IMG/VR virus record: IMGVR_UViG_3300021597_000002 | Coordinates: 1-64,000 of that record | Length of the DNA: 64,000 nucleotides | Source of the DNA: a virus | Reading direction: 5' to 3' (one strand) | In this document: positions 1 through 64,000 of the stretch, piece by piece | How positions within the stretch are numbered: the stretch's first letter is position 1 | How the letters are laid out: each line of letters starts with the position of its first letter | Position numbers and translations under genes: made by a program | The notes under the pieces: model-generated | Told to the model about the DNA's origin: nothing | Seen by the model: only the letters and a program-made list of their open reading frames with translations | Database searches by the model: none

Positions 1-278
1 CACTCTGCAAACCACTTGTGGATCCGCTCATCATCATGATCTCTAACAGTCATTGAGATAGAGACAGGCATAACGCCAGTAGGAAACTGCAGTTGGTTTA
101 CGCCCACCTTGACAGGTTCATATTCCAACTCGATAGGTCCGTAGGTCACGTCCTTAATGAAAATTTCAAAATCTAGCGGTTGCTCTTCGATTTCTAGGCG
201 AAATTGCCATTGATGCTGGAAATAGGTGTGAACCATCTTTTTAACCAGCAACTTCTCACGATTGAAATCAGCTGCCAT
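1..278 (-). CDS. Tail tube-family protein (P1 Tub-like), truncated by the window edge
   Basis: Not in the ORF track; read manually from ATG at 278: MAADFNREKLLVKKMVHTYFQHQWQFRLEIEEQPLDFEIFIKDVTYGP... Tube-like pattern and position after the PmgC-like gene, as in P1. Confidence 0.6.
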   Translation of the reverse strand, partial: MAADFNREKLLVKKMVHTYFQHQWQFRLEIEEQPLDFEIFIKDVTYGPIELEYEPVKVGVNQLQFPTGVMPVSISMTVRDHDDERIHKWFAE

Positions 279-624
279 CAGCTGCTCCCGTGATATGGTT
301 GTTCACCACGTCGTACATCTGTCGAATCAGAGGATAAGGCATGTTGTGGTGACGATTAGCCATAAAGAACTGGCGTAATGACTCAGAGAGCGCGTAACGC
401 CCTTTAGGCTCGTTCTCAGTCGCTTTTTGGGTATAGAAAGCGGTTCGTTCGCTGACTAATGTGGTCTTATCGACGGCGTAGACTCTATTCTCGTAACTTA
501 CGAGCCAAACCTGCTCGTGCTCCCCTGTCACTGTGCAAGTTAACCATTCGCCCACCAGCGGTCCCTCTGGCGTGATCTGGTAGAAATATAAGGGGGAACC
601 GATTGAAACGTCATTATGGCGCAT
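268..624 (-). CDS. Hypothetical protein (118 aa) within the tail operon
   Basis: ORF with GGAG RBS; its 3' end overlaps the start of the next gene. Confidence 0.7.
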   Translation of the reverse strand: MRHNDVSIGSPLYFYQITPEGPLVGEWLTCTVTGEHEQVWLVSYENRVYAVDKTTLVSERTAFYTQKATENEPKGRYALSESLRQFFMANRHHNMPYPLIRQMYDVVNNHITGAADGS

Positions 625-635
625 GGACCGCTCTC

Positions 636-1193
636 CTAAAGCAACATGGAAGGCATCAGCATATTGCCCGACTCTTCCATTTCTTCTTCTAATTGGCGTT
701 TACGCTCGTGCAGCTCTGATAACTGTGGCATTCCATCAAGTGGTAAGCCTGCAGCGCTACGTGAGTACTGTTCACGCTCTGTGTTAGGGATTTCGATAAG
801 GACTTTGAGATACTTTTGCAGCATCCCCGTGATATGAGCCGGCAGTTCATCACTTTCTAAGTCGTATTGACTTATGGCTTCGAGATATTGGATTTTGAAT
901 GGTGCTACGCTGTAATCCGTTGTAACAACATTAAGCGTGTCATCATCTGTTGTTATTTCATGCCATACCTGATCAACGTCATTTGTGGTCACAACGGTCA
1001 TGAAATGTGGCGGTACCGGAATACCGCCAGCTTTTTGTTGGTCCAATGTCACGGTAACTGACCGGATCACACCTGCCCTATCCTGATACTCATTAAGCGC
1101 CTGAATAAGCAGCGCTTCAAGTTTCTCTGGCTCGTCATGGTAAAGGGTTACAAACTGCCCTTTGACTCGCTCTAATAGGGCGTTTGGCGTCAT
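636..1193 (-). CDS. Head-tail adaptor, P1 PmgC-like
   Basis: N-terminus MTPxxLLExVK...ALxxYQDRAG and internal YLxVLIxIPNT resemble the P1 morphogenetic protein as recalled; synteny supports it. Confidence 0.65.
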   Translation of the reverse strand: MTPNALLERVKGQFVTLYHDEPEKLEALLIQALNEYQDRAGVIRSVTVTLDQQKAGGIPVPPHFMTVVTTNDVDQVWHEITTDDDTLNVVTTDYSVAPFKIQYLEAISQYDLESDELPAHITGMLQKYLKVLIEIPNTEREQYSRSAAGLPLDGMPQLSELHERKRQLEEEMEESGNMLMPSMLL

Positions 1194-1690
1194 CCTGCAT
1201 AGCCTCCGATGCGTTCAAACCAGTTGTATTGGAAAGTTACAGGAATACGAACAGTTCCGGTGCGATTCTCTGTATCTAGATCGGCAGGGTCTGCGGCGAT
1301 CATTACATCTTCGAGTAGATACCCCTTTTTCTCGACATCTTCACCGTCTAGAAGAACCTCAATATTGACGTACTCCTTGTTGTCCACAATCTTGGCAATG
1401 GTCTTTAGGACATCCCCACGCTTGATTTCAACAATTTGAGCAGCCATATCGCCATCACGCTTAGTTGCGCCGTATTGACGGAAGCCTTGACCATATTGAC
1501 CTTGGTCTTCCACTGGCTCACCACGCTTCTCTTCAGGCAGCTGAGCAGTACGAATCAACGCTGAGAGTTGCGGGTATTCTCGGATTGTGACAGTAAAATC
1601 CGATGCAACCGCACGCTCACCGAGTGCGACGTTTTTCTTATGGGCTTGTCGCAGTAAGTCGACGTTCCCTTTTGCATTTGGTACAGCCAT
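1190..1690 (-). CDS. Tail tube protein, P1 BplB-like
   Basis: 166 aa, tube-like C-terminal VTFQYNW; lies downstream of the sheath gene. Confidence 0.65.
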   Translation of the reverse strand: MAVPNAKGNVDLLRQAHKKNVALGERAVASDFTVTIREYPQLSALIRTAQLPEEKRGEPVEDQGQYGQGFRQYGATKRDGDMAAQIVEIKRGDVLKTIAKIVDNKEYVNIEVLLDGEDVEKKGYLLEDVMIAADPADLDTENRTGTVRIPVTFQYNWFERIGGYAG

Positions 1691-1703
1691 TGTTTAGCTC
1701 CAA

Positions 1704-2348
1704 TTAACCGTAAGTTGAAGGGATCTGAGAACGATTTAGCATAGCCTCAGATTGAATCATTAATTGAATATCAGCTTTCATCAGGTACCCATCGCGGCTG
1801 CGAGGACCATCCAACGGTGCTGACATACTTTCAATCACACAACCACTCAGCACGACATTGCGACCAATGTTGACCATGACAGAGCTAGGAACTCGACCGA
1901 CCGCATTACCATCCCCTACAGGGTTGCCGACAGGAGAGATCGCGTTGACTTCAGGAGAGAACATCCGCTCTAACTCCATAATGGCGTCTTCCACTTCAGC
2001 TTTAGGGTCAGATAACGCATACAGCGAAAGCGTTATCGGGAATGCATGAGGTTGGTTGCCCTCCCAAACCTGACGGCTTGAGAGGGTTGTGACTGACGTC
2101 ATGCCATTGGTAGCGTCGGTTACAGCACCTGTCTGTAAAACGCCACCGGCTTTACTGAATTTAGAGCCGACAGAATCGCCCTCGAAAGGGCTATTCCAGT
2201 TGGCATTCAGCTCTTTTGCGGTACCTTCCCCAATGACACCGACAACGCAGGTATTACCCTGCTTTATCCAGCATTTGAGGTATTGGCTGACTTTTGGATC
2301 ATTGTTCCCAACGGTCCTCGCCCCCGCTGATTGCCACACTTTCGCCAT
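1704..2348 (-). CDS. Tube initiator/baseplate protein, P1 PmgG-like
   Basis: P1 gene order 23-22-21-pmgG-bplB; NxNWxSPF and WEG motifs. Confidence 0.55.
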   Translation of the reverse strand: MAKVWQSAGARTVGNNDPKVSQYLKCWIKQGNTCVVGVIGEGTAKELNANWNSPFEGDSVGSKFSKAGGVLQTGAVTDATNGMTSVTTLSSRQVWEGNQPHAFPITLSLYALSDPKAEVEDAIMELERMFSPEVNAISPVGNPVGDGNAVGRVPSSVMVNIGRNVVLSGCVIESMSAPLDGPRSRDGYLMKADIQLMIQSEAMLNRSQIPSTYG

Positions 2349-3019
2349 TACATGTTACGCTGACGACGGGCTTTCATTGATTTGGCACGTTTACGTCGCG
2401 CACCTGAGTTATTTGCCTTGCGGCGAGCCTTCTTCAATGCAGCTTTCTGAGCCGAAGAGAGGCGTTTTTTCTTCAGGGGCTTTTTAATGACTTTCACCTT
2501 GCCATTACGGACCACTCGCTGAGTGGCATCGAGCACAAGCTTGGCTTTTACTGCATACTCGGTGATCAACTCATCGTCTGATTTCTCATTCTCAGATAAC
2601 TTGTCGTTCAGGTAGGTATGTAGCTTCTCACCCGCTTCTTCACTTTCGCTGTCAATAAAGCTTTCAACATTGGCAGCATTCGCGCCTAGTTCCACCAGCG
2701 AGTCCGCTGCCATGGTTAAGATCTCGTTGAAAAGTTCTTCTTCCGGCTCAGTAACTTCGCCGTCTTCATCCAAATCAGCAAGACCGGCAACGATAGCTTC
2801 AAAGTTTGAATAGCTGGCGTCATTGTCTTCCAGCCATGTCAGTGCTGCTGCCATTGCGTTAGCACGAATTTGCTTTTCACCTAGATCGTTACTGGCATCA
2901 TCCAGAATTTGATCAGGGATAGTGTATTCGTTGCTCTGAGGCTTCTTAACAGCTGGCATAACGCCAGCTGAATCAAACACAGGATCAGAACCACCAAATG
3001 GATAACCTGTTCCGTACAT
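2348..3019 (-). CDS. Virion protein, P1 gp21-like, with acidic body and very basic C-terminal tail
   Basis: Synteny; K/R-rich C-terminus; contains VFDSA, ILDDA and VLDAT motifs. Confidence 0.55.
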   Translation of the reverse strand: MYGTGYPFGGSDPVFDSAGVMPAVKKPQSNEYTIPDQILDDASNDLGEKQIRANAMAAALTWLEDNDASYSNFEAIVAGLADLDEDGEVTEPEEELFNEILTMAADSLVELGANAANVESFIDSESEEAGEKLHTYLNDKLSENEKSDDELITEYAVKAKLVLDATQRVVRNGKVKVIKKPLKKKRLSSAQKAALKKARRKANNSGARRKRAKSMKARRQRNM

Positions 3020-3029
3020 ATTTACTCCA

Positions 3030-4583
3030 TTACGCCATTAAGCGAGGTTGAATTGCGATACGACGCGCCACACCGGTTTGAGCGTAGGCAACTTCAATGT
3101 GCCAGTAATCAATCTCAACTTGTTTCAGTGTGATACGGTAAGGGTTTTTGCCGTCTTTATTCGGATTGCGAGGCTCAACGAACGCGCCGGCTTCATAGCG
3201 CTTTTTACAGATCTTATCTGCAAGCTCTTGCAAGTTCTCCAACACAAAACCATCAGGCTCGAATTGAACCACGGCAGCGGCTTGCAAAAACTCATGACAA
3301 AGGTCATTGAGAATTGCCGTTGTGTGCTCAAAGCGAAGATAGTTGTTCTTGTGCCAGATATTCAGACAGTCATTAATCACCTTGCCTTTTGCGACAGGGT
3401 TAATGCGAGCTTTGACCAGCTCAGTTGGTTGCAGCTTGCCTGTTAGATGAAGTGGCTCAATACCACGACGATTGATTGTGCCGCGTTTTTCGCCGGCTGC
3501 GGTAAAGTGCGCACCTTTGACTGCAGCGTGACCTGTTGGCGTTGCAAAGCACTTGGCTTTTGCAGCGGTAGCCGCACCTGATAAGCCCCATACACTCTTA
3601 CCGCCGTACCATTCGTCGGTAGCTTTGTATGGATAGTGGAAACAAGACGCTTGATAAGACTCAAGGTTTGCATCTGCCAGCCACTGCTTAGCTGCAACTT
3701 CTGTTAACCATGGCGGCACATCGAAGCGGAATTGCGCCAGACGACCATCAGCAATGGTGATCATGTGAGCAATCGCTGCTGGCTCGTAGTTACCCGCTGC
3801 AAAACACAGATTGAAGTCAATATCATCTGTCTTTAGCAAGTCCCACGCTGCTTTCCAGTTATCCAGTGTTGGATCGCCGCCATTGGTACCACCTTCAAAG
3901 GCTTCTTCGCTGGCTTTAACAACAGAGAAGTCCACGGTAGTAGCGATTTCTGCACGGAAACGAGACGCACGCTCTTCCAATACGTTTGGCAGATAAGCCG
4001 TGAGACCTGAATCGTCCACATCATCCACACTCACGCCTACAACGTAGCTTTCGCCTTGAATGGATTGCCACTCGCCACTGATTTGCTCTTGGAACGAGAG
4101 AGTGAATCGTTCAGTCGCTGAATCGACGTCACTGATCGCCATGCGGCGCTTAGTTGATGGGTCGCCATCTACAGGGTAAACCGCTAACCAATGACCATTG
4201 GCGAGACTTAATGAGGTGCCGTAAGCATGTGATGATTTCACCGCCGCACCTTCTGCCGCTGTTGGTAGCGCAATAGATGGGTATTTCGCATCATCCGCTA
4301 CAACACGGATAACGTGACAGTACTGAAGATCATCAAGTGCATCTTTCAGCTGGCGTAAACCTTCTGCTTTTGTGCCTTGATTCATTGGCAGTGGGCGACC
4401 AAGTAGATCTTCCCAGTCTTCTGCCGTTGCAGTGATGACTTTACCTACTGGTCCTTTTGGTGCAATAACAACACACGCACCTACTGCGACATCGCCGCCA
4501 CCAGTGGTGTAGTTGTTATCAATTGGCGGCAGAACGGCAATACCCGCCGCCTCGGTAATAAATTGGCTGATCATTCCAGACAT
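3030..4583 (-). CDS. Contractile tail sheath protein (P1 gp22-like)
   Basis: 517 aa; KGPVG N-terminal motif, FEGGTNG, RINPV and C-terminal ARRIAI typical of sheath proteins. Confidence 0.85.
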   Translation of the reverse strand: MSGMISQFITEAAGIAVLPPIDNNYTTGGGDVAVGACVVIAPKGPVGKVITATAEDWEDLLGRPLPMNQGTKAEGLRQLKDALDDLQYCHVIRVVADDAKYPSIALPTAAEGAAVKSSHAYGTSLSLANGHWLAVYPVDGDPSTKRRMAISDVDSATERFTLSFQEQISGEWQSIQGESYVVGVSVDDVDDSGLTAYLPNVLEERASRFRAEIATTVDFSVVKASEEAFEGGTNGGDPTLDNWKAAWDLLKTDDIDFNLCFAAGNYEPAAIAHMITIADGRLAQFRFDVPPWLTEVAAKQWLADANLESYQASCFHYPYKATDEWYGGKSVWGLSGAATAAKAKCFATPTGHAAVKGAHFTAAGEKRGTINRRGIEPLHLTGKLQPTELVKARINPVAKGKVINDCLNIWHKNNYLRFEHTTAILNDLCHEFLQAAAVVQFEPDGFVLENLQELADKICKKRYEAGAFVEPRNPNKDGKNPYRITLKQVEIDYWHIEVAYAQTGVARRIAIQPRLMA

Positions 4584-4589
4584 GCTGAA

Positions 4590-5057
4590 TTACTCCGCTT
4601 TAAGTTTGATTTCCACCCACGGCTTATTAGCAAGAGCGGTTTGAATAGCGACCAGCTCTTCTTTGTCTGTCGTGATTGGTAGATCTTTGCAATGCCCGTC
4701 GATAGCCAGAACGCTACCGTCAGCACGCAAGATTTCGTGACCAGATACGCTGTTGTTAGTCAGCAAGACGTGAAGCGTCGTCTCTTCTTCCGGTTCAACC
4801 TGCTCAGTGCCTGTGTCGGTATTGCCGTCTGATTGAGTACCTGTGTCGCTGTCGTCACCGTCAGTATCTTTTTTATCGCCAGTGCTTTCCGTACCAGTGG
4901 AATCACCAGCACCTACATCACCTGCACCTGTGGTTTCAGTGTCGTCAGTTACAACAACTTCAGTCTCTGTTGTTTTATCGCCAGTGCTTTCAGTACCTTT
5001 GTTATCTGTTGCTGACTTACGAGTACGGGTGTTTGCTTTTGTGGTTGCCATGGACAA
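4590..5057 (-). CDS. Low-complexity acidic T/D/G-rich protein between capsid and sheath genes
   Basis: ORF with RBS; internal repeat GTESTGDK twice; small C-terminal beta-rich domain. Confidence 0.7.
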   Translation of the reverse strand: MSMATTKANTRTRKSATDNKGTESTGDKTTETEVVVTDDTETTGAGDVGAGDSTGTESTGDKKDTDGDDSDTGTQSDGNTDTGTEQVEPEEETTLHVLLTNNSVSGHEILRADGSVLAIDGHCKDLPITTDKEELVAIQTALANKPWVEIKLKAE

Positions 5058-5114
5058 ATTCCTGCTTAGTTAAATGACATAGGCGCCGCTACAAAGCAGC
5101 GCCCAGTGGAGCAA

Positions 5115-6716
5115 TTACGCTTTAGGGATAACGCGCAACCACATGAACCAGTCACGACCGTTGTGAGGGTGAAGGTCACGATATGCCAGCTCATAGAGCG
5201 TGTTTTCGTGCTTCAGGTTGCGACCGATGCTGTGTGCGTAGTTGATTGCAGAAATTGCATCACCCGCCACATAACCTGCATCACCGTGTTCACGACCTTT
5301 CGCATAACACAGGATTTTCCATGGGTCAGGCATGTGAGGGTCTTCTTTGAACTTGTAGCCAAAGACGGTACCGACATAATGCGGTTGTGGTAGCTGGCGA
5401 TAGTTAGGCGCATATACCATGTGTGGCGCACCTAGCGACTTGAGCACACGAGACGCTTCACGACCTGCAACCAGACCAACCAGACCGCTACGTTTCGTGC
5501 GGTTCATCAGCTCAGTTGAGATTGCCAACAAAATGGTTTGAATCATTTCGTAGTGTTGGCGGTAAGACAGACCAGACGGAATAGTAAGATCAAACGTCTT
5601 CTCACCTTTTGCGTAGAAATAGATATCGTTTAGGCGTTTGCGGTCTTTGTCCGCAGCCATTAGGTTACGGGCTGTTGCCAGCTGCATACCTGCGATATCA
5701 ATGTTGTATTCACGCTTACCAGTGAACTGAGACTGAATCGAGTTAGAGCTAACCAGCGCCGATTCGTGCGGGAACAGTTCATAGCTGACCATTTCGTGTT
5801 CAACGGTCGGGATAAGTGACGGGTCTTTCTCGATCGAGATATCCGCAATGGTGTGGATCTCAATACCGGTCTTAGGTGCTTTCGAGAATTTCAAAGCAAT
5901 CACACCAGTTTGATAATTCACTGTGCCCGTAAATGTTACCGTGTCACTGTCTGCGTCAACGAACTTACCGAAGATGCCGCCTTTACCGTCATCACCGCCT
6001 ACTGGCATACGATCAACAAGAATGCGCACTTTACCTTTGACGAACGGCATAGTTTTAGAAACCGATGCAATATCAAAGTTAAAGTTCACTTCGGTACCAT
6101 CGCCGTTACCAATCAGGTGACGTTGGTCCATAGACGAATATTGACCGTTAAAATCAACGTCAATCAGGTCGCCTTCGGTTAGATCACCAAATGTAGAGCC
6201 AGCAACACGGTTGATACGGAAGATTTCAGACTTGTTATAGTTCGCAGGGATGTGCGTCACCATATCATTGGTGATCATCATCAGTTGAACTGGCACAACC
6301 AGAGCAACCATACGGTTACGTTGGATAATGCCTTCCGATGCACTCATAGAGCCATCACCTGCGCTATCGAGAATAGCTTTTAAGTGAGGGTTGTCTGTGT
6401 TCGGGTCCAGCATGTTTGAAATGCTGTTGTGCATTGACGACATCAGTTCTGCAGACGGCATTTCACCGTGCATTGCATGGTAGTGACGAACAGCATTCGC
6501 CGCAGAACCTGCAATCATGCTCGACATTTCGCCTGCATTATCGAAGATGGAGCCGTTAAGGCTTTGAACAATAGCTTCGTTGCGAGCTGCACTGTCGGTG
6601 ATGATCTCACCGTTCTCCATTTGAGGATGGATAATGTGCTGCGCAAGCTGTGAAGCATTGTCGTTGATTTTAGCGACCTGTTCGCGGTACGCCTGTTCTG
6701 TGCTAGGAGTTCCCAT
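5115..6716 (-). CDS. Major capsid protein (P1 gp23-like)
   Basis: About 533 aa from ATG 6716 (RBS AAGGAAG; alternative start 6764); first gene of the head/sheath operon; size and synteny match P1 gene 23. Confidence 0.8.
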   Translation of the reverse strand: MGTPSTEQAYREQVAKINDNASQLAQHIIHPQMENGEIITDSAARNEAIVQSLNGSIFDNAGEMSSMIAGSAANAVRHYHAMHGEMPSAELMSSMHNSISNMLDPNTDNPHLKAILDSAGDGSMSASEGIIQRNRMVALVVPVQLMMITNDMVTHIPANYNKSEIFRINRVAGSTFGDLTEGDLIDVDFNGQYSSMDQRHLIGNGDGTEVNFNFDIASVSKTMPFVKGKVRILVDRMPVGGDDGKGGIFGKFVDADSDTVTFTGTVNYQTGVIALKFSKAPKTGIEIHTIADISIEKDPSLIPTVEHEMVSYELFPHESALVSSNSIQSQFTGKREYNIDIAGMQLATARNLMAADKDRKRLNDIYFYAKGEKTFDLTIPSGLSYRQHYEMIQTILLAISTELMNRTKRSGLVGLVAGREASRVLKSLGAPHMVYAPNYRQLPQPHYVGTVFGYKFKEDPHMPDPWKILCYAKGREHGDAGYVAGDAISAINYAHSIGRNLKHENTLYELAYRDLHPHNGRDWFMWLRVIPKA

Positions 6717-6779
6717 TGTCTCTTCCTTATTGGACTTGCGCACCGGCTTTGGTGCTTCAAACATGGTTTTTCAGCGAAG

Positions 6780-6824
6780 AGGCTAACAAGAGCGCTAATA
6801 CCCAGCATCAACACAAAAATTTTA
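6780..6824 (-). promoter_or_regulatory. Candidate activator-dependent promoter of the capsid operon
   Basis: Box 6809-6824 (TAAAA-N6-TGTTG on the minus strand), 23 nt, then TAGCCT. Confidence 0.6.
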
Positions 6825-6969
6825 GTTTTCAGGAGAGGGATAATCAGCGCCTCTAATTGACACAACCGATTTTTAGCAAGTAGGGAAACCGCAAAACAAA
6901 AGGGCGCAATTCCTAGAATTACCCCCTTATTGACATAACGAGATTATATTTAATTTAAAGCAATGGGAT

Positions 6970-7179
6970 TTATTTGATTTTCGCCATTTCCCCACCGTAT
7001 GAGCCACCGCCTTTTACTTCCACTTCTGACTCGCTCACAATGGTGTCGATAATGCCTTTACTGACAGCTGTCCAAAACTTAGCGCCTACCGCCTCTTGTG
7101 CTCGTGGTTTAAATCCTGCAGCTTCTAAGGCGTCCATGATGTTTTCCGCCATGATGGACTCTTGCCCTTTCAATGCCAT
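6970..7179 (-). CDS. Small hypothetical protein (69 aa) after the spike gene
   Basis: ATG 7179 with AGGAG RBS, immediately after the spike gene stop; the longer 7326 start overlaps that gene. Confidence 0.65.
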   Translation of the reverse strand: MALKGQESIMAENIMDALEAAGFKPRAQEAVGAKFWTAVSKGIIDTIVSESEVEVKGGGSYGGEMAKIK

Positions 7180-7180
7180 G

Positions 7181-7951
7181 CTAATCTCCTGTAAATACGG
7201 TTTGTGAGCCTTGCCCGTGCGGTACACCGAGAATAATGCACGAGTCACACGCTCTGAATGTGTTCTGATCGCCCTTGCCTTGGTTGAAGTGAACGCTTTT
7301 CGCATCGACATGAGCGCTACCTTCAACCTTTATCTTCCAGAATCCGCCAACACTTTCATTCAGGTTGGTTCCTGCATGGTTTTCCATGGCTCCTGTGGTT
7401 GAGTGATGGCTATCGCCTTCAACGTGCAAAATGGAGTTACCCCGAGCATCAAACTCAAAAGCGGTCCCTGTCGGCATGTGGGTTACGCGATACACGCTGT
7501 CCTTTTCCACCTCGAACATCATGCCGTGCAAGATATACACTTTGCTTTCGTGATAACCCTGTGGTGATGGCTTTGACTCTTTATGGCTGCGCTTATGCTG
7601 GTAACGCCCCTCTCCTTCAAACGCTTCAGGCGGGAGGTTCGGAATACCATCAGGGTTATGATGCACTGAGCCAGTAATGCGAGGTCTGCGAGTGTCTTTC
7701 TTGCCGTGTGTGTAATACGGGAAGTCTACCCAAACCAGATCGCCAGTTTGAACCGGCGTAAAGTCACCTTGCCCAATACGAGCACCGATTGGTAGTTTAT
7801 ATGTCGCCCACGGCAGTTTGTCGTCTGGCACGTCATCAAAAACACCAAACACACGCACCTGTACGCGCATTTGTTTATCTGGGTCCTGCACACTAACCAC
7901 CACGGCTTCTAGCTCTGGGCGTTGTAGCAGGAGATCGGCTGGATTGTCCAT
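7181..7951 (-). CDS. Baseplate central spike (P1 gp5 / gpV-like)
   Basis: OB-fold motif DPDKQMRVQVRV...LPWA...P..GDLVWVDF; beta-repeat C-terminus ending in a Cys/His tip. Confidence 0.85.
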   Translation of the reverse strand: MDNPADLLLQRPELEAVVVSVQDPDKQMRVQVRVFGVFDDVPDDKLPWATYKLPIGARIGQGDFTPVQTGDLVWVDFPYYTHGKKDTRRPRITGSVHHNPDGIPNLPPEAFEGEGRYQHKRSHKESKPSPQGYHESKVYILHGMMFEVEKDSVYRVTHMPTGTAFEFDARGNSILHVEGDSHHSTTGAMENHAGTNLNESVGGFWKIKVEGSAHVDAKSVHFNQGKGDQNTFRACDSCIILGVPHGQGSQTVFTGD

Positions 7952-7973
7952 TGAATACCCTTTAAATACTTAA

Positions 7974-8972
7974 TTAGTGTTTATCTAGTATCCCTTTGAT
8001 ACGGTTGTAATACTTTTTACCTTTGTAACTATGCGCAGCGAGACCAATCACAATCAGTGTTGGCAGGCTCTCATCTATCGGTCTTTCGAGATCTGAACGG
8101 TTCCAGACAATCTCTATTACATCCCCAGCTCTTAAACCGCCATTTCCAAGCATATAAGCGTCCAATACAGGGATAGGGATCTTACTGAGGTTATCCAATA
8201 CAAACTTGCTGGTTACGCCTGAGTGCTCAATAGGCGCTGCCGAGTACTTGCCGGAATACACCATGCCTTTCTTGTCATCCCAACCCACGAAACGACGCTG
8301 TATCAGATCTTCAATCAATGAGCTGTCATTGGGTAAGGTGTACTGCGCAATCTGGTATTGCTGGCGAGTGTCGTTGTAGTGGTAAAGGTACGTTGGTGCT
8401 CGTTCCTGCAGCTCTTTTAAGGTGCGAAATACCAGTGTGCCGCGACGGATAAACACCAATGCGCCCAGCTCTTTTGCCATTTGTCTGATCAAACGTGACG
8501 GACGCTGCGCCGGTAATAAGTGGAAATCCAGCCTTATAGGAAACGTACCTACATCTAAGGGCAGATCAGGCACAAGCTGACGTAACACCTTGCTTACTGG
8601 CTCTTTAACGAAAAATCGGGCGTTAGGGGATGGCTGCTTTAGATCATGGAGCGACTTTAAAAGCAGGTTAAAGGTAATGGTACCGCCCTCACTGGCTGGC
8701 ATTGTCATGACTACCCAATCCGTTTCCCAGTTAAGTGCATCTTGATTAACCGGATCGGACAGCACCACGGTAAACACCGCTCTTTCTTTGATGGCTAGGT
8801 CATCACGTAAGAACTGTTCTTTGTCGTCGTACTCAATTATGAGCTTAGGACCGTCTAACGTTGTGGTTTCAACGAACGTCGCTTCGATAAGAAAGGAGAG
8901 ATCTAATTCTTCGCGATGATCGTCACCATGATAGACAATGGACTGGACTAATTGGTGTTCATGCCTGCTCAC
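7974..8972 (-). CDS. Baseplate hub (P1 gp6-like)
   Basis: 332 aa, adjacent to the spike gene; P1 order 5-6-24-7-25-26. Confidence 0.7.
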   Translation of the reverse strand: MSRHEHQLVQSIVYHGDDHREELDLSFLIEATFVETTTLDGPKLIIEYDDKEQFLRDDLAIKERAVFTVVLSDPVNQDALNWETDWVVMTMPASEGGTITFNLLLKSLHDLKQPSPNARFFVKEPVSKVLRQLVPDLPLDVGTFPIRLDFHLLPAQRPSRLIRQMAKELGALVFIRRGTLVFRTLKELQERAPTYLYHYNDTRQQYQIAQYTLPNDSSLIEDLIQRRFVGWDDKKGMVYSGKYSAAPIEHSGVTSKFVLDNLSKIPIPVLDAYMLGNGGLRAGDVIEIVWNRSDLERPIDESLPTLIVIGLAAHSYKGKKYYNRIKGILDKH

Positions 8973-9700
8973 ACAAACACCTCTTCAAGCGGTCTGAACT
9001 CTACCATCCAACGGATAGGGCTAATGTGTCCTACACCTTTGCCATACAAGATGGGCGCATTCACTGTGTGCTCAACGTCAACAGCATAAAGACGACCATC
9101 CGCATAGTTGTGGCTTAGATTATTGGCTTCAATTGTCTGAGAGTCTTCTATGGTGATGGGGAGGTCGATATCTTCACCAAATAGCGAATAGGTGACATTG
9201 AAACGATGCCCACCAGCACGGCGACGAGCAATATGCATGTGCCAAGCCAAAACCAAGCGCTCTACTGACGCCTTATCGTTTGCCATAAATACAATACGAT
9301 AAGTCAGTTCAAGGTAGCTGATACTGATATTGGTCTTTTTGAGTAGTGCATCATCCCAACCTGTCACGCTCTCTACGAACTGAGCATATTCAGCGGAAGC
9401 GCTACGAAAGCCAATAGGGCGGTAGTAGTTGATGAGCGGCAGTCGTGCTGCATTAAATTTACGTTCGCCGTCGCTACCCGTTTGTTTTTGGAACTGGCGG
9501 ATAGCCTGAATAAAGGCTTTAGGTGAGTCGTAATCCCCACGAAACACTTGCTGCTTAGAGTCTCGTTGCAGAAAGGCTTTTACATGGTGCGGACAGCTAT
9601 CAGGCTCTAGCTCAGCCAATGCGTCAACAATGTGACCACCAAAGGCTACATCGACTGGATAAAAGTCGGTAATGTCGTTCTTTTCAGTAATCTCGGTCAT
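8969..9700 (-). CDS. Tail terminator/completion protein (P1 gp24-like)
   Basis: Synteny and size; LPxINYYR motif. Confidence 0.6.
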   Translation of the reverse strand: MTEITEKNDITDFYPVDVAFGGHIVDALAELEPDSCPHHVKAFLQRDSKQQVFRGDYDSPKAFIQAIRQFQKQTGSDGERKFNAARLPLINYYRPIGFRSASAEYAQFVESVTGWDDALLKKTNISISYLELTYRIVFMANDKASVERLVLAWHMHIARRRAGGHRFNVTYSLFGEDIDLPITIEDSQTIEANNLSHNYADGRLYAVDVEHTVNAPILYGKGVGHISPIRWMVEFRPLEEVFV

Positions 9701-9712
9701 GGTACTACCCAA

Positions 9713-9775
9713 TAAAAAAGGGATAGCACAACGCTACCCCTTTTCTATTTCGAGATCCCTTACAGGGAAATGTTA
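9713..9775 (-). promoter_or_regulatory. Intrinsic terminator overlapped by a candidate activator-dependent promoter
   Basis: Hairpin AGGGGTAGC-GTTGT-GCTATCCCT plus T-run; box 9760-9775 (TAACA-N6-TGTAA), 23 nt, then TAGCGT. Confidence 0.5.
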
Positions 9776-10003
9776 GACGGTTGGTTTTTCAGGCCAAACC
9801 ACAGCATCAGGATCGTCACCATTTTGTGGTATATCTCGCAGTGCTTGGCGGTAAGTAACAAATTCTGCTTTTTTATCATCGGACAACGGACTATCTAACG
9901 TTTGGGTCCAATCTGTCAGAGAAATAAGGCGGTCACGTTGAGTGCGTATAGCAGCCCATTGCATTTTTCTTATCTCTTCTAGAGGAATATCTACAGGTTC
10001 CAT
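9773..10003 (-). CDS. Tail fibre assembly chaperone-like protein
   Basis: IRxxRDxLIxxTDWTQxxDSPL...YRQALRDIPQ...VVWPEKP signature. Confidence 0.85.
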   Translation of the reverse strand: MEPVDIPLEEIRKMQWAAIRTQRDRLISLTDWTQTLDSPLSDDKKAEFVTYRQALRDIPQNGDDPDAVVWPEKPTV

Positions 10004-10011
10004 TTTTCACC

Positions 10012-10608
10012 TTAGTAATTATTTAACGTTGCGTTTGGAGATACAATTAATTCCACATCACCTTTGTTTGGTAGACCACCGGATGCATTCATAGTGTCTA
10101 CATAGAAAGACCAGTAATAGAGGTTTGTTGCTTTTAGTCGAAGGTAAACATCACCATTAGGGGCGCGATACACCGTTGGCTCATGGGAGCCAAATGTACC
10201 AATGTTTATCACTTGATTGCTGGTTGTGTAACTATAGCCCGCCAGCGTCTCATCAATAATTGCAGCTTGACCGTAGGCATAACCTTGTATACGAAAATGA
10301 AACATTCCATTTTTGGTTATTGTGTTAAATTTGGTTTTAAAGTGCAGGTATAGATTCGCATTGTTATCAACCCAGCCTTCTGGCTTTTCCGAATCAGGAA
10401 CATGGTCATATCCTTGATAAAGGACGTTTTGATAAATATTCAGGCGACGACTTCCTGGTTCGCCATTTCCGATACGTTCACGATCACTCATAAAGGTTTC
10501 AAAATCTTTTCGCATTTGCTCTGTTGCTGCGTCAATTTCTCCAACTTTGTTTTCTACTGTTTCTGTCAAACGGCGGTTACTTTCGACTAGCGGTTGAAAG
10601 TCACTCAT
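10012..10608 (-). CDS. Putative fibre/appendage tip protein
   Basis: N-terminal coiled coil and aromatic beta-rich C-terminal domain; lies directly before the chaperone gene. Confidence 0.5.
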   Translation of the reverse strand: MSDFQPLVESNRRLTETVENKVGEIDAATEQMRKDFETFMSDRERIGNGEPGSRRLNIYQNVLYQGYDHVPDSEKPEGWVDNNANLYLHFKTKFNTITKNGMFHFRIQGYAYGQAAIIDETLAGYSYTTSNQVINIGTFGSHEPTVYRAPNGDVYLRLKATNLYYWSFYVDTMNASGGLPNKGDVELIVSPNATLNNY

Positions 10609-10637
10609 GGCAACCTCCCTTAGTTTCGTTATGTTGT

Positions 10638-10835
10638 TTACGCATTAGTTTTCCCACTTAAACGATCTGCTGAATCGTTGTTTTGTTTAGTGATGGCATT
10701 GACTGCCGTCATTAGATCCTGCTTAAACTGCTCAAACTCCAGTGAAGAAACCATTCCGGTTTGAGCTTCCTCTTTGGCGTTAGCAACCTGTTGTTCGGTT
10801 GCCAGTTCGCCATAACGCTTAGGAGCCGTTGCCAT
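10638..10835 (-). CDS. Small coiled-coil protein (65 aa)
   Basis: ORF starting immediately after the upstream gene's stop. Confidence 0.6.
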   Translation of the reverse strand: MATAPKRYGELATEQQVANAKEEAQTGMVSSLEFEQFKQDLMTAVNAITKQNNDSADRLSGKTNA

Positions 10836-10837
10836 GC

Positions 10838-11761
10838 TTAGCCCTGCGTTGTAGTCAGCGTTACGCGCACAGATACAGGCGTGACACTGGCATCATGCGG
10901 TTGTGGGCGGAAATGTACGCCCTTAGACTTCAATTCAATGGTGAAGCCTACCGCGAGTTTTTTAGTGATATACGCTTCCACCAGCGGATTACCCTCAACG
11001 GTAGCTGTTGCCATGTAGTCAGTTGCCAGTGGATAGCTTCCCATTCCTTCTTGTACAGTCAGAAAATCATAAGTACCTGCCGTACTCGAAATGGTGATGG
11101 TTTTCTCTTTCAGCTTACGCATTGAGTTCACCAGATTGACGGTTTCCTGCATCTGCTGCAGTACATCCGTGTCGGTCTGGTTCAGCTGCTCCAATGCCGC
11201 ATTGATGGTTGCCACCTTGGCAGCAATATCAGAGTCAGTAGCATAGGTCGCATCAAGCGCCGCTATCTTGTCTTGGCTGTTCTTGATCGCCGTTGAGAGC
11301 GTTGTCAGGTTCGACATGACAACAGAAAGACGCTGGTTAATGGCTGTTGCCATATCAGCGTTTTGCTGCTCGTTCTCTGTGCGTATGGTTGCAAGCTCTG
11401 CGTTAATGGAATCACGCAATGCCGCCATCTTGCTGTTGATCTCAGCAACCTGAAGGCTGTGCTCAGTACCTAATTGCCCAAGAATCAACGACACCGAGTT
11501 AGCAAACGAAGTTAGCTTGGCGTTCACATCATCACGCAGCGTCTTAGCGGTACGGTTTAGTGATTCGTCGTTGACCTCATCCGAGGTGGATACTGGCGTA
11601 AAATCGACAGAAGCCGGCGCTGTCACTGACGGCACCGAGACTTTGTTTTGAATTGGCTGAGTAGTGATATCGCTAGGGGATGGCGCCGTTACGGTCGAAT
11701 CATCAACACCGGTAATGGGTGTTAATGTAATGTCGATGGGCGTATTAGGATCGGTACTCAT
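10838..11761 (-). CDS. Long coiled-coil fibre-like protein with C-terminal beta domain
   Basis: T/P/S-rich N-terminus, heptad-rich middle and C-terminal GFTI-type beta domain. Confidence 0.55.
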   Translation of the reverse strand: MSTDPNTPIDITLTPITGVDDSTVTAPSPSDITTQPIQNKVSVPSVTAPASVDFTPVSTSDEVNDESLNRTAKTLRDDVNAKLTSFANSVSLILGQLGTEHSLQVAEINSKMAALRDSINAELATIRTENEQQNADMATAINQRLSVVMSNLTTLSTAIKNSQDKIAALDATYATDSDIAAKVATINAALEQLNQTDTDVLQQMQETVNLVNSMRKLKEKTITISSTAGTYDFLTVQEGMGSYPLATDYMATATVEGNPLVEAYITKKLAVGFTIELKSKGVHFRPQPHDASVTPVSVRVTLTTTQG

Positions 11762-12498
11762 TCATCGTCCCCTTTGAAGACATCAAAAATATCGGCAATA
11801 GCACCTACTTTCTCTTGAAGATCCGTTGCCTGTTTGTTCAGGTTCTGCTCGTTGATTTCATCCTGCTCGCTCACCACTGGCACTGGCTGGCGTAAGGATT
11901 CAATCTGTTCTTTGCTGGCAGCTTGCGCCAGTTTGTTTACCACACTGGTTAAGCTTGGCTCTGGGTGTGGATTTGGTAAGAACTCAATCGGCTCGCCAGA
12001 TTCTGGTTCAAACTTGTCAGGTAAGAAGTCACTGCCTACATCAAATGGCATTAGGTGATACTTAAAACCGCCAGAGCCATTCTTGCCGATGGGTTCAGCC
12101 TTCACGATGTAGAGTAGGCGCACCTGTATCTCTTCATCTGCGACTTGCTCTTCAATCCAGATAACGCTTTGCTCGGGCACGTTTGGCTCTTTAAGCAGCA
12201 TCTGAAAAACTTCTTCGCCTTCGTCGGTACCATCACCAAACGCCAGCATTTGAATGGAGCTACCATCATTGGGCAATTCTATGGCTCGTGTTGGGGAGGG
12301 GCTACTATAAGAAAATGTTTCCTCCCGAGCCTCTAAGTTGCCAACAACGTCACTTTCATCAATGTGCTCCAAGGCGTTTAGTTGTGCTTTGAAAAGCAAG
12401 CAATCAAACGCATTAGGGTTAATGTCTAGTGTCTTCTGCAGATCTGCATAAATAGGTTCAAATACGCGCCTGCGGTCTATTGGGGTTATTCTTGTCAT
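11758..12498 (-). CDS. Neck/head-closure protein (P1 gp7-like) with C-terminal extension
   Basis: Synteny (follows the gp25-like gene); P/E-rich linker and helical tail. Confidence 0.55.
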   Translation of the reverse strand: MTRITPIDRRRVFEPIYADLQKTLDINPNAFDCLLFKAQLNALEHIDESDVVGNLEAREETFSYSSPSPTRAIELPNDGSSIQMLAFGDGTDEGEEVFQMLLKEPNVPEQSVIWIEEQVADEEIQVRLLYIVKAEPIGKNGSGGFKYHLMPFDVGSDFLPDKFEPESGEPIEFLPNPHPEPSLTSVVNKLAQAASKEQIESLRQPVPVVSEQDEINEQNLNKQATDLQEKVGAIADIFDVFKGDDE

Positions 12499-13676
12499 TA
12501 CAGGTCCTTAGCCAGCTTCTGAGCATCGGCTAGTGGTACTTTGTTCATCTTGGCGAAGACTTTCACCGCACTGTCACGGTCTGCGCCGTACATCTTAGCT
12601 CTATCCAGCTCAGACCTGAGCAATGCCTTTAATTGGTCACGGTTCGCACTCTGAGCTTGTTTCTGACGCTGCTCTATTGCCTTTTTCGCTTTGGCTTTAC
12701 TGGTTGAGACTTTCGCCTGTTGCTTGCCTAGCTGCTTACGCAGCTCAGCGACTTCTTTTTCCAGCTTCTTGATGTACTTCGGATCCTTGATTTGGCGTTT
12801 AAAGACTCGCTTAGCCTGCTTCATTTTGTTGATCACTTGCATAGCGGCAGCTTTGTCCACATCACGGGGACGAGCACGCTCTAATTGCTCGCGGTCTTCT
12901 TTGGTCAAGAATGAGTCTGTATTGTCACCGGCGAAGCCCTCTTTCTCCGCTTGTGCCAGCAATTGTTTGGCAAGCTGAGCCTGTATGGTGGGTGACTTCA
13001 ATGCCCCCAGCGCTTTTAACTGGTGTTTACAGCAACAACCTGTCAGTTGAGGGTTTCGGATCTTCGGAAAGTCTTTTTCATAGGGAGCGATAGCAAAGTT
13101 GCCAGCAGTGGCAACATAGCGGTACCAGAATTGATAACGCCCACACTGACAGTCAATGGAGACATTACCTAAGCAAATACGCTTGATAGCGGCTGTCCAA
13201 CTGCGTTGCGTTTGGGTTAGCTCTTCCATCCAGTTTTCTAACCGGATACGGACCTGATAGCTATCTTCACCATGCTTACCCGATGCCGTGACATTGAAAT
13301 GCAGTAAGTCACCACGGACCTTATAAAGCCGTGCGACCTTGATTTCTGTATTGGCGCGTTGAACGTCGATTTTACGAGAGGCGACAATCAGCTGATCCAA
13401 TGGTGCGCCACGAGTACGCCCCCACTTCTTTGATGTGGATTTACGAGCCTTATCAAACGCTCGCATATCATCAATCGTAAACGGATCGCCACCTTTCTTA
13501 GAGCCGAGCAACACCGAGTGATAAAGTGGTAGCTCACCAGTACGAATGGCTTCACGAATGGCAGAGGGTGACAGAGTTCTTCGGGCATACTGACGCTCTG
13601 CCTTTTGGTTTCGGCGCCTTTCGTTAAAGTCTTTGTCCTGACTGCGGACGTTTTTTGTCATTTCTGGCTGCTTCAT
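12498..13676 (-). CDS. P1 gp25-like protein with SWIM-type zinc finger
   Basis: CQC...CCKH motif; basic protein; synteny. Confidence 0.65.
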   Translation of the reverse strand: MKQPEMTKNVRSQDKDFNERRRNQKAERQYARRTLSPSAIREAIRTGELPLYHSVLLGSKKGGDPFTIDDMRAFDKARKSTSKKWGRTRGAPLDQLIVASRKIDVQRANTEIKVARLYKVRGDLLHFNVTASGKHGEDSYQVRIRLENWMEELTQTQRSWTAAIKRICLGNVSIDCQCGRYQFWYRYVATAGNFAIAPYEKDFPKIRNPQLTGCCCKHQLKALGALKSPTIQAQLAKQLLAQAEKEGFAGDNTDSFLTKEDREQLERARPRDVDKAAAMQVINKMKQAKRVFKRQIKDPKYIKKLEKEVAELRKQLGKQQAKVSTSKAKAKKAIEQRQKQAQSANRDQLKALLRSELDRAKMYGADRDSAVKVFAKMNKVPLADAQKLAKDL

Positions 13677-13987
13677 ACGCCCTCCTGCTCAAACTGGCAG
13701 TAATAGCGAATGCGAGTTCTTACCCATTTAATGGTTGGCAACCGGATCAGGCTACCGGCTTCAAGGTATTCCCGCATATCATCAAGACCTGCACATACGG
13801 CAACGATTTTCTTGAGGCTTTCTGTGCCGTAATAGCGAAGAGAAACCAGTTCAGGCATACGGATCTCATCAATAGAGACTTCCCACTCTTCCCACTCAAA
13901 CAAACCATCACGCAATTCACGGTAAAAACGGGCGCGTATCAGCTCATCTTGGATATTCAAAGGGCTTAGACGTGATAACTGGGTCAT
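13673..13987 (-). CDS. Baseplate protein (P1 gp26-like)
   Basis: PELVSLRYYG...L.AG..IRLP, a LysM/wedge-like pattern; synteny. Confidence 0.65.
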   Translation of the reverse strand: MTQLSRLSPLNIQDELIRARFYRELRDGLFEWEEWEVSIDEIRMPELVSLRYYGTESLKKIVAVCAGLDDMREYLEAGSLIRLPTIKWVRTRIRYYCQFEQEGV

Positions 13988-14610
13988 GCATCCCCCATAT
14001 CGCGCTCAATGGTAATGCGGCGAAGTGTAGAGAAAACCGGATCGTCTTCCTCTACGTCAATGGCATCCAAAAAGGTGTCGAGATAATTCTGGTTAACTTG
14101 GTTGAACTCACATGCAGCCAGCACACAAAGCAGGATTGCACGCTGATAGCCAGTAAATGAGCTGTGGTCGATGTCATAACGATAGCGCCCACGGTCATCT
14201 GGCATGATGTTCACACTAGAATCACGGATCCAGTGGCGTTCTAACCCTTTGTTCAGCACCAAGCAGCCGATTTGATGGCTATCGCTTACATCACCAAGGC
14301 GAAGTAAGTTGAAATAATGGTCAAATGCAATGTTCATATAACCACGGCGTTCTGTTGGGTCCGCTTCTTCCAATAACACCTTATGGGCGTATTCGCTGAA
14401 ATCGTCTCCGCGCTCTTCGACTATCATGTGATAGCCTTCCTCGTGCTTTTTCTTCAGATCACGCTTGAGCTTTCGCTTCCATGTACCAAATGCACCGGAA
14501 ATCTTTTCGAGCTTGGCGATCACCAACAGGTCGTCATTAAACACCGCCGTCGCTTGAACCTGCTCTTTACCCAGCAACGTGACACAAAATATTTTCTTCT
14601 GTGTGCTCAT
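13984..14610 (-). CDS. Hypothetical protein, first gene of the tail-completion operon
   Basis: 208 aa ORF overlapping the start of the gp26-like gene. Confidence 0.75.
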   Translation of the reverse strand: MSTQKKIFCVTLLGKEQVQATAVFNDDLLVIAKLEKISGAFGTWKRKLKRDLKKKHEEGYHMIVEERGDDFSEYAHKVLLEEADPTERRGYMNIAFDHYFNLLRLGDVSDSHQIGCLVLNKGLERHWIRDSSVNIMPDDRGRYRYDIDHSSFTGYQRAILLCVLAACEFNQVNQNYLDTFLDAIDVEEDDPVFSTLRRITIERDMGDA

Positions 14611-14785
14611 GGCTTCGCATCACCCTATACGATCGTAAAAAACTATCATCATGATGGGTAAAAACGATCGATCTCGCAGCAACAGGGAAATATTGCGAAC
14701 TTTGTGTGCTCATGGCTTCACGAACGTAAAAACTATCATCAAGACGAGTAAAAACGATCGATCTCGGAAAAACAGGAAAACAATG
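14600..14785. repeat. Imperfect tandem duplication of about 85-95 bp covering a start codon and its promoter
   Basis: TGTGTGCTCATGGCTTC...CGTAAAAA(A)CTATCATCA...GTAAAAACGATCGATCTCG...AACAGG at 14600-14695 and again at 14703-14785. Confidence 0.85.
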
Positions 14786-14920
14786 TGATATTTTGTTGCT
14801 TTGTTTTGTTTATTTGCTCGTTGTGACAATTACAGGCATTTAAATTACAACACCACCTTGTTTTGATGGGCTTCGCTAATTGCTTTAAGTGAGTTGTGTA
14901 AATTAGATAAGGTTTTACTT

Positions 14921-14958
14921 TTGTAAAACATATTTTTGTTGTTATACTTCGGTATAAC
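14921..14958 (+). promoter_or_regulatory. mazEF promoter with palindromic operator
   Basis: TTGTAA-N16-TATACT; inverted repeat GTTATAC-TTCG-GTATAAC (14941-14958) covers the -10. Confidence 0.65.
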
Positions 14959-14981
14959 ACAGAGAAGAAGGAAACCAACAC

Positions 14982-15239
14982 ATGACCGCTGTTGTAATTC
15001 GCCAGTCTGGCGGCGCTAACATCGTTAGCATCCCTAAAACCATTGTTAAAATGCTTAGCTTGCACGCTGGATCAAAACTGGACCTATCCGTTCAGGATAA
15101 CAGAATCGTGCTAACTCCAGTTGAGGAAGAGCTAACGCTGGAAGCCTTACTCGCTGAAAGCCCAAAAGAGTGCTTTGCCATTACCGATGAAGACAGAGAA
15201 TGGATTAATGCTAAGCCTGTTGGCAAGGAAGTGATTTGA
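14982..15239 (+). CDS. mazE: AbrB/MazE-family antitoxin
   Basis: IRQSGGANIVSIPK AbrB motif; LTLEALL; C-terminal PVGKE. Confidence 0.9.
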   Translation: MTAVVIRQSGGANIVSIPKTIVKMLSLHAGSKLDLSVQDNRIVLTPVEEELTLEALLAESPKECFAITDEDREWINAKPVGKEVI

Positions 15240-15568
15240 TGTACGTACCAGATAAAGGAGACATTGTTTCACTCGACTTTGATCCGAGCGCAGGAAAGGA
15301 AATCATGAAACGTCGTCCTGCGTTTGTGATCTCTCGTAAAATGTTCAATGAACACACTGGATTTGCTGTTGTAGCTCCAATCACTAGCACAGTGAGAGGT
15401 ATGAAGCTGGAAGTCGTTTTGCCTGAAGAGCTATCGACACAAGGCGCCATCCTCATTCACCAAGTTAAATCTCTCGATTTCTCTAACCGTCAGGTCAAAT
15501 TCATAGAGAAAGCCCCACAAGCAATCACCGACAAAGCCACTGAGCTTACAAAAGTGATTATTTCGTAA
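15236..15568 (+). CDS. mazF: MazF/PemK-family endoribonuclease toxin
   Basis: YVPDKGDIVSLDFDPSAGKEIMKRRPAFVIS...VAPITS...QVKSLD. Confidence 0.93.
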   Translation: MMYVPDKGDIVSLDFDPSAGKEIMKRRPAFVISRKMFNEHTGFAVVAPITSTVRGMKLEVVLPEELSTQGAILIHQVKSLDFSNRQVKFIEKAPQAITDKATELTKVIIS

Positions 15569-15582
15569 TAAGTGGTCGCGCT

Positions 15583-16917
15583 ATGAACAACAAATTTGAC
15601 GATATTAAACACCCGCCTCACTCTATCGAGGCGGAGCAATCCGTGATTGGTGGCTTGCTTTTAGACAACGAACGTTGGGAATCAGTAAGCGAGCGATTGA
15701 CGAAAGCTGACTTCTACAGCCGTCCTCACCGGATTATCTTTGATGCTATAGGCTCGTTATTTGATAGCAGAACGCCCGTAGACCTTATCACCTTGTCTGA
15801 GCGCTTGGAGCAAAGAGAACAATTAGATGATGTTGGTGGGTTTGCGTATCTGGCGGACCTTGCCAAAAACACACCTAGTGCAGCCAACATCCTTGCTTAC
15901 ACTGACATTGTGGCTGAGCGTTCTATGTTGCGCCACATGATCTCTGCTGCAAATGAAATCGCTGACGCCGCATACAATACGCAAGGCAGAAAACCAGAGG
16001 AACTGCTCGATCTTGCAGAGAAGAAGGTGCTTTCTATCTCTGAGGCTCGCATCAAAAGTGACAACGTATTTGATGGCAAAAGCCTAATTGCAGAAACGAT
16101 GGCGCGATTCAAATCCAGCAAGCGCAACAGTATCACCGGAATGAGAACGGGCTTTGATGAGCTTGATGCCATGACGCTAGGCTTACAACCGTCAGACTTT
16201 GTTGTGGTAGCGGCTAGACCATCGCATGGTAAAACCACCATGGCGCTAAACATCTGTGAAAGTGCCATCATGGAAGAAGAGAAACCCGTGTTACTTTTCT
16301 CTCTTGAAATGCCAAAGAGTCAGATCATGGATAAGCTCGTCTCTTCACTGTCTCGCGTTAGCTTAACCAGCATTAAGACAGGGCAGCTAAATGAAGAACA
16401 AGAGACACAAGTCGGCTCTGCACTTGGTCTGCTCGATTGGAAGCCGAACTTTTACATTGATGATAGTGCAGGCTTAACGCCGACTGAAATGAGAGCTAAA
16501 GCTCGTCGTATTGCTCGGGAGCATGGCGGATTGTCGATGATAGTTGTTGATTACCTACAGTTGATGCGCGTACCAGCACTAGCAGATAACCGTACTTTGG
16601 AAATCTCTGAGATCTCCCGTTCACTCAAAGCATTAGCGAAAGAGTTAAACGTTCCTGTGGTTGCCTTGTCGCAGCTTAACCGCTCTTTGGAACAACGCCC
16701 AGACAAGCGCCCTATCAACTCAGATTTGCGTGAATCAGGCGCTATTGAACAAGATGCTGACCTTATCATGTTTATCTACCGTGACGAGCTGTACAACGAC
16801 AGAAGCAAGTACAAAGGCACCGCAGAGATCATCATAGGCAAGCAGCGCAACGGTCCTGTCGGTAACATTACGCTTCGTTTTGATGGCGACATCTCTCGCT
16901 TTGACAACTTACAGTAG
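15583..16917 (+). CDS. dnaB: Replicative DNA helicase DnaB (P1 Ban analogue)
   Basis: PPHSIEAEQSVIG, AARPSHGKT, FSLEM, VDYLQLM, LSQLNR, DLRESGAIEQDAD and KQRNGP motifs. Confidence 0.97.
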   Translation: MNNKFDDIKHPPHSIEAEQSVIGGLLLDNERWESVSERLTKADFYSRPHRIIFDAIGSLFDSRTPVDLITLSERLEQREQLDDVGGFAYLADLAKNTPSAANILAYTDIVAERSMLRHMISAANEIADAAYNTQGRKPEELLDLAEKKVLSISEARIKSDNVFDGKSLIAETMARFKSSKRNSITGMRTGFDELDAMTLGLQPSDFVVVAARPSHGKTTMALNICESAIMEEEKPVLLFSLEMPKSQIMDKLVSSLSRVSLTSIKTGQLNEEQETQVGSALGLLDWKPNFYIDDSAGLTPTEMRAKARRIAREHGGLSMIVVDYLQLMRVPALADNRTLEISEISRSLKALAKELNVPVVALSQLNRSLEQRPDKRPINSDLRESGAIEQDADLIMFIYRDELYNDRSKYKGTAEIIIGKQRNGPVGNITLRFDGDISRFDNLQ

Positions 16918-16932
16918 GGGCGCAAAGCCCCT

Positions 16933-17280
16933 TCAATAGAATCGCAATGTACCGTCGTCAGTCAGCTTAACGATCATTTCTTCAATCTTCTTGGTATCTG
17001 AGAGCCAGAATAATTTCTGCTCCATCTGTGGCAGATCGCCAACAAGCGACATCAACATTTCCAAAGGCATAAACACGTACTCAGCTGGGCGCCCATGCTC
17101 GTGCTTAAATCGCTCGTGGTTTTCTTTAAGGAGAGTTAAATAAGGGTTGGTATTCTTTGCCAGCTCATACGCTAACGGGCTGATCTTGTGATGTACACTG
17201 CCAATTGTGCCAACGTTCGCATGTTCTGCTTGTTTCATTGCCGTGGCAAGCTGCTGACCTAGTTGTTCTAATTTATCCAT
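16933..17280 (-). CDS. Hypothetical protein (115 aa)
   Basis: ORF with AAGGA RBS; candidate promoter at 17313-17357. Confidence 0.7.
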   Translation of the reverse strand: MDKLEQLGQQLATAMKQAEHANVGTIGSVHHKISPLAYELAKNTNPYLTLLKENHERFKHEHGRPAEYVFMPLEMLMSLVGDLPQMEQKLFWLSDTKKIEEMIVKLTDDGTLRFY

Positions 17281-17357
17281 GTCCGTTCCTTTCTACTCGA
17301 TAAAACGGACTTAGGGTGGCATTGCGCTCACCCTGTCGCCACAACAAAACATTATAA

Positions 17358-17783
17358 TCAAAGCTCTAATTTCTTTTTATCCGATGGGTAACACCCGTTA
17401 GCTTTGAAATATTCATTTTTCTTTAGAAGCATAACTCCATAGCATTCACGGCACATAGATTCTGTGGACTCTCGACCGTTCAGTACTTGCTCTATAAATT
17501 TTTTGGTTCTCTTACAGTATCTGCCACATACACAACGACATTGCCAAACCCCTTTCCCCAGATACCCAATAACCTTTAATCTACCGACAATAGAACCCGT
17601 TAGATCTGTAAAAGCGGAGTCATCAGGTATCGGTTGGTGTTTTCTAGGAGCCTCCCAAAACTCAACATCGACCAGTTTATCTCTGTTTTTTATGTTAAAA
17701 GTGGAATGCTCAGGCGCTTTTTGAACAACCAAAGCAGCTTGCTTATTTACAGGTCTCAGCCTCAATGTACTTTTAAGAGTCAT
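17358..17783 (-). CDS. Protein with a Cys-rich domain of the type found N-terminal to HNH/AP2 phage proteins
   Basis: DLTGxxxGRLKVI...WQCRCVCG and CREC; AGGAGG RBS. Confidence 0.65.
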   Translation of the reverse strand: MTLKSTLRLRPVNKQAALVVQKAPEHSTFNIKNRDKLVDVEFWEAPRKHQPIPDDSAFTDLTGSIVGRLKVIGYLGKGVWQCRCVCGRYCKRTKKFIEQVLNGRESTESMCRECYGVMLLKKNEYFKANGCYPSDKKKLEL

Positions 17784-17799
17784 TCCCTTTTAACCTCCT

Positions 17800-18087
17800 T
17801 TAATTTTCGACTGAATCAAGCACCATAGGCTTACGTTGACCTTTTTCAAAGTAAGCAATAATGGCATCACCAGACTCAAACTCTAACGTCACTAGCTCAG
17901 GCGTCAGATCTCGATCATCAATAACCAAAACATAGCCATTTCCCGCTTTGTTAATGATGTAGTCAACAACAATGCCGTCGCGCTCTTCAACTTCCAGCTC
18001 AAGCGGGTCAAACTCATTTTCAATTGACGGCAGTTGCTTCTTCAGAGCCACTGAGACATTGGCAAGCTGAATCGTGTTATCACTCAT
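17800..18087 (-). CDS. Acidic hypothetical protein
   Basis: ORF with GAGGA RBS; ends in MVLDSVEN. Confidence 0.65.
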   Translation of the reverse strand: MSDNTIQLANVSVALKKQLPSIENEFDPLELEVEERDGIVVDYIINKAGNGYVLVIDDRDLTPELVTLEFESGDAIIAYFEKGQRKPMVLDSVEN

Positions 18088-18427
18088 AATCATCCTCATA
18101 AACTGATCTACCCTTACTCGGGAAGCTCAATACATTAAAACCCACATCCTTTAGCCAGTACGCTATTGGCTTATAAGCTGGCTCATAGAAAAACGGACCG
18201 CCGCCGGTATCACACCAAGCACCAAACATCACGTTTGGTCGCTCAAGTCCTTTCGACTCAATCGTGCGCTCACCTTCGAATAGGAAATAAGCCTTGCGGG
18301 TCACATCCCTTTGCACTCGAATAGCATTAAACTCATCACGCTCGGATATTTCACGCTGAAGTGCTTGCGCCTCATCTTCAGTCATTGATTTGGGCACCAG
18401 AACGGTGCCAAAAATAGTGATACTCAT
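18080..18427 (-). CDS. Hypothetical protein
   Basis: ORF with AGGAG RBS, in an operon. Confidence 0.7.
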   Translation of the reverse strand: MSITIFGTVLVPKSMTEDEAQALQREISERDEFNAIRVQRDVTRKAYFLFEGERTIESKGLERPNVMFGAWCDTGGGPFFYEPAYKPIAYWLKDVGFNVLSFPSKGRSVYEDDYE

Positions 18428-18438
18428 AAGGCTCTCCT

Positions 18439-18711
18439 TTAGCCAAGCACAGGCAAAATACTCACCCTTTTAAGCTCTTCCAGCTCAACATCTGTCAGCT
18501 GAAATGAAATCTCAGGCGGGGTTTTAGTAGAGTTGTCCATTTTGAACATCACCACATTCACACCACCTTCGTTAAGCGGATAATGATGAAACGCTCCGGA
18601 CTTAGGCAGCTCTATTGTGAAACCGGCACTCCCTTCGATAGTTAACCCCATAGGTGTGTCTGGGGACTCTTCAACGATCTCTAAAATAAAACCTTCAAAC
18701 TTATGTTTCAT
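18439..18711 (-). CDS. Hypothetical protein
   Basis: Likely ATG 18711 with GAGGA RBS. Confidence 0.65.
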   Translation of the reverse strand: MKHKFEGFILEIVEESPDTPMGLTIEGSAGFTIELPKSGAFHHYPLNEGGVNVVMFKMDNSTKTPPEISFQLTDVELEELKRVSILPVLG

Positions 18712-18727
18712 AGCTTCCTCGGTGATC

Positions 18728-19141
18728 CTAATTGTTATCCATAAATGACAAGCAGTACTGTTCAAACTGGTAAAGCGCTTCATCATCAAAGCGACCTGAA
18801 TCACGCAGCCCCATCATTTCTTGAAACAAATGACGATTTTTATAGTCAAGATTGACGTAATCATGCAGGTGAGCTATTCGCGGTGTTTCCGTTCTACGGT
18901 ACCAGTTAGAAAAAGCGGTTGTAAAAAATGTTCTTGCGCGACCGCCATCTTCGATAGCCTCGCGTATATCTGCTAGAACATCCTCAAGTGGACGAGCCTT
19001 AGTAATCGTCTTTGGCTCTACGACCAATGAGCGAATAGACTCTAAAATCTTCATCTGATCAAGCTTGCTGTATTTTGGAAACTGCTCCTGCAGCTGTACC
19101 AAGCAATCATTCAACATAGACTCTTCAAAAGTAGCGTTCAT
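18728..19141 (-). CDS. Hypothetical protein
   Basis: 137 aa ORF downstream of cre. Confidence 0.7.
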   Translation of the reverse strand: MNATFEESMLNDCLVQLQEQFPKYSKLDQMKILESIRSLVVEPKTITKARPLEDVLADIREAIEDGGRARTFFTTAFSNWYRRTETPRIAHLHDYVNLDYKNRHLFQEMMGLRDSGRFDDEALYQFEQYCLSFMDNN

Positions 19142-19239
19142 AATCCCTAATCCTTGTATTGATTTACATTAAATATAGCACTTATTAAGTATTAGTTAGA
19201 TACCTATCTAACACTATTTAAATATTAGTTTAATATCTT

Positions 19240-20379
19240 CTATCCGCCTCCACCTCCCCAATTCATAGGGGCTGAGCGTGTTTTTACTCGACTATGAGCC
19301 ATTGCACCATCACGCGCTAATATTGCCCTACCATATCTAGCAACCATGGTACCGCTAGACCATCGTCCAGACTGTTGGATCTGTAACGTGTTATAGCCCT
19401 TTTTGAGTAGGTCTTGTGCTGCACCTACACGCGCACTGTGAGCAGTAAACGGCTTTACACCCTGACGTTCTAGGTCCAGCGCTTGCCATGCTGAATAGAA
19501 CACACCCTCAACCGTTTTGGTTGTAATGGCTTTGTGCAGTAGCTCTTCAGTATCTTTGTCTTTCTTCGGCTTGATGCAGGTATTGTGCTTTGATACACCC
19601 ACAAACAAGAAGCCATCACCACTCATATCCAGCTTGCCAGCTTCGGTGTAATCCATAAGCAAACTAACCACATCCTGACTGAGAATGCAGGTGTCCGGCT
19701 CGCCGCTATGGTTTGTCTTGGTGATAGGAATGGTTAACACTGCGGTACCATCCCCTGCTAATTCCATGTCACTAACTCGAATATTTGCCAGCTCAGACGC
19801 CCGTAACATGGACTCATACGCAACCGCCAACAACGCCAAGTTACGACGCAGCAACAGCTTATCGCTTCGGTACCAGAGCGAGGTGAGTTTCAGTAAATGC
19901 TGCTCGTTAAATGGTGAAGCCTGCTTAACGACCTCACCCTCCCTCACTTTCTTTCGAGATATGGCTTTGAGTCGGTCTTCTACATAAATATCAAGGCAGG
20001 GATCGGGACAGCCGGCGACACGGTGAACACGGGAGATAGCCCAGCGATACACCGACAACGTATTGCGGTGCAACTGTTCAGCTCGCTCAATAAAAAACGC
20101 TTCGACGGTATCCGGTGTGGCAGGCAAAGAATGTCGATGATTTGCCAAGCACCAATCCACAAAGCAAGTCCACGCACTTTCCAATCGACGCAAGGTATTA
20201 GGCGAATAGCGCTCTTCCCTTTTCTTGAACTCATTAAGCAGGTGCTCGAACGCTGCCTTGAATTGTTCGTTCTCGGCAACGTTGATCCCTTTCTTCTGTG
20301 CCGCTTGGATCGCGGTTCTCACATCGTCCGGTCTGACGCCGGAAAAATCCCCCAACAGGGAGAGTTGATTTTCTATCAT
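19240..20379 (-). CDS. cre: Cre-family tyrosine recombinase, VCre-like
   Basis: Begins MIENQLSLLGDFSGVRPDDV like VCre (recalled); catalytic R (MLRASE), K (TKTN), HSAR, W (SGRW), Y (ARYG). Confidence 0.95.
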   Translation of the reverse strand: MIENQLSLLGDFSGVRPDDVRTAIQAAQKKGINVAENEQFKAAFEHLLNEFKKREERYSPNTLRRLESAWTCFVDWCLANHRHSLPATPDTVEAFFIERAEQLHRNTLSVYRWAISRVHRVAGCPDPCLDIYVEDRLKAISRKKVREGEVVKQASPFNEQHLLKLTSLWYRSDKLLLRRNLALLAVAYESMLRASELANIRVSDMELAGDGTAVLTIPITKTNHSGEPDTCILSQDVVSLLMDYTEAGKLDMSGDGFLFVGVSKHNTCIKPKKDKDTEELLHKAITTKTVEGVFYSAWQALDLERQGVKPFTAHSARVGAAQDLLKKGYNTLQIQQSGRWSSGTMVARYGRAILARDGAMAHSRVKTRSAPMNWGGGGG

Positions 20380-20435
20380 GCTGGCAACGTGTAGTGATGG
20401 ATATGCAATCATATTGATGGAAAGCGGGATAATTG

Positions 20436-20469
20436 TCAATTTCTGAGAATGACAGTTCTCAGAAATTGA
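20436..20469 (-). other. lox-type recombination site (VloxP-like)
   Basis: TCAATTTCTGAGA-ACTGTCAT-TCTCAGAAATTGA: perfect 13-bp arms and 8-bp spacer, about 57 bp upstream of cre. Confidence 0.95.
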
Positions 20470-20556
20470 GAGCTAGGCGGGTGTTTTTTGACCGCTCACA
20501 AAGTGACACGGTAACACTTTAAATATTAAGTTTTGTTTGGGTGTTTCTTAGTGGCA

Positions 20557-20584
20557 ATAAAAAACCGCCCGAAGGCGGCTTATT
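20557..20584 (-). terminator. Intrinsic terminator
   Basis: GCCGCC-TTCG-GGCGGT plus T-run downstream of the 216-aa gene. Confidence 0.75.
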
Positions 20585-20599
20585 GATGATCTTGGTTAG

Positions 20600-21250
20600 T
20601 TAGGCAGGTAAAACATGGTAATCGGACACGGGACCAGACGGCAATGCCCCCACAACCGGAATACGGCTCAAATGGGTTTTCAATGTCTCCCGTAAGGCAT
20701 ACCCCGCCCCCATGGTATTGACGATCACCAAATCATAACCGCCCTGTTCGTACTGATCTTGAATCCGGCATGTGGCATCGAGAACGGTTTCACTGTCTTG
20801 TATTTCTGCCAGTAACGCCCGTTTAGCACGTAATACCGACGCCATATCACGCACATCAATGGATAAATATTGCTTCTCATTGTTCCCTTTCCGAAATAAC
20901 AAAAAGGCTTCACCAGAACGAAGTGGAATATTATTAATGACAGGCTGAGACACAAACCAATAACCGACAATCTTTGAAATGGAATAAAACAACATGAGAA
21001 ACACTGACAGGCTTGATATTAAGTCATAGCCTAAATCAACACTCCATAATAATTGCTTTAATGGCTCCTTGTCGGGAATGAGAAATAAAGCCAATGCCAT
21101 GACCAGCAAATAAGAAAGACTGAACTCTTTAAACAGCTGGAACGACTTCACTTGTTCTTTGTTGCCAAACAAACCCACACACAAATAGACGCTCAATGTC
21201 ATGAAAAACCATGACATCAGACAGAATGAAATGACCTGAAGTATACTCAT
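20600..21250 (-). CDS. Membrane protein (about three N-terminal TM segments plus soluble domain)
   Basis: Hydrophobic N-terminal half; own candidate promoter at 21282-21326. Confidence 0.7.
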   Translation of the reverse strand: MSILQVISFCLMSWFFMTLSVYLCVGLFGNKEQVKSFQLFKEFSLSYLLVMALALFLIPDKEPLKQLLWSVDLGYDLISSLSVFLMLFYSISKIVGYWFVSQPVINNIPLRSGEAFLLFRKGNNEKQYLSIDVRDMASVLRAKRALLAEIQDSETVLDATCRIQDQYEQGGYDLVIVNTMGAGYALRETLKTHLSRIPVVGALPSGPVSDYHVLPA

Positions 21251-21326
21251 CGTGATTCCCTATATTGACGATATCTTAGCCAATATAGGCGGATTGACCG
21301 CCTATCCGTACAACACAACTTTGTTG

Positions 21327-21803
21327 TCAAAGCCCGAGCAATTCTGCCGCTTGGGTCTCGGTTAGCTTGAGCTTGTATTTGGGATTCAAGAGTGCCCGAA
21401 TGGCAAAGCTATTGTCTCTGTAGTTGCCTTTTGCGATCTGCACTCGGTATGCCTGCACCTCAGCCCACTGGCGATAAGGGCGCACCAACAGATACAGCAA
21501 AACATGAAGAGCGGGGGCTAATCCGGCAATCACAGTGCTGGCGATCATCAAAACAGGATCGGCATAGAAGAAATGCAGCCCTGTCCAGCCAACGACTGAC
21601 AGTGGTAAAAACAGCATCCACCATTGCTTTACATGGCACTTTTCATGCTCAAGCAAGCCGATATCATGCTCTTTACCTTTACGAAGGGTGATAATAAATA
21701 GACGGGCGTTACCTGCTTGCCACGATGGCAGTTTGTCAGTGTAACGAACGAAGTACCAGCATTGGCTGAGTTTTGCCTTTAGTGAGGCGAGGAAGGTTTT
21801 CAT
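21327..21803 (-). CDS. Membrane-associated HExxH putative metalloprotein
   Basis: LLEHEKCHVKQW, two TM segments, then AEVQAY (zincin-like third ligand). Confidence 0.7.
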   Translation of the reverse strand: MKTFLASLKAKLSQCWYFVRYTDKLPSWQAGNARLFIITLRKGKEHDIGLLEHEKCHVKQWWMLFLPLSVVGWTGLHFFYADPVLMIASTVIAGLAPALHVLLYLLVRPYRQWAEVQAYRVQIAKGNYRDNSFAIRALLNPKYKLKLTETQAAELLGL

Positions 21804-21883
21804 AGATGCTCCTAAGAGTTAAGTGAACATGCTCATTATTCACCGCCGCCATTTAGCGAGCATCTATACAAAAATATCAGTGG

Positions 21884-22279
21884 TTAGAGTACTTCATCGT
21901 CCGTTAAACAGTACGTCATGAAGCCGGTATCGTCTTCGGTGTAACCAACAACTTTTTCATTCGTCACTAAAGCAAAATGCGCAGCCAGTGCCGCTCTATC
22001 CTCTGTTGGCATTAAGCTTAGATACTCATCTTCTGACAGCACCATGTGTTTAGTGTCTGGTCCCTCTGTTGCCACTAGGTACACCTGACCACGTTCCAGC
22101 GACTTAAAGACATCCAAATATTGCTGTTCACTTTGAATGTACTCAATCAATAAAGGCTTAACGCCATCAATGATATTTTTTGCCGGTGCTGGCGAATGGG
22201 AAACGGGCGTTTTATGCGTTGCCTTTGCTTTCTTCCTCGCCTGACGGCGCTTGTTCTTCTGTGCTTGCTTAACTGACAT
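21884..22279 (-). CDS. Hypothetical protein with basic N-terminus
   Basis: ATG 22279 with AAGGA RBS. Confidence 0.65.
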   Translation of the reverse strand: MSVKQAQKNKRRQARKKAKATHKTPVSHSPAPAKNIIDGVKPLLIEYIQSEQQYLDVFKSLERGQVYLVATEGPDTKHMVLSEDEYLSLMPTEDRAALAAHFALVTNEKVVGYTEDDTGFMTYCLTDDEVL

Positions 22280-22361
22280 ACAAGATCCTTTCTTTGCTTT
22301 AAGTATCAATCTAATACTTACTCGGTGTTATTTATATACTTAATAGGTGCTCAATTTGGCT

Positions 22362-22850
22362 TTAACGCCCTGATAGTGCAAGGCTTGCCTGATTAATCTC
22401 GCAACTAGAGGGTAAATTGAGAGGCAATTGATATTTATCCGATAAGAATCGCACTAAAGAGAGCTTCCATGTTAATCCTGAGCCACTTAACCCAGCATGA
22501 TATGGTTGCCCTTTATCAGTAACGGCTCTTCGCTTACCTACCTCTTTGGGTAACTGCAGCGACTGCTCATCCAATAGCTGATTCACTTTGCTCCAATGCA
22601 AACCGCCTAACAGCTTTCCAATCACCCACGGCGGGAACGCATCATTATGCAAACATCGCCCTATGTACCAGAGCAGTTTATCACCGTAAAGATCCTGCGT
22701 CTCAGCTTCTTCAGTAGGATTACCTTGGGTCAATAACGCTTCAACTTGCTGACGCACCTCACGCGCTTTTACTTCACCTTCACGCTGCTTAGTTATGGCT
22801 CTTTGCTTTTTCTTTTGAGCTGAGCGTTTATTTCTTTTATCTTTTTTCAC
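22362..22850 (-). CDS. Hypothetical protein with basic N-terminus
   Basis: GTG start overlapping the upstream stop. Confidence 0.65.
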   Translation of the reverse strand: MKKDKRNKRSAQKKKQRAITKQREGEVKAREVRQQVEALLTQGNPTEEAETQDLYGDKLLWYIGRCLHNDAFPPWVIGKLLGGLHWSKVNQLLDEQSLQLPKEVGKRRAVTDKGQPYHAGLSGSGLTWKLSLVRFLSDKYQLPLNLPSSCEINQASLALSGR

Positions 22851-23056
22851 GCCTTGTCCTTATTGGTATTCAGCGGCACTTTCTTCCTAAATGACAACCC
22901 TGTACCAACTAAAGAGCCGCTAAACCAAAGACCACGACGACCAATATTAAATTTAATAAATCGGTTTCCTATCGTTATTGAAAAATTAGACTTGGATATA
23001 TTCACCCAAAGAAAAGGCAATACTTTAATTCTTTTTTGATACCGCAAACCTTTCAT
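22847..23056 (-). CDS. DUF4236-like small basic protein
   Basis: LRYQKRIKVLP..VNISKS..SITIG...GTGLSFR pattern. Confidence 0.75.
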   Translation of the reverse strand: MKGLRYQKRIKVLPFLWVNISKSNFSITIGNRFIKFNIGRRGLWFSGSLVGTGLSFRKKVPLNTNKDKA

Positions 23057-23100
23057 ATTTACCCCTAACAAAAAGGCGAGATAATCCCGCCTTTAATATT

Positions 23101-23748
23101 CTATTTTGTTCGCCCTGCAAGTTCAGAGACTGCTTCCTCAAAAACACTACCTAACACATTGAGAGCTTGAGGAGAGATTGAGCGTGCCGCCACTTTGTCT
23201 CCTTTAGGGGATAAAATAACGACCAACCTCTCAACCGATCGATCCCATGGTCTAAGGTGTGTTTGCTGGTTATCCAGAATGAGAAACTTATACCCTTGCT
23301 GACGAGCACTATCTACAGACGCAACACCAAGCCCAGCAAGGCATTCAAAGAGCCACGATATAAACCTAGCCGCTTCTGTTTTATGATATTCCTCTCTCAA
23401 TGAAGTCATATCCAACTGGAACATTTGCAGATCATCAACAGTAAATCGAGAGTCTTGGGCTGTGTTAAAGGTCACATGAATATCGCCCTCAGAGCCTTGG
23501 TCAGACTTTCCATGCAATATTCGCTTAGCCAACTGCAGATCAGCGTATGCCGAGTAAATAGCACTATCAGGCTCTCTTGTTCCCAAATAGCTTTCTGGCA
23601 CCGCCATAGCTTGAGTAACTTTGCTCATCGTAGAAGACATTGCCGCTTGAATCGTAGTACGCCCGAAAGACGGAAAATCACTGGTTCTAATGGTGATCCC
23701 GCGCTCAGCTTCTTCAGCTACTACATGTGTATATACATTTCCTTTCAT
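23101..23748 (-). CDS. Hypothetical protein
   Basis: About 215 aa ORF in an operon. Confidence 0.65.
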   Translation of the reverse strand: MKGNVYTHVVAEEAERGITIRTSDFPSFGRTTIQAAMSSTMSKVTQAMAVPESYLGTREPDSAIYSAYADLQLAKRILHGKSDQGSEGDIHVTFNTAQDSRFTVDDLQMFQLDMTSLREEYHKTEAARFISWLFECLAGLGVASVDSARQQGYKFLILDNQQTHLRPWDRSVERLVVILSPKGDKVAARSISPQALNVLGSVFEEAVSELAGRTK

Positions 23749-23762
23749 GACATCACCGCCAA

Positions 23763-24080
23763 TCACTTCAATAACTGCCAACGAGAGCCGCAACCCTCAC
23801 ATTTTGCTCTTTTAGAGCCTGAGCGCGTTTGCTTTAACTGACCTCCACATGAGCCACAACGAACATCAGTAACTCTGCGAGCCATTGCCTCGTTGATTGC
23901 ATCTACGTTAGAACGACGCTTTACCTTCGGAAGCAAACCAAGTGCTTTCAACACCTGACGATATTCTCTCTCAATCCACTTACCATCTGGCTCATGATGA
24001 AGACCATCGCCCATCATGTCACCAAGCTTAACTAACTGGCTGTGAAGGTGTGCCTTAGTGTCTTCGCTTAAATCTGACAT
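23763..24080 (-). CDS. Zinc-ribbon protein
   Basis: CGSC and CEGC motifs; GGAGG RBS. Confidence 0.7.
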   Translation of the reverse strand: MSDLSEDTKAHLHSQLVKLGDMMGDGLHHEPDGKWIEREYRQVLKALGLLPKVKRRSNVDAINEAMARRVTDVRCGSCGGQLKQTRSGSKRAKCEGCGSRWQLLK

Positions 24081-24090
24081 CCATGCCTCC

Positions 24091-24681
24091 TTACAAACCA
24101 ATTTCAATACTTAGGTAAACATCACGCACACGCTCATCTGTGATACCGATGTATTTAAACGTCTCTGTCACGCTTGAGTGATTAAACAGCTTTTGCAATA
24201 CGTTGATATCGGTACCACGCTTATATGCGTGATAACCAAAGGTCTTGCGCAGTGAGTGGGTATTTAAGCTGTAATCAAGCCCTAGACTATCTTTTACATC
24301 AATCAGCTTGGTAGATATCCATTGACGACTAACGGGCTTAGGATCGCCCTTAACGCGATTCCCTGTAGCTTGGAATAGATAAATAGCTTCTGGATGATTG
24401 GACTTGAGGCGTTCCACGCACTGCATAGCTGTACGATTGAGAGTAAGACGCTTGGGTTTACCAGTCTTTTTCTCTTCCAGCTCTACGTAACCAATGTCTT
24501 CACCTTCAAGCTGCATTGTCTTGATGTCATCAAACCTCAGTTTCAGTAGGTCACTAATACGCAGCGCCACGTTACAGCCAAGCATAACTAACTCAGCTTC
24601 ACGATGGTTTCCCCACTTTTTCAAGCGGTTATAGATGGCTCTCACGTCATCCAGATCTTTAATTGGGTCAACTTGTTTCAT
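24091..24681 (-). CDS. Minimal tyrosine recombinase (catalytic domain only)
   Basis: LRISD, EKKTGK, HSLRKTFG, FNHS, KYIG; only 196 aa. Confidence 0.9.
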   Translation of the reverse strand: MKQVDPIKDLDDVRAIYNRLKKWGNHREAELVMLGCNVALRISDLLKLRFDDIKTMQLEGEDIGYVELEEKKTGKPKRLTLNRTAMQCVERLKSNHPEAIYLFQATGNRVKGDPKPVSRQWISTKLIDVKDSLGLDYSLNTHSLRKTFGYHAYKRGTDINVLQKLFNHSSVTETFKYIGITDERVRDVYLSIEIGL

Positions 24682-24746
24682 TTTTATCCCTCACAGTGCA
24701 GGAAGTCGAAATTACCTGCACTTGATCATGCTTTCGGTTATTTACG

Positions 24747-25301
24747 TTACGCCGCTTGTTCTATTGCCAAACCAGACTCTGTTAAAGCTGCTTGTACCGC
24801 TTCAATAATGCGGACCATGTAGGCGTATTTGTGAGGGACTCGCGTTGGGACAGTAATTGAACCAAAGTCCAAATACTCAAACTCTTCTTCGCTTTCAAAA
24901 TCAGTGCATTTATAAGTGTCATAGCTATGTTCTGGTGCGTATTCTTCCCAATCTTCAATATCGTAAAGCGCACGAGCTAAGCTAGAGCCGATAAGATTCA
25001 TGCGACGGCGACCTAATATGTGCTCTCTAGCTAAGGGTAAGAAAGCGTCATAATCAGGCTCTTCACTACTTAATGCTCCGCACAGGTTAGAGATCAGGTA
25101 GCCCTCATCGCAGCTGCAGAAGAACTGCGCAATAGTTCTTCCACCCATAGCGCCCCAGAATGAAGACCAAGACTTACCGTAGCATTCAATGACAATCTTT
25201 CCTTTGCCAATTTCATAGTCTTCTAAAAAAACAGTGATTGGGTCGAGGGATTCAACCTCAGTAATGCGCAACTTAATCGCTGTGCTTTGTTCGATTTTCA
25301 T
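24747..25301 (-). CDS. Phage hypothetical protein
   Basis: 184 aa ORF with AAGGA RBS. Confidence 0.75.
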   Translation of the reverse strand: MKIEQSTAIKLRITEVESLDPITVFLEDYEIGKGKIVIECYGKSWSSFWGAMGGRTIAQFFCSCDEGYLISNLCGALSSEEPDYDAFLPLAREHILGRRRMNLIGSSLARALYDIEDWEEYAPEHSYDTYKCTDFESEEEFEYLDFGSITVPTRVPHKYAYMVRIIEAVQAALTESGLAIEQAA

Positions 25302-25451
25302 GATTTTTTCCTTTGGTCGGGGTTACAAATCTAATTGCTATAACGAGAATATAATAAGATTGTGTAAATCAATCAAGGGAAAGATAGGGAAATGTGAGAA
25401 ATGACGGGGGATTTCTTATTGCTAAAACGTGCTTTTAGCAATTAGGAAGCT

Positions 25452-25628
25452 AAAAAAATGCCCCGCATCCTTGCGAGGCTACCCTAATACCCTACTGGCA
25501 GTGCAATCTATACATTGGGATAGCAATGCTCGCTCTTGGCATGAGGTTGGGGGACGACAGCCAGTGTAAACACCACTTACCGAACCCCCGTGTGCAGCTA
25601 AGGGAAGCTACGCCATTGCAAACAATGC
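25452..25628 (-). ncRNA. Candidate structured RNA of about 175 nt
   Basis: Candidate promoter at 25635-25680, intrinsic terminator at 25452-25479, nested helices with G-U pairs on this strand, no convincing ORF. Confidence 0.5.
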
Positions 25629-25681
25629 CCGTTCATCTTAGTGCGGTCACTACGCAGCCAACCACAACAAAAAAATGTTGG

Positions 25682-25747
25682 ATATAAGAAAGCCCACTCA
25701 CAAGAGCGGGCTTTGTCTTACACCGAGTTGAAAGAAGGAAGCTTTCA
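25682..25747 (-). ncRNA. Candidate small RNA of about 65 nt
   Basis: Candidate promoter at 25754-25798, 5' hairpin with CUUCCUU loop, terminator-like hairpin at 25689-25714. Confidence 0.5.
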
Positions 25748-25931
25748 CAAACGATAGTACGGACGCTTATGCGCTGGTACTACAACATTTTCTTGTTATC
25801 CTCGCCGCCTTACTAAGCCACACAATGGCGCAGCCATTGCCCGTAATTTAAACGATTAGGACCATTGTTCCTGTGTAGTTAGCATGAGTATTTTTTACAC
25901 AGGGTTATCCCCTTAATTTGGGGATAACCGC

Positions 25932-27650
25932 TTATGCTCGCTTATAAAACTTGAAGAACTCATCCAATCGCTCGATTTCCATCAAGCCAACTTGAGCGTA
26001 CTCCTCCAAGCCGTCCTCTATCCAATCACCACATGCTGACTGTATCGCAGCTCTAACCTCGGGGTAATCTTCAGCAAGACACTCAACCACACCACCGCTT
26101 TCAATTGCAGCCACTGCCTGATCTGCTGGGCTTGATTCTTCCTCTCCCAGCAATGCCATTGCGTTAGCCAGTGCACTATCAGATTGACCGTCGCTTTGCT
26201 CGCCGGCAGGAATGTAATCCACCAACCAGAAGAATGCTGTTGCGTCGAAAATATCAGGAGACTTAATGCCCTCACTACGCAGCTGCTTCTTAGAGAACAG
26301 GCGCCAACGTCCCAACTCATCAAACTCATACGGGATCTTGACGAATTGCTTCTGCAGTTTCTTCTCAAACTGTTTCGTCTCACCTTTATGCAGCTTCAAG
26401 CGACCAGTATTCAACGCTTCCTTGACCATGACACACGCATAGTCTTTTTCTTTCGGGAATCGCTGTTTCACTGAGTTAGCATGTGGAGGTCTACCCCAGT
26501 GGATGCGAGTAACATTCACACCAAGCTTTTCACACTCTTGAGCAGTTGTCAGACCGTACCCGTCCGCATCAATACCAACAGTGATATTGGTGTAGCCAGA
26601 TGTTTCTTGATGGATAAAGCGAGCAAATTGAACCCCATCCATATCTGCAGGTGCTTCGATAGCCTTAACGACCTCTACCTGTCGCTCACTACCAAAGCCA
26701 CAAACCTTACCGATCTTGAGCACTGAGCTATCTCGACCTTCACCGCCTGCAACGTCGGCAACAGCCACCCATCCCCACTCATCAACAAACTCAATAACCG
26801 CCTCAAAGCCTTTATCGACCATGCTACGGGAGATCAGGAAGCCACTTGCATCATCAGGACACACACCAAGAACACGAATGCCATACTCAGGGCTACTCAC
26901 ACCCCCGTATTCGATACGTTTTTCTCGGATAAACTTGAGGTTAACAAACGGACTCATTTCACTATTAAGCGTGATAGCCGTGTACAACCCTTGCTCTGCC
27001 AATTCCATTTGTGAATCAGCAAAGTGACCAGTTGGGCGCGTAAACTGGCTAATGAGTAGCATTTTGTTGTTGTCTTCGGTCAATGCACCACGAAGCACTT
27101 CAAACGCTCGATCGGATACACCAGACGCTTCATCGACCACCACCATGTAATCCCTACGGTGCTGACCGGCTAAGCCTTCCTCATTGCCTTTTGAACATGT
27201 TTTCCCGAAAATTTGCCATACGCCCTTGTAGCCTTTCGCATAGAAAGACTTAGCTGTAATGACGAAGTACTGCTCCAACCACGGCTGACGCTGGCAGATC
27301 TTCACCCAAAGGCGCTTAATGTATGAGAAGACAACGTTAGTTACCTGATCTAAGGAGTTTGCCGTCAACATACACAGAGATTCTGGGTGTGTAATGATGA
27401 AATGAAGACACAAAGCTGCGGTTAGGTGAGACTTACCCGTACCGTGACCAGAAGCAACAGACACACGCGCCCCGACCGGAGTCAGGGCGTTAATGACTTC
27501 AATTTGCTGAAACGATGGTTCCATCCCGATAATGTCGTAGATGAAAGCCAACGGTCGACTTCGGTAGCTCGCTGCAAAATCCAGATAACGAGGATCCAGC
27601 GTAATAGCGGCGTGCTTATGCTTTTTGCGGCTTCGGTTTCTAGCTGCCAT
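25932..27650 (-). CDS. pacB: Terminase large subunit (P1 PacB-like)
   Basis: SGHGTGKS Walker A, VVVDEA Walker B, nuclease DVAGGEGRDSS and SPDIFDA. Confidence 0.93.
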   Translation of the reverse strand: MAARNRSRKKHKHAAITLDPRYLDFAASYRSRPLAFIYDIIGMEPSFQQIEVINALTPVGARVSVASGHGTGKSHLTAALCLHFIITHPESLCMLTANSLDQVTNVVFSYIKRLWVKICQRQPWLEQYFVITAKSFYAKGYKGVWQIFGKTCSKGNEEGLAGQHRRDYMVVVDEASGVSDRAFEVLRGALTEDNNKMLLISQFTRPTGHFADSQMELAEQGLYTAITLNSEMSPFVNLKFIREKRIEYGGVSSPEYGIRVLGVCPDDASGFLISRSMVDKGFEAVIEFVDEWGWVAVADVAGGEGRDSSVLKIGKVCGFGSERQVEVVKAIEAPADMDGVQFARFIHQETSGYTNITVGIDADGYGLTTAQECEKLGVNVTRIHWGRPPHANSVKQRFPKEKDYACVMVKEALNTGRLKLHKGETKQFEKKLQKQFVKIPYEFDELGRWRLFSKKQLRSEGIKSPDIFDATAFFWLVDYIPAGEQSDGQSDSALANAMALLGEEESSPADQAVAAIESGGVVECLAEDYPEVRAAIQSACGDWIEDGLEEYAQVGLMEIERLDEFFKFYKRA

Positions 27651-28806
27651 GACGGTCCTCAGCGTTTAACGCTTCCAACTCAGCCATACGTGCCGCTAAA
27701 AACTCTTCAGAGCTTTGCTGGTTGCCGAGCTGCAATTGTTTCTCGCGCTCTTCCACCAATTGAGGTGTAACTGCACCCGTTGGCAGTTCTGAATCGTCGT
27801 CATCACCTTCACCAAGCTCAAAGCGGATCTGAGCCAGTAGGTTAGGCGGAATATCTAACCCATTCGCACTGAGCATGTGCCCAGCGGTTAAAGCATCTAT
27901 CTCTTCATTAGCCAACTGATTAAAGACTGTCGACTTGATAGCCAATTGCTCGCTATACGTTAATGTGCTGCCTTGAAGCAGCTTTTGACGCAGTGACTCC
28001 AAGTTGGCAACGCGCCCCATCCAGCGGTCAATGACAGCATCCCAATCCACACGTTTCATTTTTATCGTGGTACCAAGTGGACCTATGTTGTCTTCAAAGA
28101 CTTCTGCACGCATTGCAGCATGGTTGAAGTAATCCGGCTTTTGAAAGTTAGGAAGCCCTTCTTCATCAGGACCAACAACAGGTGGAGGCTCATTCGCTGC
28201 TTCTTCGGCTCTTCTTGCTTGGTCTTCAGCAATTCGCTTCTCAATGTACTCTTGCTCCCCTTTCAATCGGAAAGCTTCTGCCAACTTGGCACGAGCCAAC
28301 GCTAACTCATGATCAATGCCGCCAGCTGCAGAGAATGCCGCCTCATAGGCTTCTGCCATTTCATCGGTTAGGTGTTGAGCGTACAGCCCGTGTTTACGAG
28401 CATTCGAATTACCAGCCTGACCACCTCTATTTCGTTTTGCACCAGCCTGAGAAAACGATCGATCACTATTGCGCGCGCGCTGCCCGTCAGAGTGATCATT
28501 ATTACCATTAACCCTTTGTTTGTTATTGGTTTTACCGCCTTTTTTTGATGTGCTTTTGTTGGTATTACGATCACTTAAACGATCATTATTAAGATCGTTT
28601 TTACGATCACTATCGTGGTCAATCGGCGCATGATCGGATACTTCAATCTTGCCTTTCCGGTATTGGGTAATCGCACGGGTAAGAGATCCGAGCGGAACCC
28701 CTTCATCTTCTGCGAAGTCTTTATTTTTGTACTTAGGGTCATCCTTCTGGCGCTGAAACAACAGCGCCAGTAGACTCGACCAATCGTAGGTGGGCTTTCT
28801 AGCCAT
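27640..28806 (-). CDS. pacA: Terminase small subunit (P1 PacA-like)
   Basis: N-terminal HTH, GGQAGNSNARKHGLY motif; overlaps pacB; contains the GATC cluster. Confidence 0.85.
   Translation of the reverse strand: MARKPTYDWSSLLALLFQRQKDDPKYKNKDFAEDEGVPLGSLTRAITQYRKGKIEVSDHAPIDHDSDRKNDLNNDRLSDRNTNKSTSKKGGKTNNKQRVNGNNDHSDGQRARNSDRSFSQAGAKRNRGGQAGNSNARKHGLYAQHLTDEMAEAYEAAFSAAGGIDHELALARAKLAEAFRLKGEQEYIEKRIAEDQARRAEEAANEPPPVVGPDEEGLPNFQKPDYFNHAAMRAEVFEDNIGPLGTTIKMKRVDWDAVIDRWMGRVANLESLRQKLLQGSTLTYSEQLAIKSTVFNQLANEEIDALTAGHMLSANGLDIPPNLLAQIRFELGEGDDDDSELPTGAVTPQLVEEREKQLQLGNQQSSEEFLAARMAELEALNAEDRHGS
28457..28635. other. Candidate pac (packaging initiation) site
   Basis: GATC at 28457, 28461, 28494 and at 28569, 28581, 28593, 28605, 28632, flanking an AT-rich spacer inside pacA, as in P1. 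Confidence 0.75.
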
Positions 28807-28818
28807 AGCTAACCTCTA

Positions 28819-29250
28819 CTACTGTGCTGCCGCTGCTTCAGCAATACAGTGATCGCACTTTGCTAGTAATTCATTTTCTTGAAGTAACCTCTTGTTTATC
28901 TCCTCCAATTTCCCTAATCGCTGAGACATTTCAGTAACTTGGTTTTCCAACTTACTGCGCTCTCGCTCCCATTCTCTGCGCTCACTTTCCAACTGCTTTG
29001 AATACAGGTCCTCAATAGCCTTAACACGTCTATCAAGGTCTTCCTGCAACTGCTTCATAACCTTTTGCTGTAACTCCACAACAGACGTAGCCCCTTGAAT
29101 CATGACCTCATCAGCCCGTTTCTCTTCGGTGGCGGCTTTGGCTTCATCAAGCGGCTTTTCCTGCCGTTTCTTCATAAAGTCCCAAAAACCAGCCCCAAGA
29201 ACGGCAGTGATCACGGGCACTAGGTAGTCTTTAAGTTCAGTCAACGCCAT
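28819..29250 (-). CDS. Single-TM coiled-coil protein in the lysis cassette (holin/antiholin-like)
   Basis: N-terminal TM segment, long coiled coil, terminal CxxC. Confidence 0.55.
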   Translation of the reverse strand: MALTELKDYLVPVITAVLGAGFWDFMKKRQEKPLDEAKAATEEKRADEVMIQGATSVVELQQKVMKQLQEDLDRRVKAIEDLYSKQLESERREWERERSKLENQVTEMSQRLGKLEEINKRLLQENELLAKCDHCIAEAAAAQ

Positions 29251-29527
29251 CCTGTGAACCCTCGTCCTCTACCCATTCACGAAGCGACTGTTTATCAACG
29301 TTACAGGCTTTAATGACAGCTTCACGTTCAGCACTTTGAACGATGGCATCTTTAAAGCTTTCTCCCTTCAGCTGGGCATCAGGGCAGTCTTTCAGCCACT
29401 CTGGCGGTGGATATTGTTTCTCTACAACGGTTTTAATGACCGTCACTGTCTTTGGCGGTACCGCCGAGCAACCGGATAACGCTGTCAGGCATCCGAGTAC
29501 GCAAACACGCAGACTCTTCCCCCTCAT
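29237..29527 (-). CDS. o-spanin (Rz1-like lipoprotein)
   Basis: Lipobox LSGC, PPPxWLxDC and CNxDK; overlaps the i-spanin gene. Confidence 0.85.
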   Translation of the reverse strand: MRGKSLRVCVLGCLTALSGCSAVPPKTVTVIKTVVEKQYPPPEWLKDCPDAQLKGESFKDAIVQSAEREAVIKACNVDKQSLREWVEDEGSQDGVD

Positions 29528-29831
29528 TGGCACTCTCCTCCTCAAGTTGAGCGAGTTTCCGTCCTAACTCGCTGTTACTCTTAGAAAGTTCACGCTCACG
29601 CTCTGCAGAAATCTTCCGCTCAAGGTCTCGCGCTTGCTTCATCTGAGTGATTTGCTCGTTGGACTGTTGCAATTCCTGCTTAAACTGGGCGTTAGTCTGC
29701 GCCAGCTTGGCATTCTCTTGCGTTTTGGCTTCTATCGTGGTCTCTAAGCCATTGATGGTGATGTACTGGACGCCTACGACGCCCAGTAACAAAGCCCCAA
29801 TGAGACCACCTGCGGCATACACAGGGTTCAT
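29433..29831 (-). CDS. i-spanin (Rz-like)
   Basis: N-terminal TM segment, coiled coil, C-terminal CLxTxMPDSVIRLL. Confidence 0.85.
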   Translation of the reverse strand: MNPVYAAGGLIGALLLGVVGVQYITINGLETTIEAKTQENAKLAQTNAQFKQELQQSNEQITQMKQARDLERKISAERERELSKSNSELGRKLAQLEEESANEGEESACLRTRMPDSVIRLLGGTAKDSDGH

Positions 29832-30436
29832 TTGAGCATCCTCATCTGCATCCAATACCGCCAGATACGCTCAACATAGGTCTTTGTCTCTTTCGAGTGA
29901 TGCCCTGTTACCTGCGGAAGACACCGGATAATGTCTTTGTAAGGAGCGGGATTACCACAAAGCTTTTGAGCCTTGAGGATCCAGCCACACCCTGCGTTGT
30001 AACAAGCCCATGCGAGCGATAAGCGGTCCGACATTGGACGGGGGGACTGCCATACATTCAACCTGCCTGCCATGTAGTAAGCAGCGGCTTCAATGTTGTG
30101 CTCTGGGCTATGCACCGACACACCATTAAAACCAAGCTGCCCCGACACCTCAGCCCATGTTGCAGGCATAAACTGCCCCAATCCTGCCGCCCCGACATAA
30201 CTGACAGCCTGCGGATCAAGAAGGCTCTCCTGATACAGTTGAGCCTTTAAAATCTCCATCCCATAGACCGCCTCATAAGCAGGAAGCCAGCGTTTAGCTG
30301 ACTTCTTGATCTGAGCGTCATATTTGTCAGGAAAGGACGCTGCCAAGGAGGAAACAGGTACTACCGAACATAACGCACTGGTAAATAGCAACAGAGCGGA
30401 AATCACCCTTTTCTTTAGCTTGCGCAATCCAGTCAT
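29828..30436 (-). CDS. Lytic transglycosylase endolysin with N-terminal signal/anchor
   Basis: QES, GAAGLGQFMPATW and YNAG SLT motifs. Confidence 0.9.
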   Translation of the reverse strand: MTGLRKLKKRVISALLLFTSALCSVVPVSSLAASFPDKYDAQIKKSAKRWLPAYEAVYGMEILKAQLYQESLLDPQAVSYVGAAGLGQFMPATWAEVSGQLGFNGVSVHSPEHNIEAAAYYMAGRLNVWQSPRPMSDRLSLAWACYNAGCGWILKAQKLCGNPAPYKDIIRCLPQVTGHHSKETKTYVERIWRYWMQMRMLK

Positions 30437-30575
30437 TTTTCACCCCGTCATCACCAAAAATAACCTTGCGCATCATGGTCATAACAACCAAAGCAAGGCA
30501 CAAAAACACCAACTTCATACCGATACCAGTCAGAGCAGTAGCGCCCATCGTGAATAGATTGATTGATTCAGGCAT
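30327..30575 (-). CDS. Putative holin (two TM segments)
   Basis: 82 aa hydrophobic protein, first in the lysis operon; GGAGG RBS. Confidence 0.65.
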   Translation of the reverse strand: MPESINLFTMGATALTGIGMKLVFLCLALVVMTMMRKVIFGDDGVKNDWIAQAKEKGDFRSVAIYQCVMFGSTCFLLGSVLS

Positions 30576-30621
30576 AAGCCCTCCGATTTATTAACAAAAA
30601 GACAGCGTTAGCTGAGCCTGT

Positions 30622-30666
30622 AGTTTGTTTCGACGGGGGATTTATCGCATCAACACGTTTTTATTG
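30622..30666 (-). promoter_or_regulatory. Candidate activator-dependent promoter of the lysis/packaging operon
   Basis: CAATA-N6-TGTTG (30651-30666), 23 nt, then CAAACT. Confidence 0.6.
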
Positions 30667-30888
30667 ACCTGCGGCGGACTAGAGCGTGAATCCTCCTACA
30701 CAACAGATTCACTCAGGCTATGCAAAGCCACGCCACGTAAGGGTTTGAGGAAATAAGAAGCAAAACAGAGATTACGCGCCAGTCTCATTTTTTATCTGGC
30801 TTTTCTGGTGAAATTTAGGCATAAAAAAACCAGCTTAATGCTGGCTTGGTGTAATATGCGCTGCGTTTATATAAGACTAGGAGGAACC

Positions 30889-31197
30889 ATGACGATAGGC
30901 GCCGCTCTCTATGAACTAGATTCTGAACTACGTTTAGCCTTTATTAGAATAGAAGAATCTGAGACACCACAGGACATGGAGGCTCTCTTTGTATCTATGT
31001 GTCACACTGTCACAAGTGCCAATCAAATTATCATTGAAGCCGAAGCCTATAATCTACTTGATACATTTTATGGGTGTGCGAATCCTAGCTACCATCCACT
31101 AATAGAGCAGCTTTACCTAGAATATTTTTCAGAACTGAACTCAGAAGCAATAGATCAAGCCTATTTAAAATCTGAATTCAATTCTTTATTAATATAA
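30889..31197 (+). CDS. AT-rich acidic hypothetical protein on the opposite strand
   Basis: AGGAGGA RBS before ATG 30889. Confidence 0.65.
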   Translation: MTIGAALYELDSELRLAFIRIEESETPQDMEALFVSMCHTVTSANQIIIEAEAYNLLDTFYGCANPSYHPLIEQLYLEYFSELNSEAIDQAYLKSEFNSLLI

Positions 31198-31220
31198 ATC
31201 AGTCATTTAGTGAGCAACTA

Positions 31221-31451
31221 TTAGCCAACTACCTTTAGGACTACAAACCCGTCACATAAAAGCTCGATTATCCTTTGATGGTATAGCTCCGTTGGCTTGC
31301 TTACTTCCCAAATTCTTTCATATTCAGGCAGAACTTGTTTTCGATTTATTTTTAACTCTTCAAACTCAAGGCTTCCCTCAGAGTTTCTATGTTTCTTTAC
31401 GCAAATAAGAACCGCTTCACGCCACTGAGAGCTATTTTTTTTACACATCAA
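31221..31451 (-). CDS. Hypothetical protein
   Basis: Last ORF of the leftward operon; AGGGGA RBS. Confidence 0.55.
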   Translation of the reverse strand: MMCKKNSSQWREAVLICVKKHRNSEGSLEFEELKINRKQVLPEYERIWEVSKPTELYHQRIIELLCDGFVVLKVVG

Positions 31452-31457
31452 GTCCCC

Positions 31458-31784
31458 TTATTTATGCTGATTTTTCAGATATTCTACATTCGCTTCTCTA
31501 GCTGCAATCATGCTGGTAAATGTCAAAACACTGATATGGTCATTATCATCAAGCGCCTTTCGTCGGTAAGAATACAGCTCGTCGATAGAGCAAACCTCTT
31601 CATTCCACCAGCCATACCGCCCTTTTTGACGGTACTGGTTGAGTTTTTCTGCCATCTGGGCTTGAGCGCCTATTAGCAGCTGAGCATCAGCAAACTCTTC
31701 ATGCATCGCCTGAGTAACAACACTACTTGAACGAAAATCAGGACGTGTAACCAGCTTCATTATTTCTGCAAAGAAGTTTCTCAT
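31458..31784 (-). CDS. Hypothetical protein
   Basis: Start overlaps the upstream stop; MAEKL...KGRYGW motif. Confidence 0.7.
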   Translation of the reverse strand: MRNFFAEIMKLVTRPDFRSSSVVTQAMHEEFADAQLLIGAQAQMAEKLNQYRQKGRYGWWNEEVCSIDELYSYRRKALDDNDHISVLTFTSMIAAREANVEYLKNQHK

Positions 31785-32545
31785 GCTGCACTCTCCTGTT
31801 GTTTTAGCTCTTCAACAACCAATGATATGTTCTTGTTGATGACCTCGAACTCTATTACCCAAACATACGGGTTAGCATCCCAATCGCTATAAATGCCATT
31901 CCATAGATTTTTGAACCACGTAACCGGCTTTTGGTACCAACTCAAGCCAGATTCAACAGCCATACGCTGACATTCTTCATCAGTTGGCATCCCCTCAAGA
32001 ACAGCTTGTGCTTCAGTAATATCCTGAACCTGTTCAATACGGACATCCGTTACCTTTAATGTGATTCTACTTGCTGCTTTTGGCATGTGAATTGACGGGT
32101 GCCATGCTGATATTTCTTCTTCAAAATCATCACACCAGCGCATTTCACCATCAGCACGATAAATTACGTTCCCTGTGTAATAGCCCTTGCCGTACTTCAG
32201 CTCTCTTACTGGTAAAGCTGGTCTATCTGGCGTCCATTCAACCATATTGCCGTCTTCATCAAATGAGTGATTCACAACGCCCCACGTTTCACGAACCCAA
32301 ACTAGATCACCAACAAAGCAGGGAGCAGTAACAAGATCTGACTGAGGGAAATCAGCCCCTACCCCTCGACGTATTAACGCGCCCCACTTGCCCTTTTTAG
32401 GATGAGAACTGGTGATTTTTGATGGTTTGCGGTCATGAAGCTCCCAGCCATCAGGGATAACTAAGGGACGACGAGTAACTAACTTTCGCCCGTCCAACAA
32501 CGCATTAACCATATCGGCAGTAAATGGAAGGTATGTTTCTTTCAT
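31781..32545 (-). CDS. ASCH/PUA-like phage protein
   Basis: MVxALLDGRKxVTRR, GDLVWVRETW, WHPSIHMP, NPYVWVIEF. Confidence 0.8.
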   Translation of the reverse strand: MKETYLPFTADMVNALLDGRKLVTRRPLVIPDGWELHDRKPSKITSSHPKKGKWGALIRRGVGADFPQSDLVTAPCFVGDLVWVRETWGVVNHSFDEDGNMVEWTPDRPALPVRELKYGKGYYTGNVIYRADGEMRWCDDFEEEISAWHPSIHMPKAASRITLKVTDVRIEQVQDITEAQAVLEGMPTDEECQRMAVESGLSWYQKPVTWFKNLWNGIYSDWDANPYVWVIEFEVINKNISLVVEELKQQESAA

Positions 32546-32547
32546 AG

Positions 32548-33006
32548 TTAACAACCCTCCAAATCAATTAACTCAACTTCAATACTGGATAAGTTAGAAA
32601 AGCTGTCACAACCATTTAGCGACACACAATTGAACCCATTGCTTTTACAAATCACGTCATTCATCTTGCTTGTCAGATCGTCTTTTTCAAACCATTCATC
32701 TTTAACAACCGAAACAACCAGATCGCGCAACTCTTTTACATCCTCACTTAGCTGAGTTCGAAACCCATCCATTGAAAAATGCACTTGCCCATTTTCAACC
32801 TCTCCCTCTTCCAAAGAATTAACCGATACACGATCACATTCATCAGCCAGCTCTAACAGGTACTCGATAAACTCTGGAGTCTGCCAATAACCCAAAACTT
32901 CGCCATCTTCCTTAACTGCACGGTCAGAACCTTTTCTTGTTTCTCTCAGTGCTGCTGCCACTTGTTTCAACGCCACTTCTGGCTTGTTATTCAATAGTTT
33001 TTCCAT
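32548..33006 (-). CDS. Hypothetical protein
   Basis: ORF in an operon with AAGGA RBS. Confidence 0.7.
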   Translation of the reverse strand: MEKLLNNKPEVALKQVAAALRETRKGSDRAVKEDGEVLGYWQTPEFIEYLLELADECDRVSVNSLEEGEVENGQVHFSMDGFRTQLSEDVKELRDLVVSVVKDEWFEKDDLTSKMNDVICKSNGFNCVSLNGCDSFSNLSSIEVELIDLEGC

Positions 33007-33017
33007 ATCCTTAGCAC

Positions 33018-34769
33018 CTAAATAACTTCTCTAAGCAGCTCTACGTCTGCATCGTTGAGCGATTTCGCTTTCTCTGGCACTTTCACACCACGGCTTGCCA
33101 AATAGTTCTCTGCAAGCTTCTTGATACGGTCTGTATCTACCTGCTTACCAACCACCTTAGAACCAGGGTCTTGAATGCCTCGGGCTTGTGATGATTTCAC
33201 CCCCAAGATAGAGAGGATTTCCGGATCACTGCCGTATTGAGTCACCGCATGGAACACAAACACTGAGTCTTCCTGCCCGTCACGGTCCAAACGACCAATG
33301 CACTGGGTCATAACCTGCGGACTCCAATCCTCTTCACCAAAGATGACCGTTGAACAACGATGCTGAATGCCGTCAGTACCTGCCCCAGAACGAAGACTCA
33401 TAATCAAAAGGTCTGACTCACCATTGATGAACGCTTTCTTGTTTCGCTCCTTCTGGGTTTGACTCTCAGAGCCGGTATAAAACAGAGGATTAAGGTCTGC
33501 GAGGTCCTTAGCCCATATGTCATAAACGCCCCTATGCCAGCCAAATAGAACGACAGGGGTTCCAGACTCTATAAACATTCGTACATAGGCAGCGACACTG
33601 TGAGCCTTTGCTATGCCCGTCATTTCGCGCATCTTGAGGTCAAAGTCTCGTGCTGCTTGTCCTCGTTCAACATAAGAGCCGGATAAGGTTTTCACCGCTA
33701 ATTGTTCGGCTAACACTTCCATATCAGCAACTTTCTTCATGTTTGGAGCCACCCACTCAATATGCGGCTCTAACTGCTTAGCAACCTGACCAACATCTGC
33801 CTTCGTGCGACGAATAAGCACTCTTGACTCTCTCAAGTACGAACCAAGCGCATCAGGGTCCGCCACAACCCCCTTATCGTTGGCGACTCCATAATCACGA
33901 GTACACCATTCACGCAAGAACTCATCACGGCTACCTAGCACTTCTGGCTTAATCATGTTGCTAATATTGAAAGCTTCAATGCCGTAGTTGTAGATAAGCG
34001 TTGCTGTTAAACCGACAACCATTGATACGTTCTGGTTGATAACAAACGCCGCCATACCTCGCTGGCTTTCCTCTCCACGTCTTAGCTGTTGAACTTCGTC
34101 ATATACGATGGCTTTTACCCATCCTGCGGACAATACATCTACCCATGACGACAGCTGACTGTACTTAAAAACATAGATATCAGCTTGCGGCAGCTTGTAT
34201 GGCTTATTACCTTTCGCTTTATGGACCGCTAGGTTGATAAACTCAGCTGCTTTTTCACACCACTGATCTTGTAAGTGCGGCTCCACCACAATTACCAGTG
34301 GCAAAGCATCAGGAAGTAGACCTACCCCTAAACCAAGGTATGTCTTACCTAGACCAACATCATCAATAACCAAAAGACGCTTAACCGATTCGAGCAGATC
34401 AAGCCCAACCAATTGATAATCACGAAGCGACTGATTAGGCATTAATCCTGCGCGTACTGCAGGCGTGTAATCAGGAAGCAAAATAGAGTGCGCCTCTTCC
34501 TGCTTCTTATGGTATTCACGACTGCGTTTTTTTAAGTACCTTATATCTTTATCAGACGCTTTTAGTGCATACCTCTGAGTAAACCAAAGAAGATCTGCCG
34601 CCACTTCTTGAGAGTCCTGAAGCGAAAACAACTTCGCTTGATGCTTTGGGATCTTAGGGAAAAGCTGTTTAAGGCGTATTGCCACATGAGGCTCGATATC
34701 CACAAGCTCCCAACGAGTATCAGAACGGCGCAACGCTCCAAAGGTTCGATTAATAACGAGTTTGCTCAT
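33018..34769 (-). CDS. SNF2/SWI2-family helicase/translocase
   Basis: LRDYQ, DDVGLGKT, DEVQ, LTAT and QCIGRLDRDGQ. Confidence 0.9.
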   Translation of the reverse strand: MSKLVINRTFGALRRSDTRWELVDIEPHVAIRLKQLFPKIPKHQAKLFSLQDSQEVAADLLWFTQRYALKASDKDIRYLKKRSREYHKKQEEAHSILLPDYTPAVRAGLMPNQSLRDYQLVGLDLLESVKRLLVIDDVGLGKTYLGLGVGLLPDALPLVIVVEPHLQDQWCEKAAEFINLAVHKAKGNKPYKLPQADIYVFKYSQLSSWVDVLSAGWVKAIVYDEVQQLRRGEESQRGMAAFVINQNVSMVVGLTATLIYNYGIEAFNISNMIKPEVLGSRDEFLREWCTRDYGVANDKGVVADPDALGSYLRESRVLIRRTKADVGQVAKQLEPHIEWVAPNMKKVADMEVLAEQLAVKTLSGSYVERGQAARDFDLKMREMTGIAKAHSVAAYVRMFIESGTPVVLFGWHRGVYDIWAKDLADLNPLFYTGSESQTQKERNKKAFINGESDLLIMSLRSGAGTDGIQHRCSTVIFGEEDWSPQVMTQCIGRLDRDGQEDSVFVFHAVTQYGSDPEILSILGVKSSQARGIQDPGSKVVGKQVDTDRIKKLAENYLASRGVKVPEKAKSLNDADVELLREVI

Positions 34770-35167
34770 AGCCCGTTCTCCCCTAAGTGATAAAAGCGCG
34801 TTGGCTTACCCTCAATTTGTTCTGGCAAACCTTGCGGTCTCGCTGTAGCCAATATCAATCCAGAAATTTCAGGATTCAGACAGTAGCGCTCACACTGACG
34901 ATAAACGCCCATCTTGTTCCAAGCCTTAGATGCTTTGACTTCCAAACCGATCCCAGAATTGGGAAAGAAGAAGTCGATGATGCTACGACCATCAGATAAA
35001 CGATATTCACGCTCAAATCGAAGCCCTAGATTAGAGAAGTGCTCCTCTAAGTACTCTTGGCATACTTTCTCATCCGCAAACTCATATTTGCCTTTGCGAA
35101 GTATGACGATCAAGGCTTCAAGCTTATCGTTGAGGCAGATTGACTCTGCCCCGACTTTGTTTTGCAT
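34766..35167 (-). CDS. PD-(D/E)xK nuclease-fold protein
   Basis: EREY...IDFF...LEVK...QCERY; stop overlaps the helicase start. Confidence 0.75.
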   Translation of the reverse strand: MQNKVGAESICLNDKLEALIVILRKGKYEFADEKVCQEYLEEHFSNLGLRFEREYRLSDGRSIIDFFFPNSGIGLEVKASKAWNKMGVYRQCERYCLNPEISGLILATARPQGLPEQIEGKPTRFYHLGENGL

Positions 35168-35179
35168 AGTCCCAGCTCC

Positions 35180-35662
35180 TTAGCTATTGCCCAAGCCGGA
35201 CAAGAAGCTATAAAGCTCTTCCCAGTTTTCGTTGTCATAATGAGCCACCAGCTCGTCCCAATGAGAAGCTATATCTCTCCACTCATGACCGGTGGTTAGC
35301 ATCAGGAACACTTTCTTCTCAAATCCAAGCGCTCGGACCATGCGAAGGCAGCGACCGAAATCATCCGCGTCATGAGGGTATGAATAACTTTGCACCGGCA
35401 ATCGTGTAGCGCCCCCGTCAATGGCATAAGCCATGTACTTCGAGCTAGTTCCAGTATCGTCACATTCAAACCATTCAGAGATAGACATACCATCCCTTAC
35501 TTTTACAGGCTCCCTGCCGCACTCATCCACGACTAAATTTGCCGCCTTGATAACCGTATTAAAGATGCTTGGGCAGAAAGGCATGTTAGGACATTGGCGC
35601 GATAACTCTGCATTGATGGCATTAACTAAGCCCATTTGGTCGATAGAAATAGGATCGTGCAT
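35180..35662 (-). CDS. Phage hypothetical protein
   Basis: DTGTSSK and YPHDADDFGRC motifs. Confidence 0.75.
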   Translation of the reverse strand: MHDPISIDQMGLVNAINAELSRQCPNMPFCPSIFNTVIKAANLVVDECGREPVKVRDGMSISEWFECDDTGTSSKYMAYAIDGGATRLPVQSYSYPHDADDFGRCLRMVRALGFEKKVFLMLTTGHEWRDIASHWDELVAHYDNENWEELYSFLSGLGNS

Positions 35663-35664
35663 GG

Positions 35665-36165
35665 TTATGACCTCTTACCCTGATTTTGTTTTACAACGTT
35701 TATCAATTCCAAAGGTGACTTAAAATCACCGGATGTCGACTCTGCTATACCTGCATGTTTAAGAAATCCACATTCTTCCCAACCGTAGAGGTGATGTGGG
35801 CACTCTTCCTTGTCGAGAGGCTTATAGCCTTTATGCCACGCCCACACTTCTGCACCAGCAATCATGTAAGCCGCTAAAGTCATTCCGTATTCAATAGGGG
35901 TTTTAACTTCCACTGAAGTATTAATAAGAACGTTGCGAAGCAATGAATCATCGCTACTCGTCTGCATAGACAAATCATTGCGAACTATGCGCGTTTCATC
36001 TAGCGAATCAAAACAATCGTCTGTCCACTCATCAGAACCAACAACAAAACGAGTACCATTCCAAAATGAGACTAACCATTCATTAGTTAGTCCCTTATCT
36101 CTCAGGTGACGACCAAAATGAACCCAGTAATAACCAATTTCTCTTGTTATTTGCGCCTCCATCAT
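35665..36165 (-). CDS. Hypothetical protein
   Basis: Start overlaps the upstream stop; GYYWV motif. Confidence 0.65.
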   Translation of the reverse strand: MMEAQITREIGYYWVHFGRHLRDKGLTNEWLVSFWNGTRFVVGSDEWTDDCFDSLDETRIVRNDLSMQTSSDDSLLRNVLINTSVEVKTPIEYGMTLAAYMIAGAEVWAWHKGYKPLDKEECPHHLYGWEECGFLKHAGIAESTSGDFKSPLELINVVKQNQGKRS

Positions 36166-36404
36166 TTCGAACCCTCTTTCTCTTCAAAGGTAACAACTTG
36201 AGGTCGAATGATTTCAGAGACATTTTCACAGCGAACCCATTCAATCTCCCATGGGTCAAACTCTTCATCATCAGCCGGCTTTTCTGGAAGCAAGCCAAAC
36301 AAACGCTCAGGGAAACTGCATGAAACGATAAACTTCCGCTCTCCATCATGCATGGCATACATGTTTCCAGTGAATCCAGTATTATCAAACTGTTCAGGCG
36401 TCAT
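36162..36404 (-). CDS. Hypothetical protein
   Basis: Start overlaps the ndpA stop. Confidence 0.65.
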   Translation of the reverse strand: MTPEQFDNTGFTGNMYAMHDGERKFIVSCSFPERLFGLLPEKPADDEEFDPWEIEWVRCENVSEIIRPQVVTFEEKEGSK

Positions 36405-37408
36405 TTTGCACCCCCTTGACGAGACAACTGATCACGAAGGTTAGGCGGGGTTCCCTTGATGGTAAGAGTGTCGGTTTCCGCATCATAGAAAACACGCTCG
36501 CCTAGCAACAGCGCGTCAAAGGTAAGATTGATGCCGCCACCAGCACCAACAAACTTTGTAAGCTTACGAACACAGGCAGAATCTACAGGAAAGCTTTCTT
36601 CTAGTTCATAACCCTGATCTTGGGTGTAATTAACGAACGAACCTACGTCACCGAAGTCTGGCAGCTCACCTGACAGCTCTTTAACGCAAACTTCTTCACC
36701 AAGTTTCTTTTGTCCATTGCAGTAGTCATGAACTTGCTTCTTAACGGACATCTTTTCTTCGCGGTCTAACTTCGCATCCGCACAGAAATCTTCAACCGCC
36801 TGCATGAGAACTTGGTTTTGTTGCTTTGCATCGAAGCCAACTTCTGCCTGCAGAAAATCAAGGAAGAAGTCTGACACCTTACGACCTACACGCCCTTTGA
36901 TGAATGATAGGTAGCGATTTGATTCTGTATCCGTTTCAAATGTCGACAGGTCCACTACAGCGGCAAGATCCATCTTGGCAATATCCAGATAAGCCGTAGC
37001 ACTTAGGCTTAGGTTGTCCATTACGGTCATACCAGAGTTAGATGAAACTAAGCCCACCAGTAAGTAATCAGTTGCCAATGATTGATACTGAGCAAAAACA
37101 AGTGTGCCCTCATCAGCAAATGGGTATTTGCTTAGTTCATTTTTAAGTCGGATTGCGCCTGTCTTAGAGAACTCATAGAAAGGAGCATTACCTTTACGGC
37201 AATCAATTAACCACTGCTTGAACTCACTATCCGACTGAAATTGTCCGTAGCCCTTGGTTTTACCCGAATAAGCGCGATGAAGCTCTTCTACTAGCGCTTC
37301 ATACGCAGGCTGGATTGGATGATGGTGATTACCGTAGTTAACCGTCAATTCGTCTTGTTCGTTTTTAACCAACTGGTGTAGAGCAACTGCATTCAGTGAA
37401 ATACTCAT
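36401..37408 (-). CDS. yejK: Nucleoid-associated protein NdpA/YejK
   Basis: ALHQLVK, RYLSFIKGRVGRKVSDFFLDFL and DTLTIKGTPPNLRDQL. Confidence 0.95.
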   Translation of the reverse strand: MSISLNAVALHQLVKNEQDELTVNYGNHHHPIQPAYEALVEELHRAYSGKTKGYGQFQSDSEFKQWLIDCRKGNAPFYEFSKTGAIRLKNELSKYPFADEGTLVFAQYQSLATDYLLVGLVSSNSGMTVMDNLSLSATAYLDIAKMDLAAVVDLSTFETDTESNRYLSFIKGRVGRKVSDFFLDFLQAEVGFDAKQQNQVLMQAVEDFCADAKLDREEKMSVKKQVHDYCNGQKKLGEEVCVKELSGELPDFGDVGSFVNYTQDQGYELEESFPVDSACVRKLTKFVGAGGGINLTFDALLLGERVFYDAETDTLTIKGTPPNLRDQLSRQGGAK

Positions 37409-37457
37409 TGGGTTTCCTTCTTTGTGTGATTTAAAGGGTTTTGGTCAGGGTCTGTAA

Positions 37458-37970
37458 TTAAGCAGCCATACGCTTAGAGTCTTGCAGGTACTCCAAGACT
37501 TCTACGCAATAGCTTTCTTCAGCGCGATTGATATAGATCTCACGCTGCATTGAGATTCGTTCTGACGGGAGTTCGGTTTCTTCTAAGAGCTGCTCGGTCT
37601 TTTGGATCTCAGTTCTTAACTGCTCCAATAGCTCTTCAAAATACTTTTGATTACCCACGTTCAACATGACAGTACGAATGCTGTGCAGGGACTTAATTGA
37701 AGGGATGGCGCTTTCTACCGCCTCATTGAGCTTGGCAATTCCATCATTGGTCAGCGAATAAACCTTACGATCGGGCTTACCTTTCTGCGGCTCATCTTTG
37801 CAAGCCAGAAAACCATCATCTGCGAGCTTATTCAGGGAGCGATAGATTTTTTGGTGGGACGCACGCCATACATGGCTAGTGCTCATCATTTTTGTCAGGT
37901 CATAGCCTGTCGCCGTTTTATGCTCAGACAGCAAAGAAAGCAGGTGGATATTCAATTCGTTTAACAGCAT
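37458..37970 (-). CDS. PadR-family transcription factor, AphA-like
   Basis: ATGYDLTK, WRASHQKIYRSLNKL and EPQKGKPDRKVYSLT closely follow the Vibrio AphA winged helix as recalled. Confidence 0.85.
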   Translation of the reverse strand: MLLNELNIHLLSLLSEHKTATGYDLTKMMSTSHVWRASHQKIYRSLNKLADDGFLACKDEPQKGKPDRKVYSLTNDGIAKLNEAVESAIPSIKSLHSIRTVMLNVGNQKYFEELLEQLRTEIQKTEQLLEETELPSERISMQREIYINRAEESYCVEVLEYLQDSKRMAA

Positions 37971-38015
37971 TTCGACACTCCTTTTTTAGAAAGTGGAAAC
38001 ACCATATAATAAAAA

Positions 38016-38032
38016 CCTGTACATTGTACAGG
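38016..38032. promoter_or_regulatory. Palindromic operator CCTGTACATTGTACAGG
   Basis: Identical copy at 39299-39315; variant at 43388-43402. Confidence 0.7.
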
Positions 38033-38065
38033 ATTATTTATTTTTAAGTGGAATTTTTGAGAAGA

Positions 38066-39241
38066 TTAGAACGGGAATCCCTGTTTCTTTAGCCAGTCGT
38101 GGTACTCGCTAAGGGCTTCTTTCATCTTGTGTTCGACGTGAGTATGGATATAAGTCTTATCCAGCTTGCTAAGAGCATGGTTCAACAACATTTCGCCCAC
38201 CATGTAATCCACACCAAGATCAGCCCAGACCGTACGCGCTACTTTTCGTAAGTCGTGCGCTGTCCAATTACTGGCTGAAATGCGCTTAATTTGAGTACTC
38301 GCGGTACTAGCAGGAACACATTGACCACTACGATCATCGTTAGGGAATAGAAATTGCCCTGTGTAACCCTTGGATTTTTGAGCATTCCGGTAAGCATCAA
38401 GCAAAGCTTTAACTGGCTCAGTCAAAGGTAAGCGGTGCGACTGCTTCGTTTTGGTGTGCTCTGCAGGTAGGTACCAATAATCACCGTCTATATGGGACCA
38501 CTTAGCCTGACGTGTTTCGCCTATACGGGTACCAAATAGCAACATCATGAAAATCAGCATTCTGGTGCTGTAGTGACAATCCACCAGCGAAGAAAGTACC
38601 GCTGGAATATCCGACGCTCTGATTTGCGCATCCTTGGGATTGATGCGTTTTTGAATGAAATCAGTGAACTGAAGACCAGCCAAAGGATTGGTACTAATAC
38701 GGTTTTGCTTGGAGGCAAGCTTAAATGCCGCTTTCAGTGCGGAAAATATCAATCTGACGTTAGATAAGGAGTATTTACTTTGAAGGCGCCAGATAAGCGC
38801 ATCGTCTATGCAAGCATGGTTCAACTCATCAATCAGCTTATCACCCAGCATAGGGATCAGGTGCTTATTGATAACGGACTTCACTGTGGCTTTACGCTTT
38901 TTAGATAACTCACGATCTGATTGCGCTCTATCGCAGTACCACTCAAGCAGATCAGAAACGTTCTGGAAGCCGCTGATCTCGATATTCGCTTCAGGGTTCA
39001 GCGTTAACTCCATCACTATGCTAGGCAAACGCTCTTTTACCAGTGATACAGGAACCGCCGGATAACCACCTAGTGGGTGATATTTCTTACCTTTTCTCAG
39101 ATACCAAGTGCCAGTTTCTAACCCTTTATGCGGACGCAACAATACCGTGGGCTTGGACGAAACTTTGATTTCGTAACCCTCGGCGGTTTTTAGCGCTCGC
39201 TTAACGGATGATTCGGAAAAACTGACTGTAAGTGTCTGCAT
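38066..39241 (-). CDS. Tyrosine integrase with arm-binding-type N-terminus
   Basis: LGGYPAV, TRIGE, HTKT, HDLRK, LNH and TYIH. Confidence 0.9.
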   Translation of the reverse strand: MQTLTVSFSESSVKRALKTAEGYEIKVSSKPTVLLRPHKGLETGTWYLRKGKKYHPLGGYPAVPVSLVKERLPSIVMELTLNPEANIEISGFQNVSDLLEWYCDRAQSDRELSKKRKATVKSVINKHLIPMLGDKLIDELNHACIDDALIWRLQSKYSLSNVRLIFSALKAAFKLASKQNRISTNPLAGLQFTDFIQKRINPKDAQIRASDIPAVLSSLVDCHYSTRMLIFMMLLFGTRIGETRQAKWSHIDGDYWYLPAEHTKTKQSHRLPLTEPVKALLDAYRNAQKSKGYTGQFLFPNDDRSGQCVPASTASTQIKRISASNWTAHDLRKVARTVWADLGVDYMVGEMLLNHALSKLDKTYIHTHVEHKMKEALSEYHDWLKKQGFPF

Positions 39242-39294
39242 TAAGAGTCCCAACGGCTGAGTGACTTTTTACCTCTGGCTCAACCTTTTTAAAA

Positions 39295-39319
39295 AAATCC
39301 TGTACATTGTACAGGATTT
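39295..39319. promoter_or_regulatory. 25-bp palindromic operator in the divergent promoter region
   Basis: AAATCCTGTACA-T-TGTACAGGATTT. Confidence 0.75.
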
Positions 39320-39412
39320 AGATATATATTGGCGTCGTTAGCACGAAGAGAGCTAACTGTCTCGGTGACGTTAACACCAGATTTTCTAACTATCGACAAC
39401 AGGAAAATGTTG

Positions 39413-39637
39413 ATGACAACACTACAAAGACATGCAAACGGAGATGGGAAGCACAAGGTAATAGTGCTTTCAGCGCACTTTCAGGGAAATACAGCAAACA
39501 ACCTGACGCGACACCAGTTCGCAGATTTCCACGCTGATGCCCAAAGGTTGGCTGATGAAATTGATGGTGAATTTAATCTGACCGGCAAAAAAGCCGATGG
39601 AAAGAGATTCAAGCTAAGAATTAAGCCGAAATTTTGA
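39413..39637 (+). CDS. Hypothetical protein
   Basis: AGGA RBS; first gene of the rightward operon. Confidence 0.6.
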   Translation: MTTLQRHANGDGKHKVIVLSAHFQGNTANNLTRHQFADFHADAQRLADEIDGEFNLTGKKADGKRFKLRIKPKF

Positions 39638-39713
39638 AAGGTTGGCGTATCGCCCCGACCAAAGATTGATACGCCATAGTCTACACACCACACAGGAAGA
39701 AGGATCCCAAACA

Positions 39714-39911
39714 ATGGACAATCAACAGTTATCCAGAATGGAACGCTCAGAGCGCCTGTTAGCTGCTCACTGTTTTCTTATGCGTAAACCAGTTCCCTAT
39801 TCTATGCGCCTCAAGAAGTCGCTGCAAGCAAAGCTCACGCGCATTGATCAGAAGCTCGAAGTTTATATCGACAAAATCTGGAGCTTCCTAAATAGCTCTA
39901 TGCAGCCATAA
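39714..39911 (+). CDS. Hypothetical protein
   Basis: AAGGA RBS before ATG 39714. Confidence 0.6.
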   Translation: MDNQQLSRMERSERLLAAHCFLMRKPVPYSMRLKKSLQAKLTRIDQKLEVYIDKIWSFLNSSMQP

Positions 39912-39962
39912 GCCATCATCCCGTTTATTACTACCGAGTTTAAAAATTGAAGGAGAAGTAGA

Positions 39963-41153
39963 ATGACAACCGAGAAAAGCACCGTAGCGATTGCCCTACA
40001 GTCCGCTCTTAACCCTGCTCGTTACCAGCTAGGCATTGCTGCAGACAAAACGGAAGGTCTTGCTCACACATCTGTAAACGCTGCAATCACCATGATTGAT
40101 CAAATTGAGCAAATCGTTATTGAGCAATACAACATTGAAGTTGATGACTTTAATTCGCTTTGTGATGAGCTTGAACAAACGCAAGAGAGCTTATCCAAAA
40201 CAGAAAAAGCACTAGCGGATCTTCGCTCTAACCTTGACGAGCTTGAACTTGAAGCCAAAAAAGCCACTGCAGAAGCGGAACGAGAAAAAGCTCAAGCTAA
40301 ACTCACTCAAGCCAATGTAAAAGATAAACTGGCAGAGCTTAAACGCCTGCAAGATATGCAGCCTGAGCAAATGAAAGCCCGTATAGCTGCCCAGCGTAAA
40401 AAGAACGACGAAAAACAAAAGCTATTAGAAGAGCAGCGCATCAAGATCCGTGATCTTAAAAATCAGCTGGTGGACACAGAGACTAAGAAGAACGTCATGG
40501 TCCAAGCCAACACGCAACTTACTGAAGAGCTAAACGAAGCTCGCTCTCGATTAATGCACAAAGACGGTGACGTTATCAATAAGGTATTTGTTGGTAGTGA
40601 TGGCATATTGAAGTGCTACATCCATGTGTTTGAGTATGGTTTATCATTCCGACCAGAAGCAAAAACCATCAAAATCATTAACGACCTTGACTGGTATTAC
40701 GAGGTTAAAACCAACCACGGGCTAAATATCACTGTTTCCGTGACAGACTGGCTACAACCTTTCTACCCTCCATGCGATTACTTAGCTGACCGTTGGCCAA
40801 CTGACATTCATGACGCTTTGCATGAACTCATTATCAACCGCATCGAGATCACCCACCCTCACCTCATTGAACGTATGGAGTGGGCTAAAGAAACGTACCT
40901 AGAAGATGCTGAGTTGGATCCTAAGCATCTTGAAGTACTAAACAACGCTGGATTCCAAAGTCTATACAGCGTTCTTCACATTCCACCTCACCGCCTACTT
41001 GCCATCGTTAAAGACAAAGCCGGTGACGCATCGAAAGGATTCGGAGAAGCCGCTGTGAAGCAAATCTACTCCAAGCTGGACAAGTTAGTAGACCAATGGC
41101 AACGACAGCATGATTGCTGGTCAGACCTAAATCGACAACCTAAAGCCGCTTAA
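39963..41153 (+). CDS. Long coiled-coil protein with C-terminal HhH / RNAP alpha-CTD-like domain
   Basis: About 150 aa heptad region; LEDAEL...LNNAGFQSL...GFGEAAVKQI. Confidence 0.65.
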   Translation: MTTEKSTVAIALQSALNPARYQLGIAADKTEGLAHTSVNAAITMIDQIEQIVIEQYNIEVDDFNSLCDELEQTQESLSKTEKALADLRSNLDELELEAKKATAEAEREKAQAKLTQANVKDKLAELKRLQDMQPEQMKARIAAQRKKNDEKQKLLEEQRIKIRDLKNQLVDTETKKNVMVQANTQLTEELNEARSRLMHKDGDVINKVFVGSDGILKCYIHVFEYGLSFRPEAKTIKIINDLDWYYEVKTNHGLNITVSVTDWLQPFYPPCDYLADRWPTDIHDALHELIINRIEITHPHLIERMEWAKETYLEDAELDPKHLEVLNNAGFQSLYSVLHIPPHRLLAIVKDKAGDASKGFGEAAVKQIYSKLDKLVDQWQRQHDCWSDLNRQPKAA

Positions 41154-41201
41154 CGAACAACAGGCTGCGGCAAAGGTCGCAGCCACCAGCAGGAGAAGAT
41201 T

Positions 41202-42128
41202 ATGACTATTCGCAGGAAAGGTACCATTGGCATTAGTGATACGTCGATCAGAGTTAATGATCAAACTGGCGATTTCAAAAACGGATTTGATGCTGAGCCA
41301 ATTTTAAAGGCTCAACTGGTTTTAAGGCTGGTCGCTTACCTTAAATCACAGGGATGGAGCTTCCACGTTCCTTATGATGACTACGCATACCTTGAACGCA
41401 GCTCAAGCTCTCGTGGAGCTAAAAGGTTTGCAGAGAAACACCGGAAAGGCATTAAAGACGGTCTAGAAATAGAGGTTGCCGCAAGTGGTGCAGGATTGGA
41501 TATAGATTTTTGGGAAAACGTAACTGACCATACCGCCGACAACTCTAATGGCGGTCGATATGTTTTTGATAAAGAGTCAAAAATGCCTTATCGCCAGCTT
41601 TGTCGATTTAGAGCAACCAAACTCAAAATCATAAACTTTCTAACCACATATCACGACTATGCCGTTATGGAGAATGCTCGTCCATTATTCCCTAAGCGAC
41701 ATACTGGTTTAGAGCTTGTGCAACAAGACTATGATGAAAGCTGTCACCGTGATGGCTCCGACATATGGAACGCGAACCTACAAAGAATCTGCGAATACAA
41801 TGCTAAATCCGCAGATGGGCACCAAATTGAGCACGGTTCAATGATCTGGACTCGGAACTACCATGGACGCTGGGTTTATGGTCGAGCAATGTACAACATC
41901 AATAACATGTGGTGGGTTCTTTCTGGTAAATGGGATCGTTACAACAAAGCTAACTTCGAAATATATACAGAAAAACCTGCAGATCTGAACGTTAGAGTTT
42001 CTAGGGAAAAAGCCACCAGAAGCCTAGAAAGTAAAATTAAGAAGGCTGTAGATAACAAAGACTTTCTACTTGCTCATAAATTCCAAACTGCACTCGACCA
42101 ACAATTTGGCGAAGTTGAAGCAGCATAA
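41202..42128 (+). CDS. Phage hypothetical protein
   Basis: 308 aa; AGGAG RBS; YNINNMWWV motif. Confidence 0.75.
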   Translation: MTIRRKGTIGISDTSIRVNDQTGDFKNGFDAEPILKAQLVLRLVAYLKSQGWSFHVPYDDYAYLERSSSSRGAKRFAEKHRKGIKDGLEIEVAASGAGLDIDFWENVTDHTADNSNGGRYVFDKESKMPYRQLCRFRATKLKIINFLTTYHDYAVMENARPLFPKRHTGLELVQQDYDESCHRDGSDIWNANLQRICEYNAKSADGHQIEHGSMIWTRNYHGRWVYGRAMYNINNMWWVLSGKWDRYNKANFEIYTEKPADLNVRVSREKATRSLESKIKKAVDNKDFLLAHKFQTALDQQFGEVEAA

Positions 42129-42185
42129 CCAACATTTAGGGATGCCTTGGCGCATCCCTGTTAACTACGACGAACAAGGTTAAAC

Positions 42186-43004
42186 ATGATCTTACCAACA
42201 CTTGAATATCTAAAAAGCATCAAATCAAGCCCTGTCATCCATGTAACCGACATCGAAACAGGTTCTACAGGTCCGAATACGCACATCTTCTCAGCTGCCG
42301 TTGTAACTGTTGATTTATATCAGCGCCGAATCATCAACCAAACCTACATGTTGATCAGCGATGAGGGGCAAGAAAACCGCATCAAAGACGACATCAACCA
42401 ACCAAACAGCACAATGGCTTTCTGGGAAAAACAAAAAACTGAATCACCAGAAGCGTATGCGGAACTATTTTCAGCAGAGAAGCAAGAAGAACGCTTATCT
42501 CTTCCTGAAGCTCTCCATCAAATTGCTTACTACATTAAGGAAAACACACCAGAGGGCACTAAAGCTCAGGTTATGGGGAACGGTCCAGAATTTGACAACG
42601 TTATCCTGTCACACGCTTATGAAGAAGCAGGCATTGAGCAACCTTGGTATTTCCGAGGCAATCAATCACTACGCACCGCCTGTTTGCTAGGTCGACTGTT
42701 ACTTGGCATTGACCCTAAATACACACTAGAACGCAAAGGTCCTCTTCATCATGCGCTATATGATGCTTTGCACGAAGCTGAATACCTTATCGAAATCACA
42801 TCATCACTGATCACTGAAATCACAAAAGGGCATAACGTTGTCGCTATGGAGACTGAACAGCAAGAAATGTTCAAAAGCTCCCTGCTCAAAGCCCTTGGCT
42901 ATCAACAGAACTCAGATAAAGAGTTAGTGGACCTGTTAGCAGAAGTTGAATTTAACAGAAAAGCGCTTCACAACGGCGAAGCTGAAGCCTGCGCCTGCCG
43001 ATAA
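42186..43004 (+). CDS. DEDDh 3'-5' exonuclease (Rv2179c/DUF5051-like)
   Basis: DIET, GNGPEFDNVIL and HHALYDA. Confidence 0.85.
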   Translation: MILPTLEYLKSIKSSPVIHVTDIETGSTGPNTHIFSAAVVTVDLYQRRIINQTYMLISDEGQENRIKDDINQPNSTMAFWEKQKTESPEAYAELFSAEKQEERLSLPEALHQIAYYIKENTPEGTKAQVMGNGPEFDNVILSHAYEEAGIEQPWYFRGNQSLRTACLLGRLLLGIDPKYTLERKGPLHHALYDALHEAEYLIEITSSLITEITKGHNVVAMETEQQEMFKSSLLKALGYQQNSDKELVDLLAEVEFNRKALHNGEAEACACR

Positions 43005-43063
43005 CCCTACCATTCATTGACTGGTGCCCTCACAGATGAGGGTACCAAACAACGGAACTCAAA

Positions 43064-43387
43064 ATGGAAGATAACGACAACATTGTTAAGTTTAAGAAAA
43101 TAAAACAGCCTCCTTCTGATAAGCCCATCTTTAAAGAGACTCAGACGTATCGAAGACGATTGAAGTGTCCACACGGTGATTTTACGATTGATGAGTCTAA
43201 TGAAACGATAGAGTGTGGCTTATGTGGTGAGCTATTAAGCCCTATGTGGGTTTTAAAACTTTTAGCTAATGAAAACTCTAACCTGTACTGGCAATGGCTA
43301 AAAATGCAAGAGAACGTAGAAAAGACACGCAACAAAATGCGTTGTAAGTGCCAGCATTGTGGAAAAATGACCGCCATTCAGCGTTAA
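43064..43387 (+). CDS. Zinc-finger protein
   Basis: CPH, CGLC and CQHC motifs. Confidence 0.7.
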   Translation: MEDNDNIVKFKKIKQPPSDKPIFKETQTYRRRLKCPHGDFTIDESNETIECGLCGELLSPMWVLKLLANENSNLYWQWLKMQENVEKTRNKMRCKCQHCGKMTAIQR

Positions 43388-43444
43388 CCTGTACTTTGTA
43401 CCGCCTGAGTGTTATTTTCTACGAAACACTGACGGAACGACTTA

Positions 43445-43690
43445 ATGACCAATAACGAAAAACTCAAGATCATTCAGAAACACTTCAAGCTTAAAGCGCA
43501 AGACGTGGCTGACATTTGTTACAAGACAAGTGTTAACACTATTTGGGCATGGCGAACAACCCCAGACAGTGTTCGCTTCAGAACAATGAACGATGGTGAA
43601 TATGCGCTATTGGTTAATTGGCTGGTAAAAAACGAACGCATTGTCGATGAATCTGAACTTGACGAACTCTTTCAAGAAGACACCAATTAA
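43445..43690 (+). CDS. Small HTH (XRE-like) regulator
   Basis: LKAQDVADIC..SVNTIWAW pattern; preceded by an operator variant. Confidence 0.65.
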   Translation: MTNNEKLKIIQKHFKLKAQDVADICYKTSVNTIWAWRTTPDSVRFRTMNDGEYALLVNWLVKNERIVDESELDELFQEDTN

Positions 43691-43737
43691 GTATCTAACG
43701 GGTATTAATAGTATACCCGTTAGATATTCATTCGACA

Positions 43738-44277
43738 TCAACCAGATACTCTATCCTTAATCGCCCTCTCAAGCATTGCCAAGGCTGAACCGTCCTTAAT
43801 CATTTTGGCATCCACTCGAAGAACGCACCAACCAAGAATTGCCGCCTCTCCATACTTAATGCAATCCTCATGAAAACCTGTAGGCGTTAAGTGCCTCGAT
43901 TTTTGAGTAACCGCCTTACCTGTCCCTGAATCCATTCGCTTCTTTCCATGGCTATAAGTGCCACCTTCGATCTCTACGGCAACCTTGTGGTCTTTCCATG
44001 CAAAATCAAACCTCCAGCGTCGCTTAGGATGAAACATCAATTCATCCTTACCCCAGAGTGGCATAGGAAGCCCCGCAGCTTTAACCTGCATAGCAAAAGA
44101 CAATTCCAACCCACTAGGACCTTTGTCCCCTTTCCGCTTCACAGGGACGGTTTTAAGCGGCTTCCCGTTGGTTCTTTTGGGTGCTTTAGCTTGTTTATAT
44201 TTCCTCAATGTTTGACCAGCAAGGATATTGCCGGCTTTTGCCATATTTTCCAGTTGTGTTTCAGTCATAAGATCCAA
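43738..44277 (-). CDS. DUF559/Vsr-like PD-(D/E)xK endonuclease
   Basis: FHPKRRWRFDFAW...VAVEIEGG...H...D..KY...GW.VLR. Confidence 0.8.
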   Translation of the reverse strand: MDLMTETQLENMAKAGNILAGQTLRKYKQAKAPKRTNGKPLKTVPVKRKGDKGPSGLELSFAMQVKAAGLPMPLWGKDELMFHPKRRWRFDFAWKDHKVAVEIEGGTYSHGKKRMDSGTGKAVTQKSRHLTPTGFHEDCIKYGEAAILGWCVLRVDAKMIKDGSALAMLERAIKDRVSG

Positions 44278-44280
44278 ATT

Positions 44281-44820
44281 CTACAGATAGGTTTCTATCG
44301 GTTTATTCTTGAATCCAGCCATTTCCAATAAACACCGCCAGTTAGCATAATCAATACTTCGACTCTCGCCGTCTTCAGCAATCCAATACCTAACTCCTCG
44401 GGAACTTCGACCTAACACTCGACCAATCATCTCACCGGAGATCTCACAGCCTATTTTCTCCCCAGAACGGAGTAAGATTGCAGCTTTCAACCCCTTAACC
44501 ATGTATGTTGTCGGAGCTTTCCAGCGCTTATAGGGTATTTCTTGCGGCATAGCCCACGCTACCCAACGACGGATCTCTTGCTCTTCTCGATCGACATTCC
44601 AACTAATACCAACACTTGTGTTAAATCGCCCATACGGCACCACATCAGGATCACTTGACTGCAGGAACACATAACCTTGCTTACCAAGCATCTTCTTGCA
44701 CAGCTTGAAGTACATTTGCTCAGCTCTAACAGGATCATCCGTTTCCACGCAGTGCAACCAATTGGCTTTGTTTGTTATATGGCTGTCTTCACTCCAATAA
44801 ACTTGAAATGGTTTACTCAT
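44281..44820 (-). CDS. Regulator with C-terminal KorC-like HTH
   Basis: SG..IGRVLG.SSRGVRYW...IDYANWRCLLEMAG resembles IncP KorC as recalled. Confidence 0.65.
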   Translation of the reverse strand: MSKPFQVYWSEDSHITNKANWLHCVETDDPVRAEQMYFKLCKKMLGKQGYVFLQSSDPDVVPYGRFNTSVGISWNVDREEQEIRRWVAWAMPQEIPYKRWKAPTTYMVKGLKAAILLRSGEKIGCEISGEMIGRVLGRSSRGVRYWIAEDGESRSIDYANWRCLLEMAGFKNKPIETYL

Positions 44821-44845
44821 GGCATAGCCCTCCCTTAACAATCAC

Positions 44846-44875
44846 ATTATAGGCACATAGTTCCTACAAAGTCAG
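44846..44875 (-). promoter_or_regulatory. Promoter with KorC-type operator
   Basis: TAGGAAC-TAT-GTGCCTA (44850-44866) overlapping TATAAT. Confidence 0.65.
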
Positions 44876-45049
44876 CTGACGTTCTAATCCCTCCCCTATA
44901 GCCTTGCAGGACCTTTGCAATAGATAGTGATGCAATGGCATTCATGAGCATAGAAACGTTGAATAGCGAGGCACTGACACAGCCTAACAAGACGAAATCA
45001 CAAAAGATCCTATTAGATCTCTATCTGTATTTGGATGAACTGTTTCTTT

Positions 45050-45413
45050 CCATCAATTTAAAAATAAAAAAAATCTCTCTTTATTATTTCTTTATTTAAT
45101 AGGTTATAAGATGGCTTATTAAATGGTTATATATGGTTATAAGATGGTTGTTGGGCTTTAAAGTTGGACCAAACAAGAAACGTAAGTTCATGTTTTAACA
45201 ATGAAATAAAATCAATCTGGTATCTCGACTTATGCTTTGCTAGTATCTCGATTTATGCAAAACGGCATCTCAACTTATGCGTTTGGGTATCTCGATTTAT
45301 GCAAAGTGGTATCTCAACTTATGCGTTTGGGTATCTCGATTTATGCATTTTTTCACTTCAATTCCACTGTATATACAGCACTTATCCCACTGTATATAAA
45401 CAGCTTTTCCACA
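45050..45413. repeat. Iteron origin 2 (RK2 oriV-like)
   Basis: Six 17-mers RGYATCTCRAYTTATGC at 45219, 45242, 45264, 45286, 45308 and 45330; AT-rich tract about 45050-45150; DnaA box TTTTCCACA near 45405. Confidence 0.85.
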
Positions 45414-45500
45414 AATAAAAGCACCACTAAACACCTACCATTTAGGCATAAAAAAACGGCACTCTCTTTCAAGAATGCCGTTTACGGTCGGTAAATTAAA

Positions 45501-45851
45501 TCAGTAAGAATGTCTGACGATGTGGTTTCTCATTCCGTGGTACATAGCGGTGCTTAGCACTACCATGCACAGCACTAATACCGCCCCCCATACCACCAGC
45601 GACCAAAGAGTGATAAACGAAACGATGAATACTGTCGCAGGCTTTTTAAGTTGGCGTCGGTGATAGCGTCGTGTTAACTGATCAGCCTTTTGAAATTTGA
45701 GGTACATCTTGGGGACGGTGAACAGCACAAGAGCTGCACGTATGGCTATGAGCGTGATAGCAAAAGTAACCAGTTCAGGCTCGCCGGCTGAAAATCCAAA
45801 CCAGCCTAGCAGCAAAGGAATGAGGTTAAAAACAATGAATATCCAATTCAC
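45501..45851 (-). CDS. Small integral membrane protein (about four TM segments)
   Basis: Hydrophobic 116 aa ORF flanked by hairpins. Confidence 0.65.
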   Translation of the reverse strand: MNWIFIVFNLIPLLLGWFGFSAGEPELVTFAITLIAIRAALVLFTVPKMYLKFQKADQLTRRYHRRQLKKPATVFIVSFITLWSLVVWGAVLVLCMVVLSTAMYHGMRNHIVRHSY

Positions 45852-45915
45852 AATAAGACCTTATCAATAAAAACGCCCCTGAAATACGGGGCGTTGTATC
45901 CGAACAGTATGAGCG

Positions 45916-46704
45916 TTACTTACGCAGAATCCGATCTGACTCTTTATCTATGTAGGCATCAACAATACCAGCTGCTTTGAGCAATTTAAGTGCTGTCTTC
46001 AACTTTTGACGAAACGTTTTCAAATCGCTCGCCTTAGAACCACAGCTATGCATCACTTTTTCTACTGACACAGCGTACTTGTTGTTCGCTTTATGGCTGG
46101 CAAAATAAAACTGCAACCATTTTGCTATGTTGTTGTTCTTTAGTACCTGACGACGTTTTAGATCGATTCTAGCAAAACCAGAAGAAGTGAAAAATTTCAC
46201 CAACTCTACGGGTAAACGATAATGCCAAAAGCGTGCCATTGCACCATTTACGTCTTTATATTCGAACGAGTCTACCAAATTAAAGTTAAATCGGTGTTGA
46301 ATTAGATCGCCTTCTTCTCTTCGAGTGATAAGACCTTCAATATTTGACTGGCTTAATCGACGCATACATTGCAGTAGTCTTTCATAGTAAAAAGGCGTTC
46401 TAGCCCAGCCTAAAGACTTCATTAACTCTGCTCGTTTGAATTTCAACTTACCTGATAGGTCTGCATTGCGTGCATAGTGAAGAAGTTCCAGATACACATC
46501 TAGATCATCTTGCCTTAGCTCTGGTCCTACGAACTGCAGTTCCATCGGCGTATGACTACCATCAAGCAATCCCAGTAAAATTGGCTTTGTGTAGTATCGA
46601 CGCTCTTGTGAAGTGCCAACGGTGAATAGCGCATATCGCGCTAATTCATTAGGTAGGCAGCGAACGGCTTTCGCCCATGGTTTTTCAATTAGCTTTACTG
46701 ACAT
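45916..46704 (-). CDS. trfA: TrfA-family replication initiator
   Basis: [33 protein letters not shown] and FRQKLKTAL; adjacent iterons. Confidence 0.8.
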
Positions 46705-47606
46705 GTCGCTACCCCACCCAAAGCATCAAACAACTGAGGCAGGAAGGCATCAAACTCACCAGCAAACAGAACCATATCAGCATCAAATCGCTGAGCGACA
46801 TCTTCTCTCGCAATATCGTCATTTTGGTCGGTCAGTTCGTCAGAAAACTTTAATCGCTTTAAGCTGCCATCATCCGACAAGATGAAGTCAACACGATCTT
46901 GCCAGTTGACTGCCAGCTTCGTTACTACTTTGTCAGCTTCAATGTGTGACTGAATTTCTTCAGAAGTCAGCTCTTGTTGTTTACAACGGATTTGACCGCC
47001 ATCTTCTAATACTGATTTTAGCTCTGCTTCCTCAAGCAATGAAAAACCGCTAGGAACTTCACCAGTCTTTAACCAATCAGTCAGAGTTACCTCAATCGCA
47101 GACGCAAACGTAACAGGAACCACCGGCAAAGAGCCGATTGTTTTTCTTAGCAGGGCTAAAACGTCTTCCGCTTTCTTAAAGCTGCTGGCATCAACAAAAA
47201 GCAATTCTTTTTTAGGGCAAATCCAAACATAAGTGGTATTGGTTCGTTTAAATGCTCGTGGTAGCAAATCAATGACGACATCATCCTTAATGTTGTCTTT
47301 CTCTTTTTTCTTGAGAGGTCGACCTTCCGCAGCTTCAAGAGCATCTATGCGCTCATTTACTTCCTCTTTGATTACCGATGCTGGCAACATTTTCTCTTGA
47401 AGACGAGCAGCAAGCAAAATCCAATCAGCACCGACATGCAATAGCTGATCGCTATGTTTACCCATTACTGGCGCCCACCCAAACTTCCGTTTGTCTTGCT
47501 CACCGCATGGAACGAACGCAAATTCAGACAGTTGCTCACTTAGTTGGTCGGGAGTGAGTTGAACTGTCCGAGAAAAGCGATAAGCCATGATATTTTTAGG
47601 CTTCAT
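46695..47606 (-). CDS. rdgC: Recombination-associated protein RdgC
   Basis: [34 protein letters not shown] and LKRLKFSD. Confidence 0.95.
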
Positions 47607-47633
47607 ACTCTGGGATCCTTCTTTCTTCTGGTA

Positions 47634-48050
47634 TTACTTTTTTTGAGTTGCAGCTGCAAGCTCTGCTTCCAACTGGCTTAGAATGGTGCGTTCTGAGCGC
47701 AGCGTTATTTGAGCACTGGTTAGGCGCTCACTTTGCTGTTCGATTTCGCGGCGAAGTTGTTCAGGATCACGAGGCGCAGTTTGGGAAATAAACTGATGCT
47801 TGTTTTCTCGAAGCTGTTCAAGGAATGGGCTATGACAGTCTTTATTGGCAGCATCAATATTAATCGACTCATAAGCTTGAGGATTAACACGACGGCAATA
47901 CTTGTGAAGGATTTCGCGGCAAGCGGCATACTTCATACCGTTTACTGCCGCGACATCTGAGGTTTTAGCGCCCTTTAGAATGGCGCACGCAATTTGTTCT
48001 TCTTTTCTGAGTGAGATTTCACGCTCTTGATTTGTCTCGGTCTTGTCCAT
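47634..48050 (-). CDS. Putative HTH protein with C-terminal coiled coil
   Basis: ILKGAKTSDVAAVNGMK..ACREIL helix-turn-helix-like segment. Confidence 0.55.
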   Translation of the reverse strand: MDKTETNQEREISLRKEEQIACAILKGAKTSDVAAVNGMKYAACREILHKYCRRVNPQAYESINIDAANKDCHSPFLEQLRENKHQFISQTAPRDPEQLRREIEQQSERLTSAQITLRSERTILSQLEAELAAATQKK

Positions 48051-48238
48051 TTCGATTTCAGCCTTCCAACGTCACCGCTAAGCCGTGGTACCGCGCTCTA
48101 CTTCAAAAGCGCTTTTGGTTGCCACAACAAACTTTTATCTTTTTGTTGTGCACTGTTTACCGTTTTTAGCGATGGCGAGAAACAACAAAAAAATGTTGTT
48201 TAATCTTTTCTCGACTGGATCAAAACTTCGCAGATCAA

Positions 48239-48535
48239 TCAGGTTTCAAACTCGATATCTCCAGACTCAACACCTTTAAGCACTTGCTTACCTTTTTCGG
48301 TGAGAGTGATCAAAGTTGGAGTACGGCGCATGGCTGGTATCTGCTTTCTTTCAACAGCGACCAAGCCTTGCTCTTTTAGCGACTCAAGTATCTGGTTTTT
48401 CTCTGCGGCTTTGATACCAGCATTGACATTAAGGCGTCGAGTGAGGTCGGTCATGGCAATGGTGTTCTTTTTCTCTTTCTTGAGAATAACAAGAACACGT
48501 ACCTCAGCGTTTTTTAGCATGTTGATATCCATCAA
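48239..48535 (-). CDS. Winged-helix (MarR-like) regulator
   Basis: MTDLTRRL...LESLKEQGLV...R....ITLTEKG. Confidence 0.7.
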   Translation of the reverse strand: MMDINMLKNAEVRVLVILKKEKKNTIAMTDLTRRLNVNAGIKAAEKNQILESLKEQGLVAVERKQIPAMRRTPTLITLTEKGKQVLKGVESGDIEFET

Positions 48536-48725
48536 ATTTGTTATCTAGTTGACGATTATCGCCATGCTACATGAAGGATGCACACTTACCAATCACCAAC
48601 TTACTCTTCACCGTTAGTTAGAACGCATTAAATTACGTCAATAATTACGTTTTTAATTACGCTATTGATTAACATACATCAAAGTGTTAATTTCTGTCCA
48701 CCACTTTGTTTTAAAGGGAAATTGG

Positions 48726-49091
48726 ATGTCACCGGAAATGGCTCACGTTACGTGTCGTGCTGAATTGACTTTAGAAAGTTTGAAGCAATTAAGAAAAGAT
48801 GCAGGAAAGCTCACAATTTATATCAGCGGACCAATGACAGGGCACCGCCATTTCAATCATCCAGAATTCTTCCGTATCGAAGAAATGATACAGGATGCCG
48901 GACACATCCCACTGAACCCAGCAAGAAACCCCAAAGGGTTAACTTACGACCAGTACATGAAGCTGAGCTTCTCAGATCTTTTTGTCTCGAATGCTGTTGT
49001 TCGCCTTAAAGGTTGGATGGAGTCAAAAGGCGCACTGGCGGAAGTGTTTGCTGCTCATTCCCTTGGATTAATGCTCATTGATGAAGAGTAA
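48726..49091 (+). CDS. DUF4406 / nucleoside deoxyribosyltransferase-like protein
   Basis: IYISGPMTG..FN..F, LNPA and LKGWMESKGALAE. Confidence 0.85.
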   Translation: MSPEMAHVTCRAELTLESLKQLRKDAGKLTIYISGPMTGHRHFNHPEFFRIEEMIQDAGHIPLNPARNPKGLTYDQYMKLSFSDLFVSNAVVRLKGWMESKGALAEVFAAHSLGLMLIDEE

Positions 49092-49443
49092 ACGTTCTTT
49101 AGTCGATGCAGCCATAGAGCTTGCAAACAACCAAGTAGAGCACACCCCAGAAGTGTGCTCTCACTGCAGCGGGAAAGGTGAAACCAAAGGGTTATTCTCT
49201 GCTAAATGGGAATGCCTTCATTGTGATGGGCTTGGTTATACCGGCGATCCAGTAGCAATAGCTAAATGGTTTAAAAGTGCGCTAATTCAACGAACCGAAA
49301 AGATACAACAGCTTGGTTCACACTGCGGCAGATTGAACGATGAAAATGATGTGCTCAAAGTTATCTATCCCGATTGGGAGCAAAAACTAAAAGAGCACTA
49401 TGAACAAGAAACCCACGATAAGTGCAGATCACGGTTTGACTGA
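49081..49443 (+). CDS. DnaJ-type zinc-finger protein
   Basis: CSHCSGKG and CLHCDGLG. Confidence 0.7.
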   Translation: MKSKRSLVDAAIELANNQVEHTPEVCSHCSGKGETKGLFSAKWECLHCDGLGYTGDPVAIAKWFKSALIQRTEKIQQLGSHCGRLNDENDVLKVIYPDWEQKLKEHYEQETHDKCRSRFD

Positions 49444-49461
49444 CTGTGAATGGAGGCGGAA

Positions 49462-49721
49462 TGTCAAACCACCAGCAACGATATACACGATGGCAGCGTA
49501 TTAAAACACTAGGCTTCCATGATTTGCTAATTCGCTTTTCCTCTCCATACAAACTCCATTTCTTGGCTGGATTGCACGCCATATCTATCAACCATGGTGC
49601 CAACATCACTAAGGAAGTGACCTCCCTTAAAAGCGCATTCTCTGATTTAGATACGGAAAAGGCAGCAACCGCCATCATATTTCACCCGCAATTTGGGAAA
49701 ACCAGCAACAAAAAGGGATAG
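49462..49721 (+). CDS. Hypothetical protein
   Basis: GGAGG RBS; in an operon before dam. Confidence 0.6.
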
Positions 49722-49722
49722 C

Positions 49723-50565
49723 ATGAAACCACTAATCAAATGGGCAGGCGGCAAAACGTGGCTTGCCAAACGTGCAGAGCGCATTGTTAATGACATTGCA
49801 CCAGAACGAGTCGTAGAGCCTTTCGCCGGCTCTGCAGCATTTTCTTTGTTTTATGAATTTAACAACGTCACCCTCAATGATGCTAACCCCGCCCTTATCA
49901 ATTTGTATAAGCAACTCTCCAACGGGTATGAAATAGATCCAAACGATTTCTTGCTAGAAGAGGAGTTCTTCTATTCTGCCAGAGAGGAACTGAATAACTC
50001 TTTACTGCCTGGTCAGGAGCTAGGCGAAAGGGAAGCTGCCCTTTTTTGGTATCTATGCAAACACTCTTTCAATGGGCTTGTTCGCCAAAGCAAACGAGAA
50101 GGCAAATTTAACATGCCGTTTGGTGACTATAAGGGCATCGCCACTCCACCGGACACAAAAGAGTTTATGCGAGTCGCTAAAAACTGGACCTTTAATTGCG
50201 GTTGCTTCTCAGCGGTAGATATATCCGATGCTCAGATGGTCCTAATGGATCCTCCTTATGAGAAAACATTTAACGGCTACACCAAAGATAAAAATGAAAA
50301 CTTACAAGATCGCATTGTTAGTATGCTTAGTGGCTACGATGGTGCTGTAATCGCCACTAACACGCTTTTGCCTGAACTTACCCATATCTACCGAGAGGAG
50401 GGCTTTACCGTCTATAAAACGCCTGTGAGGCGCTCTATCAGCTGTAAAGGGAGCGGGAGAGGTAAAACATTTGAAATGATCGCACTTAGAGGGTTTTCTA
50501 AGAAGCAATTTAGGCGCTACATGGATGGGTTACAACCTTACTACCCTAAACCAGTGAACGTTTGA
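49723..50565 (+). CDS. dam: Dam-family DNA adenine methyltransferase
   Basis: KWAGGK, EPFAGS, FNGL, FNMPFG, DPPY and RRSIS. Confidence 0.9.
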   Translation: MKPLIKWAGGKTWLAKRAERIVNDIAPERVVEPFAGSAAFSLFYEFNNVTLNDANPALINLYKQLSNGYEIDPNDFLLEEEFFYSAREELNNSLLPGQELGEREAALFWYLCKHSFNGLVRQSKREGKFNMPFGDYKGIATPPDTKEFMRVAKNWTFNCGCFSAVDISDAQMVLMDPPYEKTFNGYTKDKNENLQDRIVSMLSGYDGAVIATNTLLPELTHIYREEGFTVYKTPVRRSISCKGSGRGKTFEMIALRGFSKKQFRRYMDGLQPYYPKPVNV

Positions 50566-50760
50566 GGATAAAAACGTGAGGATTTGAGGTGAATCGTGAA
50601 GTGATGACTCCGTAGAACACCCCCATCAACACCACGCCAATACTAATTAAAGTCTTGAATAATATGGCTTTTGTAAAAACTCAAAAGCTCATTGTTATCA
50701 TTAGTTACCCCATAAACCGTGAAAGACAGAAGGCATCTTTCACGGTTATACTTCAAATTA

Positions 50761-51807
50761 TCACGCTTTTTCTTCAATCTCTTGAGCAGCTTCTTCAGAT
50801 TCTCTCAGTTTTGAAAAGAACCCACTGCCAAAATCGTGCCCTTCAGTACCAATCCTCACCAAATGTTCTTTTAGATTATTAATTTCCTCAATGGACGGAA
50901 TGCATCGCTTATCAACAACGTCGGCAAATGTCTTTAATGCATCCTCGTAGGTCAGATTTTTCTCAACCTTAACGCCGACCTCTTTTTCCGGCAATTGCCA
51001 CTTAAAAAGAAACTTAATCCCGACTACTTTTCTACCTTCTTTGATGTAAGAGAATCCGTAGTTCCCTGTTTTGTCATCGATCAGGAATCTAATATGGGAC
51101 TCTTTCTCATCAATTTCTTGAATCGCTGGTTTAATGATCCGCTTGATAAAGTTAGCGTTTACAGCATAAGTCTTTTTCAATAGCGTCCCTTGCCTATCTA
51201 ACAAACCAAAGAAACCATGGAGGTCTTCAATCGTTTGTGGGTGCAGCTCAGTGTTAGGGGATTTGAACCGGCAAAGCATGGTATACAATCTTTTGCCATG
51301 CTCCGTTTTTATTTGTCGGAATGATTTATGTGGAATTTGAGCGTGACCTTGGGATATCCCTAAATACTCTGTGATCAGCTCATCATTAGGTTTGATGGTT
51401 AGCGTGCCATGTTTGTACTTAACTCGCTTAAACAAAGGGATAAAGTCGAAAGAATCACCTTCCTGTATCACACCTATTTTCTTACCTGCCAATCGTTCTG
51501 ACGGCTTATAGAGGATGTTATAAAGGTCTTCCTTTTCCACGCAAAACCAGTCGCAAAGCACTTTGCTTTTAAACTCATAGCTAGGTGATATCGGTGTTTT
51601 CCCTGCCATAAAGTCTTCCCACTGGTCTTTATGCAACCGTGACAGTAATAGAGCAAAAATATCGTGCTCCACTGGTGATAACGACAGTCGGGAAAAGACA
51701 AGCGCATGAGATTTTTTGAAAAAGTCGCTATGGATATCGGCAGACACTGCACTTGTGATTGTTCGTTCTTTTGGCAACTTTTGCTCAGGGGCGTCATTGT
51801 CATTCAT
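50761..51807 (-). CDS. Plasmid replication initiator (Rep_3/RepB family)
   Basis: KSHALV, RLYTML and IIKPAIQEI..K...GRKVVGIKF; adjacent iterons. Confidence 0.85.
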   Translation of the reverse strand: MNDNDAPEQKLPKERTITSAVSADIHSDFFKKSHALVFSRLSLSPVEHDIFALLLSRLHKDQWEDFMAGKTPISPSYEFKSKVLCDWFCVEKEDLYNILYKPSERLAGKKIGVIQEGDSFDFIPLFKRVKYKHGTLTIKPNDELITEYLGISQGHAQIPHKSFRQIKTEHGKRLYTMLCRFKSPNTELHPQTIEDLHGFFGLLDRQGTLLKKTYAVNANFIKRIIKPAIQEIDEKESHIRFLIDDKTGNYGFSYIKEGRKVVGIKFLFKWQLPEKEVGVKVEKNLTYEDALKTFADVVDKRCIPSIEEINNLKEHLVRIGTEGHDFGSGFFSKLRESEEAAQEIEEKA

Positions 51808-52318
51808 AACTATTACCTTTTACTCCGGTGCTTCTTGCTAACTATGACTCTTTGTTGCTAAGGGGCTTTTAATTATTACCCTTTACTCCGGAAAAGCCGG
51901 AGTAAGAAGTCATTTATTGTGATTTATTGCCTTTAATACCGGAGTAAGAAGTAATAGTAAAGGTTTTATAGAGAGTTTTGAGCGCCAAAGCGGAGTAAAA
52001 GGTAATAGTTATAGAAAAAATCAACGAATCAAGGACATAAATAGCCATTTATCAACAAACTTACACCTCAAGCCGGAGTAAAAGGTAATAGTTACCGGAG
52101 TAAAACGATCTATCTAGCGGAGTAAAAGGTAATAGTTACCGGAGTAAAGTGATCTAGTTACCGGAGTAGAACGATCTAGTTACCGGAGTAAAAGGTAATA
52201 GTTTGTTCTGTAAGCTATTGACCCTAAAGGTTTTTTAGCGCCCTATATATCTTTATAGATCTTTATAGATCTTCATAAATAAAATATAACTATTATATAA
52301 GTGTGGATTTGTGGATAA
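51808..52318. repeat. Iteron origin 1
   Basis: Six tandem 22-mers (C/G)CGGAGTARARNG... at 52073-52204, about five dispersed or inverted copies at 51808-52011, AT-rich TTTATAGATC repeats, and DnaA box TGTGGATAA at 52310-52318. Confidence 0.9.
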
Positions 52319-52394
52319 CTAATTTAGTCACCTCCTTAGCCTAACATGTCAAACGCCCCTAACTAGATGGCAACTTCCAAGTGATAACAAATAA

Positions 52395-52442
52395 GTATCT
52401 ACCTGATACCTGTTAAGTGTCGTTGTGGTGTTTTATGGGTAT
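52395..52442. promoter_or_regulatory. 11-bp-phased tetramer array upstream of parA (candidate parS/operator)
   Basis: GTAT, ATAC, GTGT, GTGT, GTAT at 52395, 52406, 52417, 52428, 52439. Confidence 0.6.
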
Positions 52443-52494
52443 CAATTAAGCTTTTATGTGCTATGATAAGCCCACACAAAAGAAGGAGATGCTC

Positions 52495-53154
52495 ATGATT
52501 ATCTTAGTTTTTGGGCAAAGAGGGGGAGCAATGAAGTCTATTTGTTCCCAAAACTTAGCCGTAGAACTTGCACACCGCCAACATTCAGTTTGTCTGGTTG
52601 ATGCAGACCCGGGTGGCACCACTACAAACTTTGGCGCCTACCGTGAAGAAGAAGGTGTTGAACCTGAAATCTTCTGTGTCCAGAAGAAAGGGAAGATCAC
52701 TAAAACCCTGCAGGAGCTGGATACAAAATACGATTATGTGATTGTTGATGTACAGGGAAACATCGAGCCTACACGCACACAAGAAATGCGTAGTGGTTTG
52801 TTAGCAGCTCATATTGCACTTGCTCCTTTCAAACCCACTCAGGACCACAGGGATAGCATTCTAGATGTACAGGATCTGATTGATTCTGCCAAAGATTTCA
52901 ATTCCAAATTAAAAACGTTTTGCATGGTCTCGATTGCCTCGACCCATATTGCGAGAAAGCAAGACATTATTTTCACCAAAGACACTCTGAAAAAGTTCAG
53001 CACCATGGAAGTTCTCGATACTGTGACATACAACCGAGTGGTGTACAGCGATGCCTACGCTGTTGGTCGAGGCGTAAGAGAAATGAACGATACAAAAGCA
53101 AAGGAAGAAATGAACGCCTTAGTTGAAGAATTACTGGAGAAAGCAAATGGCTGA
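52495..53154 (+). CDS. parA: Type Ib ParA/ParF partition ATPase
   Basis: QRGGAMKS Walker A variant, LVDADP, YDYVIVD and RVVYSDA...GRGV.E. Confidence 0.88.
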   Translation: MIILVFGQRGGAMKSICSQNLAVELAHRQHSVCLVDADPGGTTTNFGAYREEEGVEPEIFCVQKKGKITKTLQELDTKYDYVIVDVQGNIEPTRTQEMRSGLLAAHIALAPFKPTQDHRDSILDVQDLIDSAKDFNSKLKTFCMVSIASTHIARKQDIIFTKDTLKKFSTMEVLDTVTYNRVVYSDAYAVGRGVREMNDTKAKEEMNALVEELLEKANG

Positions 53155-53485
53155 TAAACAAAAACGATTTAGAGAACCTATCCGCAAAAACCAAGAAGCT
53201 AAAAAAGATGCCGATGCTTTCATCAATGGTGACGTAAGTTCTCAGTCAAACGAAGAAGTTCAACTGGAATGGCATGAAGCATTAGAGTCTACTGACAAAA
53301 CAAAATCGTCAGAAAAGCCAGTGCATATCAACTTGAATGAATATTACCGCGAATGGGGTACTAAATTAGCTGAATTGGACCCTCAATTTGCTAACAGAAA
53401 ACACCTTTGCCAAGTTTTAATCGCAGAAGGCATGAATAAGCTCATTGAGAAAACTCTTAAAGAGCAAAAGAAAAAAGAAGCATAA
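53147..53485 (+). CDS. Putative centromere-binding protein (ribbon-helix-helix)
   Basis: Overlaps the parA stop; flexible N-terminus with DAFING, then VHINL strand and two helices. Confidence 0.65.
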   Translation: MADKQKRFREPIRKNQEAKKDADAFINGDVSSQSNEEVQLEWHEALESTDKTKSSEKPVHINLNEYYREWGTKLAELDPQFANRKHLCQVLIAEGMNKLIEKTLKEQKKKEA

Positions 53486-53512
53486 AAAAGGAGCCGACAG
53501 GCTCCTTTTTTT
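53484..53512. terminator. Bidirectional intrinsic terminator
   Basis: AAAAAAGGAGCC-GACA-GGCTCCTTTTTTT. Confidence 0.8.
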
Positions 53513-53604
53513 AAACTAATAACCATGCTGATAACATAGGAACAAAGTTCCTAAAACATTATTGATTATTTGCTGGCTTCGCCAGCTAAAGGTCTAGCAA
53601 GGCG

Positions 53605-54636
53605 TTAATCGTAAAAGCCTGCGTCCATAGAAGCATTAATGCTAAATGGATCGTTCTTATCGCCTCTCTCGTCTGTTTCTGCTGATTGCTTAACAAACGT
53701 TTTTTTATGCCCTGCTATTGGTAGGTGCTGAGTGCTGATATTGGCGGTATCCATAATCATTTGCATAATGGACTCCATACTCTCTTCACTGTCAGCATTA
53801 ATCAATGCATCAAGAACCTGATCAGTTATCGCAACATGGCTACGCTCTTGTAGTTGTTTAAAGAACTGCTCACGATTTGTCTTTTCAGATTTCAGCGTTT
53901 CTGTTTCTTCAGTGGCACTGTCCAAAAGTTGTTGAAGCTCTTGGGCTTTCTCATCTTGATCTGCAATTACCTGCTGAGCATCAAGCAACATGCCTTTAAA
54001 ATGAGCCGACTCAAACGCCATGGAGGCGTTGAACGAATCCAATACCATTTCTCGCTCATCTTCAGGTACGCCGGCACTGGTTAGATTATCGAGGACCGCT
54101 TGGCGATCAAATTCATCTTCTGCAGATGCAGAATCCAACACATAGCCACGGTTGCCAGCGAATAACGGGTTATGTACATAATCAAAACCATAAAACCCAT
54201 TAATAAGTGTGTTGCCCCCAACTTTGCCACCACCACAAGCCCACGAAAAACCACCAATACGAGAGTTGTGTAACCCAAGAAGCTTACGCCCTTCGTCATT
54301 GTCCAATACCTCTTGGGTGTGAGTTAGGTTGCCATCGTCATCAATAGACAAACCTACAGTCACACAGGCAGGAATAGCGTTAACAACGGTCATTTGTCCA
54401 TTAGGCAAGTGAACGGGTAAAGTTTCCCCCAGAGTAAGCTTGCCAGCCATTTCACGAAGACCATGTGAGACATACCCCACCAATTCTCGTAAACGCAAAC
54501 GCTCTTCCACTTCAGGCGCTGTCAGCACCGACTTGACGTTATCAAGAATGTACCCACGTTGTTTGCCCGTATACTTTCTACCTGTATCAAAAATATTGAA
54601 TGTACAGGTAATACTTTGCAGGATTTTTTTAGACAT
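53605..54636 (-). CDS. pro: Prohead protease / head-processing protein (P1 Pro-like)
   Basis: GYVSHGLR, GGFSWA and GFDYVHNP; follows the portal gene as in P1. Confidence 0.8.
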   Translation of the reverse strand: MSKKILQSITCTFNIFDTGRKYTGKQRGYILDNVKSVLTAPEVEERLRLRELVGYVSHGLREMAGKLTLGETLPVHLPNGQMTVVNAIPACVTVGLSIDDDGNLTHTQEVLDNDEGRKLLGLHNSRIGGFSWACGGGKVGGNTLINGFYGFDYVHNPLFAGNRGYVLDSASAEDEFDRQAVLDNLTSAGVPEDEREMVLDSFNASMAFESAHFKGMLLDAQQVIADQDEKAQELQQLLDSATEETETLKSEKTNREQFFKQLQERSHVAITDQVLDALINADSEESMESIMQMIMDTANISTQHLPIAGHKKTFVKQSAETDERGDKNDPFSINASMDAGFYD

Positions 54637-56293
54637 TTTCCTCTCCCATCAGCTCTGCAATGCAGCTGTAAATCATGGTTTTCAGTTGATTATGGCTATC
54701 TGGATCGGAAACCGAGTCCAGAACCTTGTCGACTTCATCCTGATCACCATCTTTCGCAGCCTCTATCAGTTGCTTAAATGTTTCTTCACTCACACGCAAA
54801 ACATCAGTAAAGAGCCAGTTTGAAGTCTGTTTAAAGTTGAACTTGTTGAGTTCGGGATCGAGCATCTGCATTAGCGTAACAACTGACGTTGCGAAGTTAA
54901 TTCTTGACTCCCTCGCCGTCGCTTCTTCACGTTCTAATACGTTATTTAAGCTGTTAAACTCGATACGCCATGGTTTGTCTGTTTCCGTATAAACCTTGCC
55001 CCATTTCATCAACACATGGATTTCACAGAGCTTTTCTGCACCAGCCTTGATCGCTCGGCGGATTAGATTAGCCTTGATTGCAGCAACCATAGATTGCGTC
55101 CACCAGCCACCCTCACCAAGACCACCACTCATATCTTCAGTAAAGCCAACGAGTGATTTATCCACGCCTAGCGCACTACACAGACGATTGACATGGAAGT
55201 TTACGTCTTCGATATGGCTAATATTGACATCCGACTGCTCGGTTTGAATGTTTACTTGACCTGAACCGTCAGCGGTAACTGGCAGAATATGGTTGTCTAT
55301 TGTTGAAATATGCCCACGTTTAGCTGAGCGCTTAGCCGACAGGTTCAACTTTCGCTTTAACGCCCCCAAAATGGTGTTGTAATACTGAGCTGCTAGAGTT
55401 GGGTTTTTCTTACCGGTCTGGATTGTGATGAATCGGTCTCGCTTCGCAGCGTTCTTACGTGCTGAGTTGAGTGACAATATGGCTTCATTTAAATCAACCC
55501 ATGGATCATAAGCTGAGCGTAACAGACTGGAACCGTAGTCCTGTGTTTCGACCGGCTCTTCATTCAGGTAGTCATCATCATTAATATCAAATGCCAATGG
55601 GTTTAAACGCACAGGTTCAATAAGCGTGCTGCCGTGACCATCCCATTTAGGGATTTTAAATTGGATAAATTTCCACGGCTCCATAAGCTCAACAAGCCCT
55701 TTCTTCTCAAGGCTTCGTTGGTATTTTGAAGTGTAGCCACACAATAATCCTGCTCGCTCATAGCAACGGATATGAGCAGGGTGTGTATAGTGGTCAAATC
55801 GAATGTGAGTGATCCCTTTTTGTGGCTCGATATAGGGACGCACATAACTCAGACCGTATTTAGCGGCTTGAAAAGCTATTGCTTCGGCATTTTCGTTTAA
55901 CCAGCGACCGATAGTGTTTCGCAGGTCCTTAACAATTTTGTCTCCCTCCCCTTCTTTGGTAGAGGCAATAAACAAAATTTCTTGAGTGTCGGTTTTGGCA
56001 GACAGAGCATTGGCAACATGCATCTTTAGGGCGCTGTCGATAGTCGGATCGACTGCCATTTCTTCATATCTCAAATAACCAGCACGACGATTGCGAGGGA
56101 ACGGCTCAATCAGCTTTTCGGTTTCTGACTCAGAGTTAGCTCCCTCTTTGCCTAGTAAATCATCAAGCTTGCCTGCATCCTCATAGTCGAAACCTGATTC
56201 TGCCAGCTCTAAATGACCGCTATGGTCATCGTCTTGCTGACCTTGGAACATTTGTGAGAGTTGTTGCCACCACCTCTTTTTTTTCTCAGCCAT
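54629..56293 (-). CDS. prt: Portal protein (P1 Prt-like)
   Basis: 554 aa; YEEMAVDPTIDSAL, YGSSLL and SGGLGEGG; synteny. Confidence 0.8.
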   Translation of the reverse strand: MAEKKKRWWQQLSQMFQGQQDDDHSGHLELAESGFDYEDAGKLDDLLGKEGANSESETEKLIEPFPRNRRAGYLRYEEMAVDPTIDSALKMHVANALSAKTDTQEILFIASTKEGEGDKIVKDLRNTIGRWLNENAEAIAFQAAKYGLSYVRPYIEPQKGITHIRFDHYTHPAHIRCYERAGLLCGYTSKYQRSLEKKGLVELMEPWKFIQFKIPKWDGHGSTLIEPVRLNPLAFDINDDDYLNEEPVETQDYGSSLLRSAYDPWVDLNEAILSLNSARKNAAKRDRFITIQTGKKNPTLAAQYYNTILGALKRKLNLSAKRSAKRGHISTIDNHILPVTADGSGQVNIQTEQSDVNISHIEDVNFHVNRLCSALGVDKSLVGFTEDMSGGLGEGGWWTQSMVAAIKANLIRRAIKAGAEKLCEIHVLMKWGKVYTETDKPWRIEFNSLNNVLEREEATARESRINFATSVVTLMQMLDPELNKFNFKQTSNWLFTDVLRVSEETFKQLIEAAKDGDQDEVDKVLDSVSDPDSHNQLKTMIYSCIAELMGEENV

Positions 56294-56322
56294 GATTCTC
56301 TCGCCTGTTAATTAACATCGAG

Positions 56323-56367
56323 AGAGTAACGAGCAGTGGTTAGAGGTGCATCAACACAGATTTGTTT
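56323..56367 (-). promoter_or_regulatory. Candidate activator-dependent promoter of portal-protease
   Basis: AAACA-N6-TGTTG (56352-56367), 23 nt, then TACTCT. Confidence 0.6.
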
Positions 56368-56438
56368 GAGTGGGACTTGGCGGGTATCTTGTAAGTATTT
56401 AAAGGGTATCGTATTGATACCCTTTATTTCATTGCGCT

Positions 56439-56855
56439 TTAAGCAATAGCATTGGCGACGGCGACTAATTCAAAGTCTTCGTCGATTAGGATGTAGCTGT
56501 CTATGGCGCCATCTTCAAACTCAATGACATGCGTATCATCTTCTAACGCTCCGATGTCTTGACGTTCGTCATGGTAAGCAAAGCCTGCGAGCAAAAGATA
56601 GGCAGGTTTTTCATAATGAATTTTCTCTAACCATTCAGCATCAATAAAATCAGACGATACCAGCTCTCGCTCAATAAGCATTTGTTTTATACCCCACCAA
56701 TAGATGCCATATGCACGGTACCAAAGTGGATTTTTACGCAGCATCTTTGCTACAGCTGAAAGAAAGATTTCCATCCACTGTTCTTCAGTCTGCCCTTCCG
56801 TTGCTTCATCATAAAGAGGCTGAAGTTCTGCTTGTGTTGGGATTTTTATTTTCAT
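56439..56855 (-). CDS. ulx: Ulx-like protein (P1 Dar antirestriction accessory)
   Basis: GxTEE...LxKNPxxYRxYGxYWxxIK motif as recalled; directly after darB as in P1. Confidence 0.75.
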   Translation of the reverse strand: MKIKIPTQAELQPLYDEATEGQTEEQWMEIFLSAVAKMLRKNPLWYRAYGIYWWGIKQMLIERELVSSDFIDAEWLEKIHYEKPAYLLLAGFAYHDERQDIGALEDDTHVIEFEDGAIDSYILIDEDFELVAVANAIA

Positions 56856-56942
56856 GGTCGTAATTCCTTGCCATAGGGTACCTACAATATAGCAGATACC
56901 CTACAAGTGTTAAATAAGTATTTATCTGATACCTGTTAGGTG

Positions 56943-59900
56943 TTAGGCGATAATCTCAAACACCTCCTTAACATCAACGCTCACAGGGAAATACCACCAG
57001 CTGCCATCCCAATCACCCTCTGCGGTACAGAACTTAGCACCAAAGCGGTTTTTAAGGATATCTTTAGCAGCAAACAGCTTACCGGCTTTACCATTTTCAT
57101 CTTTCAAGAAGAAATACTGAAATGCTGACAATGAACGAGCGCGGTATCGACCATTACGAGGAATAGAAACATCTTTGTAGTTATATCGTGCAGTCACACC
57201 GATATCTTCAAATCCTTTTTTCACTTCCGCTGGTAGCTCTTTAAAGGCTGGGTTCTTTTTTAGCTCTTCAAGTTCAGCGTCGGCAGCCTGACGTTTCGCG
57301 GTTTCTGCCTCATCAAGTAGCTTGTTTTCAAGTCCTGAAATGAACTCTCTCACCCAACGATTAATTTCCATTCGGTTATCCCCAAGTTCTGCGGCTTTAT
57401 CTTCTGCAGATTCTTGGAAGTCCTGACGAGCCAGACGATATGCTTGGTGCTTAGCTATTGCTGCTGGCAGTCCTTTTAACGAAGAGGACAATTGAATGCC
57501 TTCTAAGAGCGTTGGTTGATAGTCCATCCAAGCCTTATCACACATTGCTAGGACATCGGCTTGTGAGGCTTTTTGTCCGTATTCCGCAATTTCTTGATCA
57601 TAAAAGTCACCAAAGAATGGTTTTACAACTTCTCGCCATGCATACATTGGCTTATCTTCTCTGCGAAGTTTTAAGTAATGCAATGCAATCTCACGCTTCA
57701 AAGCGTTGTCACTGACGTCAGGGTAAACCAACATTTCTGTTGGATGCTGATCTGCGCTGGCGAGAGTAAGCTCTCCATTGACTCGGAATAGGAAGTTACC
57801 GTAACCCTGCAGCTTGATGTCATCACGGTATTTTACAAACTGATCTTTTTTCAGTTTTGATAGCGTGTTGTAGGTATAAGTGATAGATAAAATCTGTTTC
57901 ACCCTTACCTCATCATCTGACAAAGAAACATGCTTTAATCCGTCTGGCATGGAGTCCAAATCCGCTTTCATGAACTCCCCATTGCGGCGCCCCCACCAAT
58001 AATAGGAAACATCCCCAACAGGCACAGAGTAATGCACTGAGCGTGAAGATTGTTCAACCTGTTCAATGCGAAGAATTGCCCCGAAATCCGTTTCAAAATA
58101 AGTGCCAACCGTAAGCACCGAACCGTCACGAGCAACAATGGCATTTTCAGGGTTTTCGATAATCGTACTGTCAAACGGAAGTTCGCCAGCACTCGCTTTT
58201 TGTTTTAGGAACGTCATCCGTTGTGATAGTCGAGATTCAAGCTTGGCTTTATCTTCTTCCCATTTCGCATCATGATCTTGAAGGGATTTGTTAATTCGAG
58301 CCAATGCTTGTTCTGCTTTGCTACTATCTTCTCCTTTTTCTTTAATGCGAGAAAGCGATGCTTGAGCTTTGTCTTTACGCTCAACCAGTCGATTGTAGTC
58401 TTCAGCCTTATCCGCTTCCCAGCTGGCTAACTGACTGCGTAAGCCAATTACTTGAGACAGGTCTACAGCGCATTTCAAATCAGACTTACGCTTACGCTCT
58501 GCTTGTTTTTGGGCTAAGCGTTCCATCCGTTTAGCTTTGGCTGCTTCAGGATCGGCTTCAAACATGTCTAGGTAGTCATCGTTATCTATCGCATTGCCAT
58601 TGACTGCTTCTGATTCTGTTCCGTTGAACAAATCTCGCATCCAACTCTTTTTCTTATTGAGTAGATCAAGGCGGTAGCCATCAAACGAGCCTTTACCAAG
58701 GTAGTAGTACAGGCTTACTTTTGATGCTGTATTCCCTTGTCTTACCCCTCGTCCATTGCGTTGCTGAATAGAGGCAGGTGTCCATGGCAATGTTAGATGG
58801 TGAATTGCACTGGTCCCTTTTTGTAGGTTTACACCAACTTCAGCTTTTTTGTTACAGATAACGATTTTAATATCACCGGCATTGTAAGCATCAGCAATTC
58901 GTTGAAGCTTTGCCCCTGCGGCATCAGAGCCATTGATAATGCCGATCTGCTTTTCATCCAGACCAAGCTGGTTAACGATGATTCGCTTTAACTTATGGTG
59001 CTGAGTTTTTTCCTCGGTAAAGATAATTTGCTTACCTTTAACTTCTAACTCCGCTTTTAAGTTAGCGACCAGCTTCGCATACTTAGGCGTTAATGGATGG
59101 CTTACGTCGGCAGGCTTGATAGCCGCATCATTTAAACGGTCAAGTACAGCCTGTTCGTACACATCAGGAACCACCAGCACAATAGAGTCGGACTCGTCCT
59201 TTCGTTGATAATCCAGCTCAATAGAGACTTTACGTTTAACCTCTTCGCCATCTTCAGTTTGTTCGATGCGCTCTGCTTCGATAGATGCAGGAAGGGCAGC
59301 GATAAGCTGATCAACCGCTTTGGCTTTTGACGCTGGGAAAGTAAAGGTCATGGCCTGGTTGAACAGATCCATGTCTGTTGTCACCTTATCCATGTCTCGC
59401 ATAACAGCGAATAGAGCGCGAGCATTCGCACTACGCTGGCGAGCCGGCTTGCTGGCTTCTTTTGCTTCTTCACGTAATGACTCATATGCCGATTCTTGAT
59501 CTGCGGTCATGTCGACACTTTCATGAGTTTCTGGGGCATCTGGTAGCGCTAAGCTTACGTCTTCTGCGTTACGCATTAAGGTGTAACGGTGGAATAGGTT
59601 TCGTAATCCATCTAAGTTTTGGAAGCCGACTAATCCATCCTTTTGTACGATTTCACCTTTTACCGTCATTTTCTCAACGGTTTCAACCTTGCCGAACACA
59701 CGAACAAAATCATCTGCAGTATAAACACCAAACTTTTCAAACTCTTCAACGGGTAATACCAGAGAAAGCATATTGAAAATCTCAAGGGGAGAGTTGGTTA
59801 CTGGTGTCGCAGATAAAAGAACAGGTCCACGACCTTCGTTTTGATCACGTAGATATGCCATCTTCATTGCCATGTCGATAGCACGTTGTGATTCAGTCGG

Positions 59901-62900
59901 GTTTGGCAAGTATGCAATATTTGCCGTTTTGTCACCGGCTTTAAAACTGTTCTTAAATGCATGTGCTTCATCAATGATCACTGATTGGAAGCCCATATCT
60001 TCAAAATATGGGTACTCACCTTTCTTGTGACCGCCGTCTTCAAGGAAGCGTTGTTGCAAGGCTTCACGACGAACCGCTTCTTTATAGCTGATCTTGTCTT
60101 TGCCCTTACCAAGACTGAAGTCATCACCAGCGACCGTACTTGCTGCCATCTGGTCCGAAATTAGCGATTTCTCTACCCACTTGTCGGCATACTTATGCTT
60201 GTTGACTGGACGCATTTGAATTTCTTTATACTTTTCAAATGTCATGACAACTAACGATTTTGAGGTCTGGGGAATTTGGTGCATCTTGTCAAAGACTTCT
60301 TCGGCAGATTCTTTGATTAGGATGTCTTGATATTCGACGTCACCTGTATGCTTGTTTTTCTTTGGGTTTCCTTTCTCATCTTTTACGGCTTCACGCTGAA
60401 TTTGCCCGTCTTTGTCTAACTTTGGTTTAAATCCGACAAACAGCGCATTATCCAGATTGCCATGAAACATCTTCGCTTCGTGGTACCAGTTCGCTAAAAC
60501 AGAGTTAGGCACGACAATTAAGGTTTTATTGGCTCGCCCCATTTGCTTGTTGTAAGCCGCAAGCGCTAAGGCGCTAAATGTCTTACCAAGACCAACATCA
60601 AACCCAAGAATACCAGAGCCATCTTCTGACAAGCGGCGTACAGCGGAACATTGGTAGCCATGAGGTTTAACCATGGCGCTAACACCTTCTAAACCTAAAT
60701 CGGCATCAGAATGTTCAAATGGGATGTAAGAGTTAAACTTCTGGTTGTACAGCTCCGCCAGATCATCAATATCTTTGTGCTGCTGCATCCATAAGCGGAA
60801 CTCTTCATCCAAACGCGCAACGCGCTCTTTGTACTCTTCGATATACTCTTGTTTTGAGCTAGTGACGTTGCCGCCATTTAGCCAGCTATTAAGCTGCTTA
60901 TTGAAGCCTTGATTGTCTTCATAACCAACAAACTCACCAAATGGAGAGCTGGTATCACGCACTTTCACGTTTTCAACAAAACTGCCGCCAGTGTCATCGT
61001 CCGTCGCAACCTGCTTTTTATCGACGAGGTAATCTAAGTTTGAGTACCCTTTCTCATGCATAAATTCCAACACATACTGGCGGTCAATCCACTTGTGGCG
61101 CATTGAAAATGCGATATTTTCCGGCTGCGTTTTGTATCGGCGCTGCTCTATTTCTTCCAGTTGCTGCTGGTACTTGGCTTTAAGCTTTGGATCGGTTTCG
61201 ACATTGAGTGCATGACTAAGAGTAAGCACTTTTTGGTAAACATCGCCGGAGCAAAAGCGGCTCATTGGCATAACCAGACCATCGGGGTGAATAGCGAGGT
61301 TTTTATCATCTGCCAAGTCAGACAATGATTGAATTGGGGTCTTGCCTTTATAGAGTTGCTGAATGTCTTCTAGCGTAATGTGCATCATGCCTTCACGTAG
61401 ATACAGATGTTCCACAATTGCATGTGGATTTGTATCATCAAACGCCAGACCTTTTGTGCTGACTTCACCAGTTAATAAGGTTGAATAATCACCATTTTCG
61501 TCCATAGCATTAGAAAAAACGCCAAAATAGCGAGAGCGTTCACCTGCTAGAATCAGCCCCTTGTTCTGTTTAGGGTGTCCATACTTGTTGATTTCGTTTG
61601 CCACCAGCTCTTGCAAACGCATTTGTTCAGTGGCATTCCAATTACCCTGATTAGTATCATTTTGGAAGCGAGCTAGATCAGCACCGATTAATGAACCTCG
61701 GAAGATTTGCTCTCGATACTCATCGCTTGGTTGCGTCATGGCAAATTCAATAGCTTGCTTTTGAGGCTTAGAAAACAAATGTCCCCATGCTTTCATTGCA
61801 GCAAATGCCTGCTTCACTGAGAGCGACATTAAACCATGATTACTTTCAAGTAGCCCCTGAAGTGCCTCCAAAGACGCCACACCGTATTTACTTTCATCAA
61901 TATCAGTGGTCGTTTGTAATGCATCAACAGGCTCCCAGTTGCCACGAGTGAACTCATACGTGCGCTCATCAATAACACGGCGATCACCTTCCACGTAGTT
62001 CTTAATGGCTGGCTCAGCTGTATCTAGGGCTTCCCAGTCAATGCGAGAATGGAATTTTGCCGCCAGCTTACGCTTGAGGGCGACATCTGTAACACTCGCA
62101 TCACGGATCACTTTGTCGTCGTCACGTACTTTACTGGCATCTTTTGGAACAAATTTCCCATGAATAAAAGGTTTACCGTCACGCTCCCACCACTTACCTT
62201 CTAAGAAAGTGTCCCATAGTACATTTGCCGCTTGTAACTGCTCCATTGGTAGTTGAGCGATTTTCTCTGCGGCATTCTTGGAGTGTTTACGTAAGACGAT
62301 AATATCTGTAACAACACCGGTACCTTGTTTGCCAAATGTTTTGCTTGGGAGCTTGTGAGCACCAAGGAACTCAGCTTTTTTGCTGATCTTGGCTCGCCAT
62401 TTTTGCCATGCTTTTCCACGTTCGCGCACAATATTCACAGGCACAACGAGAACAAGTAATCCACTAGGCTTTACTTTGTCGATAAGGCGGTTAATAAAGT
62501 AACGCTCAATGAGCTTTTCACTTTTATGATCAGGGTCATCGTGAGCAGACGCACCACGGGCACTGCCAAAAGGTATGTTGCCAATTACAGAATCAAAGTG
62601 GTTGTCAGGTGATTCAACCGCCATCTTTTCAAACGATTGATTGAAAACATTATCTTCAGGGTGAAGAATTTTATTCACGGCAGAACTGATCGGATCGATT
62701 TCCGTTGCTGTCATTTTAACGCCTTGATGCTTAGTGGCATTAAATACACCAGCGCCGGCAGATGGCTCTAACACGTTGCCGTTATCAAACCCATTCGCAC
62801 TCAACAGCTCCCAGCACCCTTCTGCAATGTAGGTCGGAGTGTAATATTCGTATTGGCTATTTTCACTCAGACCGCCACGCCCTGAGTACTGAACAAGCAG

Positions 62901-63989
62901 ATCATAATCTTCCGCTGTGAGCGTGCTTGTGTCCCAATTTGACGCTTTAATACGATCAACGATCGCTTTTACTTTGTTGTTGATCGCTTCTCGGGTTTTT
63001 ACGCCACTGGCTTTTAGACCAAACTCACGATCGCCAGCAAATGCGATAGGCTTGAATATCTGGTTGAAAGTAGCTTCTAACTCATTGATATCTTTAGCTG
63101 CCAATAGAGCTTGCACCTGTTCATCTGTCGCGCTATCAAGCACAGCATGGTCATGCACAAACTGTAATGGTAAGTCTAATTCCTCTCCATCAGCTTCAGC
63201 GATCGCTTTTTTGAAGTCTTCAATGCGCATTGTAGAGATCGGTCCCAAGAACAGATCAGAATCATACTGCTTTAGATAAGCGTCTCGGGCTTGCTCTTTG
63301 TTGTCAAAGCCTAGCATTACCTTGTCTTCGTCAAAGAACTCAGGACAAGCGCAGTCTTGAACGTGCTCCTTACATTGAGGGCAGTATTTTGATGACCATT
63401 GTTTGATTTTTTCGATCGCATGTTGCTTCACGATGTAAACGTGATCGGCTTTTCGGTTCGGACCTACATAACAATCAATACCTTCCTGATCGGTTCCTTT
63501 GGTCGATCTTATGTACCCGTAGTCATAATGCATTGACACTGCCCATTCGCTACCATCAGGGTCTAGACCTGAACGTTTAGTGCCTGCCTTGTTTTCAATG
63601 GAAATCGGTAAACCTTGGAACTGATAACGGTCCTGCAGCTTGAATGATTGTGGTTTGGTCGTGAAGGATGGTTCTTCATCTTCCGCGCTATCAAACACAA
63701 CATCACGGTGTGGGTACGGTTTTTGCTCACCTTCAATAAACGTAATAGAAAAACCTTGTTCAATCGCGGCTTTAGTGGTGAACGAGTAATGAGCACTCAT
63801 TGGTGCCATTTCTGGAAGCTGAGCAATTCGTCCGTCTGGGGTCATGCCATGAAAACGGATGAAATTTTTTATCATCGTCTGATCTTCGGCTGTGCCATCC
63901 ATTTCGACGGTTGCTTTTTGTTCCCAGTGAGAGTCAATCAGAATGGAAACTTCTGATTTAAAAGGGGTTGTTATTAAGAATCTGTACAT
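56943..63989 (-). CDS. darB: DarB-like giant polyvalent protein: pyrophosphatase-like domain, N6-adenine methyltransferase, SNF2 helicase
   Basis: ISIEN...YGYI...D..G.D...DEDKVMLGF; EYYTP, LEPSAGAG, GNIPFG; DVGLGKT, DEAH, LSATP, QRNGRGVRQGN. Confidence 0.9.
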   Translation of the reverse strand: MYRFLITTPFKSEVSILIDSHWEQKATVEMDGTAEDQTMIKNFIRFHGMTPDGRIAQLPEMAPMSAHYSFTTKAAIEQGFSITFIEGEQKPYPHRDVVFDSAEDEEPSFTTKPQSFKLQDRYQFQGLPISIENKAGTKRSGLDPDGSEWAVSMHYDYGYIRSTKGTDQEGIDCYVGPNRKADHVYIVKQHAIEKIKQWSSKYCPQCKEHVQDCACPEFFDEDKVMLGFDNKEQARDAYLKQYDSDLFLGPISTMRIEDFKKAIAEADGEELDLPLQFVHDHAVLDSATDEQVQALLAAKDINELEATFNQIFKPIAFAGDREFGLKASGVKTREAINNKVKAIVDRIKASNWDTSTLTAEDYDLLVQYSGRGGLSENSQYEYYTPTYIAEGCWELLSANGFDNGNVLEPSAGAGVFNATKHQGVKMTATEIDPISSAVNKILHPEDNVFNQSFEKMAVESPDNHFDSVIGNIPFGSARGASAHDDPDHKSEKLIERYFINRLIDKVKPSGLLVLVVPVNIVRERGKAWQKWRAKISKKAEFLGAHKLPSKTFGKQGTGVVTDIIVLRKHSKNAAEKIAQLPMEQLQAANVLWDTFLEGKWWERDGKPFIHGKFVPKDASKVRDDDKVIRDASVTDVALKRKLAAKFHSRIDWEALDTAEPAIKNYVEGDRRVIDERTYEFTRGNWEPVDALQTTTDIDESKYGVASLEALQGLLESNHGLMSLSVKQAFAAMKAWGHLFSKPQKQAIEFAMTQPSDEYREQIFRGSLIGADLARFQNDTNQGNWNATEQMRLQELVANEINKYGHPKQNKGLILAGERSRYFGVFSNAMDENGDYSTLLTGEVSTKGLAFDDTNPHAIVEHLYLREGMMHITLEDIQQLYKGKTPIQSLSDLADDKNLAIHPDGLVMPMSRFCSGDVYQKVLTLSHALNVETDPKLKAKYQQQLEEIEQRRYKTQPENIAFSMRHKWIDRQYVLEFMHEKGYSNLDYLVDKKQVATDDDTGGSFVENVKVRDTSSPFGEFVGYEDNQGFNKQLNSWLNGGNVTSSKQEYIEEYKERVARLDEEFRLWMQQHKDIDDLAELYNQKFNSYIPFEHSDADLGLEGVSAMVKPHGYQCSAVRRLSEDGSGILGFDVGLGKTFSALALAAYNKQMGRANKTLIVVPNSVLANWYHEAKMFHGNLDNALFVGFKPKLDKDGQIQREAVKDEKGNPKKNKHTGDVEYQDILIKESAEEVFDKMHQIPQTSKSLVVMTFEKYKEIQMRPVNKHKYADKWVEKSLISDQMAASTVAGDDFSLGKGKDKISYKEAVRREALQQRFLEDGGHKKGEYPYFEDMGFQSVIIDEAHAFKNSFKAGDKTANIAYLPNPTESQRAIDMAMKMAYLRDQNEGRGPVLLSATPVTNSPLEIFNMLSLVLPVEEFEKFGVYTADDFVRVFGKVETVEKMTVKGEIVQKDGLVGFQNLDGLRNLFHRYTLMRNAEDVSLALPDAPETHESVDMTADQESAYESLREEAKEASKPARQRSANARALFAVMRDMDKVTTDMDLFNQAMTFTFPASKAKAVDQLIAALPASIEAERIEQTEDGEEVKRKVSIELDYQRKDESDSIVLVVPDVYEQAVLDRLNDAAIKPADVSHPLTPKYAKLVANLKAELEVKGKQIIFTEEKTQHHKLKRIIVNQLGLDEKQIGIINGSDAAGAKLQRIADAYNAGDIKIVICNKKAEVGVNLQKGTSAIHHLTLPWTPASIQQRNGRGVRQGNTASKVSLYYYLGKGSFDGYRLDLLNKKKSWMRDLFNGTESEAVNGNAIDNDDYLDMFEADPEAAKAKRMERLAQKQAERKRKSDLKCAVDLSQVIGLRSQLASWEADKAEDYNRLVERKDKAQASLSRIKEKGEDSSKAEQALARINKSLQDHDAKWEEDKAKLESRLSQRMTFLKQKASAGELPFDSTIIENPENAIVARDGSVLTVGTYFETDFGAILRIEQVEQSSRSVHYSVPVGDVSYYWWGRRNGEFMKADLDSMPDGLKHVSLSDDEVRVKQILSITYTYNTLSKLKKDQFVKYRDDIKLQGYGNFLFRVNGELTLASADQHPTEMLVYPDVSDNALKREIALHYLKLRREDKPMYAWREVVKPFFGDFYDQEIAEYGQKASQADVLAMCDKAWMDYQPTLLEGIQLSSSLKGLPAAIAKHQAYRLARQDFQESAEDKAAELGDNRMEINRWVREFISGLENKLLDEAETAKRQAADAELEELKKNPAFKELPAEVKKGFEDIGVTARYNYKDVSIPRNGRYRARSLSAFQYFFLKDENGKAGKLFAAKDILKNRFGAKFCTAEGDWDGSWWYFPVSVDVKEVFEIIA

Positions 63990-64000
63990 TCAGCGTATGG

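Follow-up and report, generated by a model that had tools for sequence, protein, structure and literature searches.

The stretch of DNA analysed here (the window, 64,000 nt) is part of a viral record of 78.3 kb with terminal repeats, and the nearest records to it by blastn are p0908-like plasmid prophages of Vibrio. The packaging genes pacA and pacB are encoded on the minus strand, and pacB is directly followed by an ORF-poor gap of 630 nt (25302-25931) without credible ORFs, which agrees with the non-coding cassette of about 630 bp described in a first-pass annotation of this DNA. Beyond the gap lie orf184 and a gene coding for a tyrosine recombinase of 196 aa, which consists of the catalytic domain only, is about the size of FimB and FimE, and is kept downstream of the non-coding cassette in all examined lineages. 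In the P1 genome, c1 directly follows pacB, and P1 uses the genome segment after pacB for immunity functions; no C1 homologue is encoded in the 78-kb genome. In more distant P1-like plasmids of Vibrio and Photobacterium (L112 5975-7021; L113 4062-5178), a reverse-strand gene is found after pacB, beyond which about 1 kb of unannotated DNA precedes a small tyrosine recombinase operon. A tblastn search with P1 C1 across the fetched loci, including this reverse-strand gene, gave no match.

Two features were observed in the part of the gap that is nearest to pacB: (i) a perfect palindrome, GGTTATCCCC-N7-GGGGATAACC (25903-25929), is present directly after the pacB stop codon in all lineages and carries no U-tract; the 10-7-10 layout is reminiscent of the core sites of tyrosine recombinases, but the palindrome could also form an RNA hairpin at the 3' end of the pacB mRNA; (ii) the minus strand of 25800-25900, between pacB and the promoter of a first small RNA, contains long invariant stretches, such as TAAATTACGGGCAATGGCTGCGCCATTG, a sequence similar to the 5' end of the RNA described below (about 180 nt). 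The 256-nt stretch 25680-25935 has a fold z of -7.5, and the segment 25800-25900 may represent either a third RNA unit or a 3' UTR with secondary structure.

Nearer to orf184, the gap contains a unit of about 180 nt that is predicted to be a separately promoted and terminated RNA (Table 1). As reported in the first-pass annotation, it opens with a perfect palindromic box followed by a TAAGAT hexamer and closes at an intrinsic terminator. This terminator is the only terminator-like site reported by a terminator scan of 25200-26050. No lineage lacks it, and the changes that it carries are compensatory in Photobacterium and one-sided in Xenorhabdus. The 5' end of the RNA is predicted at about 25630-25628, with a G-rich start, GGGCA.

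Table 1. Features of the pacB-orf184 region and sites of the promoter class (positions in the window unless otherwise indicated)
Feature	Position	Strand	Remarks
pacA	28806-27640	minus	
pacB	27650-25932	minus	PacB about 40% identical to P1 PacB
Neighbouring small RNA	25797-25684	minus	Same promoter class, own terminator, same orientation
Palindromic box CAACA-N6-TGTTG	25680-25665	minus	Perfect, CAACATTTTTTTGTTG; putative activator site, centre near -43; all lineages
-10 hexamer TAAGAT	25640-25635	minus	24 nt after the box; no usable -35
Three-way-junction core	25520-25630	minus	RNAalifold, covariance model R1, pair counts, separate minimum-energy folds
P1	25629-25619 with 25532-25522	minus	GGCA.UGUUUG pairs with CGAGCA.UGCU
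P2	25615-25612 with 25540-25537	minus	UGGC pairs with GCCA
P3 hairpin	25611-25594	minus	Loop UCCCUU; stacked on P2
P4 long hairpin	25589-25549	minus	Internal loop CGGUAAG/CUGUCG, invariant in every lineage
Variable linker	25480-25519	minus	About 40 nt, small non-conserved hairpins; alignments and folds
Intrinsic terminator	25479-25452	minus	GCCTCGCA-AGGA-TGCGGGGC + T7; 8-bp stem, AGGA loop, U7
orf184	25301-24747	minus	184-aa ORF of unknown function, first ORF beyond the gap
Tyrosine recombinase, 196 aa	24681-24091	minus	Downstream of orf184
Box + 23-24 nt + TAnnnT sites	56366, 39411, 25797, 25679, 21325, 6823; 74430 (genome position)	minus (all)	

The RNA was found in 13 loci of about six lineages, carried by p0908-like plasmids of Vibrio, Alteromonas, Photobacterium toruni and Xenorhabdus, and all 13 homologues have the same orientation. 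By blastn against plasmids, the whole gap was retrieved from eight plasmids and part of it from a ninth (Photobacterium toruni, 23% covered at 70.5% identity). Identity over the whole gap is 89-98% for Vibrio campbellii, Vibrio sp. 0908, V. parahaemolyticus and an Alteromonas plasmid, and 74% for V. cholerae pE7G (two records) and V. vulnificus p48/10, in which the core is 85% identical. Loci found through PacB added a Xenorhabdus bakwenae plasmid and the IMG/VR contig L010 (2667527945_000002). In Xenorhabdus and Photobacterium toruni, the body of the RNA was missed by blastn, but a clear, strongly diverged copy is apparent on reading the sequence. A covariance model of the core (R1) recovers the 13 loci with E-values from 5.5e-35 to 2.4e-18. 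This model had no further match in the window, found nothing new in 151 Vibrionaceae genomes and in 151 relatives of the Xenorhabdus host, and had no copy in the more distant P1-like Vibrio and Photobacterium plasmids, the L112 and L113 regions included, or in a contig encoding a 57%-identical PacB. Likewise, blastn against phages gave no match, three queries against plasmids returned the same 9-10 records each time, a motif scan of viral contigs gave 77 matches that were all due to chance except at the known loci, and a metagenome scan yielded one additional p0908-type copy. The homologue set leaves out the loci of the PacB relatives P0005-P0008 with 66-69% identity, from V. vulnificus (HAS6077990.1) and Logan assemblies, which were absent from the viral contigs and from 401 Vibrionaceae genomes. 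Since the wider R1, motif and metagenome searches gave at most one further p0908-type copy, the family is judged to be narrow, with about six lineages in one phage-plasmid group.

RNAalifold applied to a MAFFT alignment yielded a three-way junction made of the helices P1 to P4, with CAA in the junction between P1 and P2. Conservation and covariation uphold this fold: in the model-based alignment, 96.9% of the pair cells contain standard pairs, compared with 34-51% when the partners are slid, and 14 pairs are changed on both sides, compared with 1.9 in shuffles (none of 500 reaches 14) and 4-5 when slid. This covariation signal comes mostly from the two divergent lineages, Xenorhabdus and Photobacterium. 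Indeed, in the Xenorhabdus copy (63% identical), 16 of the 36 pairs are changed and 13 of these are still paired, nine through a double change, and in the Photobacterium copy (54% identical), 17 pairs are changed and 12 are still paired, seven through a double change. The outer helix of P4, for example, is GGGGG/CCCCC in the window and GAGAG/CUCUC in Xenorhabdus. When folded singly, the cores of four divergent homologues adopt the same architecture on the sense strand, with fold z values of -2.7, -1.0, -3.4 and -3.3, versus +0.25, +0.31, -1.5 and +0.19 on the antisense strand, and six full-length homologues, each folded alone, show the same core, a short linker and the terminator. The 201-nt stretch 25445-25645, which includes promoter-proximal bases, has a fold z of only -1.3. 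Five G-U or U-G positions are conserved in the core and the sense strand is therefore the minus strand; the first-pass annotation had reached the same strand from its G-U pairs, and the sense-only stability of the fold concurs. The three-way-junction fold is maintained by compensatory changes, with the minus strand as the sense strand.

The details of this fold differ in part from those first proposed. All four pairings named in the first-pass annotation exist in the window, and two of them, UGGC/GCCA and GGGGG/CCCCC, are borne out by the comparison. The other two, an outer helix (GGCA..UGCAAU with AUUGCA.UGCC) and a CAUUG/CAAUG hairpin, are broken in divergent homologues and show no covariation; the conserved P1, in which the 5' end pairs with CGAGCA.UGCU, uses the sequence of both.

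The same comparison bears on whether the conserved element acts as DNA, through protein-binding, recombination or replication sites, with RNA pairings that are incidental. The presence in the gap of several palindromes (the box, the operators described below and the 10-7-10 palindrome after pacB) and of a small tyrosine recombinase gene downstream would suit such an element. This is nevertheless very improbable, as the compensatory changes keep pairing and not sequence, the conserved G-U pairs would turn into C-A mismatches if the other strand were the RNA, the stability of the fold is limited to one strand, no conserved flanking inverted repeats were found and the 13 homologues share one orientation. 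An invertible switch operated by the small recombinase was rejected for the lack of conserved flanking inverted repeats and the single orientation throughout the homologues.

A small protein as the product, encoded either by a 16-codon ORF or on the other strand, is hardly credible. The 16-codon ORF starts in the window at an ATG (25543), in place of which the V. cholerae group has AAG, and Xenorhabdus lacks this ORF altogether. The plus strand of the RNA region offers ORFs of 46 and 53 codons. However, indels of 2, 4 and 7 nt, which are not multiples of three, separate the homologues, no frame is open in all lineages and none of the short peptides on either strand is hydrophobic or toxin-like. 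A type I toxin on the other strand was discarded because of these unremarkable peptides, and a CsrA sponge because the RNA has a single GGA, which on inspection of the folds is not kept as a loop in Photobacterium. No tRNA or tmRNA was detected by ARAGORN.

The box upstream of the RNA belongs to a recurrent promoter-like arrangement. Exact AACA-N6-TGTTG boxes are found at 13 strand-specific places in the genome, and at five of them TAnnnT follows at a distance of exactly 23 or 24 nt, the background being 0.012 per position. When one mismatch is allowed, the box and TAnnnT occur together at seven sites versus 1.2 expected, all on the strand carrying most genes. The portal gene has one of these sites 29 nt before its start, another precedes the neighbouring small RNA and several precede genes of unknown function. 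Eleven sites of this class, versus 1.6 expected, are present in the Xenorhabdus plasmid, including the orthologous portal promoter and both RNA promoters. Among the homologues, the -10 is TAAGAT, TACTAT or TATATT and is located 23-24 nt past the box, despite unrelated spacer sequence. The length of the spacer exceeds what a sigma-70 -35 element would allow, and the centre of the box, near -43, is at the usual position of an activator, for which it would be the binding site; the box could instead be an operator, and copies of it are also found near replication and recombinase genes. The promoter class would place the RNA in a regulon that includes morphogenesis genes. As this class is shared with the portal gene, also in the Xenorhabdus plasmid, the RNA is predicted to be made, probably, late in lytic growth. 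A late promoter of the P1 Lpa type was considered and set aside, the -22 box of P1 (AAGTTACTT) having another sequence and another position, and a gene of 143 aa at the lpa position has no clear relation to Lpa. Control of the RNA by P1 C1 was also dismissed, the genome being devoid of a C1 homologue.

Downstream of the RNA, a palindromic ATTGCTAAAA operator starts 9 nt past the U-tract and a third operator copy overlaps the -10 of a TTGATT-17-TATATT promoter of orf184. The sequence ATTGCTAWAA has three copies in 25334-25442 (the palindromic pair and the copy over the -10) and none elsewhere in the window; it is similar to ATTGCTCTAAT, the operator of P1 C1, although no C1 homologue is encoded in the 78 kb of the genome. 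The operator/promoter block is conserved in five of the six lineages, and the first downstream ORF differs among lineages. In the contig L010, the operator, the promoter and orf184 are replaced as a block and the RNA is kept; another ORF, which has a good ribosome-binding site, begins there 55 nt after the terminator (4700-4760), with no recognisable promoter in between. This arrangement fits a cis-acting role in that contig and leaves some room for read-through.

One main rival to a stand-alone RNA is a cis-acting leader that would govern read-through into orf184 and the small recombinase gene, as a riboswitch, an attenuator or a put-like antitermination RNA. The succession of promoter, structured RNA, terminator and genes is the layout of leaders, and the junction-centred conservation is aptamer-like; in both respects, the RNA resembles riboswitch leaders and HK022 put. 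It differs from them in that expression of the downstream genes has a separate promoter and operators in most lineages, a sigma-70-like promoter and three ATTGCTAWAA operators standing between the terminator and the next gene in five of six, and in that no antiterminator alternative was found; put, moreover, is made of two stem-loops of about 70 nt. No mutually exclusive terminator/antiterminator pairings were detected, the core and the terminator are both intact in each of the six full-length folds, and a candidate pairing between the 3' side of P1 and the terminator is not conserved on inspection of the alignment. Because the downstream promoter is conserved, the downstream ORF is variable, L010 keeps the RNA and no antiterminator was found, a dedicated leader function is unlikely, even when the L010 ORF without an obvious promoter is counted in its favour.

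The RNA could not be assigned to a known family. The first-pass annotation had recognised none and had suggested a search of Rfam; at the gathering score, no family matched the RNA in the window, and at E-values up to 10, the region 25250-26000 and three divergent homologous loci gave chance-level matches only, which did not recur. In particular, no Rfam family, including C4/CI and pRNA, overlaps the core (25520-25630) at E-values up to 10, and a weak, chance-level match to RyhB (E 7.9) falls on the terminator and linker (25453-25508). A literature search found no paper describing an RNA in this gap. Conservation, compensatory changes, strand-specific folding, promoter geometry and the terminator all argue for a transcribed, structured, non-coding phage RNA without an Rfam family, which also supports the structural or regulatory phage RNA supposed in the first-pass annotation.

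The other main rival is a base-pairing regulator, similar to P1 C4 or to the neighbouring RNA with its anti-Shine-Dalgarno loop, in which the P3 loop (UUCCCUU) or the linker would mask phage or host ribosome-binding sites. The neighbouring RNA is a simple hairpin with a terminator, of about 65-110 nt, whereas the RNA of about 180 nt is larger and has a junction fold. The AUCCUU core of the anti-Shine-Dalgarno loop of the neighbour is kept in p0908 and Xenorhabdus, and ribosome-binding sites that match this loop, for example AAAGAAGGAA, are present ahead of the starts 37408 and 47606. The AGCUUCCYU motif reported as common to both RNAs is indeed shared by them in the window and in its 98% twin, but not in p0908, in which the neighbour has GGUAUCCUU. 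A pairing between the two neighbouring RNAs (13/15) was rejected, as it is not conserved in p0908.

Like P1 C4 and P4 CI, the RNA is small, structured and non-coding, belongs to a temperate phage of the P1 type and has loops rich in pyrimidines, and it is located in the segment that P1 devotes to immunity. It differs from C4 in several respects: (i) C4 has about 77 nt, versus about 180 nt and a three-way junction here, (ii) there is no extended complementarity to a downstream target, the 5' UTR of orf184 being non-complementary on inspection, and no loop complementary to a downstream ribosome-binding site of the same operon was found, (iii) the promoter is of the portal class and not a C1-controlled immunity promoter, and (iv) no icd/ant-type genes adjoin the RNA.

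Some observations would nonetheless be consistent with base pairing. The P3 hairpin is nearly invariant across Vibrio lineages, with UUCCCUU to UUCCUUU as the sole change, three start regions containing UAAGGGAGG (starts 44820, 49609 and 10608) pair with the P3 loop with z of about -4, and the terminator has 6-9 U, as in Hfq-type sRNAs. However, Xenorhabdus has GUCUUGUCA and Photobacterium has UAUUUUU at the P3 loop, and in Xenorhabdus the site orthologous to the best target does not rank among the top matches to the loop of that lineage, so that loop and target do not covary. Moreover, complementarity to the 78-kb genome is at the level of chance (about 85 nine-mers versus about 100 expected; longest match 12 nt). 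The seed that characterises Hfq-type sRNAs is also lacking, the single-stranded loop and linker varying between lineages, and the invariant bases are concentrated at the junction (UGCAAYGGYGU) and the internal loop of P4 (CGGUAAG/CUGUCG) and not in a single-stranded seed. A base-pairing regulator thus seems rather unlikely.

The explanation that we favour, with a probability of roughly 0.55, is a stand-alone gene coding for a structured non-coding RNA of about 180 nt, the founder of a new family confined to p0908-like P1-type phage-plasmids, which would be expressed late and would act in trans. The unit does have its own promoter and its own intrinsic terminator, both predicted from the sequence, and no conserved ORF, as is the case for stand-alone sRNA genes. 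Its transcription would start near 25630 from an activator-dependent, portal-type promoter; the RNA would be expressed together with the late lytic genes of morphogenesis and be released at the terminator of the unit, and could then serve in trans as a scaffold for a phage or host protein or for a small ligand, and not as an antisense RNA. Such a protein- or ligand-binding role is suggested because invariant bases in a junction and an internal loop are the pattern of RNAs recognised by their shape.

A different late role, as a cofactor and not as a gene regulator, was also considered: the RNA could be a pRNA-like part of packaging or morphogenesis, or an aptamer-like decoy or sponge for a host defence protein or a signalling molecule in the course of lytic growth. 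The packaging/morphogenesis idea comes from the proximity of pacAB and from the portal-type promoter. The pRNA of phi29, a protein-primed podovirus, has about 174 nt and is built round a three-way junction, and the RNA gene here likewise adjoins packaging genes and has a promoter class in common with the portal gene; nevertheless, the RNA has no match to pRNA or any other Rfam family and no RNA requirement is known for packaging of the P1 type by PacA/PacB. We regard a cofactor of this kind as quite improbable.

P1-type phage-plasmids are common gene carriers in marine Vibrio, and the p0908 group is the source of the VCre/VloxP tool. To our knowledge, the regulation of P1-type phage-plasmids in marine Vibrio is almost unstudied. 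The RNA described here is a new candidate family with covariation support, and it joins the few structured phage RNAs whose conservation suggests protein or ligand binding over antisense pairing. As pVv01, a member of the p0908 group and a close relative of p0908, is inducible with mitomycin C (PMC4132613), a system for testing exists. Through the conserved three-way-junction RNA and the promoter class that it shares with the portal gene, an RNA layer in the lytic programme of the group becomes open to concrete tests.

Follow-up and report, generated by a model that had tools for sequence, protein, structure and literature searches.

Genomic context of the locus

The IMG/VR virus record examined here is 78.3 kb long and carries terminal repeats; the window (64,000 nucleotides) corresponds to its first 64 kb. 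Over the studied region the record is 98% identical to a Vibrio campbellii plasmid of 74 kb, and further relatives are found in p0908, pAMBAS45, V. cholerae pE7G, V. vulnificus p48/10 and a Photobacterium toruni plasmid. The PacB protein of the record is ∼40% identical to PacB of P1, and P1-like annotations are present on p48/10 (Pro, PmgS and Hdf, among others), which together indicate that the record is a distant Vibrio P1-like phage-plasmid.

Between the terminase gene pacB and a 184-aa ORF (orf184) there is a 630-nt gap devoid of ORFs (25302–25931). No minus-strand ORF of at least 30 aa could be found in it, in line with the earlier note, which had described this DNA as free of ORFs. The gap is kept in all relatives, although the gene downstream of it varies. 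In P1 and in more distant Vibrio P1-like plasmids, pacB is followed by a c1-type repressor gene on the opposite strand (the c1-like protein of the latter plasmids displays a weak similarity to C1, E 4e-4); in the clade under study this place is occupied by two predicted RNA genes, termed here RNA-A and RNA-B (Table 1). BLAST with P1 Lpa, C1 and Coi and with a Vibrio c1-like protein gave no match in the 78-kb record, and no tRNA or tmRNA was found. In the distant Vibrio plasmids (L030–L032) the c1-like gene is located between pacB and a small-recombinase operon; after it comes an AT-rich non-coding gap of ∼1 kb that contains palindromes of its own. These gaps show no similarity to the RNA-A/RNA-B module.

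The 3′ flank of pacB that precedes RNA-A contains three inverted repeats and is 83% identical to the corresponding segment of pE7G, a value above that of RNA-A itself. The pacAB late mRNA probably has its 3′ UTR here and would end at the RNA-A terminator. In the first repeat of this flank (GGTTATCCCC-N7-GGGGATAACC) the stem letters do not vary while the loop does, and both arms resemble a DnaA box.

At the other end of the gap, downstream of the RNA-B terminator, lies the orf184/small-recombinase operon with its sigma70 promoter. This promoter region is a module boundary, outside both RNA-A and RNA-B. The boundary of the RNA module is also marked by an insertion in an IMG/VR relative (L014, 640–990), where an ORF of ∼80 aa with its own terminator has entered at the exact junction of the RNA-B terminator and the operator region. 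Three operator-like ATTGCTAWAA sites (25334–25350 and 25418–25445), two of which form a palindrome, flank the orf184 promoter; the 7-mer ATTGCTA occurs only three other times in the window, none of them in such an operator context.

Table 1. Annotated and predicted features of the region between pacB and orf184 (window coordinates).
Feature	Position	Strand	Remarks
pacB	25932-27650	minus	
Conserved pacB 3′ flank	25799-25931	minus	three inverted repeats: 25903-25929, ~25853-25869, 25823-25839
P-A box	25783-25798	minus	TAACA-AGAAAA-TGTTG; activator-type, centred about -43
P-A -10 hexamer	25754-25759	minus	TACTAT; 23-nt spacer (25782-25760) after box
RNA-A (predicted, ~65 nt)	25682-25747	minus	ends predicted
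RNA-A 5′ hairpin	25747-25729	minus	UGAAAG/CUUCCUU/CUUUCA
RNA-A conserved 9-mer	25739-25731	minus	UCCUUCUUU
RNA-A invariant segment	25726-25716	minus	UCGGUGUAAGA
RNA-A terminator stem-loop	25714-25689	minus	11 bp; tail CUUAUAU 25688-25682
P-B box	25665-25680	minus	CAACA-TTTTTT-TGTTG; perfect palindrome directly after RNA-A tail
P-B -10 hexamer	25635-25640	minus	TAAGAT; 24 nt after box
RNA-B (predicted, ~177 nt)	25452-25628	minus	core ~25520-25630, variable 3′ part, terminator
RNA-B strong terminator	25460-25479 + U7	minus	
Sigma70 promoter for downstream orf184 operon	-35 25371-25376, -10 25348-25353	minus	within 25302-25451
184-aa ORF (orf184)	24747-25301	minus	

The RNA-A promoter and the late regulon

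The leftward regulon-type promoter reported in the earlier note (TAACA-N6-TGTTG, 23 nt, TACTAT) is indeed present on the minus strand, and is referred to here as P-A. The underlying composite pattern (AACA-N6-TGTT, 23–24 nt and TAnnnT) has five exact sites in the window, all on the minus strand, whereas 200 dinucleotide shuffles had 0.1 sites on average and at most 2. Allowing one mismatch raises the number of minus-strand sites to seven, all of which, with a single exception, are intergenic with respect to the called genes and located upstream of leftward genes. Promoters of this regulon precede the portal gene (PHROG portal, E 5e-189), a baseplate gene and other operons, and the composite sites occupy orthologous positions in p48/10. 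We infer that the regulon box, being centred near -43, is an activator site in place of a -35 element. Since the same promoter type stands before the portal and baseplate genes, the label of a "lytic-phase" RNA applied earlier to RNA-A appears reasonable as a prediction. According to its annotation, P1 itself has late promoters that are built differently, with a box at -22.

A candidate activator pair for this regulon may be proposed from a weak paralogy (25% identity, E 3.5e-4) between a 138-aa ORF (47634–48050), which heads the rdgC-trfA operon behind a perfect regulon box, and a 185-aa ORF located elsewhere in the record (record positions 65096–65653, L036:1096–1653). Pfam and PHROGs searches assigned no function to either paralog. 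A consensus LexA box (TACTGTATAAATAAACAGTA; record position 65032, L036:1032) precedes the 185-aa ORF, and a PAS-HTH (VqmA-like) gene (L036:185–937) is found just upstream of this LexA-boxed gene.

Comparison with the relatives revealed that the P-A box reads AAACA-N6-TGTTG in p48/10 and pE7G and AAATA-N6-TGTTG in Photobacterium. In pE7G and p48/10 the -10 hexamer is TAATAT (5/6 letters shared with the window) and again follows the box at a distance of 23 nt. Between the window and pE7G, identity is 81% over the box and only 35% over the spacer, the length of which is unchanged.

These observations bear on the possibility that the hairpin downstream of P-A is a mere terminator of the pacAB late operon, with the P-A box being an activator site that yields no productive short RNA and the CU-rich conservation being incidental or reflecting a DNA- or protein-binding site. 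In its favour, pacB is followed by no other terminator-like element before this hairpin, the intervening 133 nt are highly conserved, and T-rich tails surround the hairpin on both strands. On the other hand, the box, the exact 23-nt spacer and the -10 hexamer are all kept across relatives that are 74% identical, even though the spacer letters diverge, and such composite sites are expected by chance at 0.1 per window. We consider the mere-terminator explanation quite improbable.

Structure and conservation of RNA-A

The fold proposed for RNA-A in the earlier note (a 5′ hairpin, a linker and an 11-bp hairpin with a U-rich tail) was reproduced as described, with an MFE of -25.1 kcal/mol (z = -4.6) that none of 200 shuffles equalled in stability. 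At the level of sequence, the unit is a predicted short non-coding transcript, bounded by its own promoter and a Rho-independent terminator. The terminator scan did not call the hairpin of the window type, the tail of which (CUUAUAU) is weak, so that read-through into RNA-B is possible. The seed segment GCUUCCUUCUUUC was located at 25742–25730, as had been proposed. The 9-mer UCCUUCUUU within it has a mean unpaired probability of ∼0.5, half of it being predicted to pair in the window-type fold, which agrees with the original caveat that a part of the seed sits in a stem.

A small peptide encoded in RNA-A was considered and rejected, as the RNA contains two-codon frames only; a plus-strand reading of GAAAGAAGGAAG as a ribosome-binding site was likewise rejected, as there is no start codon within 20 nt. 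A search against Rfam, a check suggested in the earlier note, detected no family at the gathering threshold across the whole window, none at E up to 10 in the gap (25200–26000) and none at E up to 5 in three relatives; RNA-A thus matches no Rfam family. Weak Rfam hits to the Trp/Thr leader and CyaR reflect the terminator hairpin only. The contigs of four runs have no bearing on expression either way: three of the runs (probably DNA) are without cover of 25323–25720, and the fourth covers only 25236–25567 and 26118–26345, at lower identity.

RNA-A occurs in three divergent lineages, namely the window/BoB-90 type, the p0908 group (including an IMG/VR variant) and the pE7G/p48-10 type. Relatives with ∼74% identity keep the box, the spacer length, the -10 hexamer, the 5′ hairpin, UCCUUCUUU, UCGGUGUAAGA and a covarying terminator. 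The 9-mer UCCUUCUUU is found in every lineage that has RNA-A, and UCGGUGUAAGA is identical at 11 of 11 positions in pE7G. The 5′ hairpin of pE7G is rebuilt from other letters (GACG-GUUAA-CGUC), and the 9-mer has shifted from the loop and stem (window) to a single-stranded linker (pE7G). It thus appears to be conserved in sequence and not in structure, as expected of a pairing seed. The stem letters of the terminator also differ in pE7G with the pairing retained, and the U tract of the pE7G/p48-10 type (UUUAUUUUUU) is a good one, better than that of the window.

Taken together, this pattern is what a promoter, an RNA with a functional sequence and a terminator would leave behind, and not what drifting spacer DNA would, and we consider it fairly probable that RNA-A is a genuine transcription unit of the late regulon. 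Pattern scans of viral, genome and metagenome sequences for wider homologs returned the same clade and chance matches only; the family comprises about six sequence types, all from a single phage clade, hence the comparative power is low. The Photobacterium relative is without the RNA-A body and has a single P-A-like box with a TATATT -10 hexamer directly before RNA-B, suggesting that RNA-A is either dispensable or recent.

RNA-B, a predicted tandem partner of RNA-A

RNA-A is probably the first of two tandem RNA genes that follow the terminase gene. The second, RNA-B, is preceded by P-B, a promoter of the same type as P-A, and the frame of the earlier note did not include this point, namely that RNA-A is the first half of a two-RNA module. 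In pE7G, P-B reads CAATA-N6-TGTTG with TACTAT after 23 nt, its spacer being ∼50% identical and of about the same length.

The core of RNA-B is 86–90% identical across the Vibrio lineages, better conserved than RNA-A, and it persists in the Photobacterium relative. In the predicted fold, a hairpin with the loop UUCCCUU and a long arm carrying the invariant segments GUUCGGUAAG and GCUGUCG are set within a closing helix. Standard pairs make up 96.7% of the paired cells, and compensatory changes are found at eight pairs, a count reached by none of 500 shuffles, with all eight contributed by the single Photobacterium sequence. Folding gave -67.1 kcal/mol (z = -2.1) for the minus strand and -50.6 kcal/mol (z = -0.1) for the plus strand. 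RNA-B has no Rfam family and no conserved ORF; a 16-aa frame within it was rejected as a peptide since its start codon is lost in pE7G. A search for long antisense targets of RNA-B in the phage genome yielded none, the longest match (12 nt) being at chance level. Pairing of the RNA-A loop with the terminator loop of RNA-B (AAGGAU) was also considered and rejected, this motif being absent in pE7G. A model of RNA-B (R1) had matches in 2 of the 151 Vibrionaceae species genomes searched and none in P1 or in four P1-like plasmids that are more distant, so that in the searched sets RNA-B is limited to this phage clade.

The tandem arrangement raises the question of whether RNA-A could be a 5′ leader or attenuator of a longer transcript from P-A, which would run through a leaky terminator into RNA-B, the short RNA being a by-product and its hairpin tuning the RNA-B precursor. 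Such a role would be compatible with the weak, uncalled terminator of the window type, with the P-B box abutting the RNA-A tail, with the better conservation of RNA-B, and with the situation in Photobacterium, where RNA-B would be transcribed directly from the P-A-like promoter (TGTTGTAG context) and has a 5′ extension that aligns to the P-B region of the window. However, every Vibrio type has at P-B a box of its own, a spacer of conserved length and a -10 hexamer, the pE7G/p48-10 terminator ends in the good U tract mentioned above, and an attenuator role would leave the conservation of UCCUUCUUU and UCGGUGUAAGA unexplained. We regard the leader explanation as unlikely.

Predicted targets of RNA-A

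The five complementarities listed in the earlier note between the seed and ribosome-binding sites (RBSs) do exist (10 nt for ndpA and rdgC, 9 nt for mazE and parA and 8 nt for orf39714). Their interpretation as specific targets was not supported, the statistics being near chance for a CU-rich RNA set against purine-rich Shine-Dalgarno regions; nor was support obtained for the proposed silencing of the antitoxin or of maintenance genes. Seed matches of at least 8 nt occur in 4 of the 99 called TIRs (5 with mazE, which was missed by the gene caller and is outside the 99). Composition-matched shuffled seeds, a control that had been called for, match 0.94±1.1 TIRs, and 3.6% of them reach 4, so that the observed number is not clearly beyond chance. 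Across the whole record, the linker/terminator part of RNA-A has perfect matches of 10–11 nt just as often as the seed, hence match length alone carries no signal. That the seed matches fall at RBSs is accounted for by composition (CU-rich versus purine-rich), just as the earlier note had cautioned in stating that purine-rich RBSs match such seeds easily.

Conservation of targets was assessed with 52 ortholog TIR pairs from the window and p48/10, using the RNA-A of each lineage. The best target was equalled by 22% of shuffles and the mean of the top three by 6.7%, so that no specific complementary targets emerged from these comparisons both beyond chance and kept in the relatives. The only unusual value was the mean over all 52 pairs (1.3% of shuffles as low): RNA-A pairs with TIRs in general better than composition-matched shuffles do, which indicates a generic anti-Shine-Dalgarno-like composition. 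The top conserved candidates were orf39714, pmgS and rdgC. The pmgS leader pairs in two parts (ACCGAGUU and GAAGGA), with one C-G pair replaced by U-A in p48/10; this change is suggestive, though as a single event among many comparisons it is weak evidence. The RBS regions of ndpA (37409–37430), rdgC (47607–47630), orf39714 (39690–39713) and mazE (14960–14980) share the motif AAGAAGGA[AU][AC]CC[CA]A, which is conserved in p48/10 and extends past the part complementary to RNA-A; their resemblance therefore need not be due to RNA-A. Within the leader of the downstream operon (25302–25440) there is no complementarity of at least 9 nt to RNA-A or of at least 10 nt to RNA-B. Overall, the proposed list of RBS targets should not be taken at face value.

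With no phage target standing out, RNA-A could instead be a real sRNA that acts on host mRNAs or titrates an RNA-binding protein such as Hfq, with no silencing of phage maintenance or early genes. Hfq-binding sRNAs typically have an A-rich stretch before the terminator and then a U tail, and a similar arrangement is seen in RNA-A (AAGAAAAAG in pE7G). The sRNA VpdS of vibriophage VP882 is summarised as acting on host as well as phage RNAs and competing for Hfq (PMC12197685). We judge a host- or protein-directed role of this kind for RNA-A to be rather unlikely.

Proposed role of RNA-A

Our preferred explanation is that RNA-A is a small non-coding RNA gene of the lytic phase whose product would pair through UCCUUCUUU with purine-rich TIRs; taken as a whole, we assign to it a probability of roughly 40%. 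The gene would sit in the 3′ flank of pacB and be driven by an activator-dependent promoter of the morphogenesis-gene type, which is the reason for expecting the RNA to be made in the lytic phase. Its intrinsic terminator probably also ends the pacAB late mRNA, an arrangement that would resemble 3′-UTR sRNAs with their own promoter. The conserved pyrimidine stretch UCCUUCUUU, possibly together with UCGGUGU, would most likely base-pair with purine-rich TIRs of phage or host mRNAs, and translation of these would be lowered late in infection. The more specific idea that RNA-A occludes purine-rich RBSs of the early or maintenance genes of the phage itself seems doubtful to us. The promoter architecture, the terminator, the lack of an ORF and the way in which the unit is conserved are evident from sequence and from the relatives. 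RNA-A is on the whole a plausible new phage sRNA gene, its transcription, timing, pairing and every target being predictions.

A bolder version may be envisaged, in which RNA-A and RNA-B would make up a late-expressed two-RNA module at the place of c1 immunity. RNA-A would then provide a broad anti-Shine-Dalgarno shut-off of early and maintenance translation, and RNA-B, working with RNA-A or with the adjacent packaging machinery, would be a structured phage RNA of a new class, either protein-binding or catalytic. We consider this combination quite improbable.

Lytic-programme sRNAs are known from few phages only, and phage-plasmids of the P1 type are widespread in Vibrio as vehicles of gene transfer. 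If RNA-A is real, it would offer a compact and testable case of a late-regulon sRNA and, together with RNA-B, a conserved RNA module adjoining terminase genes. In practical terms, the analysis provides a precise predicted pair of transcripts to seek in RNA-seq of such lysogens upon induction.

Comparison with known systems

The arrangement at the locus has several parallels. DapZ and MicL exemplify 3′-UTR sRNAs that have an internal promoter and share the terminator of the mRNA. Similarly, the RNA-A promoter is inside the pacB 3′ flank and the terminator of the sRNA is the first one after pacB; however, this promoter belongs to a phage late regulon and a second RNA gene comes directly after RNA-A. 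The PR′-6S/tR′ region of lambda likewise has a late promoter followed by a short terminated RNA. In contrast to lambda, RNA-A and RNA-B are not followed by late genes, the downstream genes having a sigma70 promoter of their own under operator control, and no Q-like antiterminator was identified.

Among phage sRNAs, precedents are VpdS of vibriophage VP882 and c4 of P1/P7 (PMC12197685). Like RNA-A, c4 (Rfam C4, RF01695) is a small RNA of a P1-type phage-plasmid, and it blocks a ribosome-binding site through complementary sequences displayed in loops. The two differ in that c4 serves lysogeny (immunity I), is processed from the operon under its control and has its target sites just downstream, whereas RNA-A follows pacB and has a promoter of the late type. 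The C4 covariance model gave no match at the gathering threshold, nor at E up to 10 in 25200–26000.

VpdS is described as an Hfq-dependent, trans-acting RNA of ∼50 nt, made at the start of the lytic programme and acting on phage and host mRNAs (PMC12197685). Both VpdS and RNA-A would be short RNAs of a Vibrio plasmid-like prophage, expression, Hfq binding and targets being only predicted for RNA-A, and a PAS-HTH gene of the VqmA-like kind is also present in the record studied here, adjacent to a gene with a LexA box. On the other hand, VP882 is an N15-like linear plasmid phage and the record is P1-like, no sequence or Rfam relationship between VpdS and RNA-A was found, and RNA-A is paired with a second, larger RNA. 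Overall, the kind of element is a known one, represented by phage sRNAs such as VpdS and c4, of which RNA-A would be a new and unrelated member.
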